From positions 32,001 through 96,000 of the forward strand of contig JBEQBC010000001.1 of the NCBI GenBank assembly GCA_041640035.1: 64,000 bases of DNA, in the 5' to 3' direction. The notes under the pieces were generated by a model. That model was not told the origin of the DNA and ran no database searches. It saw only the letters and a list, made by a program, of their open reading frames with translations. Within the stretch, counting starts at the first letter, position 1. Each line of letters opens with the position of its first letter. The DNA comes from Candidatus Nanohaloarchaea archaeon (GTDB lineage Archaea; Nanohalarchaeota; Nanosalinia; Nanosalinales; Nanosalinaceae). Position numbers and translations under genes: made by a program. Shown here piece after piece: positions 1 to 64,000 of this stretch.

Positions 1-445
1 AAAGGAACTTCTTGATCAGATGAGATCAGATATTGACCGTTTCGAATCAAACCTAGACGAGGTCAAGTCCGCAACACTAAATGGGAACTACTACACAATC
101 GCCTCCCAGCTTGACAGTGTAAACAGTACCGAATCTGAAGCACTGAACACTACTTCGGAAGTAAAGGAGGACTTCAGATCGAATCAAAGACAGCAAATGC
201 TTATGATAGTTGCTTTCGTATCGCTTGTAGCGCTTGGAGGTGCAGCAGTGCTTTACCACAGAAGTGAGTACTACATCGATCCAGAGGATATCCCTGTAAG
301 TGCTGACAGTCTTTCGATGGATTCGTTTGATCGCGATGAAGTTATCGAGAAGGTTGAGGATAAACTGGACAGCGTTCTGGATGGAAACGGTGAAGGAGAT
401 GAGGGAAACGATTCTGATGATTCAGATGGTCTTTCCTGGAACTAA
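1..445 (+). CDS. C-terminal part of a membrane-anchored acidic protein (5' end probably outside window)
   Basis: Frame appears open back to the window edge; one TM helix (MLMIVAFVSLVALGGAAVLY) and an acidic tail. Confidence 0.7.
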   Translation, partial: KELLDQMRSDIDRFESNLDEVKSATLNGNYYTIASQLDSVNSTESEALNTTSEVKEDFRSNQRQQMLMIVAFVSLVALGGAAVLYHRSEYYIDPEDIPVSADSLSMDSFDRDEVIEKVEDKLDSVLDGNGEGDEGNDSDDSDGLSWN

Positions 446-786
446 AGCAGTTTCTCCGCGTCTTCAAAGCTTTCTTTGATCAATCCCTTATCTCTTATAG
501 TTGAGATCAACTGGTACATCTCGGTGCTGTAGTTTTCATCGTTCACAGCCTTGTCGACTACATCTTCGATAAGTACCTGTGTCTGAGGGTCTTCCTCAAG
601 TTTCTCTACGATGGTTTGGTCGGCTCTGTTGTTTGTGAGGTACTGTGATACTGCGGGCTGTGTTACATCCAATTTGTCAGCTATCTCTCTCTGTTTGTAT
701 CCGTAGTCTTCGGATAGCTTGGATGCGGCTATGCTTCTTATGGCTGGTAGAAGTTCTTCCACTATTACTTCGATTTCGTATTTCAT
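442..786 (-). CDS. HTH transcriptional regulator (COG2522-like)
   Basis: LLPAIRSIAA..L...YGYKQREIADKLDVTQPAVSQYL helix-turn-helix. Confidence 0.85.
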   Translation of the reverse strand: MKYEIEVIVEELLPAIRSIAASKLSEDYGYKQREIADKLDVTQPAVSQYLTNNRADQTIVEKLEEDPQTQVLIEDVVDKAVNDENYSTEMYQLISTIRDKGLIKESFEDAEKLL

Positions 787-880
787 AACAGTGTTATATC
801 TGGGTAGAATCTTATATATTCCAGATGTAAGAAGAATTGGTAGACTGGGAAATTAAAATAGAAGAATGAGGTGGATGGTA

Positions 881-1222
881 TCAGTAGTCTGCCTGCTGTA
901 CATCGCGGCTGAGCTTCTCGATATCTGCGGATAGTGCTTCCAGCTTTCTGCTTACTCTTTCCTTTTCCTTGATGATGTTCTCTACTTTCTCGTACTTTCT
1001 TGCAGATCGATCCAGGTCATGTTTCTCTACATATGCTGCATCGGTGTCCATCATCTTGTCGATTATTTCCTCTGCGATTTCGCCGAGAAGCAGGTTCAGT
1101 CCGTAGTATACATTGCTTCGTACATACTGGCCTTCATCGGCTTTTTCTCTAACCATTCTTTTGATCCGTGCGTGTGTGAAAGGAAGCTCGGATACTTCTA
1201 CATCTTCGGGTACATCAACCAT
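881..1222 (-). CDS. Histone-fold protein with C-terminal coiled-coil extension
   Basis: ELPFTHARIKRMVRE...VEKHDL resembles the archaeal histone ELP.A...RI / TV...D pattern. Confidence 0.7.
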   Translation of the reverse strand: MVDVPEDVEVSELPFTHARIKRMVREKADEGQYVRSNVYYGLNLLLGEIAEEIIDKMMDTDAAYVEKHDLDRSARKYEKVENIIKEKERVSRKLEALSADIEKLSRDVQQADY

Positions 1223-1354
1223 TGTTATCAGTAAAAAATTGGTTGCTAGAACCTTTTAAGCCTTTCCAGCCCTCTAAATCAGGTTCTCTTACAGCCATTA
1301 GTTATAAACCAATCAAAACCTGTATACATCAGTAATGAGAGGTGTTTCCAACCT

Positions 1355-1624
1355 TTGAATGATTTACTGGACGCTGCCAACGACGAGGACAAACAGAGCC
1401 AGAACTCCGATGATACACTAGCTGAAGGCGGAGAGGCCTCCGAGGAGCGTTTCCGTGAAGTGAAGAAGAAGTCTGCCGGTTCCGATCAAACTGCTGCCGA
1501 GAAGAGATTTGAAGAGCTGAAAGAAGAAGCCAAACAGGAGTTCGTGGAAAGACAGAGACGAAGAGAACAGGAAGATGAAGAAGAGGCAGAGGAAGAAGAC
1601 GAACCAGAATTTATAACATACTAG
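1355..1624 (+). CDS. Small acidic hypothetical protein
   Basis: TTG start after GAGGTG SD; E/D-rich, host-like codon use. Confidence 0.65.
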   Translation: MNDLLDAANDEDKQSQNSDDTLAEGGEASEERFREVKKKSAGSDQTAAEKRFEELKEEAKQEFVERQRRREQEDEEEAEEEDEPEFITY

Positions 1625-1643
1625 TCCATAACATCATCCTGTA

Positions 1644-2819
1644 ATGGATCTGGACCGAGTACCTTCCATAGCCAAGTACCTCTCACTCGTATTTCTGGTA
1701 TCATGGATAGGAAGAAGCACGGTCTGGAACTTTCTACCGATATTTCTCGAAAGACATATCACAAGCCTATTCCTGCTAGGAATCGTAACCGCACTTCCCG
1801 CAATTGTACCTGTACTTATCGATATACCTGTCGGCAACCTATCACAGCGAGCAGGAGAAAAAATAGTCATGTTTATGGGACTTATAGCAGGAACAATGCC
1901 CGCCCTATTTTACATGACCGCAGTAGCGCCTTTACTGGTACTAGGTAAAGCAGTAGAAGGAGTCGGCAAATCAATGATATGGAACGGCGGATGGAGTCTA
2001 TCACTCAAATCAGCAGACGAAGATGTCGAATCAGAGGCCGTATCAGTATTCCTTCTAGGAGTAAACCTCGCACTGATAATCGGTCCGATGATAGGAGGCT
2101 ACCTGATAGCAGCAAACGGTTTCTACCTACCATTCAAGATCTGGATATTCACCTCACTACTAGGACTAGCACTATTCTACTCATACATAGGACTAGGACT
2201 GGACAAAGGACTCAAACACTCATTCGCCGAGATAACACACAAAAGAACATACCTAGACGACTATCATCACCTCGTCAACAACTGGCAGAACCTGAAATTC
2301 GCCTACGCACTCGTATTCCTGTACTCTATAATCTTCTCATTCTACTGGCTGGCTATACCGCTTCTTTTGGACGAGATTGGAGCGGGCTTCCAGTTGATGG
2401 GGCTGATTTTTGGAGCAGCAGCCGTACCTAAAGCGTTTCAGTTCATATTCGGTGATATAGCAGATAAAATAGGAAGAATGAAAACCCTGGCAATACTATC
2501 ACTTCTTCTAACTCCGGTACTGGTCGCGATGAACTTCATCTCAAACATAATGCTGGTCGGAGTATTCGTCTTCGTCGCCAGAACATTATCCTCGGGGATG
2601 TCGCCCGCAGTACATGCCGTATTCGATGAGAATGTACCGGAAGAGATAGAGAGCGAGATGACAGGGTTCCTCGAACTGTTCAAGCACGGTGGAACCGCAC
2701 TGGGGCCTGTAGTAGCAGGTGCCGTAGCCTCGGTAGGAGGAATCAATGCATCCTTCCTGGCGGCCGGAGGAGTATCAATACTAATCTTGGTATTCAGTCT
2801 GATAGGTCTACGAGACTAG
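1644..2819 (+). CDS. MFS transporter
   Basis: About 12 hydrophobic segments; motif A GDIADKIGR. Confidence 0.92.
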   Translation: MDLDRVPSIAKYLSLVFLVSWIGRSTVWNFLPIFLERHITSLFLLGIVTALPAIVPVLIDIPVGNLSQRAGEKIVMFMGLIAGTMPALFYMTAVAPLLVLGKAVEGVGKSMIWNGGWSLSLKSADEDVESEAVSVFLLGVNLALIIGPMIGGYLIAANGFYLPFKIWIFTSLLGLALFYSYIGLGLDKGLKHSFAEITHKRTYLDDYHHLVNNWQNLKFAYALVFLYSIIFSFYWLAIPLLLDEIGAGFQLMGLIFGAAAVPKAFQFIFGDIADKIGRMKTLAILSLLLTPVLVAMNFISNIMLVGVFVFVARTLSSGMSPAVHAVFDENVPEEIESEMTGFLELFKHGGTALGPVVAGAVASVGGINASFLAAGGVSILILVFSLIGLRD

Positions 2820-3556
2820 AACTTCCCGATCTCCGGGAACTCAAATAATCCGGCTTCTCTGTCCACCCCGACAGCTTTCAAACTTGATTTCCGCGTATTG
2901 TTCTTGATTACAGGTGAAAGCAACTGGTTGGAAGGTGTCTCATTGATATTGGTTCCATTTGAGATTTGTGAAAAAGCCGGCATCACCACAATATCTTTAC
3001 CTTCACTGGTTTCGCCGTACAGGAAGCAGTCAATCTTCTCTGCGACACCTATTTCGTCCTGAAGCTTCAATGCGGGATGTTCATGTCCGATAACTACTGT
3101 ATCATAGTCTTTTTTGATATCTAGTTCCTCGAGCGTTTTATCGCCGTGGGTGTAAAGTACTCCGTTCTCTATGAAGGATTTCAGAAATCTTAGACCGTAT
3201 TTTTCCAGTGTGGAGCTCAGGAATGTGTCGTGGTTTCCCTGGATTAGTATAACTTCGTCGAACAGGTCTGTAGCTTTTTCCAGGAATTCTTTGATCTCCT
3301 CTCTTTCGCTGTAACGGCTGGTTGAGAACTCGTTTTTGATATCTCCGTTTACGACTAGTTTCTCAGCGTTTGTCTCATCTTTCAGTTTCTCCAGTTCGTC
3401 GAGTGTGTCTTCCAGTTGGGTTGGTGGTACATAGCTTCCTTTCTGTGTCATGCTGCCCTCCAGTCCTAGATGGAGATCTGATATGACGACTGTCTCTGAT
3501 TCACTGTCGTATAGTGCTGGTAGTTTGTCTACGGTCTGGAATTTTTTGATCTGCAT
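2816..3556 (-). CDS. Calcineurin-like metallophosphoesterase (COG1407 type)
   Basis: SDLHLG, NGD, GNHD, THGD, GHEHP motifs. Confidence 0.92.
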   Translation of the reverse strand: MQIKKFQTVDKLPALYDSESETVVISDLHLGLEGSMTQKGSYVPPTQLEDTLDELEKLKDETNAEKLVVNGDIKNEFSTSRYSEREEIKEFLEKATDLFDEVILIQGNHDTFLSSTLEKYGLRFLKSFIENGVLYTHGDKTLEELDIKKDYDTVVIGHEHPALKLQDEIGVAEKIDCFLYGETSEGKDIVVMPAFSQISNGTNINETPSNQLLSPVIKNNTRKSSLKAVGVDREAGLFEFPEIGKF

Positions 3557-3567
3557 AACAGGTATTT

Positions 3568-4425
3568 CTACTGGTTAAGTTCTCTCCATACTTTTAGAAA
3601 ATTATCTAGAGGATCTCTGCCGGTGTTCACCTTGATATACTTGGACTGGTTCTTGGCAGCCTCTTCCTCAATCATATCTAGGTGGTCATCCAGCTTCTCC
3701 CTATACTTCTCCTTCGTACGCGGAGTCAAATATGTTCTCAGTTTGAAACTTTTCTCAGGATGCTTGAACAGGGTATCTCCTTCTTCCTTAGGACTCAGTT
3801 CATCTGGAGAAAGCGTATTCACTAGTATTATGTTGTGGTCGTCCATGGACCGGAGTGCCTCTGTTATCTTCTCCCGGTTCACCAGTAAATCAGATATCAC
3901 CACGAGGTAGGATTCATGTTCGATCCTGTTGCTGTACTCGTACATACATGTATCTAATCTGCTTTCAGGAGTCTTCTCCAGGTTGTTCAAGGTATCTAAA
4001 AGGTTGTTCAGTTTCAGGCTTCTCCTGCCGTGACTGATCTCGGTCAAGGTTTCTGAGAAAACGGAGAAACGGTATCTGTCGTTGGTGTTCGAGGTCATGT
4101 ATGCCAAGGCGAGGCCGATCTTTGATGCGTGATCGTACTTGTTTTCCTCTCCGTAATCCATGGAGCTGCTTCTGTCAACGAGGATGTGTACTGTTATGCT
4201 TTTTTCTTCCTCGAATCTTTTGATGTAGAGGTCTTTGGTCCGTGCGTAGGCTTTCCAGTCTATCTTCCTGATATCGTCGCCGGGCGTGTAGCTTTTGTGG
4301 TCGGCGAACACTGTTCCGCTTCCTTTTCCCTCTCCTTTCTGCTGGCCTTCCATCACTTCTGCCGAGTTCTTCTTCAGTGCCAGGTTCAGGTTCTCTACTT
4401 TTTGAAGGAAGCTGTGTTCTATCAT
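3568..4425 (-). CDS. DUF58 VWA-domain protein
   Basis: F.DH..Y.PGDDIRKIDWKAYAR; MIDAS DRSSSM; adjacent to MoxR. Confidence 0.92.
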   Translation of the reverse strand: MIEHSFLQKVENLNLALKKNSAEVMEGQQKGEGKGSGTVFADHKSYTPGDDIRKIDWKAYARTKDLYIKRFEEEKSITVHILVDRSSSMDYGEENKYDHASKIGLALAYMTSNTNDRYRFSVFSETLTEISHGRRSLKLNNLLDTLNNLEKTPESRLDTCMYEYSNRIEHESYLVVISDLLVNREKITEALRSMDDHNIILVNTLSPDELSPKEEGDTLFKHPEKSFKLRTYLTPRTKEKYREKLDDHLDMIEEEAAKNQSKYIKVNTGRDPLDNFLKVWRELNQ

Positions 4426-5387
4426 TGGTTTTCGATTATTTCCTGTATAACCTCGTCTTCATCCTTACCTTTCTTTTCTGCCTCGAAGCTTAGACCGATT
4501 CTATGTCTCAGTACAGGTTTTGCCATCTCCTCGATATCCTTGACGGATACATGGTTCCTGCCGTTCATCACCGCGTGTCCTTTCGCTGCTACAATCAGGT
4601 TAATCGACCCTCTTGGTGATGCACCGTACTTCAGGTCCTCACTTTCTCTAGTGGCTTTAACTATTGAAATCGCTTCATCTCGTATATCGTTCGCGACGGG
4701 TATCTGAAGTGTGAACTCCTGAAGCTTTCTCAAAGACTTCTTAGAAAGAATCGTATTCAGGTCAGGACTGTATTCAAGATCTTTGGTGAAACGGTCCACT
4801 ATCTTCTGCTCTTCACTCATAGAGGGATAGTCTAGGCTTAGTTTCATCATGAAGCGGTCTCTCTGAGCTTCTGGAAGTGGGTAGGTTCCTTCCTGTTCTA
4901 ATGGGTTCTGTGTTGCCATCAGGAAGAATGGTGTATCCAGTTTGTATGTGTCGTTTCCTACGGTTACCTGTTTCTCCTGCATAGCTTCTAGTAGAGCGGA
5001 CTGTGTCTTCGGTGTCGCACGGTTTATCTCGTCTGCTAATACAATGTTTGAGAAGATAGGTCCTTCTTGGAACTTGAACTCTGTGGTTTCTGAGTCCTCT
5101 TCGATGATCTGTGTTCCTGTGATATCGGAAGGCATGAGGTCCGGTGTGTTCTGTATACGGGCGAATTCAAGGCCCATAACCTGTGAGATCGTACGGATCA
5201 TCTTTGTCTTACCCATTCCCGGGTTAGACTCAAGAAGAACATTTCCGTCGCATAGAATACCGATCATAACCTTTTCGATGACATCTTCTTGCCCTACTAT
5301 GACTTTGCGGATCTCATTGATTATTTCCTGGGTTTTCTCGCTTGCTTTTTCATATTTCTCAGCATCACTGCTTTTAGCTTTCATCAC
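4422..5387 (-). CDS. moxR: MoxR family AAA+ ATPase
   Basis: PGMGKT, TPDLMPSDITG, LADEINRA, ATQNPLEQEGTYPLPEAQRDRF. Confidence 0.96.
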   Translation of the reverse strand: MMKAKSSDAEKYEKASEKTQEIINEIRKVIVGQEDVIEKVMIGILCDGNVLLESNPGMGKTKMIRTISQVMGLEFARIQNTPDLMPSDITGTQIIEEDSETTEFKFQEGPIFSNIVLADEINRATPKTQSALLEAMQEKQVTVGNDTYKLDTPFFLMATQNPLEQEGTYPLPEAQRDRFMMKLSLDYPSMSEEQKIVDRFTKDLEYSPDLNTILSKKSLRKLQEFTLQIPVANDIRDEAISIVKATRESEDLKYGASPRGSINLIVAAKGHAVMNGRNHVSVKDIEEMAKPVLRHRIGLSFEAEKKGKDEDEVIQEIIENQ

Positions 5388-5441
5388 AATTAAACAAGGT
5401 TTGTTTCAGAAATTTAAATCTCCGCAGTAACCGGTCAAAAC

Positions 5442-6197
5442 CTACTGTTCGATATCCTTGATCGCAAGGCTGTAATCCCTCGCGATACGGTAATTTATGC
5501 CTTCTTCGCCTCCAGACCTGAAAGCCAGATCGCCTTGATACTGTTCGCCAAGAGGCTTGAAACCTTGACCTTCCTGAGAGTTGTAACTGAAGCTGATCTC
5601 CCGTGACTGATAATCAAAGTCATCAGGCTCCCCCAAGACATCAGAGTTATCACCGAACTCAACTTCTGAAATTGAACCTGAACCGGAGCCATTCGATCCA
5701 TTATCTGCCAGTGAATCATCTACAGTGTTCTCAATATCCATATCATGTATAGTGGTTACTCCGCCTACGACCGTTGCGATACTCAGGAAACTTATAGCTA
5801 CCACTTTGGCAAGTATTCTCTGATTAGGGATTATACTCTCTGAACTGATTGTTCTGGCAGTATCCTTAACTTCATCGAAAAGCCTTTCGACAGGCACACT
5901 GTTCTTACCCAGGTTATCGTGCGCGGTTCTCAGTATCTCCGCTAATTCAGGATTCTCCTCCTCATATATGTCGATACTGTATCCTCTAGACCGGTAATAA
6001 CTGTCAACGCAGAAAAATATGAATGAGACTACTGCGATTACCACATAACCGGGGTAGGAAGTCGGAAGATCTATTCCTGCCAGTTTTATTATCAAATAGG
6101 TTATCTGAAAGAATATTATTCCGTCAAGAAATCCTTGAAGTATCTTTACCTTCAAGTACTCGCGTTTCAACTGTTTGAAAAGCTTCTCTACTCTCAT
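5442..6197 (-). CDS. Membrane protein associated with the MoxR cluster
   Basis: Three TM segments; E..NPEL.E.LRTA.DN motif; co-oriented with moxR. Confidence 0.75.
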   Translation of the reverse strand: MRVEKLFKQLKREYLKVKILQGFLDGIIFFQITYLIIKLAGIDLPTSYPGYVVIAVVSFIFFCVDSYYRSRGYSIDIYEEENPELAEILRTAHDNLGKNSVPVERLFDEVKDTARTISSESIIPNQRILAKVVAISFLSIATVVGGVTTIHDMDIENTVDDSLADNGSNGSGSGSISEVEFGDNSDVLGEPDDFDYQSREISFSYNSQEGQGFKPLGEQYQGDLAFRSGGEEGINYRIARDYSLAIKDIEQ

Positions 6198-6628
6198 CTA
6201 TATCCCTGCTTCAGACACTGGTTCTCAGCAGAAGCTGTAAGATTATTAGCAGGTTTACAGACCTCTTCCAAACTGATATTCAAGCTGCTGGTTTCTTCCT
6301 CCAGACTTTCGACCTCTGAAGAGAGCGCCAGATTTTCCGATTCCAGATTATCTATACTTTCCTGTAGCTGTGTATTGTTGAACTCTGTAGCGTTCAAATC
6401 ATCTCTAACTGTTGTAAGCGAGTTATTCATCCTCTCTATTCTTTCCTGCAGCCTTGCGTTCTCTGTTTCCTGTTCCTCAACATCGTTTTGAAGCTGCTGA
6501 TTTCTACCGCTCAAATCACTGAGCTCTGCCTGATAAACAACAGATACCGCTACCAGAATACAGAGTACAAGCATCAACGATGTCAGAAGGAACGGGTTCA
6601 GTTTTCTCTTCAGTGCAGGTACAGCCAT
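6194..6628 (-). CDS. Membrane-anchored coiled-coil protein
   Basis: Probable ATG at 6628; N-terminal TM, heptad-rich region with NxS/T sequons, C-terminal Cys pair. Confidence 0.75.
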   Translation of the reverse strand: MAVPALKRKLNPFLLTSLMLVLCILVAVSVVYQAELSDLSGRNQQLQNDVEEQETENARLQERIERMNNSLTTVRDDLNATEFNNTQLQESIDNLESENLALSSEVESLEEETSSLNISLEEVCKPANNLTASAENQCLKQGYR

Positions 6629-6732
6629 TACTACAAAACATAATGACTCGCTCAGCTTTTTAATCATCTCCCGCCCCACAGACCCTGACTGAAATCCTTA
6701 AGTAGAATCAAAGACAATTACTAACCAGTCAT

Positions 6733-8361
6733 ATGTCAGAAGAGGATACCTGCAAATTCGGTCACACCTTCAAGATAGATGGAGACACACCGGAATATGA
6801 GACAGACGATGGAGAAACCATGAGTGTCAAAGAAGGCCTTGAGACCGGAGACCTTACTTCCCTAGAGGATGTTCAAGATGTAACCGGGACTTATTTTCTG
6901 AGACCTATACTAGGTGAACACTGGAAAAAGATCAAAGTATCCGGGTCACAAGGAGACGCCTTCACCATGGTTATGCCAGCAGCCGACAAGTTCGATGACG
7001 ACCTCGGCTACAATGTAGAAAAAACGGAGGAAAAGATATTCGTATCCCCACAGAGCTCCCTCCACGACGAGTTCATGAACCGGAGACAGCAGGCCGAGCA
7101 AAGGGTAAAATCCACTATGCAGGGTTTCTCCGAACTGATGAAGGAGAAACAGGTAATCGAACATGATATCAGAAAACTCCGTTCAAGAGTAGAGAACTTC
7201 GAATCAAGAGATGAAACCGTACTAAAAGCAGACTTCATAGAACTGGTTGACGGAGCAGGAGGAGGTCAACAAGGAGGAGACCGCGCCTCACTGAAATTCC
7301 TTAGAGACCAGAACATCTACCCGTCGATTGTAGCAGATTTCAACGAGATGGACGGAGTTGAAGATCTTGAAGAAGGCGGAAAACTAGATCACCTGCCTGA
7401 AAATGTGAAGGCCGTTCTAAAGAAGAAGTACACGATGTACGAGAAATGGAAAGACCTTTATGGAACCGAAGTCAGACGGAAACTGAATGAACTTAACTCA
7501 CAGCTCAAAGCCACTGAAAGAAAAATAGAAGAAACCAAAGACTGGCTTGAACCCTATGTACAGGACATGCAGATGATCAAACAGAAGGAAAGAGGAGATA
7601 GAACAGGCGAATTCAACAAATACTACACTTTCCAAGGATACTCCTCCATGGAAAGAAACCTTGAATTCATTTGCTATCAGCCTCTAGCCAAGGAGGAAGG
7701 AAGTCTAGTAGTTAATGAAGATGGAAAACATGAGACAACACATTACAGGATAGCCTACATTCACGGAGTACATATCAACCTGGCTAACCCGCAGCAGCCT
7801 CAATCACCTGCTGAAGGACCAGCGCCTGGAGTCGTATTCGTATTCCCTGTAATTGTTTGCAAACATGTTTTCAATAGGGTCTTCCAGAAGAAAATCGATA
7901 GAAGCGCAAACCTGTTTGAGGAAACGATGAGTGACTATGTAGGTGATATAGAGTCAGAGGAAGGAAAAACCCTGAAGGATAGCCGTCAAGCAAAGGATAT
8001 GTCGGTAAGAGAGCTCCGTGAGAAAATCGAGGAGGAGGAAGGCGAACAGGTAGAACTGGAACTATCCTCTAAAATCAGAAGAGTAGAAGATGGTATAGAC
8101 GATCCTGAGGTTTTAGAAGATCATCTAGAAACAATCGAAAACATACTTGATATCGAAGAAGGGCTTACACAGGATGATTCTGAGGATGAAACCCGTTACA
8201 CCGGTTTAGAGAAGCGTGCAAGACTTTTCATAGGCCAGACAGACGACTACTATCTCGGCGACACACTCGACGACGCATTTGGAAGTTTCAAGTATGAAGA
8301 GCTTATTTTCAGCTGGTATATTGACTTCAAAAAGGGTCAAGGACTTCACACGATGAAATAA
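6733..8361 (+). CDS. Uncharacterised coiled-coil protein with a probable XRE-like HTH near the C-terminus
   Basis: 542-aa ORF; two coiled-coil stretches; LKDSRQAKDMSVREL...KIRRVEDG resembles Cro/C1 HTH. Confidence 0.75.
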   Translation: MSEEDTCKFGHTFKIDGDTPEYETDDGETMSVKEGLETGDLTSLEDVQDVTGTYFLRPILGEHWKKIKVSGSQGDAFTMVMPAADKFDDDLGYNVEKTEEKIFVSPQSSLHDEFMNRRQQAEQRVKSTMQGFSELMKEKQVIEHDIRKLRSRVENFESRDETVLKADFIELVDGAGGGQQGGDRASLKFLRDQNIYPSIVADFNEMDGVEDLEEGGKLDHLPENVKAVLKKKYTMYEKWKDLYGTEVRRKLNELNSQLKATERKIEETKDWLEPYVQDMQMIKQKERGDRTGEFNKYYTFQGYSSMERNLEFICYQPLAKEEGSLVVNEDGKHETTHYRIAYIHGVHINLANPQQPQSPAEGPAPGVVFVFPVIVCKHVFNRVFQKKIDRSANLFEETMSDYVGDIESEEGKTLKDSRQAKDMSVRELREKIEEEEGEQVELELSSKIRRVEDGIDDPEVLEDHLETIENILDIEEGLTQDDSEDETRYTGLEKRARLFIGQTDDYYLGDTLDDAFGSFKYEELIFSWYIDFKKGQGLHTMK

Positions 8362-10904
8362 TGGCAGATCTAAGCTTCCTGATCGACAGCTTGAAAGAGA
8401 AACTCTCTAGAGAAGGAAAGGAGGACACAGATGAAGAAAAATTCCCGGATATGAACTATCTGGTCGGAAACACCTCAGGTATGGATGTATCTGCAGATAT
8501 ACCTTCTCCACTGGATCAGAGGATCGGAAGGATGGCACAGATCGGTGGAGAAATCATGGAGGTACAGCTAGCGAACCCTGCCACCTTCAAGATCGACCGT
8601 CCGGAACTCATGAATGTACTCAACCAGCTAGGTCTGGATATCAAACTGCACGCAGATCCTAACATCGGTTTCACAGGCGCCTACGCAACTCGGGGAGCAC
8701 AGGTGCAGGGATACACAGTTGTACATCGATACTTCAAAAGATACCTGGAACAGCTGGCCGGCTTTAAAGCTGATAAGGAGAGAAGATCAGAGGAAAAGGA
8801 TGGATTCAACTTTGATATCGGTTATGTGAATGTTCATGCCTCAACAGAACCAATTCCTGGATTGGAGGAGCAGATCGCATCGGATGTATCCGTAGACCCG
8901 TTCGGGAAGCCTGTAAAAGATGTTTATGCCGGTGATGAAGATGGAAAGAACATTTACCGGAACAAAAAGTTCATGGAGAACCTGTTCGACTACTTCCTAG
9001 ATGAGATGTTCGATAGGAAAAATATGTATCCAAGTTTCAGCAGATTTTCTACCAAGTTCAAAAAGAAGTGGAATGATAGCAAAGAGCAGGTTGCTAATAA
9101 TATTTTCACTTCTGATACAGATCTGCTCGCAGAGGATAGAGATATCTCCACGAGAAAAAAGATCAGATTAGTACAGAATGCAACCAGTAGAGATAGGGGA
9201 GTAGAAACTACATTCATGGAGGAGGCTCAAGATGAAAAGCTGGATAATCCTATTGAGTTTCAGACAGAGGTTCCAACCCAAGAGGACAATGATGAGACAA
9301 GAGAAGAAACTTCCGTCTATGAGAGTCTAGCTGAATTTATGAGTGCCTTATCTCAAGGCCCTTCGATCAGCAGTCTCGATGGATTTCTATATAAACTGCA
9401 GAATAATCCTCAATTACCTCCTAAAAAATACTTGGGAGGTCAGGATGTACCAGAAGAGATGCGTTATGAGCCTACTTCTGGCGAGGTAGCTAGAATTGAG
9501 GAACTGCTGAGAAGTGTTTTAAGATCAATATGGACAGGTGAAGATACACAGAACGACGGTAAAACCTTTTCTCTAAGTGCGAAGCAACATGCAATCTCGA
9601 ACACTCTGAATGATTTGAATAATGAAGAATTCGTAGATAAGGCTGATGATGAAGGAGTTAGAAAGGCAGCAAGAGCAGCTTTCTCAGGAGATGAAGAATA
9701 CTTTGATGATACAGATAATGATAATGTAGATTTGTTTCATGAACTGATTGAGAATACTAGGATACCTATTGGAAGAGAGATAGATAAAGAATCTGTAATG
9801 TTCTTCCATGTCCTTCCGGCCTGGATGCAGGTCGCAGATGAAGAATTTGAAGACCATAAAGGCTTCCCAAGCGCCAAATTTATCTGGGATCATGTGGTAG
9901 GTAACGGTTACGAGGGCTATGATGGCTTCAAAGGGAAAACTGAAGACGATAGAGAATTCCAGCTAGATGTCATTGCTGCAGTAGGCTGCTCATATATCTG
10001 GGGGCACTTCACACAATCCAGAGATAACTTCGAGATAAACGAGGAGAATTACAGAACCGGTGATATGTTCCTAGAAGAAAATGACGACTACACCTGGGCC
10101 CAGTGGATGAACAAGTTCGGACTCAAAGTTAACTTCGAAGCCATGTACGGAGATCCAGGAAGTCTTCTAAGAGTCTGGAGACCGAAGGATATCGCTATAG
10201 TCTGCCGTGCCATAAACATGACTGCAGAGAGAAATAGCAGTAACTGGGAAGAAGACTATCAGGGTGATATCGCCAAGTTCACTATCGATATGGAGCATAC
10301 CGCAAGCTTCGGAGTAGACCCATGGCCAGAGATGGAGGAACTGATCGAACAGGAGACAAAACTGGCCCAAGAAGGCTATGGAGTAGATGAGGACAAGCCT
10401 CTCGCAGATATCGTGAAAACATATCACCTGACAAAACCAGGATTTGAATCTTCACAGAGCCATAGACATGGCCCGTTCGCAAGAGGTGACAAAACTCTTT
10501 ACCGATGGCTTTACAGGATGGTGGAGGCAGGTTTCACACGCGTCGGAGAGGACGCCGATCCATCTGTAGTTATGTTCGAGGTCGGTGGAGAGTACGCAGA
10601 AGAGATGTTCGTTATACGCGTAGTTCTTGACATGATTAGACTGGGTATAGAACCAAAAGATGTCGATCCAAGCAAAGTCCCAATGGACGGAGAATATGAG
10701 AATGTCAAACAACAGCTTATAGCCCGTTTCTACGGTCTGGATCAGTCAAGGTTCAACCGTGAATGGGCGAAGATCGAAAGCCACGCATTTGACCCACTTG
10801 AAGGACTTCTTGAAGCCGAAGACTTCAACCATACATGGAGTGGAAGAGCAGCGCTTGAGAACGACATGCGGCCAGCAGAATGGAACCAGGAAGAGTTCAA
10901 ATAA
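8361..10904 (+). CDS. Xylose-isomerase-like/endonuclease IV TIM-barrel metalloenzyme with large insertion
   Basis: Ordered ligands KLHAD, NVHAS, NFEAM, IDMEH, YHLT, SHRHG, MFEVG; TAATG overlap with upstream gene. Confidence 0.75.
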   Translation: MADLSFLIDSLKEKLSREGKEDTDEEKFPDMNYLVGNTSGMDVSADIPSPLDQRIGRMAQIGGEIMEVQLANPATFKIDRPELMNVLNQLGLDIKLHADPNIGFTGAYATRGAQVQGYTVVHRYFKRYLEQLAGFKADKERRSEEKDGFNFDIGYVNVHASTEPIPGLEEQIASDVSVDPFGKPVKDVYAGDEDGKNIYRNKKFMENLFDYFLDEMFDRKNMYPSFSRFSTKFKKKWNDSKEQVANNIFTSDTDLLAEDRDISTRKKIRLVQNATSRDRGVETTFMEEAQDEKLDNPIEFQTEVPTQEDNDETREETSVYESLAEFMSALSQGPSISSLDGFLYKLQNNPQLPPKKYLGGQDVPEEMRYEPTSGEVARIEELLRSVLRSIWTGEDTQNDGKTFSLSAKQHAISNTLNDLNNEEFVDKADDEGVRKAARAAFSGDEEYFDDTDNDNVDLFHELIENTRIPIGREIDKESVMFFHVLPAWMQVADEEFEDHKGFPSAKFIWDHVVGNGYEGYDGFKGKTEDDREFQLDVIAAVGCSYIWGHFTQSRDNFEINEENYRTGDMFLEENDDYTWAQWMNKFGLKVNFEAMYGDPGSLLRVWRPKDIAIVCRAINMTAERNSSNWEEDYQGDIAKFTIDMEHTASFGVDPWPEMEELIEQETKLAQEGYGVDEDKPLADIVKTYHLTKPGFESSQSHRHGPFARGDKTLYRWLYRMVEAGFTRVGEDADPSVVMFEVGGEYAEEMFVIRVVLDMIRLGIEPKDVDPSKVPMDGEYENVKQQLIARFYGLDQSRFNREWAKIESHAFDPLEGLLEAEDFNHTWSGRAALENDMRPAEWNQEEFK

Positions 10905-10996
10905 GCCAGTTATCCAGAGAGGTCGATTGCATGGGAACTTGGAAATTTTAAAAGGTTCCAAAACCCCTTCATAAGTATAAGGTAGGTACCAAAGCC

Positions 10997-12262
10997 ATGG
11001 TTTCTAAAGACAAGATGAAAGAGATGCGAGAGAAGTCGCAGGAAAGAAGAATGGAAGCGGCAGAAGAATTCTCGGACAAGCTAAACGAAAAACTAGGTGA
11101 CAAAGTAAAGGTAGTAGCAGTCTGGGGAAGCGTCTCCAAAGGAGAACACGGCTACGACAGCGATATAGACACACTTGTAATACTAGACGATACCAAACTG
11201 GAAAAAGATGTACCAGACGACGCCAAAGACAAGATAAGAAAGAAAGTAACCAACCTAGCCAAAGAAACCGACGACAGAATAACAATACAGTACTTCCCAT
11301 TTCTAACAGAATTCTGGGACTCACTGCGGAAAGGAGAGCCACTGGCAATCGAAGCAGTAAGACACGGACAACCAGTATACGATACAGGACTATTCATGCC
11401 TGCCAAAAGACTGCTGCAGAGAGGAAAAATCTCTGGAACACAGGAATCGGTCAAAAAACGACTGAAGACTGCCGCAGCAGGTTATAAGAAAGCAGAGAAG
11501 ACAGTAAGATCCTCAACGCCACATAAGCTCGAACAGGCAATGGCAAACGCCGGTCAGGGACCAATAATGCTTGCAGGAAAAGCTCCTCCAGGCAAGGAAA
11601 AAGTACCGGATGTCCTAGAGGAAATGTTTGTCGAAAAAGGTATGCTCGAACAGGAATATGTTGATATGGCCCGTGATATCTACGAGCTAGGAGATAAAGG
11701 AGAGAAGAACCCTGAAGAAGTCACAGGAGAAGAGCTTGAAGATGTACTTGACAAGACCGATGACTTTGTCCGCAGGATGCATAAACTCGTCTCACAGCTC
11801 TCAGCAGAGAGAAAAGTCAAAGGCATAGTAGACGACTACAAGAAGTTCCTCAAGGCGAATATCGCCGCGCTCAAATCACAGGGCGTCGAACCACCAGAAG
11901 ACAAGGACGACCTCCCTCAGGTAGTAGAGGAGAACCTTGATGTGGACGATGAGCATATCGAGATGTTTGACCGCTGGGAACATGTAGTCAGCAAGATCAA
12001 GGACAAGGAACTTGATGATGTAGATGAGAAAGAGATCTACGAGCTGAAGAACGAGTCACAGGACTTTGTATCAGATGTCGGAAAGGATATCCAGAAACTG
12101 AAGGACAAGAAGGCCAAGAACATGACTCCTCAGATGGATACGGACTCAATCGCCAAGGCAGCGAACACCGAAAAAGTAGTTCCAGACCTTGACAAAGAAG
12201 CTGAGAGAAAGGCTGAGGAAGAGATCGATGAGGACGAAGAACCTGAGGACAAACCTCAGTAA
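10997..12262 (+). CDS. Minimal nucleotidyltransferase fused to a degenerate HEPN-like domain and acidic tail
   Basis: WGSVSKG...DSDIDTLVILDD pol-beta motif; helical second domain lacking Rx4H. Confidence 0.85.
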   Translation: MVSKDKMKEMREKSQERRMEAAEEFSDKLNEKLGDKVKVVAVWGSVSKGEHGYDSDIDTLVILDDTKLEKDVPDDAKDKIRKKVTNLAKETDDRITIQYFPFLTEFWDSLRKGEPLAIEAVRHGQPVYDTGLFMPAKRLLQRGKISGTQESVKKRLKTAAAGYKKAEKTVRSSTPHKLEQAMANAGQGPIMLAGKAPPGKEKVPDVLEEMFVEKGMLEQEYVDMARDIYELGDKGEKNPEEVTGEELEDVLDKTDDFVRRMHKLVSQLSAERKVKGIVDDYKKFLKANIAALKSQGVEPPEDKDDLPQVVEENLDVDDEHIEMFDRWEHVVSKIKDKELDDVDEKEIYELKNESQDFVSDVGKDIQKLKDKKAKNMTPQMDTDSIAKAANTEKVVPDLDKEAERKAEEEIDEDEEPEDKPQ

Positions 12263-12279
12263 CTCTATTTTTTCTACTT

Positions 12280-12711
12280 TTAATTTTCATCAGGGAAAAG
12301 ATACTCTCTGATATGACTGTGCTCCAGCTTCCAGACTTTATCTTTTACTTCTGATTTCTTCACGAACTCCGGTTCACCTTCCCAGGAACCGTTTTTCTCA
12401 CCTTCGACTACCTGGGCCTCAAAGAAGACGGTGAAACCTCCATCGTTCGTACGGAGATCAAGCAGGTCATGTACTTCTATCTCAAAACCTGTTTCCTCAA
12501 GTACTTCCCGTTTTACAGCTTGTTTCGGGTCTTCTCCTGCCTTGATCAGACCGCCAGGCAGTTTGTACTCGCCATCAAGGTTCAGTACAAGTATGTCATC
12601 GTTTTCGCCGTGGACCAGTGCAGAGGCTGAAGGTGCGGACCAGAAAACACGGCTTAATAGCTTTGCTGCGTACTTTTCAGGGTACTTCTTAATGGTTTTT
12701 CCAAGGTTCAT
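12280..12711 (-). CDS. NUDIX hydrolase
   Basis: LPGG...GEDPKQAVKREVLEETG Nudix box; ATG at 12711 preferred. Confidence 0.9.
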   Translation of the reverse strand: MNLGKTIKKYPEKYAAKLLSRVFWSAPSASALVHGENDDILVLNLDGEYKLPGGLIKAGEDPKQAVKREVLEETGFEIEVHDLLDLRTNDGGFTVFFEAQVVEGEKNGSWEGEPEFVKKSEVKDKVWKLEHSHIREYLFPDEN

Positions 12712-12738
12712 ATAACTTGAATTTACCAATTCAGGTTT

Positions 12739-13116
12739 ATGAGAGTACTATTTGTATGTGAAGGAAACAGGTTTCGCAGCATGATAGCAGAAGCATTCGC
12801 GAAAAGAGAAGGAATGGAAGCTGACTCAGCCGGCACAGAAGCCACAGGTCCGGTATTCGACGAAGTCAAACAGATGGTTCAAGAATACGACCTAGAGGAC
12901 TATGTAGATTACAACCCTGAACAGGTCTCACAGGATAAAGTAGATGAAGCAACCCGGATCGTCTGTATGACGGAGGATCAGGCAGAGTTCGTTCAGAAAA
13001 TCTACGGAGCCGACCCTGATAATGTAGAGGTCTGGGATTTTGAAGACAGAAGTCCGGAAGATGACCTAGGAGAAGTTATGGAAGGTATTTTCCAGAAAGT
13101 GTTGGAGATAAAATAA
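12739..13116 (+). CDS. Low-molecular-weight phosphatase / ArsC family protein
   Basis: VLFVCEGNRFRSMIAEA CX5R loop; SAGT motif. Confidence 0.9.
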   Translation: MRVLFVCEGNRFRSMIAEAFAKREGMEADSAGTEATGPVFDEVKQMVQEYDLEDYVDYNPEQVSQDKVDEATRIVCMTEDQAEFVQKIYGADPDNVEVWDFEDRSPEDDLGEVMEGIFQKVLEIK

Positions 13117-13140
13117 GAATTAAAGGTATAGAAAGAGGAT

Positions 13141-13770
13141 TTAATCCTCTTCAGACATTTCTTTAACTTTCTTCATACGAAATGTTTCCTCTCGCTCGCT
13201 TTCCTCAAGTGTCTGGGACACATAGTCAAGTGAGTCCTGCATCTCTGGAATAACCTTGTGCTCCAAGGCATTCACTCGTCTTTTCGTCTTTTCAATTTCG
13301 TCAAGAAGTCTGAGGATCTTTGTCTGTGTCTCAGCTGCCTCGATAATCTTCTCCACCAGTTCCTCGTACTTGTCTGCTGTGGAGTCTATTCTTGAAGTGG
13401 CTGAGGTGATTCCGTACTCCCGTGAAAGGATATCGGTCCTGACTTTCTCTGAACTGATCTCAGGTACGACTACTCCCATGATGTTGGAGGTTGTGGACTC
13501 AACCAGTGGTTCCGAGCTGATTGACATTGCGTTGGATCTTACTGCGTCTTCTCCGTCGTATACTTTTGCCATCAGTAGTTTGAGCCGTGCCTGGCTGTAT
13601 AGATTGGCCAGTTCCTCGTTTACATCCTGAGCGTCGTCAATTACCTGCATGAATTCATGGATGAGGCCATCTCTCTTCTTCTCCAGGATTTCGTGGCCGT
13701 TCTCTGCCAGTTCGATTCTTTCCTTCAGTCTGAGTTCCTCGCTTCTTGTTGGGCTTACATCCTCAGCCAT
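13141..13770 (-). CDS. atpD: A-type ATP synthase subunit D
   Basis: PTRSE.L.LK...GH.IL.KKRD; EIEKTKRRVNALE. Confidence 0.97.
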   Translation of the reverse strand: MAEDVSPTRSEELRLKERIELAENGHEILEKKRDGLIHEFMQVIDDAQDVNEELANLYSQARLKLLMAKVYDGEDAVRSNAMSISSEPLVESTTSNIMGVVVPEISSEKVRTDILSREYGITSATSRIDSTADKYEELVEKIIEAAETQTKILRLLDEIEKTKRRVNALEHKVIPEMQDSLDYVSQTLEESEREETFRMKKVKEMSEED

Positions 13771-13787
13771 GAATCAATTTTTCACCT

Positions 13788-15170
13788 CTATTCCTCGTTT
13801 CCACGGTTTTCAAGGTGTTCTTTACGGGTTTCTGGGTCGATTCTTGTGAGTTCGTCTTCTGGTAGGATTGATAGCAGGTCCCATCCGATCTCCAGTGAGT
13901 CCTCGATATCCCGGTTCTCGTCGAATCCTTGATTGATGAACTGTTTCTCGAACTGTCTTGCGAACTCGAGTACTTTTTCATCTCTGTCGGAGAGTGCGTC
14001 TTCTCCAACGATGGATACAAGGTCTCGTAGGCTTTCTCCTTCAGCGTACATTGCGTAAAGCTGATCTTTCACATCAGGGTGGTCTGCGCGGGTGAATCCT
14101 TCTCCGATTCCGTTGTCCATGAGTCGGGAAAGGCTTGGAAGGATGTTGATCGGAGGCTTGTAGCCCTTGTTGTCGAGGTCTCTGTCGACTACGATCTGTC
14201 CCTCTGTGATGTATCCTGTGAGGTCTGGGATTGGATGTGTCTTGTCGTCGTTAGGCATCGTCAGGATCGGGATCTGTGTAACTGAACCGTTTCTACCTTG
14301 GATTAGTCCTGCTCGTTCGTAGAGTTCTGCCAGGTTGGTGTACATGTATCCTGGGTATCCTCTACGGCCTGGTACTTCTTCTCGTGCTGCACTTACTTCT
14401 CGTAGTGCGTTGCAGTAGTTGGTCATGTCTGTCATGATGACCAGTACTTCCATTCCCTGATCGTATGCCAGGTACTCTGCTGTTGTCAGTGCGAGTCGTG
14501 GTGTGATCAGTCTTTCTGGTGCTGGGTCGTCTGCTTTGTTCAGGAATACTACGGAGCGTTCAAGTGCTCCTGTTTCTCTGAACTCCTGCATGAACTGCTG
14601 GCTTTCCTCTTCTGTAATTCCCATTCCTGCGAATACTACTGCGAAGTCGCTGTCGTCGCCTTTAACTTCTGCCTGTCGGGCGATCTGCATAGCTACTTCG
14701 TTGTGAGGTAGTCCGGATCCTGAGAAGATCGGTAGTTTCTGTCCTCGGACGAGTGTGTTGGTTACATCGATTGTGGAGATACCGGTCTGGATGAAGTCTT
14801 CCGGTAGTTCTCGGCTTGAAGGGTTGATTGCTTCTCCCTGTATATCTCTTTCTTCATCCGGAATGATTTCCGGTCCGTCGTCGATTGGGTCTCCTGTTCC
14901 GTCGAGGATTCTGCCTAGCAGGTCTTCTGTTACAGGCATCTTGACATTCTCTCCCATGAACCTTACATGGGCGTCCTGTCCGATTCCCTGTGTTTCCTCG
15001 TAGACCTGTACTACTACGATGTCCTTGCTGGTTTCCAGGACTTCTCCTTTCTTTGTTTCGCCGTCCGGAGTTTCGATCTCTACGATATCTCCGTAGGCTA
15101 CATCGTGGGTTTTCTCTACATATACTAGAGGTCCTGAAATTTCGTTTATCGTCTTGTATTCTTCTTGCAT
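13788..15170 (-). CDS. atpB: A-type ATP synthase subunit B
   Basis: [15 protein letters not shown]; [15 protein letters not shown]. Confidence 0.98.
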
Positions 15171-15186
15171 TTTTGGTTCACCTCTG

Positions 15187-16923
15187 TTACTGGTCTACAA
15201 CCTCTTCGAACTCTTCATCCATCTGTTCACGGATTTCTTCTTCAAGTTCTTCGTATTCTTCGGTTGTTGCCAGTTCGCTAATCCTGTTCTTGGAGGACAG
15301 GTTGATGATGTCTTCTACCATCGCACCTTGGTCATGTGCTTCATGTGCCTGGTCACCCCAGTCAAGGATCAAGCTGATTATATCATAGGTTTTCTGAGGG
15401 CTGCAGTACTGGTCAACATCGTGGAAAGCGTTCTGCTGAAGGAAGAACTGCTTGACCAGTGTAGCGATCTCCAGTGTAAGTCTTTCTCCTTCTGGCAGTG
15501 CGTCTTTTCCAACAAGCTGGACTGTTTCCTGTAGTTCTCCGTCTTTCTGAAGTAGGTCCTGTGTTCTCTGAATCTTTTCAGGCCAGTCATCTGCTACCTC
15601 TTCCTTGAAGTATCCTTCAAGTGTTTCCTTGTAACCGGAGTAACTGTCGTTCCAGTTGATTGAAGGGAAGTGCCGTTTCTCTGCTAGGTCTGCGTCCAGA
15701 GCCCAGAAGTTCTTAACTACTCTCAGTGTGTTCTGGGTGACTGGTTCGGAGAAGTCTCCTCCTGGAGGGCTGACTGCTCCGATGATAGATACTGAGCCTG
15801 GTTCTTCAGGTCCTAAAGGTACTCCTCGGCCTGCTCGCTCATAGAACTCTGCAAGTCGGGATGCTAGGTATGCCGGGTATCCTCTTTCTCCAGGCATCTC
15901 TTCCAGTCTGGCACTTACTTCTCGCATAGCTTCAGCCCATCGGGAAGTACTGTCTGCCATCAGTGCGACATCCAGTCCCATGTCTCTGAAGTATTCTGCG
16001 ATTGTTACTCCTGTGTAGATGGATGCTTCTCGTGCTGCTACAGGCATGTTCGATGTGTTTGCGATCAGTACTGTTCTATTAATGATTTTATCTCCTGTCT
16101 GTGGATCTTCAAGTTCTGGGAACTCTTCGAGGACTTCTGTCATCTCGTTTCCTCTTTCTCCACATCCGATGTAGACGATGATGTCTGCGTCGGAGAACTT
16201 TGCCAGGCTTTGCTGTGTAACTGTTTTTCCTGATCCGAATGGTCCTGGGATTGCTGCTGTTCCTCCTTTTGCGATTGGGAACAGGCCGTCAAGTACTCTC
16301 TGTCCTGTGATGAGTGGTACTTCTGGTCGAAGGCTTTCTTCGACATTTCTTGGCTGTCTGATAGGCCATTCCTGGCGCATCTGAATTTCTTCGCCATTTT
16401 CAAGTGTGACTACTGTTTCTGTGACATTGTAGTTTCCTTCGTTGACTTCTTTGACTTCTGCTTCTTCGATATCTGGAGGTGTCAGTACTTTGTGTTCTCC
16501 GTACTGTACTTCGACGGTTCCTACTACATCTCCACCTGAGACTTTGTCTCCTTCTTCTACTTCAGGCTGGAAGTCGTATTCTTCTTCTAGGTCGATTCCT
16601 GGTGCGGTTTCTCCTCTTGCGATGAAGTCTCCGGTCTGTTCCTGAAGCTGTTCGAGCGGTCTCTGAAGTCCGTCGTAGATTGATCCAAGTAGTCCTGGAC
16701 CAAGTTCTACGGATAAAGGCTGTTCTGTGTTTTTAACTGGTTCTCCTGGTTTTACTCCTGTCGTATCTTCGTAGACCTGGATGTATGCTTTGTCTCCCTC
16801 GATCTGAATGACTTCGCCCATCAGGCCTTCTTCTCCGACTTTTACAACATCGTACATCTGCGGTTCCATCCCTGTCGCGATGACGACAGGTCCGGTTACC
16901 TTGTAGATTTCTCCTTGTGACAT
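15187..16923 (-). CDS. atpA: A-type ATP synthase subunit A
   Basis: GPFGSGKT; GCGERGNEM; [13 protein letters not shown]; normal length, no intein. Confidence 0.98.
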
Positions 16924-16964
16924 TTTTTGTGTTACCTCTTGTAGTATAGATTAAAGCTGTGTTT

Positions 16965-17267
16965 TTATCCTGTGATATCGGCTCCGATAGCCTTCTTGAT
17001 TTTCTCCTGTAGGTGAACGCTTTCCGCGTCTTGGCTTAGACTCACTACTACCGGGTCTACATTGTTCTGAACCTGGTTCTGAATCCTTTTCGGCAGTTCC
17101 TTGACATCACTCTGTTTTGCGATGATGATACCAAGTTCTTCGCTTTCAAGTAGTTCCTGGATCTGTTCCTGGTAGTTTTTAGGGTTGTAGATTTCCTGGA
17201 TTCCTGCTAACTGGAATCCTGTCGTGAATTCTTGTTCTCCTATTGCTGCGATCTTTTTCTTCTCCAT
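16965..17267 (-). CDS. atpF: A-type ATP synthase subunit F
   Basis: IAAIG..EFTTGFQLAGI; IKKAIGADI; operon position. Confidence 0.95.
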   Translation of the reverse strand: MEKKKIAAIGEQEFTTGFQLAGIQEIYNPKNYQEQIQELLESEELGIIIAKQSDVKELPKRIQNQVQNNVDPVVVSLSQDAESVHLQEKIKKAIGADITG

Positions 17268-18268
17268 TATGCTATCACCAGGTTGTCTTTGATAGTTTCC
17301 TGATTCTGGATACCGGTTTCCTTGGCACGGATAAGCATCCGCAGGTTTCTGACCTCGATAGTCTTTGCAACTATGTAACCGATGATCGAGGTGATGTCCA
17401 GTGGTTCACGGTGAAGAGTCTTCAACGCGTTCTCCAGCCGGTTGACCTCCAACTGGTGTTCGATTTCCTCGAGTCCTGCTTCATCGTCAAACCGGATATC
17501 GAGTTCCTCCTCGATGATTCCTGTTGCTTCTTCTAGACTGGAGCAGTTGATACATTCCTCCAGTAGTGAGTCCTTTCCGTTCTTGAGAAGCCGTTCCCGG
17601 ATTTCATCTGGTTCTACATCGTATTTCTTCAGTCTCAAAGCGATTTTCAGGTTCTCGTACTTCATCTCTTCCTTGATGAATTTCTTCAGGTGGCTGTTTC
17701 TGATTCTGGTTGCCAGGTTGTTCATCTCGTCGAAGTAAGCCTGGTCGAGTGCTGCCTCGATTTCATGAAGTTCTTCTTTTCCTTCAAGGTACTCCTGATA
17801 GTTTATACTGGAGTCCTCGAACTCTATGTTGTCCTTGATGTGTTCGAAACTTTTGTTCGATAGTTCGAGTAGTTCTTGTAGTGTGAAGCCGGTTACAGGT
17901 GTTAGAAGACCGGCTAGTTCCTGTTCCTTATCTGTTTTCTTTGCTCTTAGTATTCTTTTCAGGCTGAGAATATCGTATCTTCTCAGGTATGTGGTCATGG
18001 TCTCTTCAAGTGCTTCTGGTGAGATCTCTGCTAGGTGGCTGAATGTGTTAGCTAAATTGCGTGCTAGTGCCAGTTCAACGAGTTCGACTCCTTCGTATGT
18101 GGAGCCGAGTTCGTTGATTTCTTCCTTGTATTCTCCTTCTTCTAGGTTGCGTGCGATTTCGCTTGGCTCCATCTTGATTAGTTTGTTGTAGTCTCTTTCT
18201 TCTAGGAGCTTGGCTTTCTTCGCACTTACCCGTGCGTACATGTAGGGGTAGTCGTTGGATAGTTTCAT
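17267..18268 (-). CDS. atpC: A-type ATP synthase subunit C
   Basis: YPYMYARVSAKKAKLL; EVRNLRMLIRAK; operon position. Confidence 0.95.
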   Translation of the reverse strand: MKLSNDYPYMYARVSAKKAKLLEERDYNKLIKMEPSEIARNLEEGEYKEEINELGSTYEGVELVELALARNLANTFSHLAEISPEALEETMTTYLRRYDILSLKRILRAKKTDKEQELAGLLTPVTGFTLQELLELSNKSFEHIKDNIEFEDSSINYQEYLEGKEELHEIEAALDQAYFDEMNNLATRIRNSHLKKFIKEEMKYENLKIALRLKKYDVEPDEIRERLLKNGKDSLLEECINCSSLEEATGIIEEELDIRFDDEAGLEEIEHQLEVNRLENALKTLHREPLDITSIIGYIVAKTIEVRNLRMLIRAKETGIQNQETIKDNLVIA

Positions 18269-18807
18269 TTGAAGAGCTTGTCTGCGACCTGTTTTCGATG
18301 ATTTTCACGGAATTCACGGAAGATTTTGTCAAAGCTGTAATCTCTTCTTCTTTCCCCATCCTCTGACTGGATGATGAATCCTTGTTTATCTCTTTCCTCG
18401 AACTCTAGATCATGGCTGTCAGCAGCTTCCTCGAACTCTTCGCTTCCGATAACCTTTCCTACATCGAAGACTGTCTCACTTACTGCATTTTCAACCATAT
18501 TCTCAGCTTCTTCACTGGATAGATCCTTGATTTCTTCCTCGACTTCTTCGAATACCTTTGTTATCTCTTCTTTCTCTGCTTCCAGTTTCTTTCTCTTGGC
18601 TTCCATTCTTGCGTTCGAGATTTTCTTCTGCCGGATGTCTTTCTTTCGTTCTTCGATCTCTTCCTGTGTTTCTTCTTTGATTTCTTCTGCTTTTTCCTCT
18701 GCTTCTTCCATCCGCTGTTCTCTGTAATCCTCTGCTTCTTCCTTGATATCAGCAGATTGTTCTTCTGCCTCATCAAGTATCTCGTCTTTTACCTGTTGTA
18801 GTCCCAT
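18265..18807 (-). CDS. atpE: A-type ATP synthase subunit E
   Basis: MGLQQVKDEILDEA helical stalk; operon position. Confidence 0.92.
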   Translation of the reverse strand: MGLQQVKDEILDEAEEQSADIKEEAEDYREQRMEEAEEKAEEIKEETQEEIEERKKDIRQKKISNARMEAKRKKLEAEKEEITKVFEEVEEEIKDLSSEEAENMVENAVSETVFDVGKVIGSEEFEEAADSHDLEFEERDKQGFIIQSEDGERRRDYSFDKIFREFRENHRKQVADKLFK

Positions 18808-18863
18808 AGTATCTTGTTTTCAACCTCGTTTCGTGCTTGTATTGTAAATAAAGTGTGTAAAGA

Positions 18864-18879
18864 CGGGCGTTGCCGCCCG
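18864..18879 (-). promoter_or_regulatory. GC-rich hairpin with GNRA loop just downstream of atpK
   Basis: mRNA strand reads CGGGCG-GCAA-CGCCCG in an otherwise AT-rich spacer. Confidence 0.65.
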
Positions 18880-18893
18880 CTTGAATTAAACTT

Positions 18894-19115
18894 CTATCCG
18901 ATGAATCCGGTAACAACCAGTGCGACTACCAGTCCGAAAATTACAATTGTCTCTGGAAGTGCTGTTAGGATAAGCACATTTCCGAAGAGACCGTCGTCTT
19001 CGGCTAGTGCACCTACTCCAGCGGACCCGATCTTTGCCTGAGCCCAAGCTGTAGCTAGTGCGGAAACTCCTAGTGCTAGTGCTGCACCGATTGCTGCCAT
19101 TCCTTCTACTGCCAT
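18894..19115 (-). CDS. atpK: A-type ATP synthase proteolipid subunit K (c)
   Basis: Two TM helices; ALPETIVIFGL with catalytic Glu. Confidence 0.97.
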   Translation of the reverse strand: MAVEGMAAIGAALALGVSALATAWAQAKIGSAGVGALAEDDGLFGNVLILTALPETIVIFGLVVALVVTGFIG

Positions 19116-19143
19116 TGTGTGATTTTCACCTCAAATATTGTTT

Positions 19144-20955
19144 TTACCTGTCTCCTCCGAATGGAGTGTATTTCCGTCCGCCTCCGTTGTAGAAAGTGTC
19201 AAACATCTCTACATAGTGGAGTCGGATTCCCTGGAGGAAACCTTCCATGATTTTGATGAAAGTATTGAATACATGCCCGACCATCAGCAGTGCTACTCCT
19301 GCTACCAGTCCGACTGCTGATCCTGAAACCAGCAGAGGGTGAGCGATTCCGTTCACTACTTTTGCAAGCACTACTGCGGCTACTGAGACTCCGAAGATTC
19401 GGAAGTAGGATAGGATGCTTGAGATCAGGGAAGGTATCTCTACTATTCCCTGGACTCCTTCTCCTTTCAGTAGCATTCCGAAGGCCAGTAGGCCTACTGC
19501 TGCTCCTGCTGGGATGTTGACGAATAGACCGACTAGTACCGCTGCCTGCAGCAGAATCCAGCTGAACTTTTCGAGGATTGCTGCTAGAGCTCCATGTCTG
19601 ATGTATTCGTTGTATGCTCCGAGCAGGAAGCCGATGTTTACATGGACTGCTCCGATCAGTGCTGAAACGTAGAATACCTGGCCCAGGTGTGTTGCTCGGT
19701 GGAATAGTACGGGTATCTGGCTGAAAATGTGCAGTCCGTACTCTGATGCCAGGATGGAGTCATGTCCGAATATTATGTATCCGAAGACATCTCCGAATGC
19801 GAGTCCGAATGCGATGGTGGCTACGGATGCGTACATCAGTGACTTGAAGATGTTCTTTGCTCCTGGGAACATCTTGTAGCCTCCGTAGAATACTGCTAGG
19901 CTTGTTATTCCGTATCCTGCGTCTCCGATCATGAATCCGAAGAAAAGTGGGAATGTAAGCATCAGTACGATTGATGGGTCAAGTTCGTTGTACTGTGGTC
20001 TTGAAACCAGGTTGGTGAGTGATTCGAAAGGTGCGACGATTCCGTTGTTTTTCTGTTTGACTGGTGGTTCTTCGTCTTCCTGTTCCTCTTCCTGAATGTG
20101 GATCTTGCCTTTTGTCAGGTTGTCAAGTCTGTTGTTCAGGTCTCCGAATCTTTCTGTTGGAACCCATCCCTTGATTATGAACGCGTGATCTGTGGTTGCG
20201 AACTTCAGAGGTACCTCGGCTTTCTCAACTTTCTCTGTGAGGAACTCCTCTGTGTTCTTCAGTTTAACATAATTATTATCTGCCAGGTTCTGGATATCTG
20301 ATTCAACATTCTTTTTCTCTTCCTCAAGCTCTCTTACATCGCTTTCCAGCTTCGAAACAACTGACTCGATGCTTCCGCTGTAATCGATTTCTGGTACGCT
20401 GAATATATCGGAGTTCGATCTTCTGATTGCGGCTTCAACTTCTTCAGTATCTCTTCTGTCGTAAACTACTGTGTTCAGGTCTCTTCCTTCGTAGAACTCT
20501 ACTGATTCTCCGTTAAGCTCTGATTCAAACTTGCTCTTGGATACATCTGTAACAATTGTTCCGATAGTCTCTGTTCCTTCAAGGTCCTCGTAATCAAGTT
20601 CTACTCCCTGAAGTTTTCTGAAAAACTCTGCCTTTTCCTCTAGATTTTCCTTTTCTGATCTGAGCCGGTCTTCCTTTCCTCTGAACTCTTCCAGCTTTCT
20701 GGATATCTCTTTTACCTTTTTTTCGAGGCTTTCCAGAGGGATGCTGGTTTCGATATCTGATTCTCGTTCAGGTAGTTTGGATAGAACTGATCTGATCTCT
20801 ACAAGTGTTTCGGAAAGCTGGTCACCTTCCTCGAAGGGATTACCTGTCTCCAATTCTCCTTCGTATTCGTTGATGTCCATTACGCCGGCTTCATGCAGTT
20901 CCTCGATAACATCTCGCATGTGTTTCTTCGGTCCGGTAACCGATACCTTGGACAT
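19144..20955 (-). CDS. atpI: A-type ATP synthase subunit I (a); true start may be 20970
   Basis: FFGFMIGDAGYG; LSYFRIF; IRLHYVEMF. Confidence 0.96.
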   Translation of the reverse strand: MSKVSVTGPKKHMRDVIEELHEAGVMDINEYEGELETGNPFEEGDQLSETLVEIRSVLSKLPERESDIETSIPLESLEKKVKEISRKLEEFRGKEDRLRSEKENLEEKAEFFRKLQGVELDYEDLEGTETIGTIVTDVSKSKFESELNGESVEFYEGRDLNTVVYDRRDTEEVEAAIRRSNSDIFSVPEIDYSGSIESVVSKLESDVRELEEEKKNVESDIQNLADNNYVKLKNTEEFLTEKVEKAEVPLKFATTDHAFIIKGWVPTERFGDLNNRLDNLTKGKIHIQEEEQEDEEPPVKQKNNGIVAPFESLTNLVSRPQYNELDPSIVLMLTFPLFFGFMIGDAGYGITSLAVFYGGYKMFPGAKNIFKSLMYASVATIAFGLAFGDVFGYIIFGHDSILASEYGLHIFSQIPVLFHRATHLGQVFYVSALIGAVHVNIGFLLGAYNEYIRHGALAAILEKFSWILLQAAVLVGLFVNIPAGAAVGLLAFGMLLKGEGVQGIVEIPSLISSILSYFRIFGVSVAAVVLAKVVNGIAHPLLVSGSAVGLVAGVALLMVGHVFNTFIKIMEGFLQGIRLHYVEMFDTFYNGGGRKYTPFGGDR

Positions 20956-20983
20956 CCTTTCTGGCTTTATTTTCCGTACACCT

Positions 20984-21301
20984 CTAGAAATATTCGTCTG
21001 AGAACTTTTCTGTCAGGAATTTTTTCACTTCGTCTCTGTTCTCTTCGGCACTGTCTTGCATCTCTTCAACTTCAGAATGTGCTTCTTCACTTATTTCGCT
21101 TATTTCCTCTTCAAGTTCATCTCTGAAGTCGTCAAGAGCTTCTTCCTTCATCTCGTCGGCTTCTTCTCTTGCTTCTTCGATGCGCTGTTTCTTCTCTTCG
21201 TCTGCTTTTGTTCTTATTTCTTCAGCTTCTGCCTTCGCATCTTCGATTATGGCGTCGGCATCCTTCTCAGCCTTTTGAACTTCTTTTACTACATTTGACA
21301 C
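20984..21301 (-). CDS. atpH: A-type ATP synthase subunit H (G)
   Basis: Charged all-helical protein, first gene of the atp operon, GTG start after AGGTG. Confidence 0.9.
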   Translation of the reverse strand: MSNVVKEVQKAEKDADAIIEDAKAEAEEIRTKADEEKKQRIEEAREEADEMKEEALDDFRDELEEEISEISEEAHSEVEEMQDSAEENRDEVKKFLTEKFSDEYF

Positions 21302-21448
21302 TTCAGTGCACCTACAACCAAAGTAGGTGTCTGAAAAGTTTATAAAAGCATTCTAGCGGTTATATCCGGACCTCCTTTTAAAGATTTGTGGATAGGGCTG
21401 CAGAGTAGCAGGTAAAAAACCTGCTGATAGAAATACACATAATATATT

Positions 21449-22531
21449 ATGGAAGAACGCGGATTCCAATTCGAAGCTGAAACAGGAGAAACCAAAGACG
21501 CAGAAGTCTTCTACAACCCTGCCATGAAGACCAACAGGGATATCTCAGAGATCGCAGTAAAGAAACTCTCACAGATACTGGACGACTTCCGCGTATGCGA
21601 CCTGATGTCAGCCTCAGGAATCCGAGGCCTCAGATACGCAGACTACTCAGAAGAACTATACCTAAACGACGCCAACCCGGAAGCAATCAAAACCATAGAA
21701 GAAGCGACAGAAAAATACGATGTAGACGCAGAGATCAGCAACGAAGACGCAAACATCTACCTCTCAGGTAAAAGAAACTTCTTCAACTTCATAGATATCG
21801 ATCCATTCGGAACATTCCTTCCATACATCGACTCAGCAGCAAGAGCGGCCAACCATGAATCAGCAGTAGCAGTGACAGGCACCGATAACGCAGCGCCTTC
21901 AGGAAGCTACCCCAAAGTGTGTCAAAGACATTACGGCTCCAAACCACTGAAGAATAGTTTCATGCATGAAACAGGGCTGCGTATCTACATCAAAGAAGTT
22001 TTCCGTGCATTCGCCCGGTACGACAAAGCATTCGAACCAGTAATCAGCTTCCACGAGAGACATTACAGCCGGACGATCGGGAGAGTAACGGAATCGAAGA
22101 AGAGAACGAACCGCAACCTGGAAAACATAGGATACCTTTCATACTGCCCTGAATGCGGCTGGAGAAAACTTGAAAGAAAAGAAGAATGCGTCAACTGTGG
22201 TTCAGAAACCGATATCGCAGGACCTCTCTGGACAGGAAGACTTTCCGATGCCAGATTCACCGAGGACATGGTTGATATGATGCCTGATGAGTGGGAGGAT
22301 TCAAAGGAAATTGTTGAGAAGATAAACGCGGAAGCTGAGATAAACAAGCCATACTACGATACGCACAATCTTTGCTCGATTATCGGTGTTTCGGCACCTT
22401 CTCTGGACGAAGTACTTGATGAGATTGAGGAGAAAGGTTATCCGGTCTCAAGAACTCATTTCTCACCTACCGGTTTCCGTACCACGATGCCGATCCATCA
22501 GCTTCATGAACTTCTGAAATCGAAGAGTTAA
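21449..22531 (+). CDS. trm1: tRNA (guanine26-N2)-dimethyltransferase
   Basis: VFYNPAM..NRD; SASGIRGLRY; IDIDPFGT; GPLW.G; RTHFSPTGFRT. Confidence 0.95.
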   Translation: MEERGFQFEAETGETKDAEVFYNPAMKTNRDISEIAVKKLSQILDDFRVCDLMSASGIRGLRYADYSEELYLNDANPEAIKTIEEATEKYDVDAEISNEDANIYLSGKRNFFNFIDIDPFGTFLPYIDSAARAANHESAVAVTGTDNAAPSGSYPKVCQRHYGSKPLKNSFMHETGLRIYIKEVFRAFARYDKAFEPVISFHERHYSRTIGRVTESKKRTNRNLENIGYLSYCPECGWRKLERKEECVNCGSETDIAGPLWTGRLSDARFTEDMVDMMPDEWEDSKEIVEKINAEAEINKPYYDTHNLCSIIGVSAPSLDEVLDEIEEKGYPVSRTHFSPTGFRTTMPIHQLHELLKSKS

Positions 22532-22557
22532 AAACCAGAGAAACCTAAATTTTGTAT

Positions 22558-22971
22558 ATGGCTCAGGAGGAATGGGCGAAGGTACTTGAAGCAATTTATG
22601 AGGATCAGAGATACTGGAAGATTCAGAAGTCAGAACTGGAATCAGTTTCTGATGACATGGATCTAAGCGAGGATCTTGAGTCAATTCTTGATGCGCTTCA
22701 GTCACAGGACCTGATTGAACGGGATATAGATAATGTAAAACTGACTCAGAGAGGTTTCGAGTTCATCAGCGAGAAGAAGACTCATGACGAGCAAATGTTG
22801 ACACAGAGACTTCTACTGGTCTTTGTAACTGCTCTTTCACTTGCTACGCTTGTAGATACTGTGATGAAGATTGGAACGCAGGAGAACATGTTGATGAATG
22901 CTGCTTACAGTATAGTGTTCGCTGTACTGTTTATCGTGCTTGGAATGATTGCCAAGCAGAATCTAGATTAA
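22558..22971 (+). CDS. Winged-helix-like domain plus two TM helices, hypothetical
   Basis: L...DLIE....VKLTQRG wing motif followed by two hydrophobic helices. Confidence 0.65.
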   Translation: MAQEEWAKVLEAIYEDQRYWKIQKSELESVSDDMDLSEDLESILDALQSQDLIERDIDNVKLTQRGFEFISEKKTHDEQMLTQRLLLVFVTALSLATLVDTVMKIGTQENMLMNAAYSIVFAVLFIVLGMIAKQNLD

Positions 22972-23028
22972 GTAATAGAAGTTTGAAAAATAGAATAGGG
23001 GAAAAAAGAAGAGGTAATGAGTGAGGCT

Positions 23029-24132
23029 TTAGCTGCTCTTTTCTTCGAGTTCGTCTTCAAGTCCAAGTTTCTCAGCTAGTTCCTTGTAACGGTTTCTGAT
23101 TGTGACTTCCGTTACTCCTACTACATCTGCGACTTCTCTCTGTGTACGCTTCTCGCCTTCAAGTACTGCTGCGATGTAAAGTGCTGCAGCTGCGAGTCCT
23201 GTAGGTCCTTTACCTGAGAGAAGGTCTCTTTCTCTTGCTTCCTTCAGGATCTGCCGTGCTCGTGCCTGAACTTCTCCTGAAAGCTGGAGTTTTCCAGCGA
23301 ATCTTGGTACATAGTCCTGTGGCTTGGCTGGCAGGATTCTTAGTCCGAGTTCTCGGGCTACATAACGGTATGCGCGTCCGATCTCTCGTTTCTCGATTCC
23401 TGAAGCGTCGCTGATCTCGTCAAGGGTTCGTGGAGTTCCCTGTTTTCTTGCGACAATGTAGATGATCGCCGAGATGATGGATTCCATGCTTCTTCCTCTA
23501 ACCAGTCCTTTGTCAACAGCTTTCTCATATAGTCGTGCTGTCTCTTCATGAACTGATTCTGGAAGATTCAGGTTGGAGATCATGGAGTTCAGTTCGCTGA
23601 GTGCGAATCCAAGGTTCCGGTCCTTGGATTTTGTCAGTCTCTTGTGCCATTTACGCAGTCTGTAGTACTGCGCTCTCTTGTTTCCGCTGACTTTGTAGAG
23701 TTCTCCGTCTCCTTTTCCGATTTCTGTGGAGACTCCCATGTCGTGCTTTGTGTATGTTAGTGGTTGTCCGGCACGGGCTTTCTTCTCTTTCTCTTCAGCG
23801 TTGAATGCTCTCCATTCTGCGGATTCGTCGATTCTGTTTTCGTCAATGACCATTCCACATTCGGTACAGATGAGTTCTCCTTTGGCGGAGTCCTCTTCGA
23901 AGCGCTGTGAGCCACATTCTGGACAGGTCAGTACTGTGTCTCCTTCTTCGGCTTCTTCCTGTACTACTTCATATGCTTCGTCATCTTCGTCTACTTCTTC
24001 CTCTGGAATCTCTGCTTCTTCTTGAGCCTTGCTTTTTTCCTCTTCTTGTTCTTCTTCGTCTTCTTCCCATTCGTCAGGTACATCGTAACTGTCGAACTGT
24101 CGTCGGGGAACATGTTCAGAATTTTCTGCCAT
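23029..24132 (-). CDS. tfb: Transcription initiation factor IIB with acidic N-terminal extension
   Basis: CPECG..CTECG Zn ribbon; EWRAF B-reader; two cyclin repeats; VTEVTIRNRYKEL. Confidence 0.97.
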   Translation of the reverse strand: MAENSEHVPRRQFDSYDVPDEWEEDEEEQEEEKSKAQEEAEIPEEEVDEDDEAYEVVQEEAEEGDTVLTCPECGSQRFEEDSAKGELICTECGMVIDENRIDESAEWRAFNAEEKEKKARAGQPLTYTKHDMGVSTEIGKGDGELYKVSGNKRAQYYRLRKWHKRLTKSKDRNLGFALSELNSMISNLNLPESVHEETARLYEKAVDKGLVRGRSMESIISAIIYIVARKQGTPRTLDEISDASGIEKREIGRAYRYVARELGLRILPAKPQDYVPRFAGKLQLSGEVQARARQILKEARERDLLSGKGPTGLAAAALYIAAVLEGEKRTQREVADVVGVTEVTIRNRYKELAEKLGLEDELEEKSS

Positions 24133-24218
24133 TATAAATTTTACACCTAGATATGGATTAATCCCCCGCAATTTTTATATATGTTTCCCCGAGTGGGTTT
24201 ATCAAGCAGTAACAACAA

Positions 24219-24671
24219 CTAGACTGGTTTTCTCTCGATATTTGAAGAACCACAGGTACCACATTTACTTCCTGAAACACTGCTACCGCAGTCAACACAT
24301 TTTACCTCCCACTCCATCTTCTCATCAACCTCATCCTCCATGAAACCCTGGAAACCTACATCAAGCCAGAGACATAGATTCTGAACCGCTTTATCATCGC
24401 TTACAACTCTTCCACCGCGTTCAAGCGCCAGAGCCACGATGCTTTCATCCGGTTCACTGGTCGGAGAACTGATTTCTTTACTTCGTTCTCTTACCTTCTC
24501 CATTTCTTCATCAGATGCAGGTACCACATCGATATCTCGGTTCTCGTAGATATTCTGAGAGCTCTGTGACCGAAGCTCCTCAGCTACTTCGGGTGTTGTA
24601 ATGTACTCTCCACGAGGCAGGTTTCCACGGCCCCGCATCAAAGTGTTAGCATCCAGTACTAGTTCTGTCAC
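24219..24671 (-). CDS. nob1: Nob1-type PIN endonuclease
   Basis: VLDAN; S..D..IVALA; SDD.AVQN; C-terminal CxxC/CxxC. Confidence 0.9.
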   Translation of the reverse strand: MTELVLDANTLMRGRGNLPRGEYITTPEVAEELRSQSSQNIYENRDIDVVPASDEEMEKVRERSKEISSPTSEPDESIVALALERGGRVVSDDKAVQNLCLWLDVGFQGFMEDEVDEKMEWEVKCVDCGSSVSGSKCGTCGSSNIERKPV

Positions 24672-24740
24672 CGGTAGTTACAGTTGGTAAACCAATTATT
24701 ATTAAAAAGTGGTCAGGTACTCAATTAATGTGATTTAACA

Positions 24741-24938
24741 ATGACACTACCAAACGCACCAGTCGAACGAATTATCAGAAACGCAGGAGCAGAAAGAGTA
24801 TCAAAAGAAGCAGTAGAAGAACTAAGAGAAGCTGTAGAAGAAGCAGGTTCCGACATCGCAGCTGACGCAGTAGACATGGCAGACCACGCCGGAAGAAACA
24901 CAGTCACACGCGAAGATGTAGAAATGGCTACTCAGTGA
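24741..24938 (+). CDS. Archaeal histone
   Basis: [19 protein letters not shown]...[12 protein letters not shown]. Confidence 0.97.
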
Positions 24939-24944
24939 TCCACA

Positions 24945-25328
24945 ATGCCGACACAGATGGAAGCATCCAAGGTAAGAGAAGGCTCATACATCATGATCGA
25001 TGGCGAGCCATGCGTAGTAAGAGGAAAGTCCAAATCAAGTCCTGGTAAGCACGGATCCGCAAAGATCAAGATCAAGGCACGCGGAGTATTCGACGACAAA
25101 GACCGACACATCACCAAGCCAGGAGACACCATGCTGATGAGTCCTGATGTCGACAAGAAGATCGGCCAGGTAGTTTCCAGAGACGGAAACATCGCACAGG
25201 TCATGGACATGGACAGTTACGAAACGGAAGAAATGGAGCTTCCGGACGATCTCAGCGCAGGAGAAGGCGACGAGATCGAATACTGGGTAATCGGCGACCG
25301 CAAACAGGTCAAAGGACTGAAGAACTAA
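24945..25328 (+). CDS. eif5a: Translation factor aIF5A
   Basis: KSSPGKHGSAK hypusine motif. Confidence 0.97.
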   Translation: MPTQMEASKVREGSYIMIDGEPCVVRGKSKSSPGKHGSAKIKIKARGVFDDKDRHITKPGDTMLMSPDVDKKIGQVVSRDGNIAQVMDMDSYETEEMELPDDLSAGEGDEIEYWVIGDRKQVKGLKN

Positions 25329-25432
25329 AAAACAGGTTCTTCAAACAACCCACCCATCTCTTCTTATTTCCAACTTCAACTGCTTCCTCATATCCGAAGA
25401 TTAACAAACTTCTATCCACAAAATCATTTTTT

Positions 25433-26785
25433 ATGAACTGGCAGAGACTTCGGAAAAAAGTAATAGAACAGAACTATCCTAGCGACGAAGAATTCCACGA
25501 AATAGAATCACTCTACGCCGAAATCAGCGGATACATAAAGGAACACCACGGAAAAGAAGTACATTTCGCAGGATCCGCATCACGGAAAACATGTATGAAG
25601 GGTGACAGGGACCTAGATATCTTTGTCATGTTCGATAAAGATACTTCACGCAAAGAACTAGAGGAAGAAGGCGTCAAAATAGGAAAAGATGTCTTCAAGA
25701 AATTCGATGGAAACTACCATGTCGAATACGCCGAACATCCATACACTAAGGGTCGCATCGAAGGTAAAGAAGTCGAAGTAGTTCCATGCTACGATGTACC
25801 AGCAGATAACATAAAGAGCAGCGTCGACCGTACACCACACCACAGCAAATGGAGTGAAGAAAACCTTGATGAGGAGCAACGCAAAGATGTCGTAGTCCTG
25901 AAGAAGTTCCTCTCAGTGAAAGGTCTTTACGGCTCTTCACTGAAAGTAAGAGGTTTTTCAGGATACCTCTGTGAAATACTGATACACAAGTACGGTGGAT
26001 TCAAAGAACTACTGGAGAACGCATCCGACTGGCCAGAAAAGAAATTGATCGATCCTGAAAACCGCCACGAAGAAGGTTTACCGGAAGAATTACAGGACAA
26101 GTTCTCACCGGACAACCTAGTGGTTATCGATCCTGTAGACAGCGAGAGAAATGTCGCAGCAGTGATGACCGGTGAAAAGTACTCCGAATTCATATACGAA
26201 GCTATATCCTTCCTAGATGATCTCGGGATGCATCACTTCAGGACGGAGGAAAAAGAGTATACTAACCTGGATATCAAGAACGAAATTGATAGAAGACACA
26301 ACTTCACGGTAATCGAGATGGAAGCTCCGGAAGAAGTGGATGACATACTTTATCCGCAACTGAGAAAAGCTGAGAGAAGATTGAACCAGCTTCTGGAGAA
26401 AGAAGACTTCAATGTTTATAGCTCCGGCTTCCACACAGATGAAAAGATCAGGATGTTTTTCGAGACCGATGGTAAACTACCTGAGACCAGTTTCGTTCAG
26501 GGACCTAAGCTTTTCCACGGAAAAGACCATGTCAAACAGTTCGAAAACAAGTACGAAAACACATTTGTAGAAGGTGAAAGACTGGTCGCGAAGACTGATA
26601 GAGAGTATCTCAGGCCTAAAGAAGTCCTTGCTGACCTGCCAAAGGACAGAAAGAAACTGGAGGAACAGGGTATACCGGATGATGTGGCGCGTAAGTTCGA
26701 TGATAGACGGTTCCGTGATCCTGTCCTGGATGACCAAAAATGGTTAAACTTTCTCGGCGAAGAACTACATGTGAACGAGAAATGA
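25433..26785 (+). CDS. cca: Class I CCA-adding enzyme
   Basis: GS..RKT...GDRDLDIF; YAEHPY; SSVDRTPHH; GFSGYLCE; DPVD..RNVAA. Confidence 0.96.
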   Translation: MNWQRLRKKVIEQNYPSDEEFHEIESLYAEISGYIKEHHGKEVHFAGSASRKTCMKGDRDLDIFVMFDKDTSRKELEEEGVKIGKDVFKKFDGNYHVEYAEHPYTKGRIEGKEVEVVPCYDVPADNIKSSVDRTPHHSKWSEENLDEEQRKDVVVLKKFLSVKGLYGSSLKVRGFSGYLCEILIHKYGGFKELLENASDWPEKKLIDPENRHEEGLPEELQDKFSPDNLVVIDPVDSERNVAAVMTGEKYSEFIYEAISFLDDLGMHHFRTEEKEYTNLDIKNEIDRRHNFTVIEMEAPEEVDDILYPQLRKAERRLNQLLEKEDFNVYSSGFHTDEKIRMFFETDGKLPETSFVQGPKLFHGKDHVKQFENKYENTFVEGERLVAKTDREYLRPKEVLADLPKDRKKLEEQGIPDDVARKFDDRRFRDPVLDDQKWLNFLGEELHVNEK

Positions 26786-27348
26786 CAGTAAACATTGTCG
26801 TAGGACTTTCAGGAGTTGGAAAAGGAACAGTACTAGAGGAAGCAATGCTTCTATCCGAAACAGAATACAAAATCATCAACTACGGAGACAAAATGCTGGA
26901 GATCGCCAAAGATAGAGACCTGGTCGAGAAAAGAGACGAGATGAAGAACATCGATGTAGAAACATACAAAGATATCCAGAAAGAGGCAGCAGAACAGATC
27001 TTCGAGGAATCAGAGGACCAAGATGTAATCGTAGATACACACGCAGCAATCAAATCACCTTTCGGCTATATCCCAGGACTACCAAAATGGTCAATCGAGA
27101 ACCTTCAGCCAGAAAAGATTATCATTTTAGATGCCTCTGCAGAAGAAATTATCTCAAGAAGAGAGGGAGACAGTAAGAGAGATAGAAAAATGGAATCCGT
27201 TGAATCTATTCAGGAGTACAGAGAAGTTGCAAGAGAGATGGCCTCAACCGGCTCAGTTCTAACCGGAGCATATCTGAAAGTGATTGAAAATAAGTCGGGT
27301 AGAGCCGAGGCAGCGGCTGAAGAACTTATCGAAACATTGGAGGCATAA
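26782..27348 (+). CDS. adkA: Archaeal adenylate kinase
   Basis: GLSGVGKGT; NYGD.M; VDTHA....GYIPGLP; ATG at 26782 overlaps cca stop. Confidence 0.93.
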   Translation: MTVNIVVGLSGVGKGTVLEEAMLLSETEYKIINYGDKMLEIAKDRDLVEKRDEMKNIDVETYKDIQKEAAEQIFEESEDQDVIVDTHAAIKSPFGYIPGLPKWSIENLQPEKIIILDASAEEIISRREGDSKRDRKMESVESIQEYREVAREMASTGSVLTGAYLKVIENKSGRAEAAAEELIETLEA

Positions 27349-27464
27349 ACCTCCAAACACACTTTTTCTTTGTTACTTAGAAGAAACAAAAACACTTGTT
27401 ATTGTTTCTAACCGTTCTAGAATTCATCAAAAGGTTAATAAGACTTAGAATCAGGTTCTCAAAT

Positions 27465-27746
27465 ATGGCGAGCCTCTGGGACATAGGAAAGAGTTCTGAA
27501 GAGAAGCTCGCTGATGAATGGGAGGACAATGGAGTCCTTGAAGACAAGGTAAGTCAACACCGACACAAGTTCGAGGACAGGTTCCAACAAAACATGGATG
27601 AAGATGTTCCAACACATCCCTACAAAATTTACAGGGAGATAGTAGAAAACAACGAACTAAGCGATGAAGAAAAGATCGCACTGGAACAAATGAAAGACGA
27701 ATTCGCAGAGGAATGGCAATCACTTAAGCAAACACATTCCAACTAG
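27465..27746 (+). CDS. Hypothetical acidic protein
   Basis: ATG at 27465; host-like codon use. Confidence 0.65.
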   Translation: MASLWDIGKSSEEKLADEWEDNGVLEDKVSQHRHKFEDRFQQNMDEDVPTHPYKIYREIVENNELSDEEKIALEQMKDEFAEEWQSLKQTHSN

Positions 27747-27918
27747 AACAATTGTCCGTTCATCAGTTGAGCTGGGAGGGGAGGCTCAGACCTAGTACGA
27801 TACTTTTACAACCCATCCTCTTCCCCCTTTTATTTTTGTTTTCAGAAGCTAGAAACGACTCGTCCACATTCCGTGTCCAAACAACTCCCTCCCACCAATT
27901 CTCCACCACAAAATAATT

Positions 27919-29493
27919 CTAGTCTAGGTACTTCACCATGTAAGGACCTTCACGCTCATAACCGAACTTACGGTAATACTCACGAGTCCCTACTGCCGAA
28001 ATCACGACAACTTTCTCTCTACCAAGCTCTTCAGCCTTCTCCTCAGCAGCCTTCATCAAACGCTTACCGAAGCCCTGATGCTGTACATCTCCTTCACTGC
28101 CGATATCAGTAGCAGAGCCCATAACCTTCAACTGCCTTACAATCAAAGTATCGTCATCTATCTCTTCTCTATGGCTTTCAGGCGGAGCTCTCAACCGGGT
28201 GAAACCCATTATAATATCTTTCTCAACATCTTCAAAGCTGAGGAAGAACTCTTTGCCCTCTGAAGCATCGTAAACACGCTCCAGAAGCTCCGGTTCATCA
28301 GGAACCAGGTCATGTGTTCTCTCGACATGTCCTACTTCACGGCACCGGATACATCTACATCTCTCATCCTCGCTGTGAAGCTCCTGTAAAGCCATCTGCC
28401 GCATATTCGTCAACTGAGGGCCGGCATCTACCTCTGTACTCGGTATGTCTCGCATCACGCGCTTAACCCTTACATGAGGAGGGATAATATCTTTCTGCGC
28501 CTTCTTCAAACGCTCCTTCGCTTCCTCATCGGTGATTGGTTTGAAATCTCCTTCCTCATATCTTCTATGCAGCTCTGTCCCCTCAATTACCTCACAGGGA
28601 TAGATCTTGATCTCGTCTGGCTGATAATCGCTGTTTGAAAATACTTCTTTGAACTTCTCAATATCTTTTTCATAGTCTTCTCCAGGTAGTCCAAGCATCA
28701 GGTGGTATGCAACCTTGAAACCTGCGTTCTTCAAACGCTTGGTGGCCTCAATAACGGGACCCATGCCATGACCTCTGTTAGTAATCTCATGAGTCTCATC
28801 GAAAACGGTTTGGACTCCCATCTCTACACGCGTACCGCCCATATCAAGTATCCTATCGATATGCTTAGTTTCTGCAATATCAGGCCTAGTTTCGAATGTT
28901 ACTCCTACATTTCGCACATCAGCGGTCTCGTTCTGTACCTGAGCCTCTTCAAGGCTCTCAGCTTCTTCGCCATCCTCGTAAGTATTCAAGCCATCAAAGG
29001 CTTTCTTCAGAAATGCTTCCTGGTAATCTGGATCTTGGAACGGAAAAGTTCCTCCCATGATAATTAATTTGGATTTATCGATGCTATGCCCGTTTCTCTC
29101 GTACTGTCCAAGCCTGTCATGAACTTGCTCGAACGGGTCGTAATCATTTCTTATCGCTCTTCGGGTTGCTGGCTCCTTACCTGTGTAACTCTGTGGAGCA
29201 TCCTTTCCTTTCGGGCAGTATATACATCCGCCTCCACATGCAGCTGGGCGTGCCATGATCGCAACATTCGCAATACCTGAGATGGTACGCATTGGCTTGG
29301 TCTTCAAGACTTTTTGCGCTCTTTTCTCGTCTTCCTCTGCGAATTGCAGGAGGTCTGCGTTTTTCGGAAGGCCGTCGAAACCTACTTCTCCGGCTAGCTG
29401 CTTCTTCTTGGTCTCAACATCGTCCTTGTCTTCTATCTCTTCAGATTCTATATCTTCGATTATCTCTCTGGCGATGTACTCTAGATCAGACAT
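27919..29493 (-). CDS. elp3: Elp3 tRNA U34 carboxymethyltransferase (radical SAM + GNAT)
   Basis: C...CIYCP; PQSYTG.EPA; MGGTF; ETRPD; QHQGFGKRL; GTREYYRKFGY. Confidence 0.96.
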   Translation of the reverse strand: MSDLEYIAREIIEDIESEEIEDKDDVETKKKQLAGEVGFDGLPKNADLLQFAEEDEKRAQKVLKTKPMRTISGIANVAIMARPAACGGGCIYCPKGKDAPQSYTGKEPATRRAIRNDYDPFEQVHDRLGQYERNGHSIDKSKLIIMGGTFPFQDPDYQEAFLKKAFDGLNTYEDGEEAESLEEAQVQNETADVRNVGVTFETRPDIAETKHIDRILDMGGTRVEMGVQTVFDETHEITNRGHGMGPVIEATKRLKNAGFKVAYHLMLGLPGEDYEKDIEKFKEVFSNSDYQPDEIKIYPCEVIEGTELHRRYEEGDFKPITDEEAKERLKKAQKDIIPPHVRVKRVMRDIPSTEVDAGPQLTNMRQMALQELHSEDERCRCIRCREVGHVERTHDLVPDEPELLERVYDASEGKEFFLSFEDVEKDIIMGFTRLRAPPESHREEIDDDTLIVRQLKVMGSATDIGSEGDVQHQGFGKRLMKAAEEKAEELGREKVVVISAVGTREYYRKFGYEREGPYMVKYLD

Positions 29494-29566
29494 GTTTCTG
29501 TAAAGCCCTCCATTTTACCGGATGTAGCTGAAAAGTTAAAAAGAGAAGCAGCGCCATCAATTTAAT

Positions 29567-30433
29567 ATGAGAACAAAGATACTGCTGACCGCAGTTTTAG
29601 TCAGTTTATTCGTGTTCTCTGCATCCGCATTCAGTCTTTTCGACACAGGAACAGGAAAAGCAGCTGTAATCCAGCTTAACGGCCCAATTCAGCCAACACA
29701 GGCAACAGGTCTGGGGTCAACAGCTGGAATATCTCCTGAACAGGTCAGAGAGATGAACAGCAAGGCTGAAAGCCAGAATGTAGACGCAATCGTCTACGAG
29801 ATCAATTCTGGTGGCGGAGCAGTAGTGGCGTCCAAGGAAGTCAAGAGATCTATCGAAAATGTAGAAGTTCCGACAGTCTGCAGGTTCAGAGACCTTGCAG
29901 CGTCAGGAGCATATCTCTTCTCACTTGGATGCGACAGGATCGTAGCTGATTCAGCCTCAGTAACAGGAAGCATTGGTGTAAGAGCTTCCTACCTTGAGTT
30001 CTCCGACCTTATCGAGGAATACGGAATCACATATGTGAATGTGACTGCGGGAGAGTTCAAGGACACAGGCTCACAGTTCAAGGAACCTTCAGAAGCCGAA
30101 AGACAGGAACTTAAGGAAAGAGTAGAGATTGTTCATGAAGAGTTCACTGAGATGGTTAAAGAAGGTAGAGATCTTAACCAGTCAGAAGTAGATGAAGTAG
30201 CAACTGGAGAAATCTTCCTTGGAGAACAGGCCAACGAAATGGACCTAGTAGACAATCTAGGAGGTAGAGAAACAGCCTACGAAGCCGCAGAGAACATTAC
30301 AGGGAAAGAACTGAACTTCGTATCACTGGAACAGACAGAGGAATTTAATCCCTTCACTCTGTTCATCAGTTCATTGTTCCCCGACTTCAATCTTAACAGC
30401 CAGGGATCTGTCCTCAGGGCAGAGTACCCTTAA
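29567..30433 (+). CDS. sppA: Signal peptide peptidase SppA (S49)
   Basis: INSGGG; AASGAY; TGSIGV; GEFKD; signal peptide. Confidence 0.93.
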   Translation: MRTKILLTAVLVSLFVFSASAFSLFDTGTGKAAVIQLNGPIQPTQATGLGSTAGISPEQVREMNSKAESQNVDAIVYEINSGGGAVVASKEVKRSIENVEVPTVCRFRDLAASGAYLFSLGCDRIVADSASVTGSIGVRASYLEFSDLIEEYGITYVNVTAGEFKDTGSQFKEPSEAERQELKERVEIVHEEFTEMVKEGRDLNQSEVDEVATGEIFLGEQANEMDLVDNLGGRETAYEAAENITGKELNFVSLEQTEEFNPFTLFISSLFPDFNLNSQGSVLRAEYP

Positions 30434-31290
30434 GGCTTTTCTTTCTTATCAGGTCCTTCAGGTGCCTCTGGTTCTTCAGAGTGATGCCACAGCATCTCGA
30501 ACATAGGGCTTAGAGTTTCTTCTGCCATGTGGCTGCTCTTGCTCCAGAACGCTGTATCCTGAGTAGAATGAACCTGATCGTGGGTCATCGACATTGTTAG
30601 TGCGTTGTCGTCGATGATTGAGAACCGTCCGTTCGGTATATCGAACTTCTCGATCTCCTCTGTCTCCACATTTCTAACCTGTGCGACTTCAGAGATGTCC
30701 GCGACTGCGTCTTGGTTCTCGTCTGTATGTGGTGCGAGTATTCTTACTTCAACTCCCTGTTCCTTTGCTTCCTGAAGAAGGTCGTAATGGTTGTCTCGAA
30801 TGTTCTTGACTCCTTCTTCGGAGGTCATTATCTTTATACTGTCATCAGCTTCCTGGAACATTGTTCCCATGTGCTGATGGATCTGGTGTGTTCCCTTGAG
30901 GCTTCCGCTCATTTCTGCAGGGTCAACAAGCTCTACTCCCTGATCGTAAAGGTTCTCAAGTTCAGCTACTGCTTCTGAGTCCTTGAAGTCGTCTAGTTTA
31001 TCCATCTTGTCTTCAAGTTCTCTCTGGTGCTGTTTCTTAATATTCTCAATTGCCTGTGCTGGAGGGATAGAAACATACTCCATTGGCTGAGATGATTTGA
31101 TTACTGCAAATCCTTTTTCTGCCAGAGATTCCAGTACATCGTAGGCTCTGGATCTCGGGACATTTGTCATCTCGGATAGCTCTCCGGCTGTTGATACACC
31201 TCTGCCTAGTAGTGCAGAGTAAATTTTCCTCTCATACATATTCAATCCGATATCTTCCAGAGCGTCTAATGTTTCCTGGCTTGCGACCAT
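30430..31290 (-). CDS. TrmB family transcriptional regulator
   Basis: GLNMYE.KIY.ALL...TAGELS....VPRSRAYDVL.SL..KGF plus PLD-like effector domain. Confidence 0.93.
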   Translation of the reverse strand: MVASQETLDALEDIGLNMYERKIYSALLGRGVSTAGELSEMTNVPRSRAYDVLESLAEKGFAVIKSSQPMEYVSIPPAQAIENIKKQHQRELEDKMDKLDDFKDSEAVAELENLYDQGVELVDPAEMSGSLKGTHQIHQHMGTMFQEADDSIKIMTSEEGVKNIRDNHYDLLQEAKEQGVEVRILAPHTDENQDAVADISEVAQVRNVETEEIEKFDIPNGRFSIIDDNALTMSMTHDQVHSTQDTAFWSKSSHMAEETLSPMFEMLWHHSEEPEAPEGPDKKEKP

Positions 31291-31437
31291 TTTTTGGGTT
31301 ACACCTATCTAATAAATTGTTCACTAAAGGTAGTTATAAACCTTTTTCCCGGTAGTTACAGAGCTTGATTACTCTGCAGGGAAAAAACAATCAACTACCT
31401 TTTTTGTTATCCTGTAGTAAATACTATACTTGAATTC

Positions 31438-32079
31438 TTATAAAACCTTTCTGATCTTCCTCTTCAAACGGTCCACAATACCGCCTGCCTTCTTCCCGTA
31501 AATCCGTCTCTCCTCACGGATACCGTCCCACTCCACACTGTCAAACGCACTTCCGACCTGACTACCGTACTCATCATACGAAACCAATTCATTCATACCG
31601 AACTTCTGCTCAATAGGAACAGGATTATCCGTATAACCAAAGCTTACAACCGCAACAGCCTCCTTACTCGAAGGAGCATTAAACATCTCACCTACATCCT
31701 GACGGTTGAAACCTGAAAGCCACAAACTGCTTAAATCGTTCTCGGAAGCCACAATACGCATATTCTGCACGCTACATGCTGCCTCCGAGTTCGCAGCACT
31801 CACCGCTTCCTCACCAAGATTCCTCTTCGCACGGCTCATATCAACCAGTACAACAACAGAGGTCGGAGCCTTCTTAACCCGCTTATCATCTACAGCTGCG
31901 GAAAGCGACTGAAGCTTGTCATCGTCCTCCACGACAATAAACTCGAGAAGGTTGGTATTCCTCGGTGAAGGTGTTTGACGGGCTGCTTCAAGCACTCTTC
32001 CCATGACTTTCCGTGGGATTACCTCGTCTCTGCAGTTTCTGAAACTTGTTATGCTTCTTACGGATTCAAGCGAACTCAT
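31438..32079 (-). CDS. Nitroreductase family protein
   Basis: S.R.....IP......VLEAARQTPS..N...EFIVV; QNM.IVA...L.S.W. Confidence 0.85.
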   Translation of the reverse strand: MSSLESVRSITSFRNCRDEVIPRKVMGRVLEAARQTPSPRNTNLLEFIVVEDDDKLQSLSAAVDDKRVKKAPTSVVVLVDMSRAKRNLGEEAVSAANSEAACSVQNMRIVASENDLSSLWLSGFNRQDVGEMFNAPSSKEAVAVVSFGYTDNPVPIEQKFGMNELVSYDEYGSQVGSAFDSVEWDGIREERRIYGKKAGGIVDRLKRKIRKVL

Positions 32080-32145
32080 GTTTCTACAGGTTAATTTTGG
32101 TTTCCGTCACCGTTTAAACATTCCCCCAACCAATTCTTCCACGGG

Positions 32146-33819
32146 ATGGAATACGCAGAGGTCGCCAAGACATTCGAAGAACTCGAATCCACACAGAAGA
32201 CACTGGAGAAGACAACCATACTGGCAGAACTGTTCCAGCAATCAGGAGATGAACTACCTGAAGTCGTACTTCTATCAACAGGTAACCCATTCCCCTCCTG
32301 GAAAAACAAGGACCTAGGTGTCTCAAGCAAGACACTCGTAAAAATAATATCCAAAGCAACAGGCCGTTCTGAAGACGAGATAACACAGGAATGGAAGGAA
32401 CAAGGAGACCTTGGTCTGGCCGCAGAGACCATGGTCGAGAAGAAAACACAACAACGCCTCATGACACAGGAACTCACCGTTGAGAGAGTAGTTGAACGAC
32501 TTCGGAAGGTAGCTGGGCAAGACGCCGAAGGCCTGAGCCAGTCCGTAGACCAGGACAAGAAACAGAAAGAACTCGCAGATCTCATCTCATCAGCAGAACC
32601 AAAAGAAGCAAGGTACCTCGCAAGAATAATAATCAACAACCTCAGACTCGGAGTCGGAGAAGGAACAATCAGAGACGCACTAGCAGAAGCATTCTTCGAC
32701 GGCGAACACACAGAAGAAATACAACGCGCCTACGACTTCACCAACGACTTCGCAGAAGTAGCAAAGGCATGCAGAAAAGGAATAGAAGAAGTCAAATCGC
32801 TCAAACTTGAACTAGAAAGACCTGTAAAATCCATGCTCGCCAAAAAAGTCGAAACAATCGAAGAAGGATTCGAAGAGGTCGGAAAACCCGCGGCCATCGA
32901 CTACAAATACGACGGCATGCGTGCGCAGATACATATCAAAAATGGGGAAGTAACCGTATTCACTCGGAGACTGGAAGATGTAACAGAACAATTCCCGGAT
33001 GCAAAGAAGTATGTACAAGAAAATATCGACTCGGAGAACTGTATAATAGATGCAGAACTCGTAGCATACGACCCTGAGGACGGCTCCACAATACCTTTCC
33101 AGAGACTATCCAAACGGATCAAAAGAAAATACGATATACAGAAGCTGAAAGCCGAGATACCTATCGAGGTAAGACCTTTCGACCTGATCTACCACGGAGA
33201 ACCAATACTAGAACAGAGCTACTCCGAGAGATGGCAGAAACTGAAAGAAGTAGTAACCGAGGAAAAAAAAGAGCTGACACTGGTGGATCACGAGGAAACC
33301 AGCAGTGAGGAAACCGTCCAGGAGATGCAGCAGCGTTCACTGAGTGAAGGACACGAAGGCATAATGATGAAGAACCTGGAAGCAGAGTACAAACCAGGAA
33401 ACCGTGTAGGATACATGGTCAAACTCAAACCTGTTATGGAAACATTAGACCTTGCTATCGTTGGAGCAAAATGGAGCGAAGGAAGAAGAAGCGACTGGCT
33501 TGGAAGACTCTACCTCGGCTGCTACGACGAAGAAAACGACGAATACAAGGAGGTCGGAAAGATGGCAACCGGATTGACAGATGAACAGTTTAAGGAGATC
33601 ACGGAGAAGCTGAAGCCATTGATAATCAATGAAGATGGGAGAAAAGTGGATGTACGACCTGAAGTCATAGTTGAAGCAGAGTACGAGGAAATACAGGAAT
33701 CGCCTAACTACAGTTCAGGCTATGCGCTCCGTTTCCCGCGGATGAAACGGTTCCGTGAGGACAAGGAAGAAGCAGATACTCTTGAAAGACTGAAGAGCAT
33801 CTACGAATCACAGCAGTAA
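32146..33819 (+). CDS. lig: ATP-dependent DNA ligase
   Basis: YKYDGMRAQIH; EGIMMK; KLKP; ALRFPR. Confidence 0.97.
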   Translation: MEYAEVAKTFEELESTQKTLEKTTILAELFQQSGDELPEVVLLSTGNPFPSWKNKDLGVSSKTLVKIISKATGRSEDEITQEWKEQGDLGLAAETMVEKKTQQRLMTQELTVERVVERLRKVAGQDAEGLSQSVDQDKKQKELADLISSAEPKEARYLARIIINNLRLGVGEGTIRDALAEAFFDGEHTEEIQRAYDFTNDFAEVAKACRKGIEEVKSLKLELERPVKSMLAKKVETIEEGFEEVGKPAAIDYKYDGMRAQIHIKNGEVTVFTRRLEDVTEQFPDAKKYVQENIDSENCIIDAELVAYDPEDGSTIPFQRLSKRIKRKYDIQKLKAEIPIEVRPFDLIYHGEPILEQSYSERWQKLKEVVTEEKKELTLVDHEETSSEETVQEMQQRSLSEGHEGIMMKNLEAEYKPGNRVGYMVKLKPVMETLDLAIVGAKWSEGRRSDWLGRLYLGCYDEENDEYKEVGKMATGLTDEQFKEITEKLKPLIINEDGRKVDVRPEVIVEAEYEEIQESPNYSSGYALRFPRMKRFREDKEEADTLERLKSIYESQQ

Positions 33820-33875
33820 ATCAAATTTCTTTTGAAGAAAAGATAGGGAGGAAAAAACAGGGGCTAAGCCCTTTT

Positions 33876-34268
33876 CTAATGTTTCTGAGCCTGATGGATC
33901 TTCATTCCGCGGGAAGTATCGAACTCTCTACCACATTCAGGGCATGCAAACTTTTCGCCGTTGCTGTCATCTGTCTGTGACTGCTCTGGCTCTGTCTGTG
34001 TTTCCTGAGTTTCTGTGGTTTCCTGTTCGGTGCTTCCTTCGTCGGAGGACTGGAACTGCTGCTGAATCTGATTTCTCTTGCTATCTTCTGTCTTTCTGAG
34101 TTTCCATTCATCGCTCTCCAGCCATACAATGAAAGCTCCAACAAGCACTAATAGAACCCCGATACTTCCTTTCAGAACTGTAAGAAGTTCTGCGCTGAAC
34201 TCTATTATAGAATAGAATCCAAGTACAACCATCAGGGCACCAATCAGTATCTTAAATGCTGGATGCAT
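33876..34268 (-). CDS. Two-TM membrane protein with C-terminal C2H2 zinc finger
   Basis: FACPECGREFDTSRGMKIHQAQKH; ATG at 34268. Confidence 0.8.
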   Translation of the reverse strand: MHPAFKILIGALMVVLGFYSIIEFSAELLTVLKGSIGVLLVLVGAFIVWLESDEWKLRKTEDSKRNQIQQQFQSSDEGSTEQETTETQETQTEPEQSQTDDSNGEKFACPECGREFDTSRGMKIHQAQKH

Positions 34269-34387
34269 GTTTGTATCACACAAGTGTAATAACAAAAAGT
34301 TCTTTTATGTGTTTGCCCTTGCAGCCGCCTCCAGTTAACAGGGTTTATAATAATTTCTCCATGAAATCCGTTACAGGAGAACTTAAA

Positions 34388-34963
34388 ATGAGTTACTACA
34401 AGTACGCCAAGGAGCAGTACGAACAGCCAAAAGAAAACCTCGACGAGCTCTGGCAGCAGAGACTTGTCGAATGGCGTGAACAAGGAGCAATCGAAAAAGT
34501 AGATAATCCAACACGGATTCCAAAAGCAAGACAACTAGGATACAAAGCCAAGAACGGCTTCACAGTATCAAGAGTAAGAATCAAGAAAGGAGCCTCCAAA
34601 AGAGAACGACCAAGCGGAGGAAGAAGACCAAAGAGATCAGGACAGAACCGATTCAGTCCTAAGAAATCCAAGCAAAGGATCGCAGAAGAAAGAGCATCCG
34701 ACAAGTTCAGCAACCTAACAGTACTGAGCAGCTACTGGGTAGCAGAAGACGGAACCTACAAATGGTACGAAGTACTCATGGTCGACCCAGAACATCCAGA
34801 GATTGAAGCAGACGACGATATCAACTGGATCGCAGACCAGAAGGACCGAGCAGTCAGAGGAAAGACTCCGGAAGGAAGAAAGAACCGCGGACTCCAGAAC
34901 CGTGGGAAAGGAGCAGAGAAAGCACGACCTTCAGGAGCAGCCAACGACAACAAGAACAAGTAA
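34388..34963 (+). CDS. rpl15e: 50S ribosomal protein L15e
   Basis: PTRI.KAR.LGYKAK.G; IAEERA; SYWVAEDG.YKWYEV; ATG at 34388. Confidence 0.97.
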   Translation: MSYYKYAKEQYEQPKENLDELWQQRLVEWREQGAIEKVDNPTRIPKARQLGYKAKNGFTVSRVRIKKGASKRERPSGGRRPKRSGQNRFSPKKSKQRIAEERASDKFSNLTVLSSYWVAEDGTYKWYEVLMVDPEHPEIEADDDINWIADQKDRAVRGKTPEGRKNRGLQNRGKGAEKARPSGAANDNKNK

Positions 34964-35061
34964 AACGCTCTCTTCTTTTTCCCTTACTTCATTTCTGCCC
35001 TATCTATTTTCTCCACGCTTCTTGATTCAGAAATATTAAACTGGCTCACAATTTTCTATCC

Positions 35062-35607
35062 ATGACTTTCTACGATATAGCCGTGAAAAACCCTGAACTA
35101 CAGAATTATATGGAGGAACTAGGCTGGAAAACAGAAGTATTCCAGGTAGATAGAAACTTCATCACCTCAAATGACTGGGGTGAAGTCAAGCAACAGGTGA
35201 AAAAAGGAGACGGATTACAGATACTGGAGTCACCGGATCCAGACCTGATGAGGAAAGCAGTCAAACTCGATGAACTTGATGCAGTCCTCGCACCTTATAG
35301 AGACAGGAAAGACGCAGGAATGAACCATGTAATCGCCAAAGCGGCAGAGAAAAACAACACCGCAGTAATACTAGCATTTAGAGATCTTTTAGGTTCGTCC
35401 AAGAAAAGGACGCATATCCTGTCGCACTGGAGAACAATCATACGGCTATCAGACAAATACGGCTTCAAAACAGTTCTCGGTACAGGAGCAGAAAAAGAAA
35501 ACCAATTAAGGAATCCAAAAGACCTGCAGTCACTGATTAAAAATCTTGAAGCCGACTCCGAGATGCTCAAAAACAATCCGAGAGAAATAATAGGTGAATA
35601 CATGTGA
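35062..35607 (+). CDS. rnp3: RNase P protein Rpp30
   Basis: MNHVIAKAA.KNN; LRNPKDL; conserved synteny with rpl15e and pop5. Confidence 0.85.
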   Translation: MTFYDIAVKNPELQNYMEELGWKTEVFQVDRNFITSNDWGEVKQQVKKGDGLQILESPDPDLMRKAVKLDELDAVLAPYRDRKDAGMNHVIAKAAEKNNTAVILAFRDLLGSSKKRTHILSHWRTIIRLSDKYGFKTVLGTGAEKENQLRNPKDLQSLIKNLEADSEMLKNNPREIIGEYM

Positions 35608-35927
35608 AAAGGCTGCCTCCAAGCTTCCAGAAAGACCACAGATACCTCAAGTTCAAGATCAGGTCTGAAGAAGAGTTCGAATTCTCAGATGTAGTAGATG
35701 AGCTCTGGAACCAGATAGAAACAGATTTAGGCACGGTTCAGGCCAGCAAAGCCGATATATGGATAATAAAGAACAAGTTCGATCAAGAAGAACAGGAAGG
35801 AGTCATCAAAGTCAACAAAGAGATGGAAGATCAACTGAGAACAGCGCTTCTATTCCTTGAAGAAATTGACGGTAGGGATGCGTTCATCGATTTTGTAGGT
35901 TCTTCCGGGATGATTGAGAAACTTTAA
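35604..35927 (+). CDS. rnp2: RNase P protein Pop5/Rpp14
   Basis: KRLPPS....HRYL.F; GSSGMIEKL. Confidence 0.9.
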   Translation: MKRLPPSFQKDHRYLKFKIRSEEEFEFSDVVDELWNQIETDLGTVQASKADIWIIKNKFDQEEQEGVIKVNKEMEDQLRTALLFLEEIDGRDAFIDFVGSSGMIEKL

Positions 35928-36187
35928 CCTGTCATCTCGCCAAAGCTCTGGATATCGCTCCACATCTCGGTCAGTCCTTCGTATGATTCTCCGAATATTC
36001 CTGGCAGTTCGAAGCTCCGGGTAATATTCTTCCCGCTGGCAGGGTTCTCGCTGGTGACATTGTTGGAGAAACTTGGTCCGGTATTGAGAGGGCTTTCCGG
36101 TGCGTAGGTCAATAGGAATACTAGTACTACTGAGAGCATTATCATCAGCCAGATCAGAAGCACTAGTTGTCGCTGTTTCTCGTTCAT
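35924..36187 (-). CDS. Small membrane-anchored hypothetical protein
   Basis: N-terminal TM helix. Confidence 0.6.
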   Translation of the reverse strand: MNEKQRQLVLLIWLMIMLSVVLVFLLTYAPESPLNTGPSFSNNVTSENPASGKNITRSFELPGIFGESYEGLTEMWSDIQSFGEMTG

Positions 36188-36350
36188 AGCCCTGTAGCAA
36201 CCACTTGTCTTGCTTCGTATTTACAACTAATCTTTCAACTAGAAAACACCAACTCCTTTTAAAAGAGTTCCTTTATAAATCACTTATATAGTATATAAAT
36301 GGTTTATCTGTTTAACCCTGAAAAACAGAACTCAAAGGTGAAAAACAACA

Positions 36351-36896
36351 ATGGACGAAGATAACATCGACATACAGAATGTAGTTGCCTCCGCAACATT
36401 CGATCGACGACTCCCTCTCGACAGGATCGCAATCTACCTCGAAAACACTGAATACGAACCTGAACAGTTCCCGGGACTGGTATACCGGCTGAAAGATCCA
36501 AAAGCCGCAGCACTGCTCTTCGGCTCAGGAAAAATCGTCTGTACAGGAACCAAAAGCCCTGAACAGGCCAAAGAAGCAACACATAAGATAATTGACGAGC
36601 TTCGAGAAGCAGATGTAGAGATCGGAAACAAACCAGAAATCACAGTTCAGAACATCGTAGCATCCAGCCAGCTAGACGGCACACTCAACCTCAACAGGAT
36701 TGCCTTCGAACTGGTCGGAACAGAGTACGAACCTGAACAGTTCCCAGGACTAGTATACCGACTTGACGAACCAGAGGTAGTATTCCTTCTCTTCAGCTCC
36801 GGAAACCTGGTATGCACAGGCGGACGGACCTACGAAGATGTCAAAGAAGGAATCCAGACACTGGAAGAGAACCTCAAAGACATAGGAGCACTTTAA
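36351..36896 (+). CDS. tbp: TATA-binding protein
   Basis: Two repeats of NV/IVAS...EYEPEQFPGLVYRL...LLF.SG..VCTG. Confidence 0.98.
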   Translation: MDEDNIDIQNVVASATFDRRLPLDRIAIYLENTEYEPEQFPGLVYRLKDPKAAALLFGSGKIVCTGTKSPEQAKEATHKIIDELREADVEIGNKPEITVQNIVASSQLDGTLNLNRIAFELVGTEYEPEQFPGLVYRLDEPEVVFLLFSSGNLVCTGGRTYEDVKEGIQTLEENLKDIGAL

Positions 36897-36961
36897 AACC
36901 AATCTCCCACTCTCTTCCAAATTTTCTTTTACTTACTTTTTCTATAACTTGACCGATATCA

Positions 36962-37414
36962 ATGAACAATTTCCATGTAGCAGCCGGCGTAATAGCAGAA
37001 AATCAGGACGGAGAGATTCTCATGGTTCAGGAAGCCAAAGACCATGTAGAAGAAACCTGGAACTTTCCAGGTGGCCAACTAGAACAGGATGAAACACTCG
37101 AAGAATGCGCACACCGTGAATACAAAGAAGAAACAGGCTACGAAATCGATCTACAGAACCTTCTAGGAGTCTACATGGAGAAAAGCCACCGTACAGGCAA
37201 GACAGTCATAGTCTTCATGTACCGAGCAGAACTGGATGAAAAGATTAAACAGAGGGAGATGCAGGAAGAAATACTCGACCAAAACTTCTTCGATCCAGAA
37301 AACATCGCTCAACTGGACCTGAGGAAGGAAAACAGAAAGAAGATGTTGAAAGACTACAGAAACGGAAAGTCAATCTCCAAAGAGAGAGTAGTGGATACAC
37401 TCGAACAAAATTAA
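36962..37414 (+). CDS. NUDIX hydrolase
   Basis: WNFPGG.LE.DETLEECAHREYKEETG. Confidence 0.92.
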   Translation: MNNFHVAAGVIAENQDGEILMVQEAKDHVEETWNFPGGQLEQDETLEECAHREYKEETGYEIDLQNLLGVYMEKSHRTGKTVIVFMYRAELDEKIKQREMQEEILDQNFFDPENIAQLDLRKENRKKMLKDYRNGKSISKERVVDTLEQN

Positions 37415-37441
37415 TAATAGTTACTTCTCGACAACAACAGT

Positions 37442-37882
37442 ATGAGTCAGCGCCAACTCTTCACAGCACATCCTGATCCCGAAACCGAAACACTAGATCA
37501 GGACCTACAGGAGATAGAAGACCACATAACCTCCAGATACGGAATCTCAGATCAGCCTTACAGCGAAGTACCTTCGGTACATCCAGACTACACAGAGAAC
37601 ACCGGTCAAGGAGAAGTACACAACACTGTCACATACAGCGACAGGACAAATGAAGGCAAAAGAGATATAGCGGAAGATATACTAAGTATGAGTCCGGCAG
37701 AGTATGTCTCACTGGTGCATTCCTCCGATCACATGTGGGACGCAAACGGATGGGTCTACTTCCAGGAAGACGGAGAGCTCAGAAACGATGCATTCTTCGG
37801 AGAGGAAGATGAAGAAGGAAGAGATGTTAAACGAGATATCAGAGACGAGTTCGGGATCTCTACAAATGTCCCGTTCTTCTGA
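37442..37882 (+). CDS. Hypothetical protein
   Basis: 146-aa acidic ORF, host-like codon use. Confidence 0.65.
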   Translation: MSQRQLFTAHPDPETETLDQDLQEIEDHITSRYGISDQPYSEVPSVHPDYTENTGQGEVHNTVTYSDRTNEGKRDIAEDILSMSPAEYVSLVHSSDHMWDANGWVYFQEDGELRNDAFFGEEDEEGRDVKRDIRDEFGISTNVPFF

Positions 37883-38176
37883 TTAATCCATATCTCTCAA
37901 AGCCGACTCTATCAACTCAGCTACTTCCAAATCCTTTTCTGTGATAGTATTCTCTTCATGACTCCAGAGATCTATCTCGACAGCTCCGTACTCAACCATT
38001 ATCTCAGGATGATGGTTTTCCTCCTCGGCTACCTTGAAAACTTCATTAGCGAACTCGACACATTCCGAGTAACTTTCGAACTCGACCCGGGATGCGAGCT
38101 TACCGTTCTCTAAACCCCACATACTTAACTCATCAAGTTTCTCTTTCAACTTCTCATCAGATACTCTATCGGCCAT
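37883..38176 (-). CDS. Pterin-4-alpha-carbinolamine dehydratase family
   Basis: AEEENHHPEI.V.YG.V...LWSH....ITEKD. Confidence 0.92.
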   Translation of the reverse strand: MADRVSDEKLKEKLDELSMWGLENGKLASRVEFESYSECVEFANEVFKVAEEENHHPEIMVEYGAVEIDLWSHEENTITEKDLEVAELIESALRDMD

Positions 38177-38228
38177 AAACAACCTTCTATGTTAACACTT
38201 TTTCACTTTTACCGAACAAACAAAATAT

Positions 38229-40223
38229 ATGGAGTACGGGGAGGCGGTAAATGAATTCGAGGAATTGTTCTCTACGGAGATGTACGAAGAGGTAGCCCGA
38301 GCTGTACAGAGCGGAGACACCTCAGTAGTCGTCAACTTCAAAGAGATGGATATCTTCAACCCCGAGCTCGCAGAGTACCTTAAAGATAATCCACAGGACG
38401 CGATGAACGCCTCAGAAGAAGCAGTAGAAGGAGTAGACATAGTATCAGACGAAGACCTCCGAGTAAGATTCACAGAGATGCCGGAAGAGGACTTCGTATA
38501 CCTGAGAAACCTTAGATCCCAGCACATCGGCAAGTTCGTACCGATCGAAGGAATGATCAAAAGAGCAAGTCAGGTCAAACCAGAGGTAGTATCAGCAATA
38601 TTCGAATGTTCTCAGTGCGGCGACCGGTACGAGAAAGAACAGGACTCCAGTGAACTCAAATCACCGTACAAATGCGACTGCGGAAGCCGAAAGTTTGATG
38701 TAGTCGAGAAAAAGATGACAGATACACAGACCATCACGGTTGAGGAAAACCCTGAAAGCCGTGAAGGAAGCGAACAGCCATCAACACTATCAGTAAGACT
38801 TGAAGGCGACCTAGTCGACCCAGAATTCCAGAAAAGAGTCGTACCAGGAAATGTAGCACATATCACCGGAGTACTCAAAGAATCACCAATCAAGAAGAAC
38901 TCCAAAAAATTCGACATCTACATGGACGCCAACTACCTCCAACCAGTACAGATGGAGTTCGAACAACTCGAACTCACAGAAGAAGAGATAGAAGAAATCG
39001 AGGCGATGGGAGAGCAGGACGATATATTCGAACAGATTGTTGACTCGATAGCACCCTCCATTTTCGGACATAAACAGGTGAAGAAAGCAATAGCGTTACA
39101 GCTGTTCGGAGGAGTTAAGAAGACGCGTGAAGACGGTGTCAAAAGCCGTGGAGATATACACATACTACTAATCGGAGAACCAGGAACAGGAAAATCACAG
39201 CTACTCAAGTTCACAGGAGAACTCGCGCCAAAAGGACGGTATGTAGTAGGAAAGTCCTCAACAGGAGCAGGACTGACAGCATCAGTAGTCAAAGAAGAAA
39301 GCACAGGCGAGTTCACACTGGAAGCAGGAGCCGTAGTACTGGCTCATAAAGGAATGGCCGCGATCGACGAAATCGACAAGATGGCCGCAGAAGATCGTTC
39401 CAGTCTGCACGAAGCGATGGAGCAGCAGCAGATCTCAGTATCCAAAGCTAACATCCAGGCAACACTGAACGCACAGACATCAATCCTGGCAGCTGGAAAC
39501 CCGAAGCTCGGCCGTTTCGATCCATACGAACCGATAGGAGAACAGATCAACATCGGAGACACACTGCTCTCACGATTCGACTTCATCTTCCCGGTCAAGG
39601 ACGAACCAGACCAGAGCCGAGACGAAAAATTGTCTGGACAAATCCTTCAGAACCATCAAAGTCCGGAAGAAATCACAGCATCGATCGGTCAGGAGCAGCT
39701 CCGGAAATATGTAGCATATGCACAGAGAAACATTCGCCCTGATCTAACTGAAGAAGCAGCAGACGCTATACAGGACTTCTACATCAACATGCGAAGCAAA
39801 GGAGGAGGCGAAGACGGTGGAAGCGTACCGATCACCGCAAGACAGCTGGAAGCACTTATCCGTATCGCAGAAGCATCAGCACGAGCCGAACTACGGCCAG
39901 AAGTCGTTGAAAAAGATGCAAAAAGAGCAATCGACATCCTAAGATACTGCCTGGAACAGGTCGGAGTCGATCCGGAGACAGGAGAGTTCGATGTAGATAT
40001 GATCGAATCAGGTGTCTCAAGCAGCCAGAGAAACAGGCTGCAATCCATCAAACAGATAATCGAGAAACTGGCAGAAGATGATGACGCGGCTGAGATCGAA
40101 GAAGTGATTGAGACAGCGGAGGATCAGGGTATAGAGCCTGACAAGGCTGAGGACATTATAGAGCGTTTGAAGCGTGAAGGAGAACTGTTCGAGCCTAAAC
40201 AGGGTCACATACAAAAAATCTAA
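38229..40223 (+). CDS. mcm: MCM replicative helicase
   Basis: Zn motif; GEPGTGKSQ; IDEIDKM; LLSRFD; ITARQLEALIR; no intein. Confidence 0.98.
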   Translation: MEYGEAVNEFEELFSTEMYEEVARAVQSGDTSVVVNFKEMDIFNPELAEYLKDNPQDAMNASEEAVEGVDIVSDEDLRVRFTEMPEEDFVYLRNLRSQHIGKFVPIEGMIKRASQVKPEVVSAIFECSQCGDRYEKEQDSSELKSPYKCDCGSRKFDVVEKKMTDTQTITVEENPESREGSEQPSTLSVRLEGDLVDPEFQKRVVPGNVAHITGVLKESPIKKNSKKFDIYMDANYLQPVQMEFEQLELTEEEIEEIEAMGEQDDIFEQIVDSIAPSIFGHKQVKKAIALQLFGGVKKTREDGVKSRGDIHILLIGEPGTGKSQLLKFTGELAPKGRYVVGKSSTGAGLTASVVKEESTGEFTLEAGAVVLAHKGMAAIDEIDKMAAEDRSSLHEAMEQQQISVSKANIQATLNAQTSILAAGNPKLGRFDPYEPIGEQINIGDTLLSRFDFIFPVKDEPDQSRDEKLSGQILQNHQSPEEITASIGQEQLRKYVAYAQRNIRPDLTEEAADAIQDFYINMRSKGGGEDGGSVPITARQLEALIRIAEASARAELRPEVVEKDAKRAIDILRYCLEQVGVDPETGEFDVDMIESGVSSSQRNRLQSIKQIIEKLAEDDDAAEIEEVIETAEDQGIEPDKAEDIIERLKREGELFEPKQGHIQKI

Positions 40224-40271
40224 TCCAAAAGATTTGATTCAAAAGAGTACTTTGAAGAGGTAATAAAATAT

Positions 40272-41015
40272 ATGCCACAGCAGAAAAGACAGACAGCGAA
40301 GCTCACCACAACAGAAGAGATAAACCAGGGCAAATTCTTCCAGCGAGAAGGATTCGAACCAAACTTCCTTCTAACACCGCATGGGAGAAGAATCTCAAGA
40401 GGAAGACTGGTAGCTACTGTCGTAGACATATTCGTCAACGATGACGAGACCTACGGATCAATAACCGTAGACGACGGAAAAGATACTACACAGATCAAGT
40501 TCTTCAACGAACTCGACCCAATCGACGAATTCGAAATAGGAGACATCATCGAAGTAGTAGGAAAAATCCGCGAATACCAAGGACAGAAATACCTCAACGG
40601 AGAAGTAATGGAAGAAGTAGAACCGGAAAAAGAACTTCTACACCAGCTCAGATACAGAAAAGAAACAGTCGAATGGAACCAGATTCGGGAAACAGTCAAA
40701 CAACTCAAAGAATCCGGCAAAGACCAAGAAGAAATAGAAAACGAGATGGCCGGAAAACTTGACGAAGACGAAGTAGACGCACTACTACAGAGCTTCGGAG
40801 AAGACTTCGGACAGGAAACCACAGAAGTCGACGAAAACCTGGAAAGAGAAACACTTGAAGCCATCGAAGAACTGGACGAAGGAGACGGAGCAGACTACGC
40901 AGAAATCGTAGAAAGCGTAGACGCACCAGAAGAACAACTAGAAAACACAATCAACTCACTGCTGTCAGAAGGAACCTGCTACGAACCACAGCCAGGAAAG
41001 ATCAAGAAACTATAG
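40272..41015 (+). CDS. RPA2/RPA32-like OB-fold + winged-helix protein
   Basis: ITVDDG...IEVVGKIREY OB fold; LLSEGTCYEP C-terminal wH; follows mcm. Confidence 0.8.
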   Translation: MPQQKRQTAKLTTTEEINQGKFFQREGFEPNFLLTPHGRRISRGRLVATVVDIFVNDDETYGSITVDDGKDTTQIKFFNELDPIDEFEIGDIIEVVGKIREYQGQKYLNGEVMEEVEPEKELLHQLRYRKETVEWNQIRETVKQLKESGKDQEEIENEMAGKLDEDEVDALLQSFGEDFGQETTEVDENLERETLEAIEELDEGDGADYAEIVESVDAPEEQLENTINSLLSEGTCYEPQPGKIKKL

Positions 41016-41022
41016 ATTAACT

Positions 41023-41502
41023 ATGGAATTTGTTTTGGGAGTATTGCAGCTAATTTTTTCTTTCTTAAGTACAGCTTTTCTAGGGTACATAGCGTATAAG
41101 CGATATTGGTTTGACATTAGAAAAAATGAGCGTCCTAAAATTGTGAAGGATAGATCCGCTGAATCCGAGATAGCATATCTTTTTGTGGTGGAGAATGAAG
41201 GTGTAGGAGATGCTGAAAATGTTAGAGTAGAACATATTCACTATTTTGTAAAAGAAGATGGAGTTTTTGAGTCTATTAAATTCGATAATGATCCAAATGT
41301 TACATTAGGAAAGCATAATCTCGTTAAGAAAGGAGATTCTGCTCTTATAGTATTACCTAAGGAAGAGATACCTGCTAAAGCTGAAGTTCTAGATATACAA
41401 TTAGCTTCAGATAAAGGTCTCTTCGGTATTCGCTTTGTTCTTTCGGAGGCTCAGAGTTTCGATGGCGATTTAGAAGAAATATTGGTTTCTAATCCTTCTT
41501 AG
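41023..41502 (+). CDS. Low-GC membrane-anchored protein, possible Ig-like ectodomain
   Basis: N-terminal TM; V.N.G.GDA.NV motif; AT-rich relative to neighbours. Confidence 0.65.
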   Translation: MEFVLGVLQLIFSFLSTAFLGYIAYKRYWFDIRKNERPKIVKDRSAESEIAYLFVVENEGVGDAENVRVEHIHYFVKEDGVFESIKFDNDPNVTLGKHNLVKKGDSALIVLPKEEIPAKAEVLDIQLASDKGLFGIRFVLSEAQSFDGDLEEILVSNPS

Positions 41503-41544
41503 TAGCCATGTTGAATTAAGAAATTCATCCTATCATGTTTAACC

Positions 41545-41943
41545 ATGAGCGATTACGACGAACTACTGGATAAGGCGCAGGATGAGGTACCGGATGACAT
41601 TGATGAAGGAGAGCGTTTCGAGCTTCCGGAGCTGAAGACTCGTAAGGAAGGTTCCAAGACGATAATCGAGGATTTCTCGGATATCGCTGACAAGCTTGGA
41701 AGAGATGAGAAACATCTTTCGAAGTATCTTCAGAACGAGGTCGGTACAGCAGGCCACATCGATAACGGTGAACTGGTCTTGAATGGAGAGTTCAGGAGAG
41801 GGAATGTTCAGTCCAAGCTTGAGAACTACGCTGACAAGTTTGTTTACTGTCCTGAGTGCAGCCGTCCTGATACGAAAATTGTCAAGGAGAAGGGCGTTGA
41901 ACTGTTGAAATGTCAGGCTTGTGGTGCCAGAAATCCTATCTAA
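41545..41943 (+). CDS. eif2b: Translation initiation factor aIF2 beta
   Basis: ERFELP; EG.KT...F; CPECSRPDT; CQACGA. Confidence 0.96.
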   Translation: MSDYDELLDKAQDEVPDDIDEGERFELPELKTRKEGSKTIIEDFSDIADKLGRDEKHLSKYLQNEVGTAGHIDNGELVLNGEFRRGNVQSKLENYADKFVYCPECSRPDTKIVKEKGVELLKCQACGARNPI

Positions 41944-42012
41944 TTTTCCATCCCTCCTTATTAAAAGATTACGGAGATAATCAACTTTCTACTAACGAGG
42001 TAACACATTACA

Positions 42013-42237
42013 ATGCCAGAACAACCGAACGATGTTTCTCCACAGCAAGCAATGCAGATGATGCAGCAAAAACTAGGAAACCTAGAACTTACTGTACACG
42101 CACTGCTAGCTGTACTTGAAGAGAAAGACATGGTCGATCAAGACAACATCAACGAAAAAGCACAGGAAATCGTTGATGAGATGCAGGAAGAACAGGGCCA
42201 GGTCCAGCAGGGACACGAAGGTCACGACCACGAATAA
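42013..42237 (+). CDS. Small hypothetical protein with His-rich tail
   Basis: GAGGT SD; helical core; GHEGHDHE end. Confidence 0.7.
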   Translation: MPEQPNDVSPQQAMQMMQQKLGNLELTVHALLAVLEEKDMVDQDNINEKAQEIVDEMQEEQGQVQQGHEGHDHE

Positions 42238-42315
42238 AAACTTTCTTTGATAGGACTTCAAAACTCCTATCTCCCTTAATTTACTTTTCTACTCTATTAT
42301 TCCAGCTAGAATTAT

Positions 42316-43023
42316 CTATCCGAATACTTCTTCCTCATCACGGCCTTTCTGAACAACTTCCTGCCAGTAAATACATCTATCTGCCAGAGGACCATCACCA
42401 CAGGTCGGATTACGAGCCTTACAATGCTCACGACCATGAGTAATCAGTAAACGATGGAAACCATACTTGATATCATCAGGAACCTTCTCATCCAAGATCT
42501 TATGCGCCTGCTTCCGTGACGCATCCTTCGGAATCAAACCAAGCCTCTTAGAAATACGGTGAACATGAGTATCAACAGGAATAACCGGCTTCTTGAAATG
42601 GAAACACAGGATGATTGCTGCGGTCTTCGGACCGATACCAGGAATATCCTCAAGCCAGTCCTTAGCTTCATCAACGCTCATCTCCTCGATGAAGTCCAGG
42701 CTGTATTCTCCTCCCGTTTCTTCACGGATGATACGCAAAGCATTCTGGATACGGTTAGCCTTGGTAGGACCTAATCCAGCTACACGGATAGTTTCGGTCA
42801 GTTCCTCAACATCGTCATGTTCAACTTCCTCCCAGGAATCATACTCTTCCTGAAGGTTGTCAAACGCCTTATCCCGGTTAATATCGTTAGTGTTCTGTGA
42901 AAGAATTGTCTCTACAAGGTACTCTACACCTGTCAGTTCTGGGGGTTCCGGTGCCTCTCCGTAGAAATCCCTGAGTTCCTGGTATATCTCTCTTATCTCC
43001 TCTGCTTCATCTTCGCCGCTCAT
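42316..43023 (-). CDS. nth: Endonuclease III (HhH-GPD glycosylase)
   Basis: ILSQNT.D; IPGIGPKTA; PVDTHVHR; HGREHCKARNP.C; ATG at 43023. Confidence 0.92.
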   Translation of the reverse strand: MSGEDEAEEIREIYQELRDFYGEAPEPPELTGVEYLVETILSQNTNDINRDKAFDNLQEEYDSWEEVEHDDVEELTETIRVAGLGPTKANRIQNALRIIREETGGEYSLDFIEEMSVDEAKDWLEDIPGIGPKTAAIILCFHFKKPVIPVDTHVHRISKRLGLIPKDASRKQAHKILDEKVPDDIKYGFHRLLITHGREHCKARNPTCGDGPLADRCIYWQEVVQKGRDEEEVFG

Positions 43024-43027
43024 CTTA

Positions 43028-43894
43028 TCATTCAGTATCTGTAAGCAGTTTTTTGAATCTGAACTGGTACAATGCGTCAACAGTTTTCCGGTTATCATCG
43101 AAGCCGCCAAGATACTCTCCCTCTTCAATTTCCTGGCAGACCTGTCTCTCACCTACAAGGTAGATATCACTGTTTTCAAGCTCCGCGATCTTTTCCTCAA
43201 CCAGTTCCGAGAACTCCACGATCTGCTGATCCCGTTTCCTCTCGAAACGGCCCTGACTGAACCCGCCCTTGCTATGTTGTTTCTCTATACGGGTCTTCAG
43301 GTCTTCAACTTTCTCGATATCTCCGTTCTGCTCCCTGTAGATATGTGCGTTTCCTGTTGATACTGTTACCCATATCTTCTCCTGCCAGATAAACTCCTCA
43401 ATCTGCTGGACGCTGAAGCTTTCATCCACGGTTATATCCTCTGCGTAGAACGGCCGGGTGCGGAGCAAGTAGTCTAAGAAACCGTTATCCGTAAATAGGA
43501 TAAACTCCTCATGTCCGGATACCTCTTCAATCACTTTCTTCTCTACAAAGTTATCTAGCTCGAAATCTCCGTAGCTATAGATAGTAACCATTTCATCGTG
43601 CTTGATCGAACTTAGCTTGTTGATCAGTTCTTTGGCCTCTTTGAAGCTCAGCCTTGTGAAACCTGTTTTCGTGGTTTCCTCTGTTTTTTCCTCTTCTTTC
43701 TGCGATTCCAGTTTGTCCTTCAGCCGGTTGAGTTCTTCCTGCGCCTGTTGTTTCTCCCGAGCTAGTTTCTTCCGTTTTTCTTCACTTCCCTCTAACTGGG
43801 CTTCCAGGCTCTCTACCTCTTCTTTCAGCTCTTGAATCTCTTCCTCTTTTTCCTCGATCTCCTGTTCCAGTTCATCGCTGTTTCCGAACAACAT
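43028..43894 (-). CDS. Vms1/acVLRF1-like peptidyl-tRNA hydrolase with N-terminal coiled coil
   Basis: HSKGGFSQGRFERKR motif. Confidence 0.85.
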   Translation of the reverse strand: MLFGNSDELEQEIEEKEEEIQELKEEVESLEAQLEGSEEKRKKLAREKQQAQEELNRLKDKLESQKEEEKTEETTKTGFTRLSFKEAKELINKLSSIKHDEMVTIYSYGDFELDNFVEKKVIEEVSGHEEFILFTDNGFLDYLLRTRPFYAEDITVDESFSVQQIEEFIWQEKIWVTVSTGNAHIYREQNGDIEKVEDLKTRIEKQHSKGGFSQGRFERKRDQQIVEFSELVEEKIAELENSDIYLVGERQVCQEIEEGEYLGGFDDNRKTVDALYQFRFKKLLTDTE

Positions 43895-43998
43895 ACTTTT
43901 TTGATGCTGTTTCCACCGTCAAAAACCTTTGCTACTACCTGCTGAGGAAAACCCTTTTAAATTTAGCAGAGCTTAACGGTTACCAAGTGGTTAAATCA

Positions 43999-44301
43999 AT
44001 GCCAGAACTAACAGTTGAGGAACTTGACGCGGAATCTGATGATGTCGAAATCACAGGAACAATCAAAAGACTGCCAACACCAAGAGCAGTATCCACTCAG
44101 TACGGACAGAAACGAATCACGACAGTAGTATTCGAGGACGAAACAGGAGAAATCGACCTCACACTCTGGGAAGAAGAGATCGACGCAATCGAAGAAGGAG
44201 CAGATGTCAAGATCGAAGGAGCATATGTCCGAGAATGGGCTGACGACATTCAGCTCAATATCGGAAGAGACGGCTCCATCGAAAGAACCGACGAAGAATA
44301 A
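43999..44301 (+). CDS. Single-OB-fold ssDNA-binding protein
   Basis: DETGEIDLTLW...EEG..VKI.GAYV.EW....QLNIG. Confidence 0.88.
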   Translation: MPELTVEELDAESDDVEITGTIKRLPTPRAVSTQYGQKRITTVVFEDETGEIDLTLWEEEIDAIEEGADVKIEGAYVREWADDIQLNIGRDGSIERTDEE

Positions 44302-44423
44302 GGTTCTTCACCGTCTAAACAGGCTTTTTCTTCAGAAAAAACCATATCTATTTCCCTCTTTAATTTTCCACTAAGCACGGTTTCAATCAATTTTTTTGAA
44401 TTAGGCAGTTCTACTACCTGTTT

Positions 44424-45176
44424 ATGCCGGAAGAAACAGAATCGGATAACGCCGTGTTCGGATATGGAAGCCTGATACTACCGACCTCACTGGTCAGCCG
44501 TTTCGTAGACCTAGAGGAAGAAGTCGACCCGATATACGAGGAAGAACTTGGACTGGAGGACGAAGGCCTGGTCCGTGAAGAAGCAGAAGAAGCATGGCAG
44601 GAGCTACAGGAAGAGATAAATGTACTACCGGTCAGAGTACCGGGATTCCAGAGAAAATACAGTTATGAATCACCACGCGGCGGCGCAATGCTGGAAGCAG
44701 ACTACACCGGCAGCGATGAAGACTACATCAACGGCGTACTTGTAACAGGTATCAGCGAAGAGAAAAAACAGGAGATGGACTCCACAGAGGACGGCTACCA
44801 ACGCATAGAAGTACCCCTGGAAGATGTCGAACACTACCTCAGCGACGACCAACTTGAAGAAATGGATGTAGACCTACCTGAAAACATCGAGATCTATGTA
44901 GCAGAAGAAGACTCAGAAATGTTCGACGGAGAAACCGATCGCTCCAAGAATGAGACCTACCACGCAAGAATAATGAAAGGAATCGAGATGCTGGGCGAGA
45001 TGTACGGCGAAGAAGTAGCACAGGACTTCTACGAAGACTTTCTGGACTCAACGCAGGAAAGAAACTTTCTCACAGATGAAGACTGGAAGGACTCATCGTA
45101 CAACGAAGCGATAGAGTACCTTTTCGAAGAAGTACTGGATGAAGAAGCCGAAGAGATCGAGGAAGAATATGAGTAA
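44424..45176 (+). CDS. Gamma-glutamylcyclotransferase-like fold protein
   Basis: VFGYGSLI; GFQR; INGVL; D..E.GY.R. Confidence 0.75.
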   Translation: MPEETESDNAVFGYGSLILPTSLVSRFVDLEEEVDPIYEEELGLEDEGLVREEAEEAWQELQEEINVLPVRVPGFQRKYSYESPRGGAMLEADYTGSDEDYINGVLVTGISEEKKQEMDSTEDGYQRIEVPLEDVEHYLSDDQLEEMDVDLPENIEIYVAEEDSEMFDGETDRSKNETYHARIMKGIEMLGEMYGEEVAQDFYEDFLDSTQERNFLTDEDWKDSSYNEAIEYLFEEVLDEEAEEIEEEYE

Positions 45177-45281
45177 GGAAGGATTTCTGGGATACGACTT
45201 TCTACATAGGTACTTCTTTATCCCGAGTTGAGCAGTAAACCGGTTTTAACAAGATTGCCTTGTAGTGTTTTTCACAGACAG

Positions 45282-46367
45282 ATGGGAATCGAAGACCGTA
45301 TCCAGGAACTCGAGGATAAACTTGAGAAGACTCCGGTCAATAAGGCAACAGAGAAGGAGCGCGGAAGACTCAAGTCACAGATCGCGCAGCTGAAGGAAGA
45401 GAAACAGCAGAAACAGAAAGGTACCGGAGACACCTCAGGATACGCAGTAGAGAAAAAAGGCGACGCAACCGTAGCACTTGTCGGATTTCCATCAGTAGGT
45501 AAAAGTACTCTTCTGAACAATCTTACTAACGCAGAAGTCGACACCGGCGCATACGAATTCACAACACTAGATGTACATCCAGGGATGCTCAAGTACAAGG
45601 GCGCGAATATCCAGATCATGGATGTACCCGGACTTATAGGCGGTGCAGCAGACGGCCGAGGAGATGGAACACAGGTACTATCAGTCGTCAGAAACGCAGA
45701 CCTCGTACTCTATGTACTAGATCCTGAAGAGATGAGAGTCGACACTATCAAGGAGGAAATCTACAACGCAGGTATAAGAACAAATACTACACCTCCAGAT
45801 GTAAAGATAGAGAAGAAGGACCGTGGCGCAATCAGTATCTCCAGCACAGTCGACCTCTCCGTTCAAGAAGAAACCTTGAAGCAGGTTATGCGTGACAACG
45901 GCTATGTTAACGCAGAGGTTATAATCCGTGAAGATGTTGACCTGGACCGGTTCATTGATGTTATGCGAAGCAACCGCGTCTACATGCCGGCGGTAACAGT
46001 CGTGAACAAGGCAGATATGCTTTCCGATGAGGAGAAAGAAGAACTGGATGCTGATGTCGATCTGTTTATTTCAGCTGTCGATCATATTAATCTGGATGAG
46101 CTGAGGGAGATGATCTTCGATAAACTCGGTCTTATCCGTGTATACATGAAGGAGAAAGGTGAAGAAGCTGATAAGGATGAGCCCTTGATACTGCGTGAAG
46201 GTGATACTGTGGAGGATGCTCTTGACACGCTTCCAGGTGATATGAGAGACAGGTTCAAGAAGGCGAAGGTTAGCGGTGAGAGCTCCAAGTTCCCTCAGCA
46301 GAAGGTTGGAGAGGAGCATGAACTCATGGATGAAGATGTACTTGAACTGAACCTAAGACATATATAG
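45282..46367 (+). CDS. drg: DRG/OBG family GTPase with TGS domain
   Basis: GFPSVGKST; YEFTTL; DVPG; NKAD; ATG at 45282. Confidence 0.95.
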   Translation: MGIEDRIQELEDKLEKTPVNKATEKERGRLKSQIAQLKEEKQQKQKGTGDTSGYAVEKKGDATVALVGFPSVGKSTLLNNLTNAEVDTGAYEFTTLDVHPGMLKYKGANIQIMDVPGLIGGAADGRGDGTQVLSVVRNADLVLYVLDPEEMRVDTIKEEIYNAGIRTNTTPPDVKIEKKDRGAISISSTVDLSVQEETLKQVMRDNGYVNAEVIIREDVDLDRFIDVMRSNRVYMPAVTVVNKADMLSDEEKEELDADVDLFISAVDHINLDELREMIFDKLGLIRVYMKEKGEEADKDEPLILREGDTVEDALDTLPGDMRDRFKKAKVSGESSKFPQQKVGEEHELMDEDVLELNLRHI

Positions 46368-46486
46368 AAAACTAGCCTTGAAACAAAGGAATTTAAACCG
46401 TTTAGAGCTTCTCTGCCGTGTTTTAAATCGGTTAAACTTGGTGTAAACCGTTTGGTATATAAAGTTTTTTCTCCTTTTTACTTCTT

Positions 46487-46612
46487 GATGGCAACCGATT
46501 TTTCGGATGATACCGGTCATCAGATTCCGGTGGAGTTCGAACAAGGTAGGTTACCAGGACGCTTTTTGAGTTATGTCAAGAACCTGGTAAGGGGCTAAAA
46601 AATCCGAAAACC
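46487..46612 (+). ncRNA. Candidate structured RNA or leaderless 36-aa sORF (46488-46598)
   Basis: TATATAAA at 46456-46463; nested stems TTTTCGGAT/ATCCGAAAA, ACCGG/CCGGT, TTACCAGG/CCTGGTAA. Confidence 0.4.
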
Positions 46613-46736
46613 TATAGTTTTTCACGGCCCACCACCCAACTCTACTTTTCTTTTATAATTTCCAAATTCAGAGTACACTCAACAGATGATTTCAGTTAAA
46701 AATAGATATTAGAGAGAAAAAAGAATATTTGGTTAG

Positions 46737-47111
46737 TTACTCGATTGCTCGAGCGTTTATAACGCCGTCCTGTCCAGGTCGGGAAGTAATCTCTGCCTTA
46801 CCTTCGCTGGTCTGAACGATAGTACCTTTAGTTAGAAGAGATCTTCTTACAAAGTTAGGATTAGCAGGGTTCTCTTCAACTGCCTCAATCTCAACTTCCT
46901 TAACTTCTCCGTCTACAGCCAGGTTAGCTGTTTCAGCTTTCCTTACAACTGTCTTACTGTTTCCTCCTCGTGTTTCCTTGAAAACTACTTTGCTTCCGCC
47001 GAACTGAGGTTCGGAGAACTCCGATCCAATATCGTATTTACGGCTTTTTCTGTAACTACGGGTTTTACCTCCGCTCTTCTTAGTCTGAGATCGTTTATGC
47101 CAAACTGCCAT
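46737..47111 (-). CDS. rps8e: 30S ribosomal protein S8e
   Basis: K.SGG....RK.RKY..G; TRGGN.K; NPANPNFVRR..LTKG; TSRPGQDG.INA. Confidence 0.97.
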   Translation of the reverse strand: MAVWHKRSQTKKSGGKTRSYRKSRKYDIGSEFSEPQFGGSKVVFKETRGGNSKTVVRKAETANLAVDGEVKEVEIEAVEENPANPNFVRRSLLTKGTIVQTSEGKAEITSRPGQDGVINARAIE

Positions 47112-47281
47112 ACTCTTTTTATGACTGTGAAATTTTATAAAGCAAAAACCTGATTCAACGCGTTCATACGCATAGCAACACCAACACGCAGAACAATGAA
47201 ATGGTGTTCTGAACCGGTATTCTGGAAAGTGTTTAAATAACTTGTAGGTTCATTCCTTTCCTACAGGTGTAACTACCACAA

Positions 47282-47521
47282 ATGGCAAATAACAGTAAAA
47301 GACCGTTCGATGTACTAGATCAGTCAAAAGGAGAAAATGTACTAATTGACCTCAAACGATTCGGAGATGAAGAGGCAACAGTTTCAGGAGAACTACAGGC
47401 ATTCGATAAACACCTGAATGTTTGGCTAGAAAACGCTTCAGTAAAAACAGATGATGGAACAACACAGTACGGGAAGCTCTTCGTAAGAGGAGACAATGTA
47501 CTGTTCGTAAGCCCAGAGTGA
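47282..47521 (+). CDS. Sm-like (Lsm/SmAP) protein
   Basis: RPFDVL; G.L.AFD.HLNV.L; FVRGDNV..VSP; upstream of rpl37e. Confidence 0.95.
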
Positions 47522-47528
47522 TTCAACC

Positions 47529-47690
47529 ATGGGAATGAACAAAGGAAAACGAAACAAGAAAAAGCACGGAAAATGCAGAAGATGCGGCAAAGCATCTTAC
47601 AACCTACAGAAAGGACAGTGCGCACACTGCGGATTCGGAAAAACCGCAAAACGCAACGACTTCGACAAAGACAAGCCTAGAAAAGACTGA
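47529..47690 (+). CDS. rpl37e: 50S ribosomal protein L37e (absent from ORF track)
   Basis: Manual translation [42 protein letters not shown]...; conserved Lsm-L37e synteny. Confidence 0.95.
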
Positions 47691-47719
47691 AAACTGGCTT
47701 AAAAAACACATATTTCCGC

Positions 47720-47869
47720 GGGCTCGTAGCTCAGTCTGGCAGAGCACCGGGCTTTTAACAACTCAAACTTAGGTTAAAAGCACTGAGCCACTTATGTGGC
47801 GATGACGAACCGTTTAACCACTACTCGGAAGAAACCCGGTAGTCGCGGGTTCAAATCCCGTCGAGCCCA
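47720..47869 (+). tRNA. tRNA-Lys(UUU) with 76-nt intron at 37/38 (47758-47833)
   Basis: Acceptor GGGCTCG/CGAGCCC; anticodon stem CCGGG/CCCGG; loop CT-TTT-A|A; T-loop GTTCAAATC; relaxed BHB (CUUU/GAAG helix, 3-nt bulges). Confidence 0.93.
47758..47833 (+). ncRNA. Intron-encoded box C/D-like guide RNA candidate
   Basis: Guide GGTTAAAAGC (47772-47781), box D CTGA (47783-47786), stem GCCAC/GTGGC, box C ATGACGA (47802-47808). Confidence 0.7.
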
Positions 47870-47917
47870 CTCAATAACTCCTTAAAAATTTACAAAGGAG
47901 TTAACCTATACACGCAA

Positions 47918-47992
47918 GGACCGGTAGCTTAGCCAGGTTATAGCGCCACGCTGATAACGTGGAGATCCCCAGTTCAAATCTGGGCCGGTCCA
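47918..47992 (+). tRNA. tRNA-Ile(GAU)
   Basis: GGACCGG/CCGGTCC acceptor; CCACG-CTGATAA-CGTGG anticodon arm; GTTCAAATC. Confidence 0.96.
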
Positions 47993-48213
47993 CTTTTCTC
48001 CGATTTCATCTGTCATCCTATTATATTACTAAAAATTTTGTTCACTGGCGGTAGGATTTGGACTGATAAAAACTTTATATGCTGCTGATTCTCGATAGAG
48101 TTGGATAGAAGAAAATATGATGAGTTGTTAGAGAAATTAGACTCTATAGAAGAGATAGCATATCCTAAGCCAAGTTAGAAAAATTTAAGTCCGTAGTAAA
48201 TGAATAAAACTGC

Positions 48214-49158
48214 ATGGAAAGTCTGCTAAATACTAGTAATTTGAACGAGGAGTTAAAATATTCTCTAGAACAGCTTAAAAAACACATAGAAGATACGAAT
48301 ACAGATTTTCACGATCATTTTTATCCCGAAAAGAAGGAGCAACTCAAGAAGTCTATAGAAAAACTAGATAATAATAAAGAACTTGATTTTAGAACTTTAT
48401 CAGAGATTTCTGAAATTCTTAATTTCAAGAGAATGTCTCCGGCACTGGAATTGGCCGAGAAGAAATTTGAAATGGAGCAAAATGTTTCTAGCAGATTAGA
48501 AGAGATAATATATTCGTATGAAAGCTGGGGTATAGAAGAGAATACGCTCTCACAATTGAATCAACAATATCAAGAAATTCTGCTAAATTCAGTTTATGAA
48601 GGTTTGTTTAGGAAGGGAATAAAGAAATCGGATAGAGAAGCTTGGTCTTCTATAAAATTCAACAAAGGCGGTAGGACATTATACAAGTATATTTTTGATG
48701 TGGTTAAGGGGTGGCCACAAGAAGATTTATGTGCTATATGGGCGGAAGAGGTACTTAATTCTTCGTTTCCTGAAGTGGAAGTCTTGAAGGAAGCACATGA
48801 TAGCGAAAGAGTATTCAAATATAGTAAAAAAGGGCAGAGTATTAGTGGAGAGCCGGATCTACTGATTGATGTAGCCGGAACTAAGGTAGCTTTGGAGGTT
48901 CAACATGTTACGAAAAACAGTAGGGTTAAGACTAAGAATTTAATAAGAGTACCCTCTCATCGGATTGAGGAATCTAAGAAATGGGGTAAGAACTATATTC
49001 TGCTAATTCCGTATGTTGAAGATGATCAAGTTACAAAAAGAGCAGCAATTTTCCATGGACCTCTTGAGGAAGCTGATAGAGATGACTATATTGAAGGAGA
49101 ATTCTACCCTCTCGAAAAAGTAGAGGAAAAATTAAGTGATATGACTGAGAATCAGTGA
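48214..49158 (+). CDS. Low-GC PD-(D/E)XK nuclease-like protein (restriction endonuclease-like)
   Basis: QED...; SGEPDLLI......VALEVQ motif; AT-rich; directly after tRNA-Ile. Confidence 0.6.
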   Translation: MESLLNTSNLNEELKYSLEQLKKHIEDTNTDFHDHFYPEKKEQLKKSIEKLDNNKELDFRTLSEISEILNFKRMSPALELAEKKFEMEQNVSSRLEEIIYSYESWGIEENTLSQLNQQYQEILLNSVYEGLFRKGIKKSDREAWSSIKFNKGGRTLYKYIFDVVKGWPQEDLCAIWAEEVLNSSFPEVEVLKEAHDSERVFKYSKKGQSISGEPDLLIDVAGTKVALEVQHVTKNSRVKTKNLIRVPSHRIEESKKWGKNYILLIPYVEDDQVTKRAAIFHGPLEEADRDDYIEGEFYPLEKVEEKLSDMTENQ

Positions 49159-49176
49159 ATATTCAACCTATGTTAT

Positions 49177-49446
49177 TTACAGATCTCCGCCTGCATCTCT
49201 TATACTCATCACAGGATTACCTCCGATTTTACCGCCGCTGTATTCTTTCGGTCTAGCTGCCCTGATATCAGGGTCCCGGAATGTATGATCTATCTCAGCT
49301 ACCTGATCTATGTATTCCTCCCAGGCTTCTGGCAGGTGACCGTAGTTGAATCCTGTTGAAATCGTCATAGGATCTTCATCTCTACTGTTCGTGATCGTAT
49401 AATCGATTGTGAAGTCTTTTTCCTCATCATCGTAATCCCTCCGCAT
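49177..49446 (-). CDS. Hypothetical protein (start uncertain)
   Basis: 89-aa acidic ORF. Confidence 0.5.
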   Translation of the reverse strand: MRRDYDDEEKDFTIDYTITNSRDEDPMTISTGFNYGHLPEAWEEYIDQVAEIDHTFRDPDIRAARPKEYSGGKIGGNPVMSIRDAGGDL

Positions 49447-49622
49447 TAGAACCGCTAGATTCTCTTCTTCAATTCCAGATAGGTGGTTATCGTGTCTGTA
49501 ATTATATCGGCGTTCTCCACTTTATCACATCGGCATTAATGTTGTGCTGAAGTGAATAATAAATCAGCGATCTCTGGATAAACTCGAACTAATTTTTATT
49601 CCTGAAAACCGAATCCTATTCT

Positions 49623-50174
49623 ATGAAGGTATATCTTGTGACCGGGAACAGCGAGAAGCTGGAGGCGGCAGAACACGCGTTAGGCGACTCTTTCGATATC
49701 AATCAGATTGATCCTGACTTGCCTGAGATACAGGCGGACAGCAGTTTGAAGGTTGCAAGACACACGGTAGAGCAGTTGATCGATGAGTACGATGCGCCTG
49801 TTATTCGTGAAGATCACAGCGTATACTTGAATGCTTTCCAGGGTTTTCCAGGTCCGTACATGAGTTACTATGATCGGAATATGCCTGTAGAGGATTTACT
49901 GAAGATGCTGGAAGGTGTTGAGGACAGAACCGGTTACTTTGAGATATCTACGGTTCTCGGACTTCTGGATGGCGAGATCAGGGAGTACAGTTTCCAGGTA
50001 CCTATCGAGTTTGTGGAAGAACCGAGAGGAGATAAAGGTAACTGGATCCGGGTGATGAAGCTGGAAGATGGAGAAAAGACTTTTGCGGAGTCTGATAGCA
50101 GTGAAAGAATGGATAAATGGAATAGGAACTTCCGGAAGATCGCGGATGAATTAGAGGAGTTGAACCGCGGTTAA
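49623..50174 (+). CDS. Ham1-family non-canonical NTP pyrophosphatase, divergent
   Basis: VTGN..KL; LPEIQA; GFPGPY; KTFAE; lacks terminal SHR. Confidence 0.85.
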   Translation: MKVYLVTGNSEKLEAAEHALGDSFDINQIDPDLPEIQADSSLKVARHTVEQLIDEYDAPVIREDHSVYLNAFQGFPGPYMSYYDRNMPVEDLLKMLEGVEDRTGYFEISTVLGLLDGEIREYSFQVPIEFVEEPRGDKGNWIRVMKLEDGEKTFAESDSSERMDKWNRNFRKIADELEELNRG

Positions 50175-50201
50175 AAAGTTTACTTTTTGATAACAACAAG
50201 T

Positions 50202-50588
50202 ATGCCTCCGTCTCTTGAACCGGACTACCAAGAAGAACAACTCGACGAACTTTCTGACCTTCAGATGGCCTCACATCTTTACGGAATAACGAAGGCCAAG
50301 CATGAGGAGCAGGTCGAGGAACAGCTGGAAAATGTATACGAGAAGGTTCAGGAGTACAGGAAGGCAAAGATGCCGGGAACCCGTGAAAGCAAGATGGAGA
50401 AAGGCACAGAGATCTGGGCAGAAGCAGCCAAGTACTGGGACATGACAGATAAATATGACAGCGAAGCGCTCGCAGCAGCCACGCCTATTTTCGTAGTTCA
50501 TTCTGAAGGAATCGGTGTAGGTATGCAGGAATCCGATGACCTGGAGGACTTAAGAGAACGGCTTGATGGCGGTATAGAAGGATTTTAA
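50202..50588 (+). CDS. Hypothetical protein
   Basis: ATG at 50202; acidic helical ORF. Confidence 0.6.
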   Translation: MPPSLEPDYQEEQLDELSDLQMASHLYGITKAKHEEQVEEQLENVYEKVQEYRKAKMPGTRESKMEKGTEIWAEAAKYWDMTDKYDSEALAAATPIFVVHSEGIGVGMQESDDLEDLRERLDGGIEGF

Positions 50589-50649
50589 TATAAGATGTAT
50601 GTAGATGACCACATCATTTTTAACTTCTTGATAACGAATCCAGTTTATA

Positions 50650-51330
50650 GTGAGTGACTCTCTGGAATCTCAGCACACCAATGTTGTTGAACAGTTAGAG
50701 GCTCACTTTTCTCCTTTACTCGACCGTGAAGAAGTCCGCTGGGATACAATCCTGGTCGAAGAAGAGCAACCTTCACAGCACCTGGATATTGAAGCTACTC
50801 TGGACCGAGAAGTTGATATTGCACTGGTGAATGGTACAGAGGCATATGTTCTAGAAGTCAAGACTACGGATAACGATATCAAAAAGGCTGAGGACCAGGT
50901 TGACGAGATAGTGGATTTCTTCAGCGAAGCAGGATACGATGTCTGGGGCAACTACCTTTTGGAGGAGCGTAACGAACATATGGACTCAGAGGAACTGGCT
51001 CAGAAGATCCACAGCTTTTTCGGAGGAGTCTTCAGCAAGGATGATCTTTCAGGTATCATACATTACCAGAACAGCTGGGGAAGCTTCGGGTACATCAAGA
51101 GCTCTGTTTCAAGAGACCTGACGGATGTCGATCCCTATAGAAGCTTCCATGTTGACAGTTCGCCGTACGACCTGGAGGTGCTTGGTGAACGAGGTGTGAT
51201 GGCGTCGGATGACGGCGATGTTTACAGGTTTACTTCGGATTATCAGGATTTGATTGATAACGGTGAACCGGATTTCAGGTTCATGCTGGAGCCTAGGGCG
51301 TACGAGAAGTTTGATCTCAACAGCTCCTAG
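50650..51330 (+). CDS. PD-(D/E)XK nuclease-domain protein
   Basis: REVDIAL......VLEVKT......A..Q motif. Confidence 0.7.
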   Translation: MSDSLESQHTNVVEQLEAHFSPLLDREEVRWDTILVEEEQPSQHLDIEATLDREVDIALVNGTEAYVLEVKTTDNDIKKAEDQVDEIVDFFSEAGYDVWGNYLLEERNEHMDSEELAQKIHSFFGGVFSKDDLSGIIHYQNSWGSFGYIKSSVSRDLTDVDPYRSFHVDSSPYDLEVLGERGVMASDDGDVYRFTSDYQDLIDNGEPDFRFMLEPRAYEKFDLNSS

Positions 51331-51391
51331 TTATTTTACTACTTTCAGATTACAAAACTGTTTTAAGGATTTTACCATCAACTTGTTCAAC

Positions 51392-51727
51392 ATGGATTTG
51401 CCTGAATGGCTGGACAGCTTCGGACTAGACCTCAGCTTTGATATCCTGGGAGACGACATGGATGAGGACTTCCAGAAAGTTTACGATGCGTACGAGGAGT
51501 TCTACAGAGAAGCAAATACGCCGAACGGCCGTACAGGTAAACGCATGTCTGCTGGAAACGAATTCATGAACGCAGTTATGGAATACTATGAAGTCGACGG
51601 CGATGAAGCAACAGCAGGTATCGGAATGGGCCTGTTCCTCAACGCGGACGGTGGTTACAGTCCTAATCCTTTAGAAGAAAAAATGAGTGAAGAAGAGCTT
51701 TACCAGTATCTGGAAGGCCAGATCTAG
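51392..51727 (+). CDS. Hypothetical protein
   Basis: ATG at 51392; acidic ORF. Confidence 0.6.
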   Translation: MDLPEWLDSFGLDLSFDILGDDMDEDFQKVYDAYEEFYREANTPNGRTGKRMSAGNEFMNAVMEYYEVDGDEATAGIGMGLFLNADGGYSPNPLEEKMSEEELYQYLEGQI

Positions 51728-51975
51728 CCGTAATGCTCTTCCAGGTAATCAACGATGTCATCACTTTCAGGCATCGTTGTATCGGTGTTAGGATCAACCA
51801 TTACTGGTACTCCTGTCTGTCCTGAAACTTCTTCGACCTTTGCTCTGTCTCCGTTTGGTTCTACCTGTCGTGCGATGAAATCTATCTGCAGTTCGTTAAG
51901 CTTCTCTCTTACCTTTTTACAGTAAGGACAAGCTTCGAACTGGTAGATCTCAATCAGTTCTTCTGGTTGTGTCAT
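51724..51975 (-). CDS. Glutaredoxin / GST N-terminal domain protein
   Basis: CPYC; SGQ..VP.MVDPN....M.ES.DI..YL. Confidence 0.92.
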   Translation of the reverse strand: MTQPEELIEIYQFEACPYCKKVREKLNELQIDFIARQVEPNGDRAKVEEVSGQTGVPVMVDPNTDTTMPESDDIVDYLEEHYG

Positions 51976-52036
51976 AGAAATTGTATACCTCGTAAACAGA
52001 AATATGGACGGAGTACTTTTTAACCTGACAAGTTAC

Positions 52037-52468
52037 CTACAGATCATCAGCAACCTGTTCCAGAAGCTCCTTCTGATTATCATAAGTCAGTAAAGCAGAA
52101 GCATCATCATAATCAAAGAAGTACCCTCCAGCATGTTCCTCATGCGGGTTTCCGGAGGTATCAACATATGCGTCCTCGCTGACCTTCACTAGGAAGCACT
52201 TGTATTCTCTTTTGATCTCTTCGCCGTCCTTCTCGAAGGTCCATTCCAGAGTCTGTTCAAGGCTTTCCAGAGATTTGACACTGTCTTCCGTGATACCGGC
52301 TTCCTCCTCTAGTTCCAGCTTGACGGTCTTCTCATAGTCTTCCTCTTCCAAGTGACCTTTCGGTAGCTCCCAGCCCTCCCAGTTCTTGGTTCTCTGAAGA
52401 ACAAGGAAACGCTGGTTTCTATTCGATTCTTTGTAGGCTACTACTGCAACCCCTTTCTCAGTTTTCAC
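52037..52468 (-). CDS. NUDIX hydrolase (Ap4A hydrolase-like)
   Basis: WELPKGHLE......V..ELEEEAGI. Confidence 0.88.
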   Translation of the reverse strand: MKTEKGVAVVAYKESNRNQRFLVLQRTKNWEGWELPKGHLEEEDYEKTVKLELEEEAGITEDSVKSLESLEQTLEWTFEKDGEEIKREYKCFLVKVSEDAYVDTSGNPHEEHAGGYFFDYDDASALLTYDNQKELLEQVADDL

Positions 52469-52565
52469 AATTCAGTGTTTACCCCCTGTCTTTCTTACAT
52501 TTTACACCGCTGTATGAAATGATTTTTATATCTACGCTTCTTTTTTATCATTGACTGGTGTCAAA

Positions 52566-53201
52566 ATGGTTCAAATGATGAGTAAATTGAGACAGTTTCT
52601 CAGTGACCTGTTCAAAGACTCAGAGCAGGACGACATAAGCATAGGTATCTACGGCCCTCCGAACGCCGGTAAATCAACTCTGGCAAACCAGATGTCCCAA
52701 GATCTGACAGGAGAGGAAATGAGCAATGTATCAGAGGTACCTCACGAGACAAGAGCTGTAGAGAAAAAAGAGAAAGCACTACTAGAAGCAAACGGCCGAG
52801 AAATCGAGATGAACCTGCTTGACATGCCAGGAATCTCCACAAATGTCGACTTCAAAGACTTCACAGAACACGGCCTAGAAGAAGACGACGCCAAAGGACG
52901 AGCCAAAGAAGCAACCAAAGGAATCGTCGAAGCAATCAAATACCTAGACGATGTAGACGCATGCCTAGTAATCTTCGACGCCACAGAAGACCCATACACA
53001 CAGGTAAATGTAACAATAATCGGAAACCTAGAAGCCAAAGACATACCAATCCTCGTACTCGCAAACAAAGTAGACCTGGAGGACGCGGACCCGGAAAGAG
53101 TACGAGATGCATTCCCTCAGCATCCAGTACTTGAAATCTCCGCTAAAGAGGGAGAAAACATAGACAAACTTTATGAGGAAATAGTCGAAAGGTTAACCTG
53201 A
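52566..53201 (+). CDS. oapA: Era-like GTPase (OapA)
   Basis: GPPNAGKSTLAN; PHETR; DMPG; EATKG..EA; DP.TQVN; NKVD. Confidence 0.9.
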   Translation: MVQMMSKLRQFLSDLFKDSEQDDISIGIYGPPNAGKSTLANQMSQDLTGEEMSNVSEVPHETRAVEKKEKALLEANGREIEMNLLDMPGISTNVDFKDFTEHGLEEDDAKGRAKEATKGIVEAIKYLDDVDACLVIFDATEDPYTQVNVTIIGNLEAKDIPILVLANKVDLEDADPERVRDAFPQHPVLEISAKEGENIDKLYEEIVERLT

Positions 53202-53590
53202 TGACGGATGAAGGAGTTACCATCGAATTCTTGTCCAAAGAGAAGCTAAGCGAGAAGGATTTTGACGATAAACTAGACTTAGTGCTTGAAAAAGTCCGAG
53301 ACAACTCCGTACTCGTACTCGAGGAAGGATGGACTCCGGATGAAAAAAGAGAACTCATCAAGTCATCCATGGAAAATATCGACGACGACTTCCCTGGAAT
53401 CGAGTTCCTTGGACTTACATCGAACAACTCACGGCTTGAACGCGCCAGAAATATTTTCTACGAGAAATTCCTGAACGAAAAATACAGGAGAGGGCTCACC
53501 ATTGTAGGAAATGCTCGTGTAATGGAGAAAATCAAGGAAGAAAAAGATACTGTTTCATTCCTCGCACGGATGGACGAACAAAGTAACTAA
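53201..53590 (+). CDS. oapB: DUF2073 family protein (OapB)
   Basis: VLVLEEGWTPDE...LI......I.DDFPGIE; GLTIVG. Confidence 0.85.
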   Translation: MTDEGVTIEFLSKEKLSEKDFDDKLDLVLEKVRDNSVLVLEEGWTPDEKRELIKSSMENIDDDFPGIEFLGLTSNNSRLERARNIFYEKFLNEKYRRGLTIVGNARVMEKIKEEKDTVSFLARMDEQSN

Positions 53591-53602
53591 GGGTGTAAGC
53601 AA

Positions 53603-53986
53603 ATGCCTCACAGATGCATGAACTGCGGAAAGACATACGAAGACGAGTCAGAAGAACTTCTCAATGGCTGTGAATGCGGATCCTCACTCTTCATGTACGA
53701 AAACGAGATAGAAAGAGATCAGGAAGAACTGAACGAGGAGAAAGAAGAGGTCGAGGAAGATATCCGTGAAATGGTCGAAGGTGGAGAAAAGGAACGAGGC
53801 AACATCAAGATCCAGTTCGACCTGGACTCGATAAAGGTAAGAGAGGAAGGAGTATACGATATCAATGTCTCCCGACTACTGGAAGAACTTCCGCTGGTAA
53901 TCGAGAAGAGCGAAGGCGTCTACAGGATACATCTACCTTCAGCATTCAAGAAGGAGAGTAGACAGGTCGACATCGGAGAACTTTAG
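53603..53986 (+). CDS. oapC: Zn-ribbon DUF2072 family protein (OapC)
   Basis: MPHRCMNCG..Y.....ELLNGC.CG...F.Y; SI.V...GVYDIN. Confidence 0.88.
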   Translation: MPHRCMNCGKTYEDESEELLNGCECGSSLFMYENEIERDQEELNEEKEEVEEDIREMVEGGEKERGNIKIQFDLDSIKVREEGVYDINVSRLLEELPLVIEKSEGVYRIHLPSAFKKESRQVDIGEL

Positions 53987-54081
53987 TACAAGAACTCTAT
54001 TTTCTATCCCTTGGGAATGGGTAATGTTTAAAACTCGGCGAACCGCGTCTTTATAATGTAAAAAAGGTGTAAATAGCAATA

Positions 54082-54390
54082 ATGGCAGACGAATACGAAG
54101 GCAGAGAACGAGACATCTTCGGACTACCGAAGATTGACAGCGATGCGGAACTAGGTATCTCATTCACACTGATGATCCTAGGTTCTCTCGTACTATACTC
54201 AACATTCTACACAAACGGGCTAGGAACCAATCCAGCGGTAATCCTTGGACTGATGCTTGTAGCAACAGCATACCTGTTTGTACTAGAAAGTGTGAGAGAA
54301 CTTGAGCAGAAAGACCACTTCCTCTCCGAAAGACTGATGCAGAAAGAAGACACAGGCGAGTCCGACGACGAGGAAGACGAAGAAGAATAA
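54082..54390 (+). CDS. Two-TM membrane protein
   Basis: AGGTG SD; two hydrophobic helices; acidic tail. Confidence 0.7.
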   Translation: MADEYEGRERDIFGLPKIDSDAELGISFTLMILGSLVLYSTFYTNGLGTNPAVILGLMLVATAYLFVLESVRELEQKDHFLSERLMQKEDTGESDDEEDEEE

Positions 54391-54524
54391 CGGTTTCATT
54401 CCTCGCTCAACATTCATTTTTCTCCTATTTTTATTTCAGACACCAATTTTCACCGGCTTAAACACCTTCTCAACTCCGTTCACAGGTTAGAAATAAAACT
54501 CTTTATCATCAATGAGTAATTATT

Positions 54525-54800
54525 ATGTCAAGCAAGGAACTCGACCTTGAGTTCGAATTCTCAAACGAAGAACTAGCTAACTTCCTCGACAACTTCGCAG
54601 ATAAGATAAGAGACGGCGAGGTCGGTCTCAGCTTCAAAGGCAAACAAGAAATAGAGATCGAACCAACCAGAGACAGCAAGGTAAGCCTCGACTTCGAGGA
54701 AGAAGAATCACACAGAGAGCTAGATATCCGAGTCAAGCTTCGTGAAGAGATAGAAACATCAGACGAAGGTCGAAGAAAGATAGAAGTAGAGATAGTATAA
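54525..54800 (+). CDS. Amphi-Trp-domain-like protein
   Basis: S.EELA.FL...AD....GEV.L......IEIEP.....L..E......ELDI pattern; Trp itself absent. Confidence 0.65.
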   Translation: MSSKELDLEFEFSNEELANFLDNFADKIRDGEVGLSFKGKQEIEIEPTRDSKVSLDFEEEESHRELDIRVKLREEIETSDEGRRKIEVEIV

Positions 54801-54872
54801 GAGCTAAAGAAAGAAGAAATCCAAGAAACTTGGTTTCTTCCCCACTACTCTGCTTAGAACATATTCTTTTCT

Positions 54873-55355
54873 TTAATTTCCGAAACTCTCGAGAATCTCA
54901 ATCATACGCTCATTCTGATCGATGATCTTATCCAGACGCTCCTCAATACCGGACAGATCGCCTGAAACACTCTGACCTTGAGAACCCTGCTGTTGATTCT
55001 GAGCGCCCTGAGGCTGCCTCTGACTTTGCTGACCTCCAGTGTTCTGGGTTCTCTGCTGGTTGTTTCTTCCGCCCTGATTCTGAGACTGCTGTTTTCTCTG
55101 CTGTTGAGTGTTCTGCTGTCTCTGTTGCTGCTGTTGTTTCTGTTTCGGTGCTCTTCTACTCAATCCGTCTTCCTCGAGAACTTCAATCGGAGTGTCATCT
55201 CCTTCCTCCTCTTCTTCGGAGGTTTCCTGTGCAGCCTGCTTCAAAGTATCGAAGTTTCCGCCTCCAGCACTACTGCTACTGTTACTGCTGTTATCGCTGT
55301 CGTTGCTGGAAGAGTTGTCTTTCACATTATCTTTTACATTATCATAATAGCTCAC
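54873..55355 (-). CDS. Low-complexity S/Q-rich protein with C-terminal QNE helix
   Basis: GTG at 55355 preceded by GAGGCGA; disordered body; IEERLDKIIDQNERMIEILESF. Confidence 0.65.
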   Translation of the reverse strand: MSYYDNVKDNVKDNSSSNDSDNSSNSSSSAGGGNFDTLKQAAQETSEEEEEGDDTPIEVLEEDGLSRRAPKQKQQQQQRQQNTQQQRKQQSQNQGGRNNQQRTQNTGGQQSQRQPQGAQNQQQGSQGQSVSGDLSGIEERLDKIIDQNERMIEILESFGN

Positions 55356-55680
55356 TTGGATCGCCTCTTGTACCTGAATTGTTATCCTCGGTTTGACTTC
55401 CACTACTGCTTCTATCGTTCTTTATATCCCGCAGAAGCGAAATAATCTCCTCATTCTGTTCCTTGATATCCTTGAGGCTTACACTGCTTGAAGAACCAGA
55501 CATTGTAGAAGTACCTGTACCGGTACTGGTACTGCTGCTGGAGCTGGTGCCGGATTCAGTTCCTAGACGAGCCTCAACCTCGTTATGAAGATCAGTGCTG
55601 TCCTCTTCAGAACTATTGCTATCTTCCGGCGCTCTCAGTGAAACCTCTTCATTCTCTTCATCAGAGCTGTCAAATAGCAT
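55342..55680 (-). CDS. Low-complexity S/T-rich protein with QNE helix
   Basis: Disordered acidic body; LKDIKEQNEEIISLLRDI. Confidence 0.65.
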   Translation of the reverse strand: MLFDSSDEENEEVSLRAPEDSNSSEEDSTDLHNEVEARLGTESGTSSSSSTSTGTGTSTMSGSSSSVSLKDIKEQNEEIISLLRDIKNDRSSSGSQTEDNNSGTRGDPSELL

Positions 55681-55770
55681 AATTATACATCAGGAATTCG
55701 CTGAAATAAAAAAGCTTCAGTCCCTCAACCATAGATACAGGCAAGAAAAAATACATTCAGTGAGTAAAAT

Positions 55771-56253
55771 ATGAAGTTCAAGATAACCGTAACCGAGAAC
55801 CGAGACCGACTGGAAGAAAACCTCGAGAAAAGAGCAGACGAGATAGAAGAGATCGGCGAAGAAAAAATCGAGGCGGAGATAGAGAAAGAAGAAACCGTAG
55901 CCAAAACACCGGGAATCCAGAAATACAAGGTTCAAGGAGAGGAAAAAGAAGGCCTGAAAGGACGACCAGTACAGGAACGAGCATACGCACAGCTCGAAGA
56001 CCGGAAGGACGCGGTCAAAGCACTTCTAGCCACCATCAACGGCTACAACCTGGTAATACTTAACCCGTCACGCGACTGGGACTTGCGCCAGCTCCGGAAA
56101 TACAACCCGGATATCATCGAACTCAAAGCAGACGAAAAGGTAGACGAACTCGGCGTAGAGAAATCACTTTTCCAGGATGAGGAAACCGAGAAAGTAGATG
56201 TTCCGATGGAGGAAGTGGATGTAGACAGGGTATACAGAGAGATGCTTACCTGA
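55771..56253 (+). CDS. Hypothetical protein
   Basis: 160-aa ORF, host-like codon use. Confidence 0.7.
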   Translation: MKFKITVTENRDRLEENLEKRADEIEEIGEEKIEAEIEKEETVAKTPGIQKYKVQGEEKEGLKGRPVQERAYAQLEDRKDAVKALLATINGYNLVILNPSRDWDLRQLRKYNPDIIELKADEKVDELGVEKSLFQDEETEKVDVPMEEVDVDRVYREMLT

Positions 56254-56348
56254 AGAGAAAAAAGGACTTAAAATACTATCTAACCCATATGCTTATTGTA
56301 CCAAAACAACAAAACGCGATTTTGTTGAATAGGTGTACATAACCAACC

Positions 56349-56654
56349 ATGGAAAAAGACATAGATTTTGACCGAGTAGAATACTCAACAAACAGAAAAC
56401 TAGAGAACGACGAAGGAGAAAAAACCGGTAAAGTACAGATGTTCTCCTACGACACAGAACTCTACTACTACGACATCAAATGTCCTTACTGTGGTAACCA
56501 ATGGGAAGACGAACAGGAACTAGGAAGCCGACCATGGTGGATCGAATGTCCAGAATGCACAAGAAGCGTCAATGTAAACCGCATCAAAGACGCAATGGAC
56601 AGAAAAGTCAAAGAAAGAGGACCAGACACACCTGACGACATGCCAGAAGCATAA
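56349..56654 (+). CDS. Small Zn-ribbon protein
   Basis: CPYCG...CPEC; AGGTG SD. Confidence 0.8.
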   Translation: MEKDIDFDRVEYSTNRKLENDEGEKTGKVQMFSYDTELYYYDIKCPYCGNQWEDEQELGSRPWWIECPECTRSVNVNRIKDAMDRKVKERGPDTPDDMPEA

Positions 56655-56707
56655 AGTCAGGTACAAAAAACTTACCAACCACATTTTCCCTATAACCTAA
56701 TATTCAT

Positions 56708-56782
56708 GCCTTGGTGGCTCAGCCTGGCTAGAGCGACCCCCTTGTAAGGGGTAGGTCGAGGGTTCAAATCCCTCCCAGGGCT
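56708..56782 (+). tRNA. tRNA-Thr(UGU)
   Basis: GCCTTGG/CCAGGGC acceptor; ACCCC-CTTGTAA-GGGGT anticodon arm; GTTCAAATC. Confidence 0.96.
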
Positions 56783-56987
56783 TAGCTTGTTTTGTACAGG
56801 GGTCGGGATTCTACACTACATCTCAGAGCTTTTAGATTGTCTAAAAATCAACTTCAGATTTAATTCTTCTCTCTAAGTTCTTTTTTTGCCTTTTTGGATG
56901 CTCTTATCTCTCTTTAAATCTCAAATTTGTCTTTTGAGTGTTATATTAGAGGAAAAGATACATTAAATTCAGCTCTATTTAGCAAGC

Positions 56988-58943
56988 ATGGAGCTTCAAG
57001 AGGTTAGAGTGGAGAATTTTAAGTCTATAGAGGATTCAAACTGGGTAGAACTAGAAGATGTAACCTGCATGATTGGTAAGAATGAATCAGGTAAGACTGC
57101 TTTTTTAGAGGCTCTAAGGAAGTTTAACCCTGTCAATGGCGATTCTAATTACAATCACAAAAGAGAATATCCAAGAAAGAAACTGTCTGAATATTTGCCC
57201 AAACACTCTGATAATCCTGAAAGAGTTGTTTCTCTAAAGTTTGAGCTTGATGAATTAGAAAAGGACGAAATAGAAGAATTATTAGGCCCTGATGTTTTGC
57301 AAAGCGATCAAATCACTGTAAAAAAGAAATATGATAATTCAAAGGTGTGGTGGGTCGATTTAGATGAAGAAAAGGCCGTTGAAAATATTCTACAAGAATT
57401 TGATCTCAGTGAGCAAATTGGAGAAAAATTAGAAGATATAGAAGAGTTTAGCGAATTAAAAGAAAGTCTTAGTGAGTTAGATGATGCTCCAAATGATTTA
57501 GAACAGAGAGTTGGAGAATTTGGAGACAGTTTAAGTCATTATTTGGCTGATGAAGTATTACACCAAAAGTTGCCAAGTTTCTTCTATTTTAGCGAATATT
57601 CAATAATGGACGGTAAAGTAAACATTCAACAGTTAAAGCAGAGGAAGTCTCAGAATAATCTTTCTGAGTCGGACGAGACATTTATGGATTTGCTTTCGAG
57701 GGCAAATCTTAGTATAGAAGATTTAGAAACTTCTGATGATTATGAATTAGTAAAGGCTTCTTTAGAGGCCTCTTCAAACTCGATAACAGATGACATAGAG
57801 AAATATTGGTCACAGAGCGATCATCTTGAGGTTGAATTTGATAAGTCAGAGTCTTCTCCTGCTGACAACACAAATTCAAATAGCGGTTTTGCACTTGAAG
57901 TGAGAGTGAAGAATACCAAGCATAGGGTCAGCGTCCCATTTAATCAGAGATCAAGTGGATTTATCTGGTTCTTCTCTTTCCTCGCTAAGTTTTCTCAGAT
58001 CAAGAATAATGAGGATGGAGAGGTCATTCTTCTGCTGGATGAACCAGGGCTCAATTTACATGCTGAGGCTCAAAATGATTTCCTTAATTTCATCGATGAG
58101 GAATTAGCTCCTAAACACCAAGTCATTTATACAACACATTCTCCATTCATGGTAAACCCTCACAAGATACACAGAACTCGGATTGTAGAGGATAAGGACA
58201 AAAAAGATGATGAAGATGATTTAGAAGGGACTAAGGTCACATCTGAATTTCTAAAAACAGATAAAGAGTCTGTATTTCCGCTCCAAGGAGTTTTAGGGTA
58301 TGATCTGATTAATACACTTTTCTTAGGGCCTCAATGCCTATTGCTAGAAGGCAAATCAGACATGATATACATCCAGATTATCTCTGATATTCTAAATGAT
58401 CGAGAAAGAACTTCACTAAGCCATAAATGGACTTTAGTCCCTGTAGGTGGGGCAGATAATATACCTACCTTTGTCTCACTCTTTGCAGGAAATGAACTAG
58501 ATCTAGGGATTTTCATGGATGATGACGATAATACTGAGCAGAAATTAGAGCAGATTTCTGATAGAGATTTGATAGATATGGACTCTGTAAAAACAGTCAC
58601 CGACTATGTAAATCAGAAAGGAGGAGACATAGAGGACATGTTTACTCAGAAATTCTACCTGGACTTGCTCAACTCCACATATAGTGAAGAAATAGACAAT
58701 GAATTTGGTAGAGAACTAGAGGAGGACGATATTGGCTCAGAGAAACCTAGAATTATTCAGAAATTTGAGGATAAGTTCTCTGGTCATGATATTGGAAAAG
58801 AAATTGCAACTGGTAAATTCAATCATAAAGAGCCAGCAATCCATCTCCAAAAGAACTTAGAGGAATTCAGGAATGAAATCGATGATGAGACTTTAGATAG
58901 GTTTGAGGAATTGTTTGAGGAGCTTAACTCCCTCATTCAATAA
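56988..58943 (+). CDS. OLD-family ATP-dependent nuclease (ABC ATPase + TOPRIM)
   Basis: GKNESGKT; RSSG; LLLDEPG..LH; TTHSPF; LLEGKSD; MDDD. Confidence 0.88.
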   Translation: MELQEVRVENFKSIEDSNWVELEDVTCMIGKNESGKTAFLEALRKFNPVNGDSNYNHKREYPRKKLSEYLPKHSDNPERVVSLKFELDELEKDEIEELLGPDVLQSDQITVKKKYDNSKVWWVDLDEEKAVENILQEFDLSEQIGEKLEDIEEFSELKESLSELDDAPNDLEQRVGEFGDSLSHYLADEVLHQKLPSFFYFSEYSIMDGKVNIQQLKQRKSQNNLSESDETFMDLLSRANLSIEDLETSDDYELVKASLEASSNSITDDIEKYWSQSDHLEVEFDKSESSPADNTNSNSGFALEVRVKNTKHRVSVPFNQRSSGFIWFFSFLAKFSQIKNNEDGEVILLLDEPGLNLHAEAQNDFLNFIDEELAPKHQVIYTTHSPFMVNPHKIHRTRIVEDKDKKDDEDDLEGTKVTSEFLKTDKESVFPLQGVLGYDLINTLFLGPQCLLLEGKSDMIYIQIISDILNDRERTSLSHKWTLVPVGGADNIPTFVSLFAGNELDLGIFMDDDDNTEQKLEQISDRDLIDMDSVKTVTDYVNQKGGDIEDMFTQKFYLDLLNSTYSEEIDNEFGRELEEDDIGSEKPRIIQKFEDKFSGHDIGKEIATGKFNHKEPAIHLQKNLEEFRNEIDDETLDRFEELFEELNSLIQ

Positions 58944-59004
58944 TTATGGATTTCCTTTTGTGATATCTGGCATCTAGAGATTGATTTCTACACTACATAT
59001 CTTT

Positions 59005-60033
59005 CTAATTTTCTTCTAAAGATTTTGGGAGTTCATTTTTCATAACCAGTGCTTGAAACTCCCATAGAGCTATTAAAAGTGCTAGAGCCTCTTTTGATTC
59101 TTCTATAATCTCTTCAAATGTCAAGGTGTCTATTATTTCTCCTTCATCTGTAAACTTTACTTTCTTCTCGAAGGGTTCGATTAGTCGATCTCCATGACTT
59201 ATTGAGTTTCTTTTATCAACATCTAGACCTTCTGATAATTCGCCCAGAATATCGTAACTTTCTAATTTTTCTAAGGCATTACCGAGCCTCATACTTCTAT
59301 ATTTGCTATATTCAGGTGATTTACCTTTGTAGAACTCATAAGAACAGATAAGTTGAGGTAAGAACTTTTCTACAATATCTATTGTCTGTTTATAGTGATT
59401 AAGCACTTCTTTCATATCTCTCCTTTTTTCAGGAAGATTTTTCTCCTCGAAATATTCTGTTTGTTCATCTAGAAGAACATCCAAAGTGTCTTCTCTTATG
59501 ATTTTTTCATCTGTTCCAGGAACATCTGTATGAATGTACCTATAAGCACCCTCGATCATGTTCTCTTCTTTTAGCTCGGAAATAAATTGCTCGATACAGT
59601 CACGATATTCTTCTATCAGGGTGTCTGAAAGAACATCTATACCTGTATTTACTCTATCATCAACTTCTTCTGTCATCCAGCTCAGGTCCAGTTCATCCTC
59701 TATTTCTCGATTAAAGCTAGATGAAAATACTTTATTTGCTTTAGTCAGTACTTCATTTCGTATAGCTTCCTTTTTCTCTTCTTTATTTTCTTTAACTCTA
59801 TCAATTTGTCTTAGTTTAGTTAGCTCTTGATAGACCTCCTCTTCAATACGATTTTTCTGAGATTCATCTATTTTTTGTACCTTTCTACCTGTGATATTGG
59901 ATGCTAGTTCTGGTGAATCTTCTGCTACTTTCTTAGAAGCCTCTCTAAGTTTTCCATCTGGCTCTTCTCCTAAATTCTCAGTATCTATAATTCCATCTAC
60001 TTTGTCAAGAGCCTTTTCAATAAAGATTTCCAC
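59005..60033 (-). CDS. Helical protein with C-terminal HEPN-like Rx4H motif
   Basis: E..L...; LG.....L; DKRNSISHG. Confidence 0.6.
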   Translation of the reverse strand: MEIFIEKALDKVDGIIDTENLGEEPDGKLREASKKVAEDSPELASNITGRKVQKIDESQKNRIEEEVYQELTKLRQIDRVKENKEEKKEAIRNEVLTKANKVFSSSFNREIEDELDLSWMTEEVDDRVNTGIDVLSDTLIEEYRDCIEQFISELKEENMIEGAYRYIHTDVPGTDEKIIREDTLDVLLDEQTEYFEEKNLPEKRRDMKEVLNHYKQTIDIVEKFLPQLICSYEFYKGKSPEYSKYRSMRLGNALEKLESYDILGELSEGLDVDKRNSISHGDRLIEPFEKKVKFTDEGEIIDTLTFEEIIEESKEALALLIALWEFQALVMKNELPKSLEEN

Positions 60034-60377
60034 AAAGGTACTTTAGTCACTAAAACTCATTAATTTTACTCGTTCAAAGATTTATGAACTCATTAAAGCG
60101 ATAATTCAGTGAAGTGTTGGCTAGATTCTAAATTAATCTAGTAGACGGCCAACTCCCAAGCTTCCTAAAAATCCAAGCGAGAGACTGGCTAAAAATAATG
60201 CTAATTTCATAACATATTTATCATCTTTTAGTTACTCTCCAAAGGGTAGAAACTCTAATTATTAAATCCCAGCTAGCTTAGGAGGAAGAAAAAGTGTAAA
60301 ACCACAAATTTCTTCCAGGTTTAATTTGTGAGTTCTCGCTTTCTAGTTCCGTAGATCCGAAAGAACTAAATCCATTT

Positions 60378-61028
60378 TTGCTTTCATTACCTCTTGTGGA
60401 AATAGCTACTCCAATTTCATCTCTTCCGTATGAATCAACATCCTTAGTTCTGCAATTTCTTTCAGTTCTTCTACTAGGTTATTTCGCTGGATCAAGATAT
60501 CTTCTAGCCAGAAGGAGACATGAAAGGCCTAAGCTGACGCTAAAGTCGTCTATTAAAGAAATGCTTACAAGTTATAATCCTGAAGACGGAGTAGAAGCTA
60601 GATTTGGAGGAGTGAACTTCGAAATTAAAAATGGTGAATGGCGGGGATACGCAGATAATCTTTCATTGAATTACATAACAATTGGGGTTTGGTATGACTG
60701 GAGTGACGAAAAGGAAAAATACATGAGGATGGAGAGATTTTATTTCGAGATTAACAGAGAGATCGATTCTAGGCTTTATCCTGGCGAGAAAACATCTGTT
60801 TGGATATCTAAAGAAGATTTGTTCTCTAACTCGAAATTCAAGGAAATTTTTGAGAATAGGAAGCACAAAATGTTTGAGGCCAGCTGTAATCTAGAGACTA
60901 GGCTAGGCAGATATAATCTGGGCGCAGTAGAAATTGAAGAGCCAGAAATGCCTACTGCTGAAGAGATGTTTCCTTCAGAGAAAGATGGCTTTTTCTCTCG
61001 TATAAAGACGAAATTTGACAGATATTAG
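60378..61028 (+). CDS. Membrane-anchored protein, paralogue of 41023-41502
   Basis: TM ending LGY.A..RY....R..ERPK; start uncertain. Confidence 0.6.
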   Translation: MLSLPLVEIATPISSLPYESTSLVLQFLSVLLLGYFAGSRYLLARRRHERPKLTLKSSIKEMLTSYNPEDGVEARFGGVNFEIKNGEWRGYADNLSLNYITIGVWYDWSDEKEKYMRMERFYFEINREIDSRLYPGEKTSVWISKEDLFSNSKFKEIFENRKHKMFEASCNLETRLGRYNLGAVEIEEPEMPTAEEMFPSEKDGFFSRIKTKFDRY

Positions 61029-61155
61029 AATAAAGTGAAGGGTTGATTTTGGAAGACTAGGAGACATCCGAGGAAGAAAAATATAAGATTGTGAATACTT
61101 TGATGGATCTCAGAGTAAGGTGTAGGAATATATCAGAAAGTTCGGAGACTAATTT

Positions 61156-62085
61156 CTACTTTTTAAGCACAATCATCTTTCCTATATGATTTCCATGTGT
61201 GGTCTCCCATTCATAGCCTTGCCTATCGTAGAAGTCTAAATTAGGGTATTTTTCCTGTAATTCGTCTCTTATTTCATTCATTAAACTTAGCGTGTCTATA
61301 CCTCGGCCTAAGATGAAAAGAGTATCTATGGACTCATTCTTAATGTAATCTTCGGCTTTTAATAGATTTTTATCCTTATGCCAGGGCTTATAGATGACTA
61401 TTATCTTTGAATTACCTGTTAATTCGTCTAATAGATCGCAGAACTCTTTTTGTGAGTCCTCATTAAGATTTTTAGTGTTGCCTCTGTTAAAACTTCTTTC
61501 TCTTCGGACTGCTTCGTTGATAAAAACATCTTTTTTATTTTCGTCTTTCAGTATTTCGTCAAATAATTCGAATTCAACCCTAATCTCTTCCTCACTTACC
61601 TCTTCATTTATGTCTTCTATTAAATCTTGGAAGTCGTTACGCCTTGCTAATCTCAACTCTAAAGCTTTTTCTAGCCCTTTTTGATAATTCGGTAAAAGGA
61701 ATTTTTTGTATCTCTTTAAGCTGATGTTTCTTGCGGTATATATTGTCAGATCTTTTTGTAGGTCTTTTTTTGATTCATAGGATTCTATATTAATCTCATC
61801 CCATACTTCCTCCTCCGCTAATCCATCCTCAGGCAGTGGTTCCTCTATTTCTTCGCTTACTTGACTCTTTACTTTTTCAACTACTTTTTCTCCGTATAGT
61901 TTTCTCTTGAAATAGAAAATCGCCCAATCTTTTAGGCTAGTAAGGATTTTCTTAGTGTAGACAGGTATTTCTTCCCTGTATGCAACAATAAATAATGTTA
62001 CGAGATAAGCGATAAACAGTCCTGAAGGACCTAAAACTGTTGCTAATTCGTTGATGAGTGTTTCTAGCGCAGACATTAGAGGCAC
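61156..62085 (-). CDS. Membrane-anchored hypothetical protein
   Basis: N-terminal TM; AT-rich; 309 aa. Confidence 0.65.
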   Translation of the reverse strand: MPLMSALETLINELATVLGPSGLFIAYLVTLFIVAYREEIPVYTKKILTSLKDWAIFYFKRKLYGEKVVEKVKSQVSEEIEEPLPEDGLAEEEVWDEINIESYESKKDLQKDLTIYTARNISLKRYKKFLLPNYQKGLEKALELRLARRNDFQDLIEDINEEVSEEEIRVEFELFDEILKDENKKDVFINEAVRRERSFNRGNTKNLNEDSQKEFCDLLDELTGNSKIIVIYKPWHKDKNLLKAEDYIKNESIDTLFILGRGIDTLSLMNEIRDELQEKYPNLDFYDRQGYEWETTHGNHIGKMIVLKK

Positions 62086-62091
62086 ATATCT

Positions 62092-62331
62092 CTACCTCAT
62101 ACAGTCTTTGCAGAAATAATGGATTCCTTCATGATCTTTTGATACTGCGACTACTTCTTCAAAAGGTATCTCGTGACCACATTCGCATTCGACACTGTCC
62201 TGGACTTCGATACCTCGTTCTTCAAGATTATTTCTAAGTTCTGAGGTTGAGTTAGAAAATCTGAGAGGGTCTGTAGGCACATTTTCGGCTACTGCTGCCG
62301 CCAGTGTCACCATACTCTGTTTAAAATCCAC
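62092..62331 (-). CDS. Small Zn-finger-like protein
   Basis: CECG...FCKDC; GAGGT SD before GTG. Confidence 0.6.
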   Translation of the reverse strand: MDFKQSMVTLAAAVAENVPTDPLRFSNSTSELRNNLEERGIEVQDSVECECGHEIPFEEVVAVSKDHEGIHYFCKDCMR

Positions 62332-62440
62332 TACCTCTCACATTTTATTTTTGCAATAGTTAGTTAAAAAAGATTTTTCCCTCGCGAACCGTTACGATAG
62401 ATTGCTTTAACTCCTTCTCAGGGCTTCTACTGAATATTCA

Positions 62441-62944
62441 CTATTCCATTTCTCCCCAGGCGTAGTCCAGTATTACATCTTCTCCGTCTACTACGCCGAT
62501 ATTGCCGAATCCGATGTCGTCTGATGGGTGTTCGGTGAAGTGGTATTTGAGCATGAGTTTTAGTGCGCCGAATAGGTTTTTTCCTTCTGATTTTCTTTGT
62601 ACTAGGTATTCTCCGTTGTCTCCGCATTCGAGTACTTCTGCGAAGTCGTCTTTCATGTCTTCGTCCATGGTGTTCCAGGCCTGGTATTCGTCGAGGTTGT
62701 GCTGGTTGCTTTCCTCTGGTTTGCTGACTCTGTGCGGGAATTTGACGACTGTTTCTTCTTCGCCTGGCAGGTCTTCTCTGTAGAAAACTGATCTGTACTT
62801 GCCTTTCCCTACCTGTGTGTAGGGTGATGTGGCTTCGAATTCCTGTGCGGCTTCTCTGTAGTTCGGGTTGTTCCAGGATAGGTCTTCGAACCGTTTGGCG
62901 TCCTCGTAAAGTTGTTCTGCGCTGATTTTCTCTGGAGAGTTCAT
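62441..62944 (-). CDS. Minimal protein-kinase-like fold protein (start uncertain)
   Basis: VGKGKYRSVF; VVKFP; N..E; DI.FGNIG; ILDYA. Confidence 0.7.
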   Translation of the reverse strand: MNSPEKISAEQLYEDAKRFEDLSWNNPNYREAAQEFEATSPYTQVGKGKYRSVFYREDLPGEEETVVKFPHRVSKPEESNQHNLDEYQAWNTMDEDMKDDFAEVLECGDNGEYLVQRKSEGKNLFGALKLMLKYHFTEHPSDDIGFGNIGVVDGEDVILDYAWGEME

Positions 62945-63083
62945 ACCTATCATTAAGGTTTCCAGACTTAAATCGTTATTGGAAAGTAACAACAATTGTT
63001 CTGTTTGGTGAAGGGTGGCTTACTGCCGAATTAGCTCCTATTTTTAACCAGTGCATAGACTAGTATCATTTACACCCAAGATT

Positions 63084-63770
63084 ATGGAGCTTGAAAATCT
63101 ATCTCAAGAACTACTTGAAAAAGCCAGAAAAGAGGAAGATGCCGAAGAGCTGGTAAAACGGCTTCAGGAATTGAATACTGAAGAACTAGTAGATAGCTTC
63201 GAAAACGATGAAGCCAGAAAAGCATTCTGGATCAATATCTATAACGCATACTCCCAAATTCTGCTCAGGGATAAGCCTGAACGGTACAGATTCAAATCCA
63301 TATTCTTCATGAGGAGGTACATCAACATAGCAGGTCAGAAGATGAGTTTGAACAAGATCGAAAACGGCTACCTTAGGTCCTCTAAACTCTCTATCGGTTT
63401 CGGATATCTGAAGAATCCTTTAGCTAGGAAGTTCGAGAGAAGGATTAGAGTAGATGAAGTAGATCCCAGAGTACATTTTGCCTTGAACTGCGGAGCAAAG
63501 ACCTGTCCACCGATAAGATTCTACAAAAGCGAAGATCTCGACAATCAACTCGAGAAAGCTACAGAGAACTACCTCAACCAGGAAGTAGAGGTTTCGGAAA
63601 ATAGATTAGAAGTACCCAGAGTTTTCCTCTGGTACAGAGGAGACTTCGGCGGTGGAAAAGGCGTTAAACAGTTCCTATCAAAATACGGATATGAGGCCTC
63701 AGGGAAGAAAATCAGATACAAGAACTGGAACTGGGAACTCCAGCTAGACTCATTCGAGGATACGAAATGA
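63084..63770 (+). CDS. DUF547 domain protein
   Basis: AFWINIYNA; SLN.IE..YLR; DPRVHFALNCGA.TCPP. Confidence 0.92.
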   Translation: MELENLSQELLEKARKEEDAEELVKRLQELNTEELVDSFENDEARKAFWINIYNAYSQILLRDKPERYRFKSIFFMRRYINIAGQKMSLNKIENGYLRSSKLSIGFGYLKNPLARKFERRIRVDEVDPRVHFALNCGAKTCPPIRFYKSEDLDNQLEKATENYLNQEVEVSENRLEVPRVFLWYRGDFGGGKGVKQFLSKYGYEASGKKIRYKNWNWELQLDSFEDTK

Positions 63771-64000
63771 TAGATAACAACAGACTGAAGGTAATCGGAA
63801 TCACTGCAGTTATGGCTCTAGCAGTTCTAGCACTGTTCTCAGGTCAAATCACAAGAGTTATAGCCTGGATGACAGGAACACAGGAACTAAGAGTGCAGGA
63901 ACAACGGTTTGATCCTGGAAACGCATCAAACGACACCGAGTGGATACAGGACAACTATACTGAGGAGATTAACAATCTTACAGCCAGAGAAACATATGTA
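63767..64000 (+). CDS. 5' part of a membrane-anchored protein (truncated by window; possibly MsrB-like)
   Basis: Manual translation MIDNNRLKVIGITAVMALAVLALFSG...NLTARETYV; function tentative. Confidence 0.55.
   Translation, partial: MIDNNRLKVIGITAVMALAVLALFSGQITRVIAWMTGTQELRVQEQRFDPGNASNDTEWIQDNYTEEINNLTARETYV

What the first reader, a model, noticed from the sequence alone, without database searches (positions are those of the whole stretch)
47720..47869. tRNA-Lys(UUU) intron appears to encode a box C/D guide aimed at its own wobble U34
Seen: the 76-nt intron contains CTGA (box D), a GCCAC-TTAT-GTGGC stem, a GAT bulge and ATGACGA (box C, one mismatch to RUGAUGA), which together form a textbook C/D kink-turn. 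Directly 5' of box D is GGTTAAAAGC, the exact complement of G31-C40 of the spliced tRNA (GCUUUUAACC); it matches only 9 of 10 nt in the unspliced precursor. Established: under the N+5 rule the fifth nucleotide before box D marks the methylated base, and here it pairs with U34. Intron-borne guides are known for euryarchaeal tRNA-Trp (Cm34/Um39) and, as I recall, a Nanoarchaeum tRNA-Met intron; I know of no tRNA-Lys case. Inference: the excised, probably circular, intron is a single-K-turn guide making Um34, possibly on top of an Elp3-made cm5U (elp3 is at 27919-29493). No second convincing C/D pair is visible.
Basis: partly seen in the sequence, partly recalled or inferred. Interest (0 to 1): 0.85.

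Follow-up and report, generated by a model that had tools for sequence, protein, structure and literature searches.

The report
Self-targeting methylation guide in tRNA-Lys intron
The intron of this salt-loving nano-archaeon's lysine tRNA carries a one-sided version of the RNA guide that archaea use to place a methyl group on RNA sugars, aimed at the first anticodon letter of its own tRNA, a host tRNA and a stripped-down design not found described in my literature searches.

Summary
Window 47720-47869 (+) is a tRNA-Lys(UUU) gene with a 76-nt intron at 37/38. The intron reads guide (GGUUAAAAGC-A), CUGA, 5-bp hairpin, GAU bulge, GACGA. This is a kink-turn with a 9-10 nt antisense element whose fifth nucleotide before CUGA pairs with U34.

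It is not chance. The same module sits in the tRNA-Lys(UUU) intron of 18 of 35 Nanohaloarchaeota genomes where the gene was recovered. All 18 keep the register, stem pairs covary, and guide changes keep pairing.

In the same genome the tRNA-Met and tRNA-Trp introns carry the same single module aimed at C34, a site reported methylated (Cm34) in other archaea. Fibrillarin, Nop5, L7Ae, EndA and RtcB are encoded.

The duplex is longer with the precursor in 9 of 18 genomes and with the spliced form only here. Introns that begin CC have compensating G's in the guide.

There is no second C/D pair, so this is a natural monopartite ("halfmer") guide. Methylation itself is untested.

Verdict: a new variant of a known kind. 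Confidence is about 0.7 and interest about 0.6.

The parts
47720..47869 (+). tRNA-Lys(UUU) gene with intron. It is the only UUU-anticodon Lys gene ARAGORN found in the assembly.
   Evidence: Rfam RF00005, 57.8 bits. ARAGORN -i calls Lys(ttt) with i(39,76).
47720..47757 (+). 5' exon, nt 1-37. U34 is at 47754.
   Evidence: Sequence; ARAGORN parse.
47758..47833 (+). 76-nt intron at the canonical 37/38 site. The ends could shift by 1-2 nt because A's flank both junctions.
47834..47869 (+). 3' exon, A38 to discriminator A73.
47751..47759 (+). Target strand in the precursor: G31-A37 plus the first two intron nucleotides (A, C). It forms 9 Watson-Crick pairs with the guide.
   Evidence: duplex table. 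The same duplex is part of the unconstrained minimum-energy fold.
47772..47782 (+). Antisense guide GGUUAAAAGCA. Position 1 is A47782 (unpaired). Position 5 is A47778, opposite U34. G47772 pairs only with C40 of the spliced tRNA.
   Evidence: Guide positions 3, 4, 5 and 8 are invariant in 18 of 18 genomes, and changes at positions 2, 6 and 7 keep pairing.
47783..47786 (+). Box D-type CUGA, the non-bulged strand of the K-turn.
   Evidence: CUGA in 16 of 18 relatives and AUGA in 2 of 18.
47787..47800 (+). Canonical (C) stem of the K-turn, closed as a hairpin: GCCAC-UUAU-GUGGC.
   Evidence: The first pair is G-C in 18 of 18. Stem pairs 2-4 are paired in 0.86 of cells against 0.44 with shuffled partners; 0 of 2000 shuffles reach the observed value.
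47801..47808 (+). 3-nt bulge GAU followed by GACGA. The box C-type element AUGACGA spans 47802-47808. The GA at 47804-47805 would form tandem sheared pairs with the GA of CUGA.
   Evidence: Bulge is GAU in 15, AAU in 2 and UGU in 1 of 18. GA follows in 18 of 18.
47813..47819 (+). 'Anti-guide' UUUAACC, an internal look-alike of the target. It is predicted to pair with GGUUAAA of the guide in the excised intron and in the splicing-competent fold.
   Evidence: folds. The sister genome has AGUUAAAA / UUUUAACU at the same places (read by eye), which is one compensatory change across only 2 sequences.
47828..47831 (+). GAAG, the intron strand of the 4-bp central helix of the bulge-helix-bulge splicing motif. 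It pairs with C32-U35 (47752-47755). The 3-nt bulges are 47756-47758 and 47832-47834.
   Evidence: Constrained fold. The 3' intron end GGAAGAU or a close variant is kept in most relatives' introns, including guide-less ones. This helix and the guide duplex exclude each other.
27919..29493 (-). Elp3 homologue. Its family is associated with xm5U34 formation (from general knowledge). This is context only.
   Evidence: Pfam Radical_SAM, Radical_SAM_C, ELP3_N and GNAT.

Best explanation
The intron of pre-tRNA-Lys(UUU) is a natural monopartite ('halfmer') box C/D-type methylation guide built into its own substrate.

Shown by sequence and comparison:
- A 9-12 nt antisense element lies one nucleotide upstream of CUGA.
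- CUGA, a hairpin-closed stem, a 3-nt bulge and GA(U/C) make a K-turn of the kind that L7Ae binds.
- The duplex places U34 opposite guide position 5.

Inferred:
- L7Ae binds the K-turn.
- Nop5-fibrillarin docks on it and 2'-O-methylates U34, giving Um34 or an xm5Um34-type nucleoside.
- This happens while the intron is still attached, within one precursor or between two precursors. The duplex extends into the first intron nucleotides.
- The guide duplex and the bulge-helix-bulge splicing motif use the same anticodon-loop nucleotides. The RNA must therefore refold before EndA can cut, which orders methylation before splicing.
- In this genus an internal target look-alike may help to release the guide.

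The same device, aimed at C34, sits in the tRNA-Met and tRNA-Trp introns of this genome and across the phylum.
For: - Anatomy and register in the window.
- Conservation: 18 of the 35 genomes with a recovered tRNA-Lys(UUU) gene carry the module, and it is found in all five families of the phylum set. That covers all 16 complete genes recovered outside family f1, but only one genus (2 genomes) within f1. Position 5 faces U34 in 18 of 18.
- Guide substitutions keep pairing. Positions 6 and 7 vary A/G opposite U. Position 2 varies C/U opposite G31. Position 9 is G only in the two introns that begin with C.
- K-turn stem covariation: 0.86 of cells paired against 0.44 when partners are shuffled, with 0 of 2000 shuffles reaching the observed value. 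The pair next to the turn is G-C in 18 of 18.
- With the register left free within +/-8 nt, the best duplex picks nt 34 in 15 of 15 Lys, 23 of 23 Met and 10 of 10 Trp modules. None of 19 introns of other tRNAs has a module.
- The Met and Trp introns of the same genome carry the same single module with N+5 = C34. Cm34 of tRNA-Trp and tRNA-Met is reported as C/D-guided in Haloferax and Pyrococcus (passages of PMC2584109, PMC4033218).
- Fibrillarin, Nop5 and L7Ae are encoded, as are EndA and RtcB.
- Substrate is the precursor: the duplex is longer with the precursor in 9 of 18 genomes, equal in 8, and shorter in 1. In 5 of 18 the guide follows the target after a loop of about 4 nt, my count by eye from the sequences, so the two form a simple hairpin.
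- The guide duplex is part of the minimum-energy fold (-58.3 kcal/mol). The splicing-competent fold reaches -49.4 kcal/mol.
- Um34 and s2Um34 are reported in tRNAs of Sulfolobus acidocaldarius (passage of PMC7668247).
Against: - There is no direct evidence of methylation, of L7Ae binding or of expression. No RNA run held the locus.
- Only one K-turn is present. Two C/D sets are called the defining feature of methylation guides (abstract of PMC9670817), and no natural halfmer has been shown to be active.
- The box C-type element is imperfect: 6 of 7 here and 5 of 7 in most relatives. The pair that should close the non-canonical stem (first letter of box D with fourth letter after the bulge) is C-C in 10 of 18.
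- The duplex is short (9 bp, 7 of them A-U) and its first position is unpaired.
- In this genome alone the spliced tRNA gives the longer duplex.
- Most of the organism's own family does without the module (17 of 19 recovered genes), so it is dispensable.
- Relatives are not independent samples. The counts overstate the number of evolutionary events.
- The idea that Um34 stands in for 2-thiolation is not borne out as a rule. NcsA-like genes occur in 7 of 18 module-bearing genomes and are missing in 4 of 17 module-less ones.
Confidence: 0.72

Rival explanations
1. After splicing, the excised intron (linear or circular) is the active guide RNP and methylates U34 of the spliced or mature tRNA-Lys in trans.
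For: - In this genome the guide matches the spliced junction at 10 bp and the precursor at 9 bp.
- The first two intron nucleotides (AC) copy A38-C39, so most guides fit both forms. The duplex length is equal in 8 of 18 genomes.
- RtcB, which a cited title credits in Haloferax with both joining exons and circularising introns (reference list of PMC3491384), is encoded.
Against: - The spliced form is favoured in only 1 of 18 genomes. The precursor is favoured in 9 of 18.
- Introns that begin CC have compensating G or GG in the guide. This cuts the spliced duplex to 7 bp.
- The sister genome of the same genus has 9 bp with both forms.
- The excised intron is predicted to pair its guide with an internal look-alike of the target.
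- For tRNA-Trp and tRNA-Met in Haloferax, methylation is reported to precede splicing because intron nucleotides take part in the pairing (passage of PMC2584109).
Confidence: 0.12
2. The module is a structural or regulatory element without methylation. L7Ae bound to the K-turn and the anticodon-masking duplex chaperone the precursor, time its splicing or protect the A/U-rich anticodon loop. Fibrillarin plays no part.
For: - The guide duplex competes with the splicing motif and is the more stable fold, so it must affect splicing kinetics whatever else it does.
- There is only one K-turn.
- The non-canonical stem is poorly closed in most relatives.
Against: - A mere masking helix has no need to keep a fixed distance from CUGA. 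Yet nt 34 sits opposite position 5 in all 18 Lys modules, and in 15 of 15 Lys, 23 of 23 Met and 10 of 10 Trp modules when the register is left free.
- The Met and Trp sites coincide with reported Cm34 sites (passages of PMC2584109, PMC4033218).
- Nop5 and fibrillarin are retained in a genome of about 1 Mb. A simple scan of that genome finds few canonical C/D RNAs: 5 loose hits against 0-1 in shuffles.
Confidence: 0.1
3. In this genome the module is a decaying relic, or a chance look-alike, with no present function.
For: - Most genomes of the same family lack it (17 of 19 recovered genes).
- Box C has a mismatch.
- K-turn-like strings are common by chance: 73-86 per shuffled genome.
Against: - The sister genome differs at many intron positions but keeps guide, boxes and a compensated stem (GCCAC/GUGGC against GCCACG/CGUGGC).
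- Metagenome contig variants laid on the locus fall outside 47773-47790 and 47797-47809.
- Three introns in one genome show the same design.
Confidence: 0.04

Closest known systems
Intron of archaeal pre-tRNA-Trp (Haloferax volcanii; Pyrococcus sR50), a box C/D guide for Cm34 and Um39
   Same: - The guide is encoded in the 37/38 intron of the tRNA it modifies.
- It targets the wobble nucleotide by the N+5 rule.
- The pairing involves intron nucleotides, so methylation precedes splicing.
- The guide fold and the bulge-helix-bulge fold exclude each other.
- It uses L7Ae, Nop5 and fibrillarin.
(Passages of PMC2584109, PMC7994747, PMC4033218.)
   Different: - The Trp intron is reported to hold both C/D and C'/D' sets and two guides, for nt 34 and nt 39. 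Here there is one K-turn and one guide.
- The host is tRNA-Lys(UUU) and the target is a wobble U.
- In this phylum even the Trp intron has the one-sided form: 11 of 11 genes.
Nanoarchaeum equitans elongator tRNA-Met intron (Randau 2012, PMC3491384)
   Same: - A 66-nt tRNA intron that accumulates as a stable RNA.
- It is described with one box C, one box D and a stable hairpin.
- It comes from a DPANN archaeon.
- This is the nearest architectural precedent.
   Different: - The host is tRNA-Met.
- The function was only suggested, and no target was named in the passages I read.
- I did not see the figure, so I could not check the order of its parts against the module here.
Engineered halfmer (monopartite) box C/D RNAs, e.g. 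MMG4 (PMC9670817, which cites Yang et al. 2020)
   Same: - A guide at the 5' side, then one K-turn with a stem-loop.
- With L7Ae, Nop5 and fibrillarin these are reported to methylate 8-11-bp substrates at position 5 specifically and efficiently.
   Different: - They are laboratory constructs acting in trans with Sulfolobus proteins.
- The module here is natural and is covalently linked to its substrate.
Haloferax volcanii sR-tMet and Pyrococcus sR49, free-standing C/D RNAs for Cm34 of tRNA-Met
   Same: - They target the wobble nucleotide of an intron-bearing precursor.
- Part of the intron takes part in the pairing (passage of PMC2584109).
   Different: - They are encoded outside the tRNA gene.
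- That paper states that the Met guide is 'always exonic'. In Nanohaloarchaeota it is intronic in 23 of 24 genes by script, and in the 24th by eye; one further gene that ARAGORN misnamed also shows it by eye.
Pyrobaculum C/D sRNAs sR27 and sR46, predicted to target U34 of tRNA-Gln and tRNA-Thr (PMC6009581)
   Same: RNA-guided 2'-O-methylation of a wobble U is predicted.
   Different: - They are free-standing bipartite sRNAs.
- They target other tRNAs.
- tRNA-Lys is not named in the passages found.

Membership tests
Box C/D methylation guide RNA (archaeal C/D sRNA) | Box C (RUGAUGA) and box D (CUGA) that form a K-turn: canonical stem, 3-nt bulge, tandem G.A pairs | tested here: met
   - AUGACGA matches 6 of 7; CUGA matches 4 of 4.
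- 5-bp stem and GAU bulge.
- GA follows the bulge in 18 of 18 relatives, and the stem covaries.
- The fold itself is inferred from sequence.
Box C/D methylation guide RNA (archaeal C/D sRNA) | A second C'/D' set, giving a bipartite RNA with two K-turns or K-loops | tested here: not met
   - There is no second CUGA/UGAUGA pair in the 76-nt intron.
- In relatives only 6-46 nt follow box C before the exon, and they include the splice motif.
- Some relatives carry a GA-flanked hairpin inside the stem that might be a second K-turn. This intron does not.
Box C/D methylation guide RNA (archaeal C/D sRNA) | Antisense element directly upstream of box D, with the target nucleotide opposite position 5 | tested here: met
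   - 9 bp with the precursor and 10 bp with the spliced tRNA; position 5 faces U34.
- Conserved in 18 of 18.
- nt 34 is also chosen when the register is left free.
Box C/D methylation guide RNA (archaeal C/D sRNA) | Partner proteins L7Ae, Nop5 and fibrillarin in the same genome | tested here: met
   PF01248 94.2 bits, PF01798 166.3 bits and PF01269 229.8 bits. Nop5 and fibrillarin are adjacent on contig C5.
Box C/D methylation guide RNA (archaeal C/D sRNA) | 2'-O-methyl present at the predicted nucleotide; RNP assembles on the RNA | not testable with these tools
   No RNA reads were available for the locus. This needs RiboMeth-seq, LC-MS or reconstitution.
Intron-encoded pre-tRNA guide (tRNA-Trp type) | The guide lies in the canonical 37/38 intron of the tRNA that it targets | tested here: met
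Intron-encoded pre-tRNA guide (tRNA-Trp type) | The pairing includes intron nucleotides, and the guide fold competes with the bulge-helix-bulge splice motif | tested here: met
   - The duplex runs into intron nt 1-2 here and up to nt 5 in relatives, with compensating changes.
- The GAAG/C32-U35 helix with two 3-nt bulges is incompatible with the guide duplex.
Intron-encoded pre-tRNA guide (tRNA-Trp type) | Two guides, for nt 34 and nt 39 | tested here: not met
   Only nt 34 is addressed. There is no box D after the stretch 3' of box C.
tRNA (Rfam RF00005) | Cloverleaf covariance model above the gathering score | tested here: met
   57.8 bits against a gathering score of 29.

The most novel reading that the evidence does not exclude
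Nanohaloarchaeota build natural one-K-turn ('halfmer') methylation guides into the introns of three precursors: Lys-UUU, elongator Met and Trp. The guides act on the very molecule that carries them.

The guide:anticodon duplex and the splice motif would form a two-state switch, so that wobble 2'-O-methylation is a checkpoint that must be passed, or released, before EndA can cut.

For tRNA-Lys the product would be an (xm5)Um34. In lineages without an NcsA-type thiolase, this genome included, it would supply the rigid C3'-endo wobble sugar that s2U34 supplies elsewhere.

This would be the first natural monopartite C/D RNP and the first RNA-guided modification of the tRNA-Lys wobble base.
Probability: 0.3. 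Interest if true: 0.8.

Novelty: new variant of a known kind. Interest (0 to 1): 0.62.

Why it matters
**What the searches found in print.** The papers I could search describe intron-borne methylation guides for tRNA-Trp, plus one suggested case in the tRNA-Met intron of Nanoarchaeum. One review passage states that Met guides are always exonic (PMC2584109).

**What is new here.**
- A third host, tRNA-Lys(UUU), is added.
- The target is a wobble uridine whose modification state governs the reading of AAA/AAG codons.
- A whole phylum uses a one-sided guide for Lys, Met and Trp. Two C/D sets are called the defining feature of such guides (abstract of PMC9670817), and halfmers were known to me only as laboratory constructs.

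**What it makes testable.**
- Whether archaeal Nop5-fibrillarin works on one K-turn in vivo.
- Whether such guides act in cis.
- Whether methylation gates tRNA splicing.

**Practical point.** ARAGORN's default run missed this gene, and with introns allowed it misnamed the tRNA-Trp gene. Automatic annotation may therefore overlook these tRNAs.

Tried and rejected
**RNA evidence.** The one run search found 20 runs that hold at least part of the locus, with only one on record as RNA. That was a poly-A library with a 0.04 share of the words, and nothing from it could be laid on the locus. Splicing, circular junctions and expression could not be examined. The skips in table 5 come from DNA contigs of other organisms' tRNA-Lys genes and say nothing about splicing.

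**MAFFT alignment of 8 short-hairpin modules (A1).** It misaligned the 3' stem halves, so I did not pass it to the count of structure pairs or build a covariance model. I anchored the stems on the boxes in a script instead.

**Target scoring with G-U pairs allowed and any tRNA position as target.** It gave runs of 9-12 by chance and was useless. It was replaced by a test tied to nt 34 and a free-register test within +/-8 nt.

**Um34 as a replacement for s2U34.**
- PF01171 (NcsA-like) scores above its cut-off in 7 of 18 module-bearing genomes and 13 of 17 module-less genomes.
- One such ORF has NcsA as its best NCBIfam match, at 258.5 bits. This is below the 500-bit equivalog cut-off.
- The trend runs the right way, but both traits co-occur in families f2, f4 and f5, and both are missing in genera g2, g13 and g16.
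- I rejected it as a rule and keep it only as a possibility for this genus.

**Free-standing Lys-U34 guide in family members that lack the intronic one.** Pattern TTAAAAGGNMTGAG hit 3 of 50 genomes, and the reversed control also gave 3 hits. This is chance level. The test is narrow.

**Scan of 185,579 species genomes.**
- The pattern was exon end, a gap of at most 32 nt, guide and box D.
- It gave 9 loci, all from genomes already in the phylum set.
- One record bears the title of a Colwellia MAG but matches G001.
- Guides far from the exon, or other exon sequences, would be missed.

**Canonical bipartite C/D sRNAs in the genome.** The scan gave 5 loose matches against 0-1 in shuffles, and none is textbook. 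It is a crude regular expression, not evidence of absence.

**Literature.**
- Searches found no paper describing a C/D guide in a tRNA-Lys intron, or any study of tRNA introns in Nanohaloarchaeota.
- 'box C/D' cannot be typed as a search term, so coverage is imperfect.
- Clouet-d'Orval 2001 was not held. Joardar 2011 turned up only as a citation in other papers and was not read.
The target tables of PMC6009581 and the intron lists of PMC2584109 may name further tRNA targets that I could not see.

Full report
**What is there**

Window 47720-47869 (+) is a tRNA gene. Rfam's tRNA model scores 57.8 bits with a 77-nt insertion after position 37. The default ARAGORN run missed the gene. It is the only Lys gene with a UUU anticodon that ARAGORN found in the assembly. 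A separate intron-less Lys(CUU) gene exists.

The intron (47758-47833) reads, in order:
- ACAACUCAAACUUA;
- GGUUAAAAGC, then A;
- CUGA;
- GCCAC-UUAU-GUGGC;
- GAU, then GACGA;
- ACCG-UUUAACC-ACUACUC;
- GGAAGAA.

The one correction is that a single A separates the 10-mer from CUGA. Counting that A as position 1, position 5 faces U34 (47754), so the N+5 reading is right.

**Is it more than chance?**

The boxes alone are not informative. A loose pattern for 'CUGA or AUGA, hairpin, bulge, GA' occurs 115 times in the 0.98-Mb genome, against 73-86 times in shuffles.

The combination is what counts. Among those 115 hits, the three with the longest Watson-Crick duplex placing position 5 on nt 34 of any tRNA are the three that lie inside tRNA introns, each with its own host:
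- Lys, 9 bp;
- elongator Met, 8 bp;
- Trp, 7 bp;
- the next best hit has 6 bp.

ARAGORN misnames the Trp gene as Arg(cct) because it places the intron inside the anticodon. The precursor reads CCA.

**Relatives**

The genome belongs to a phylum represented by 70 genomes in five families. Record titles of matching contigs name Candidatus Nanohalarchaeota, Nanoanaerosalina and Asbonarchaeaceae.

A complete tRNA-Lys(UUU) gene was recovered from 35 genomes, and one more was cut by a contig end.
- 18 genomes carry the module. These are this genome and its sister (family f1, genus g1), 1 of f2, 6 of f3, 8 of f4 and 1 of f5.
- That covers every complete gene recovered outside f1.
- The other 17 genes are all in f1. 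Eleven have unrelated introns and six have none.

In all 18 module-bearing genes, position 5 faces U34.
- Guide positions 3, 4, 5 and 8 never vary.
- Positions 6 and 7 vary A/G opposite U35 and U36.
- Position 2 varies C/U opposite G31.
- Box D is CUGA in 16 and AUGA in 2.
- The bulge is GAU in 15, AAU in 2 and UGU in 1.
- GA follows the bulge in 18 of 18.

The stem between the boxes changes sequence and length, from a 12-nt to a 92-nt span, but stays paired.
- The pair next to the turn is G-C in 18 of 18.
- Pairs 2-4 are standard pairs in 0.86 of cells, against 0.44 when partners are shuffled among sequences. None of 2000 shuffles reaches the observed value.
- These sequences are related, so the shuffle figure is not a probability.
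- Five different pair types at pair 2 and four at pair 3 show repeated compensated change.

A pattern joining exon end, guide and box D hits 10 of the 70 genomes, and its reversed control hits none. In 185,579 species genomes it found only these same organisms.

**The design is the lineage's standard**

The same one-sided module is present in elongator tRNA-Met introns and in tRNA-Trp introns, always with position 5 on C34.
- Met: 23 of 24 distinct genes by script. The 24th, whose hairpin exceeded my span limit, shows it by eye, as does one further gene that ARAGORN misnamed.
- Trp: 11 of 11 genes.

When the register is left free within +/-8 nt, the best duplex picks nt 34 in 15 of 15 Lys, 23 of 23 Met and 10 of 10 Trp modules. 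The 15 Lys modules are those that passed that script's stricter stem and parsing filters. None of 19 introns of other tRNAs in the loci I held has a module. Those are Ile-GAU 5, Lys-CUU 6, Ser 4, Val 3 and one mis-parsed gene.

Cm34 of tRNA-Trp and of elongator tRNA-Met is reported as C/D-guided in Haloferax and Pyrococcus (passages of PMC2584109 and PMC4033218). Two of the three modules therefore point at sites reported as methylated in other archaea. This is the strongest indirect argument that the Lys module does the same to U34.

**Machinery**

All of the following are encoded in the genome:
- fibrillarin (229.8 bits) and Nop5 (166.3 bits), adjacent on contig C5;
- L7Ae (94.2 bits);
- the splicing endonuclease EndA and the ligase RtcB.

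A crude scan for canonical two-sided C/D sRNAs gave only 5 loose matches against 0-1 in shuffles. The intron modules may therefore be a large part of what this machinery serves here. That scan is weak evidence.

**Which molecule is the substrate?**

That holds for this genome only.
- Across the 18 genomes the duplex is longer with the precursor in 9, equal in 8 and longer with the spliced form in 1.
- The intron normally begins AC, which copies A38-C39. This explains the ties.
- In the two genomes whose intron begins CC, the guide has G or GG at the facing positions. This gives 8 and 9 bp with the precursor but only 7 bp with the spliced tRNA.
- In several genomes the pairing runs on to intron nt 3-5, giving 11-12 bp.
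- In 5 of 18 the guide follows the target after a loop of about 4 nt, so target and guide form a plain hairpin. I counted this by eye from the sequences.

The comparison therefore favours pairing within, or between, unspliced precursors. This matches what is reported for tRNA-Trp and tRNA-Met in Haloferax (passage of PMC2584109). Cis and trans action between precursors cannot be told apart here.

**Coupling to splicing**

The conserved 3' end of the intron (GGAAGAA here, GGAAGAU in most relatives) supplies GAAG. GAAG pairs with C32-U35 to make the 4-bp helix of a bulge-helix-bulge motif. The 3-nt bulges are U36-A37-i1 and i75-i76-A38, and they place the cuts at the annotated junctions.

This helix and the guide duplex use the same anticodon-loop nucleotides.
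- The unconstrained minimum-energy fold contains the guide duplex and the K-turn stem (-58.3 kcal/mol).
- Forcing the anticodon stem plus the splice helix gives -49.4 kcal/mol.

The naked precursor should therefore rest in the guide-paired state and must be remodelled to be spliced. This is an inference from folding energies.

In this genus the stretch after box C contains UUUAACC (47813-47819), a look-alike of the target. It pairs with the guide in the excised intron and in the splice-competent fold. The sister genome has AGUUAAAA / UUUUAACU at the same places (read by eye). That is one compensated change in two sequences, so it is only a hint.

**One K-turn only**

Two C/D sets are called the defining feature of methylation guides (abstract of PMC9670817).

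Against that, two points from papers:
[quoted passage not shown] The module therefore works like a C/D guide and fails one membership criterion of the canonical family. I file it as a new variant.

**What Um34 would be for**

- Elp3 is in the window, so an xm5U34 is plausible. This rests on general knowledge of Elp3.
- A review passage states that s2U and Um both favour the C3'-endo sugar and stabilise codon pairing about equally (PMC4033218).
- Um34 and s2Um34 are reported in S. acidocaldarius tRNAs (PMC7668247).
- NcsA is needed for thiolated tRNA-Lys(UUU) in Haloferax (PMC4048286).
- This genus has no NcsA-like match above the Pfam cut-off, nor has family f3.
- Families f2, f4 and f5 have both the module and NcsA, and three f1 genera have neither.

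Substitution of Um for s2U is possible here but is not a general rule.

**Limits**

- Everything rests on sequence, comparison and folding energies.
- No RNA data were available.
- Contig variants from metagenomes spare the guide and the boxes. They largely reflect the sister lineage.

Noticed in passing
L053 (G000:C3:18293-18459) and L054 (G000:C1:252267-252404), outside the window: The elongator tRNA-Met (94-nt intron) and tRNA-Trp (64-nt intron) genes of the same genome carry the same one-sided guide-AUGA-hairpin-GAUGAUUA module, with position 5 on C34. The design is conserved in relatives: Met in 23 of 24 genes by script, Trp in 11 of 11.
   Followed up: yes
L054 (G000:C1:252267-252404): ARAGORN calls this gene tRNA-Arg(cct) because it places the intron inside the anticodon. 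The precursor reads CCA and relatives are called Trp. The default ARAGORN run also missed the tRNA-Lys gene in the window altogether.
   Followed up: yes
Relatives' introns: L013, L015, L020, L026, L027 (Lys); L066, L069, L072, L077 (Met); L094, L096, L097 (Trp). Also guide-less introns: L014, L016, L022, L024, L030 (Lys), L072 (Val), and the own tRNA-Ala(CGC) gene at G000:C3:105090-105220: A recurring two-hairpin insert. Hairpin A is of the type GGCUUCUC..GAGAUGCC. Hairpin B is of the type GA-GAAGNNN..NNNCUUC-GA, flanked by GA on both sides. The flanks could form tandem G.A pairs, that is, a second K-turn or k-junction and a possible second L7Ae site. The insert sits inside the K-turn stem in many guide introns, and it also occurs in introns without any guide.
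   Followed up: no
window 47813-47819: UUUAACC after box C mimics the anticodon-loop target and is predicted to pair with the guide in the excised intron. The sister genome (L005) shows a compensated version of the pairing.
   Followed up: partly
L057-L063 (tRNA-Met introns of family f1): The loop of the K-turn hairpin (UUCUGGA) is complementary to UCCAGAA in the 3' tail of the same intron. In L062 the two are swapped (CCAGAA in the loop, UUCUGG in the tail). This suggests a conserved long-range pairing or pseudoknot.
   Followed up: no
L017 (G012, tRNA-Lys(UUU) intron, 87 nt): This guide-less Lys intron still contains CUGA and a perfect box C (GAUGAUGA). The stretch before CUGA is not complementary to the anticodon loop, so it may address another target.
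   Followed up: no
L044 (G033, tRNA-Lys(CUU), 91-nt intron): The intron has GAGAGC, complementary to its own CUU anticodon loop, with G opposite C34. It is followed by irregular boxes: UGGA instead of CUGA, and a 7-nt stretch instead of a 3-nt bulge before AAUGAUC. The register would fall on nt 35. It may be a decayed or shifted relative of the Lys(UUU) module.
   Followed up: no
L019 / L035 (G031), just downstream of tRNA-Lys: An extra piece resembling a tRNA 3' half lies after the complete gene. It consists of a hairpin of type B, then a T arm and an acceptor 3' strand identical to those of tRNA-Lys.
   Followed up: no
L032 / L038 (G028, family f5): This tRNA-Lys(UUU) gene seems to have a second intron of about 43 nt in the T arm, in addition to the guide-bearing one at 37/38. 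ARAGORN mis-parses the gene.
   Followed up: no
L034 (contig JBLGBK010000006.1): The record is titled as a MAG of Colwellia polaris. Its tRNA-Lys gene and intron are identical to those of L005 (G001, the sister nanohaloarchaeal genome), and its contig length equals that of G001:C6. The label looks wrong.
   Followed up: no
Phylum set: NcsA-like PP-loop proteins (PF01171 above the cut-off) were not found in any of the 10 genomes of family f3, nor in genera g1, g2, g13 and g16 of family f1. They were found in most other genomes.
   Followed up: partly
L055 (G000:C1:142233-142309) and L056 (G000:C2:80795-80833): Two further K-turn-like hits lie outside tRNA genes. One has AUGA, an 8-bp stem and GAUGAUUU. 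The other has a guide that would give 6 Watson-Crick pairs around U34 of tRNA-Thr(UGU). Their coding context and targets were not examined.
   Followed up: no
window 46737-47111 (-), 47282-47521 (+), 47918-47993 (+): Neighbours of the tRNA-Lys gene are ribosomal protein S8e, an LSM (Sm-like) protein and, 48 nt downstream, tRNA-Ile(GAU). In several relatives tRNA-Ile(GAU) also follows tRNA-Lys and itself carries a 60-75-nt intron without a K-turn module.
   Followed up: partly
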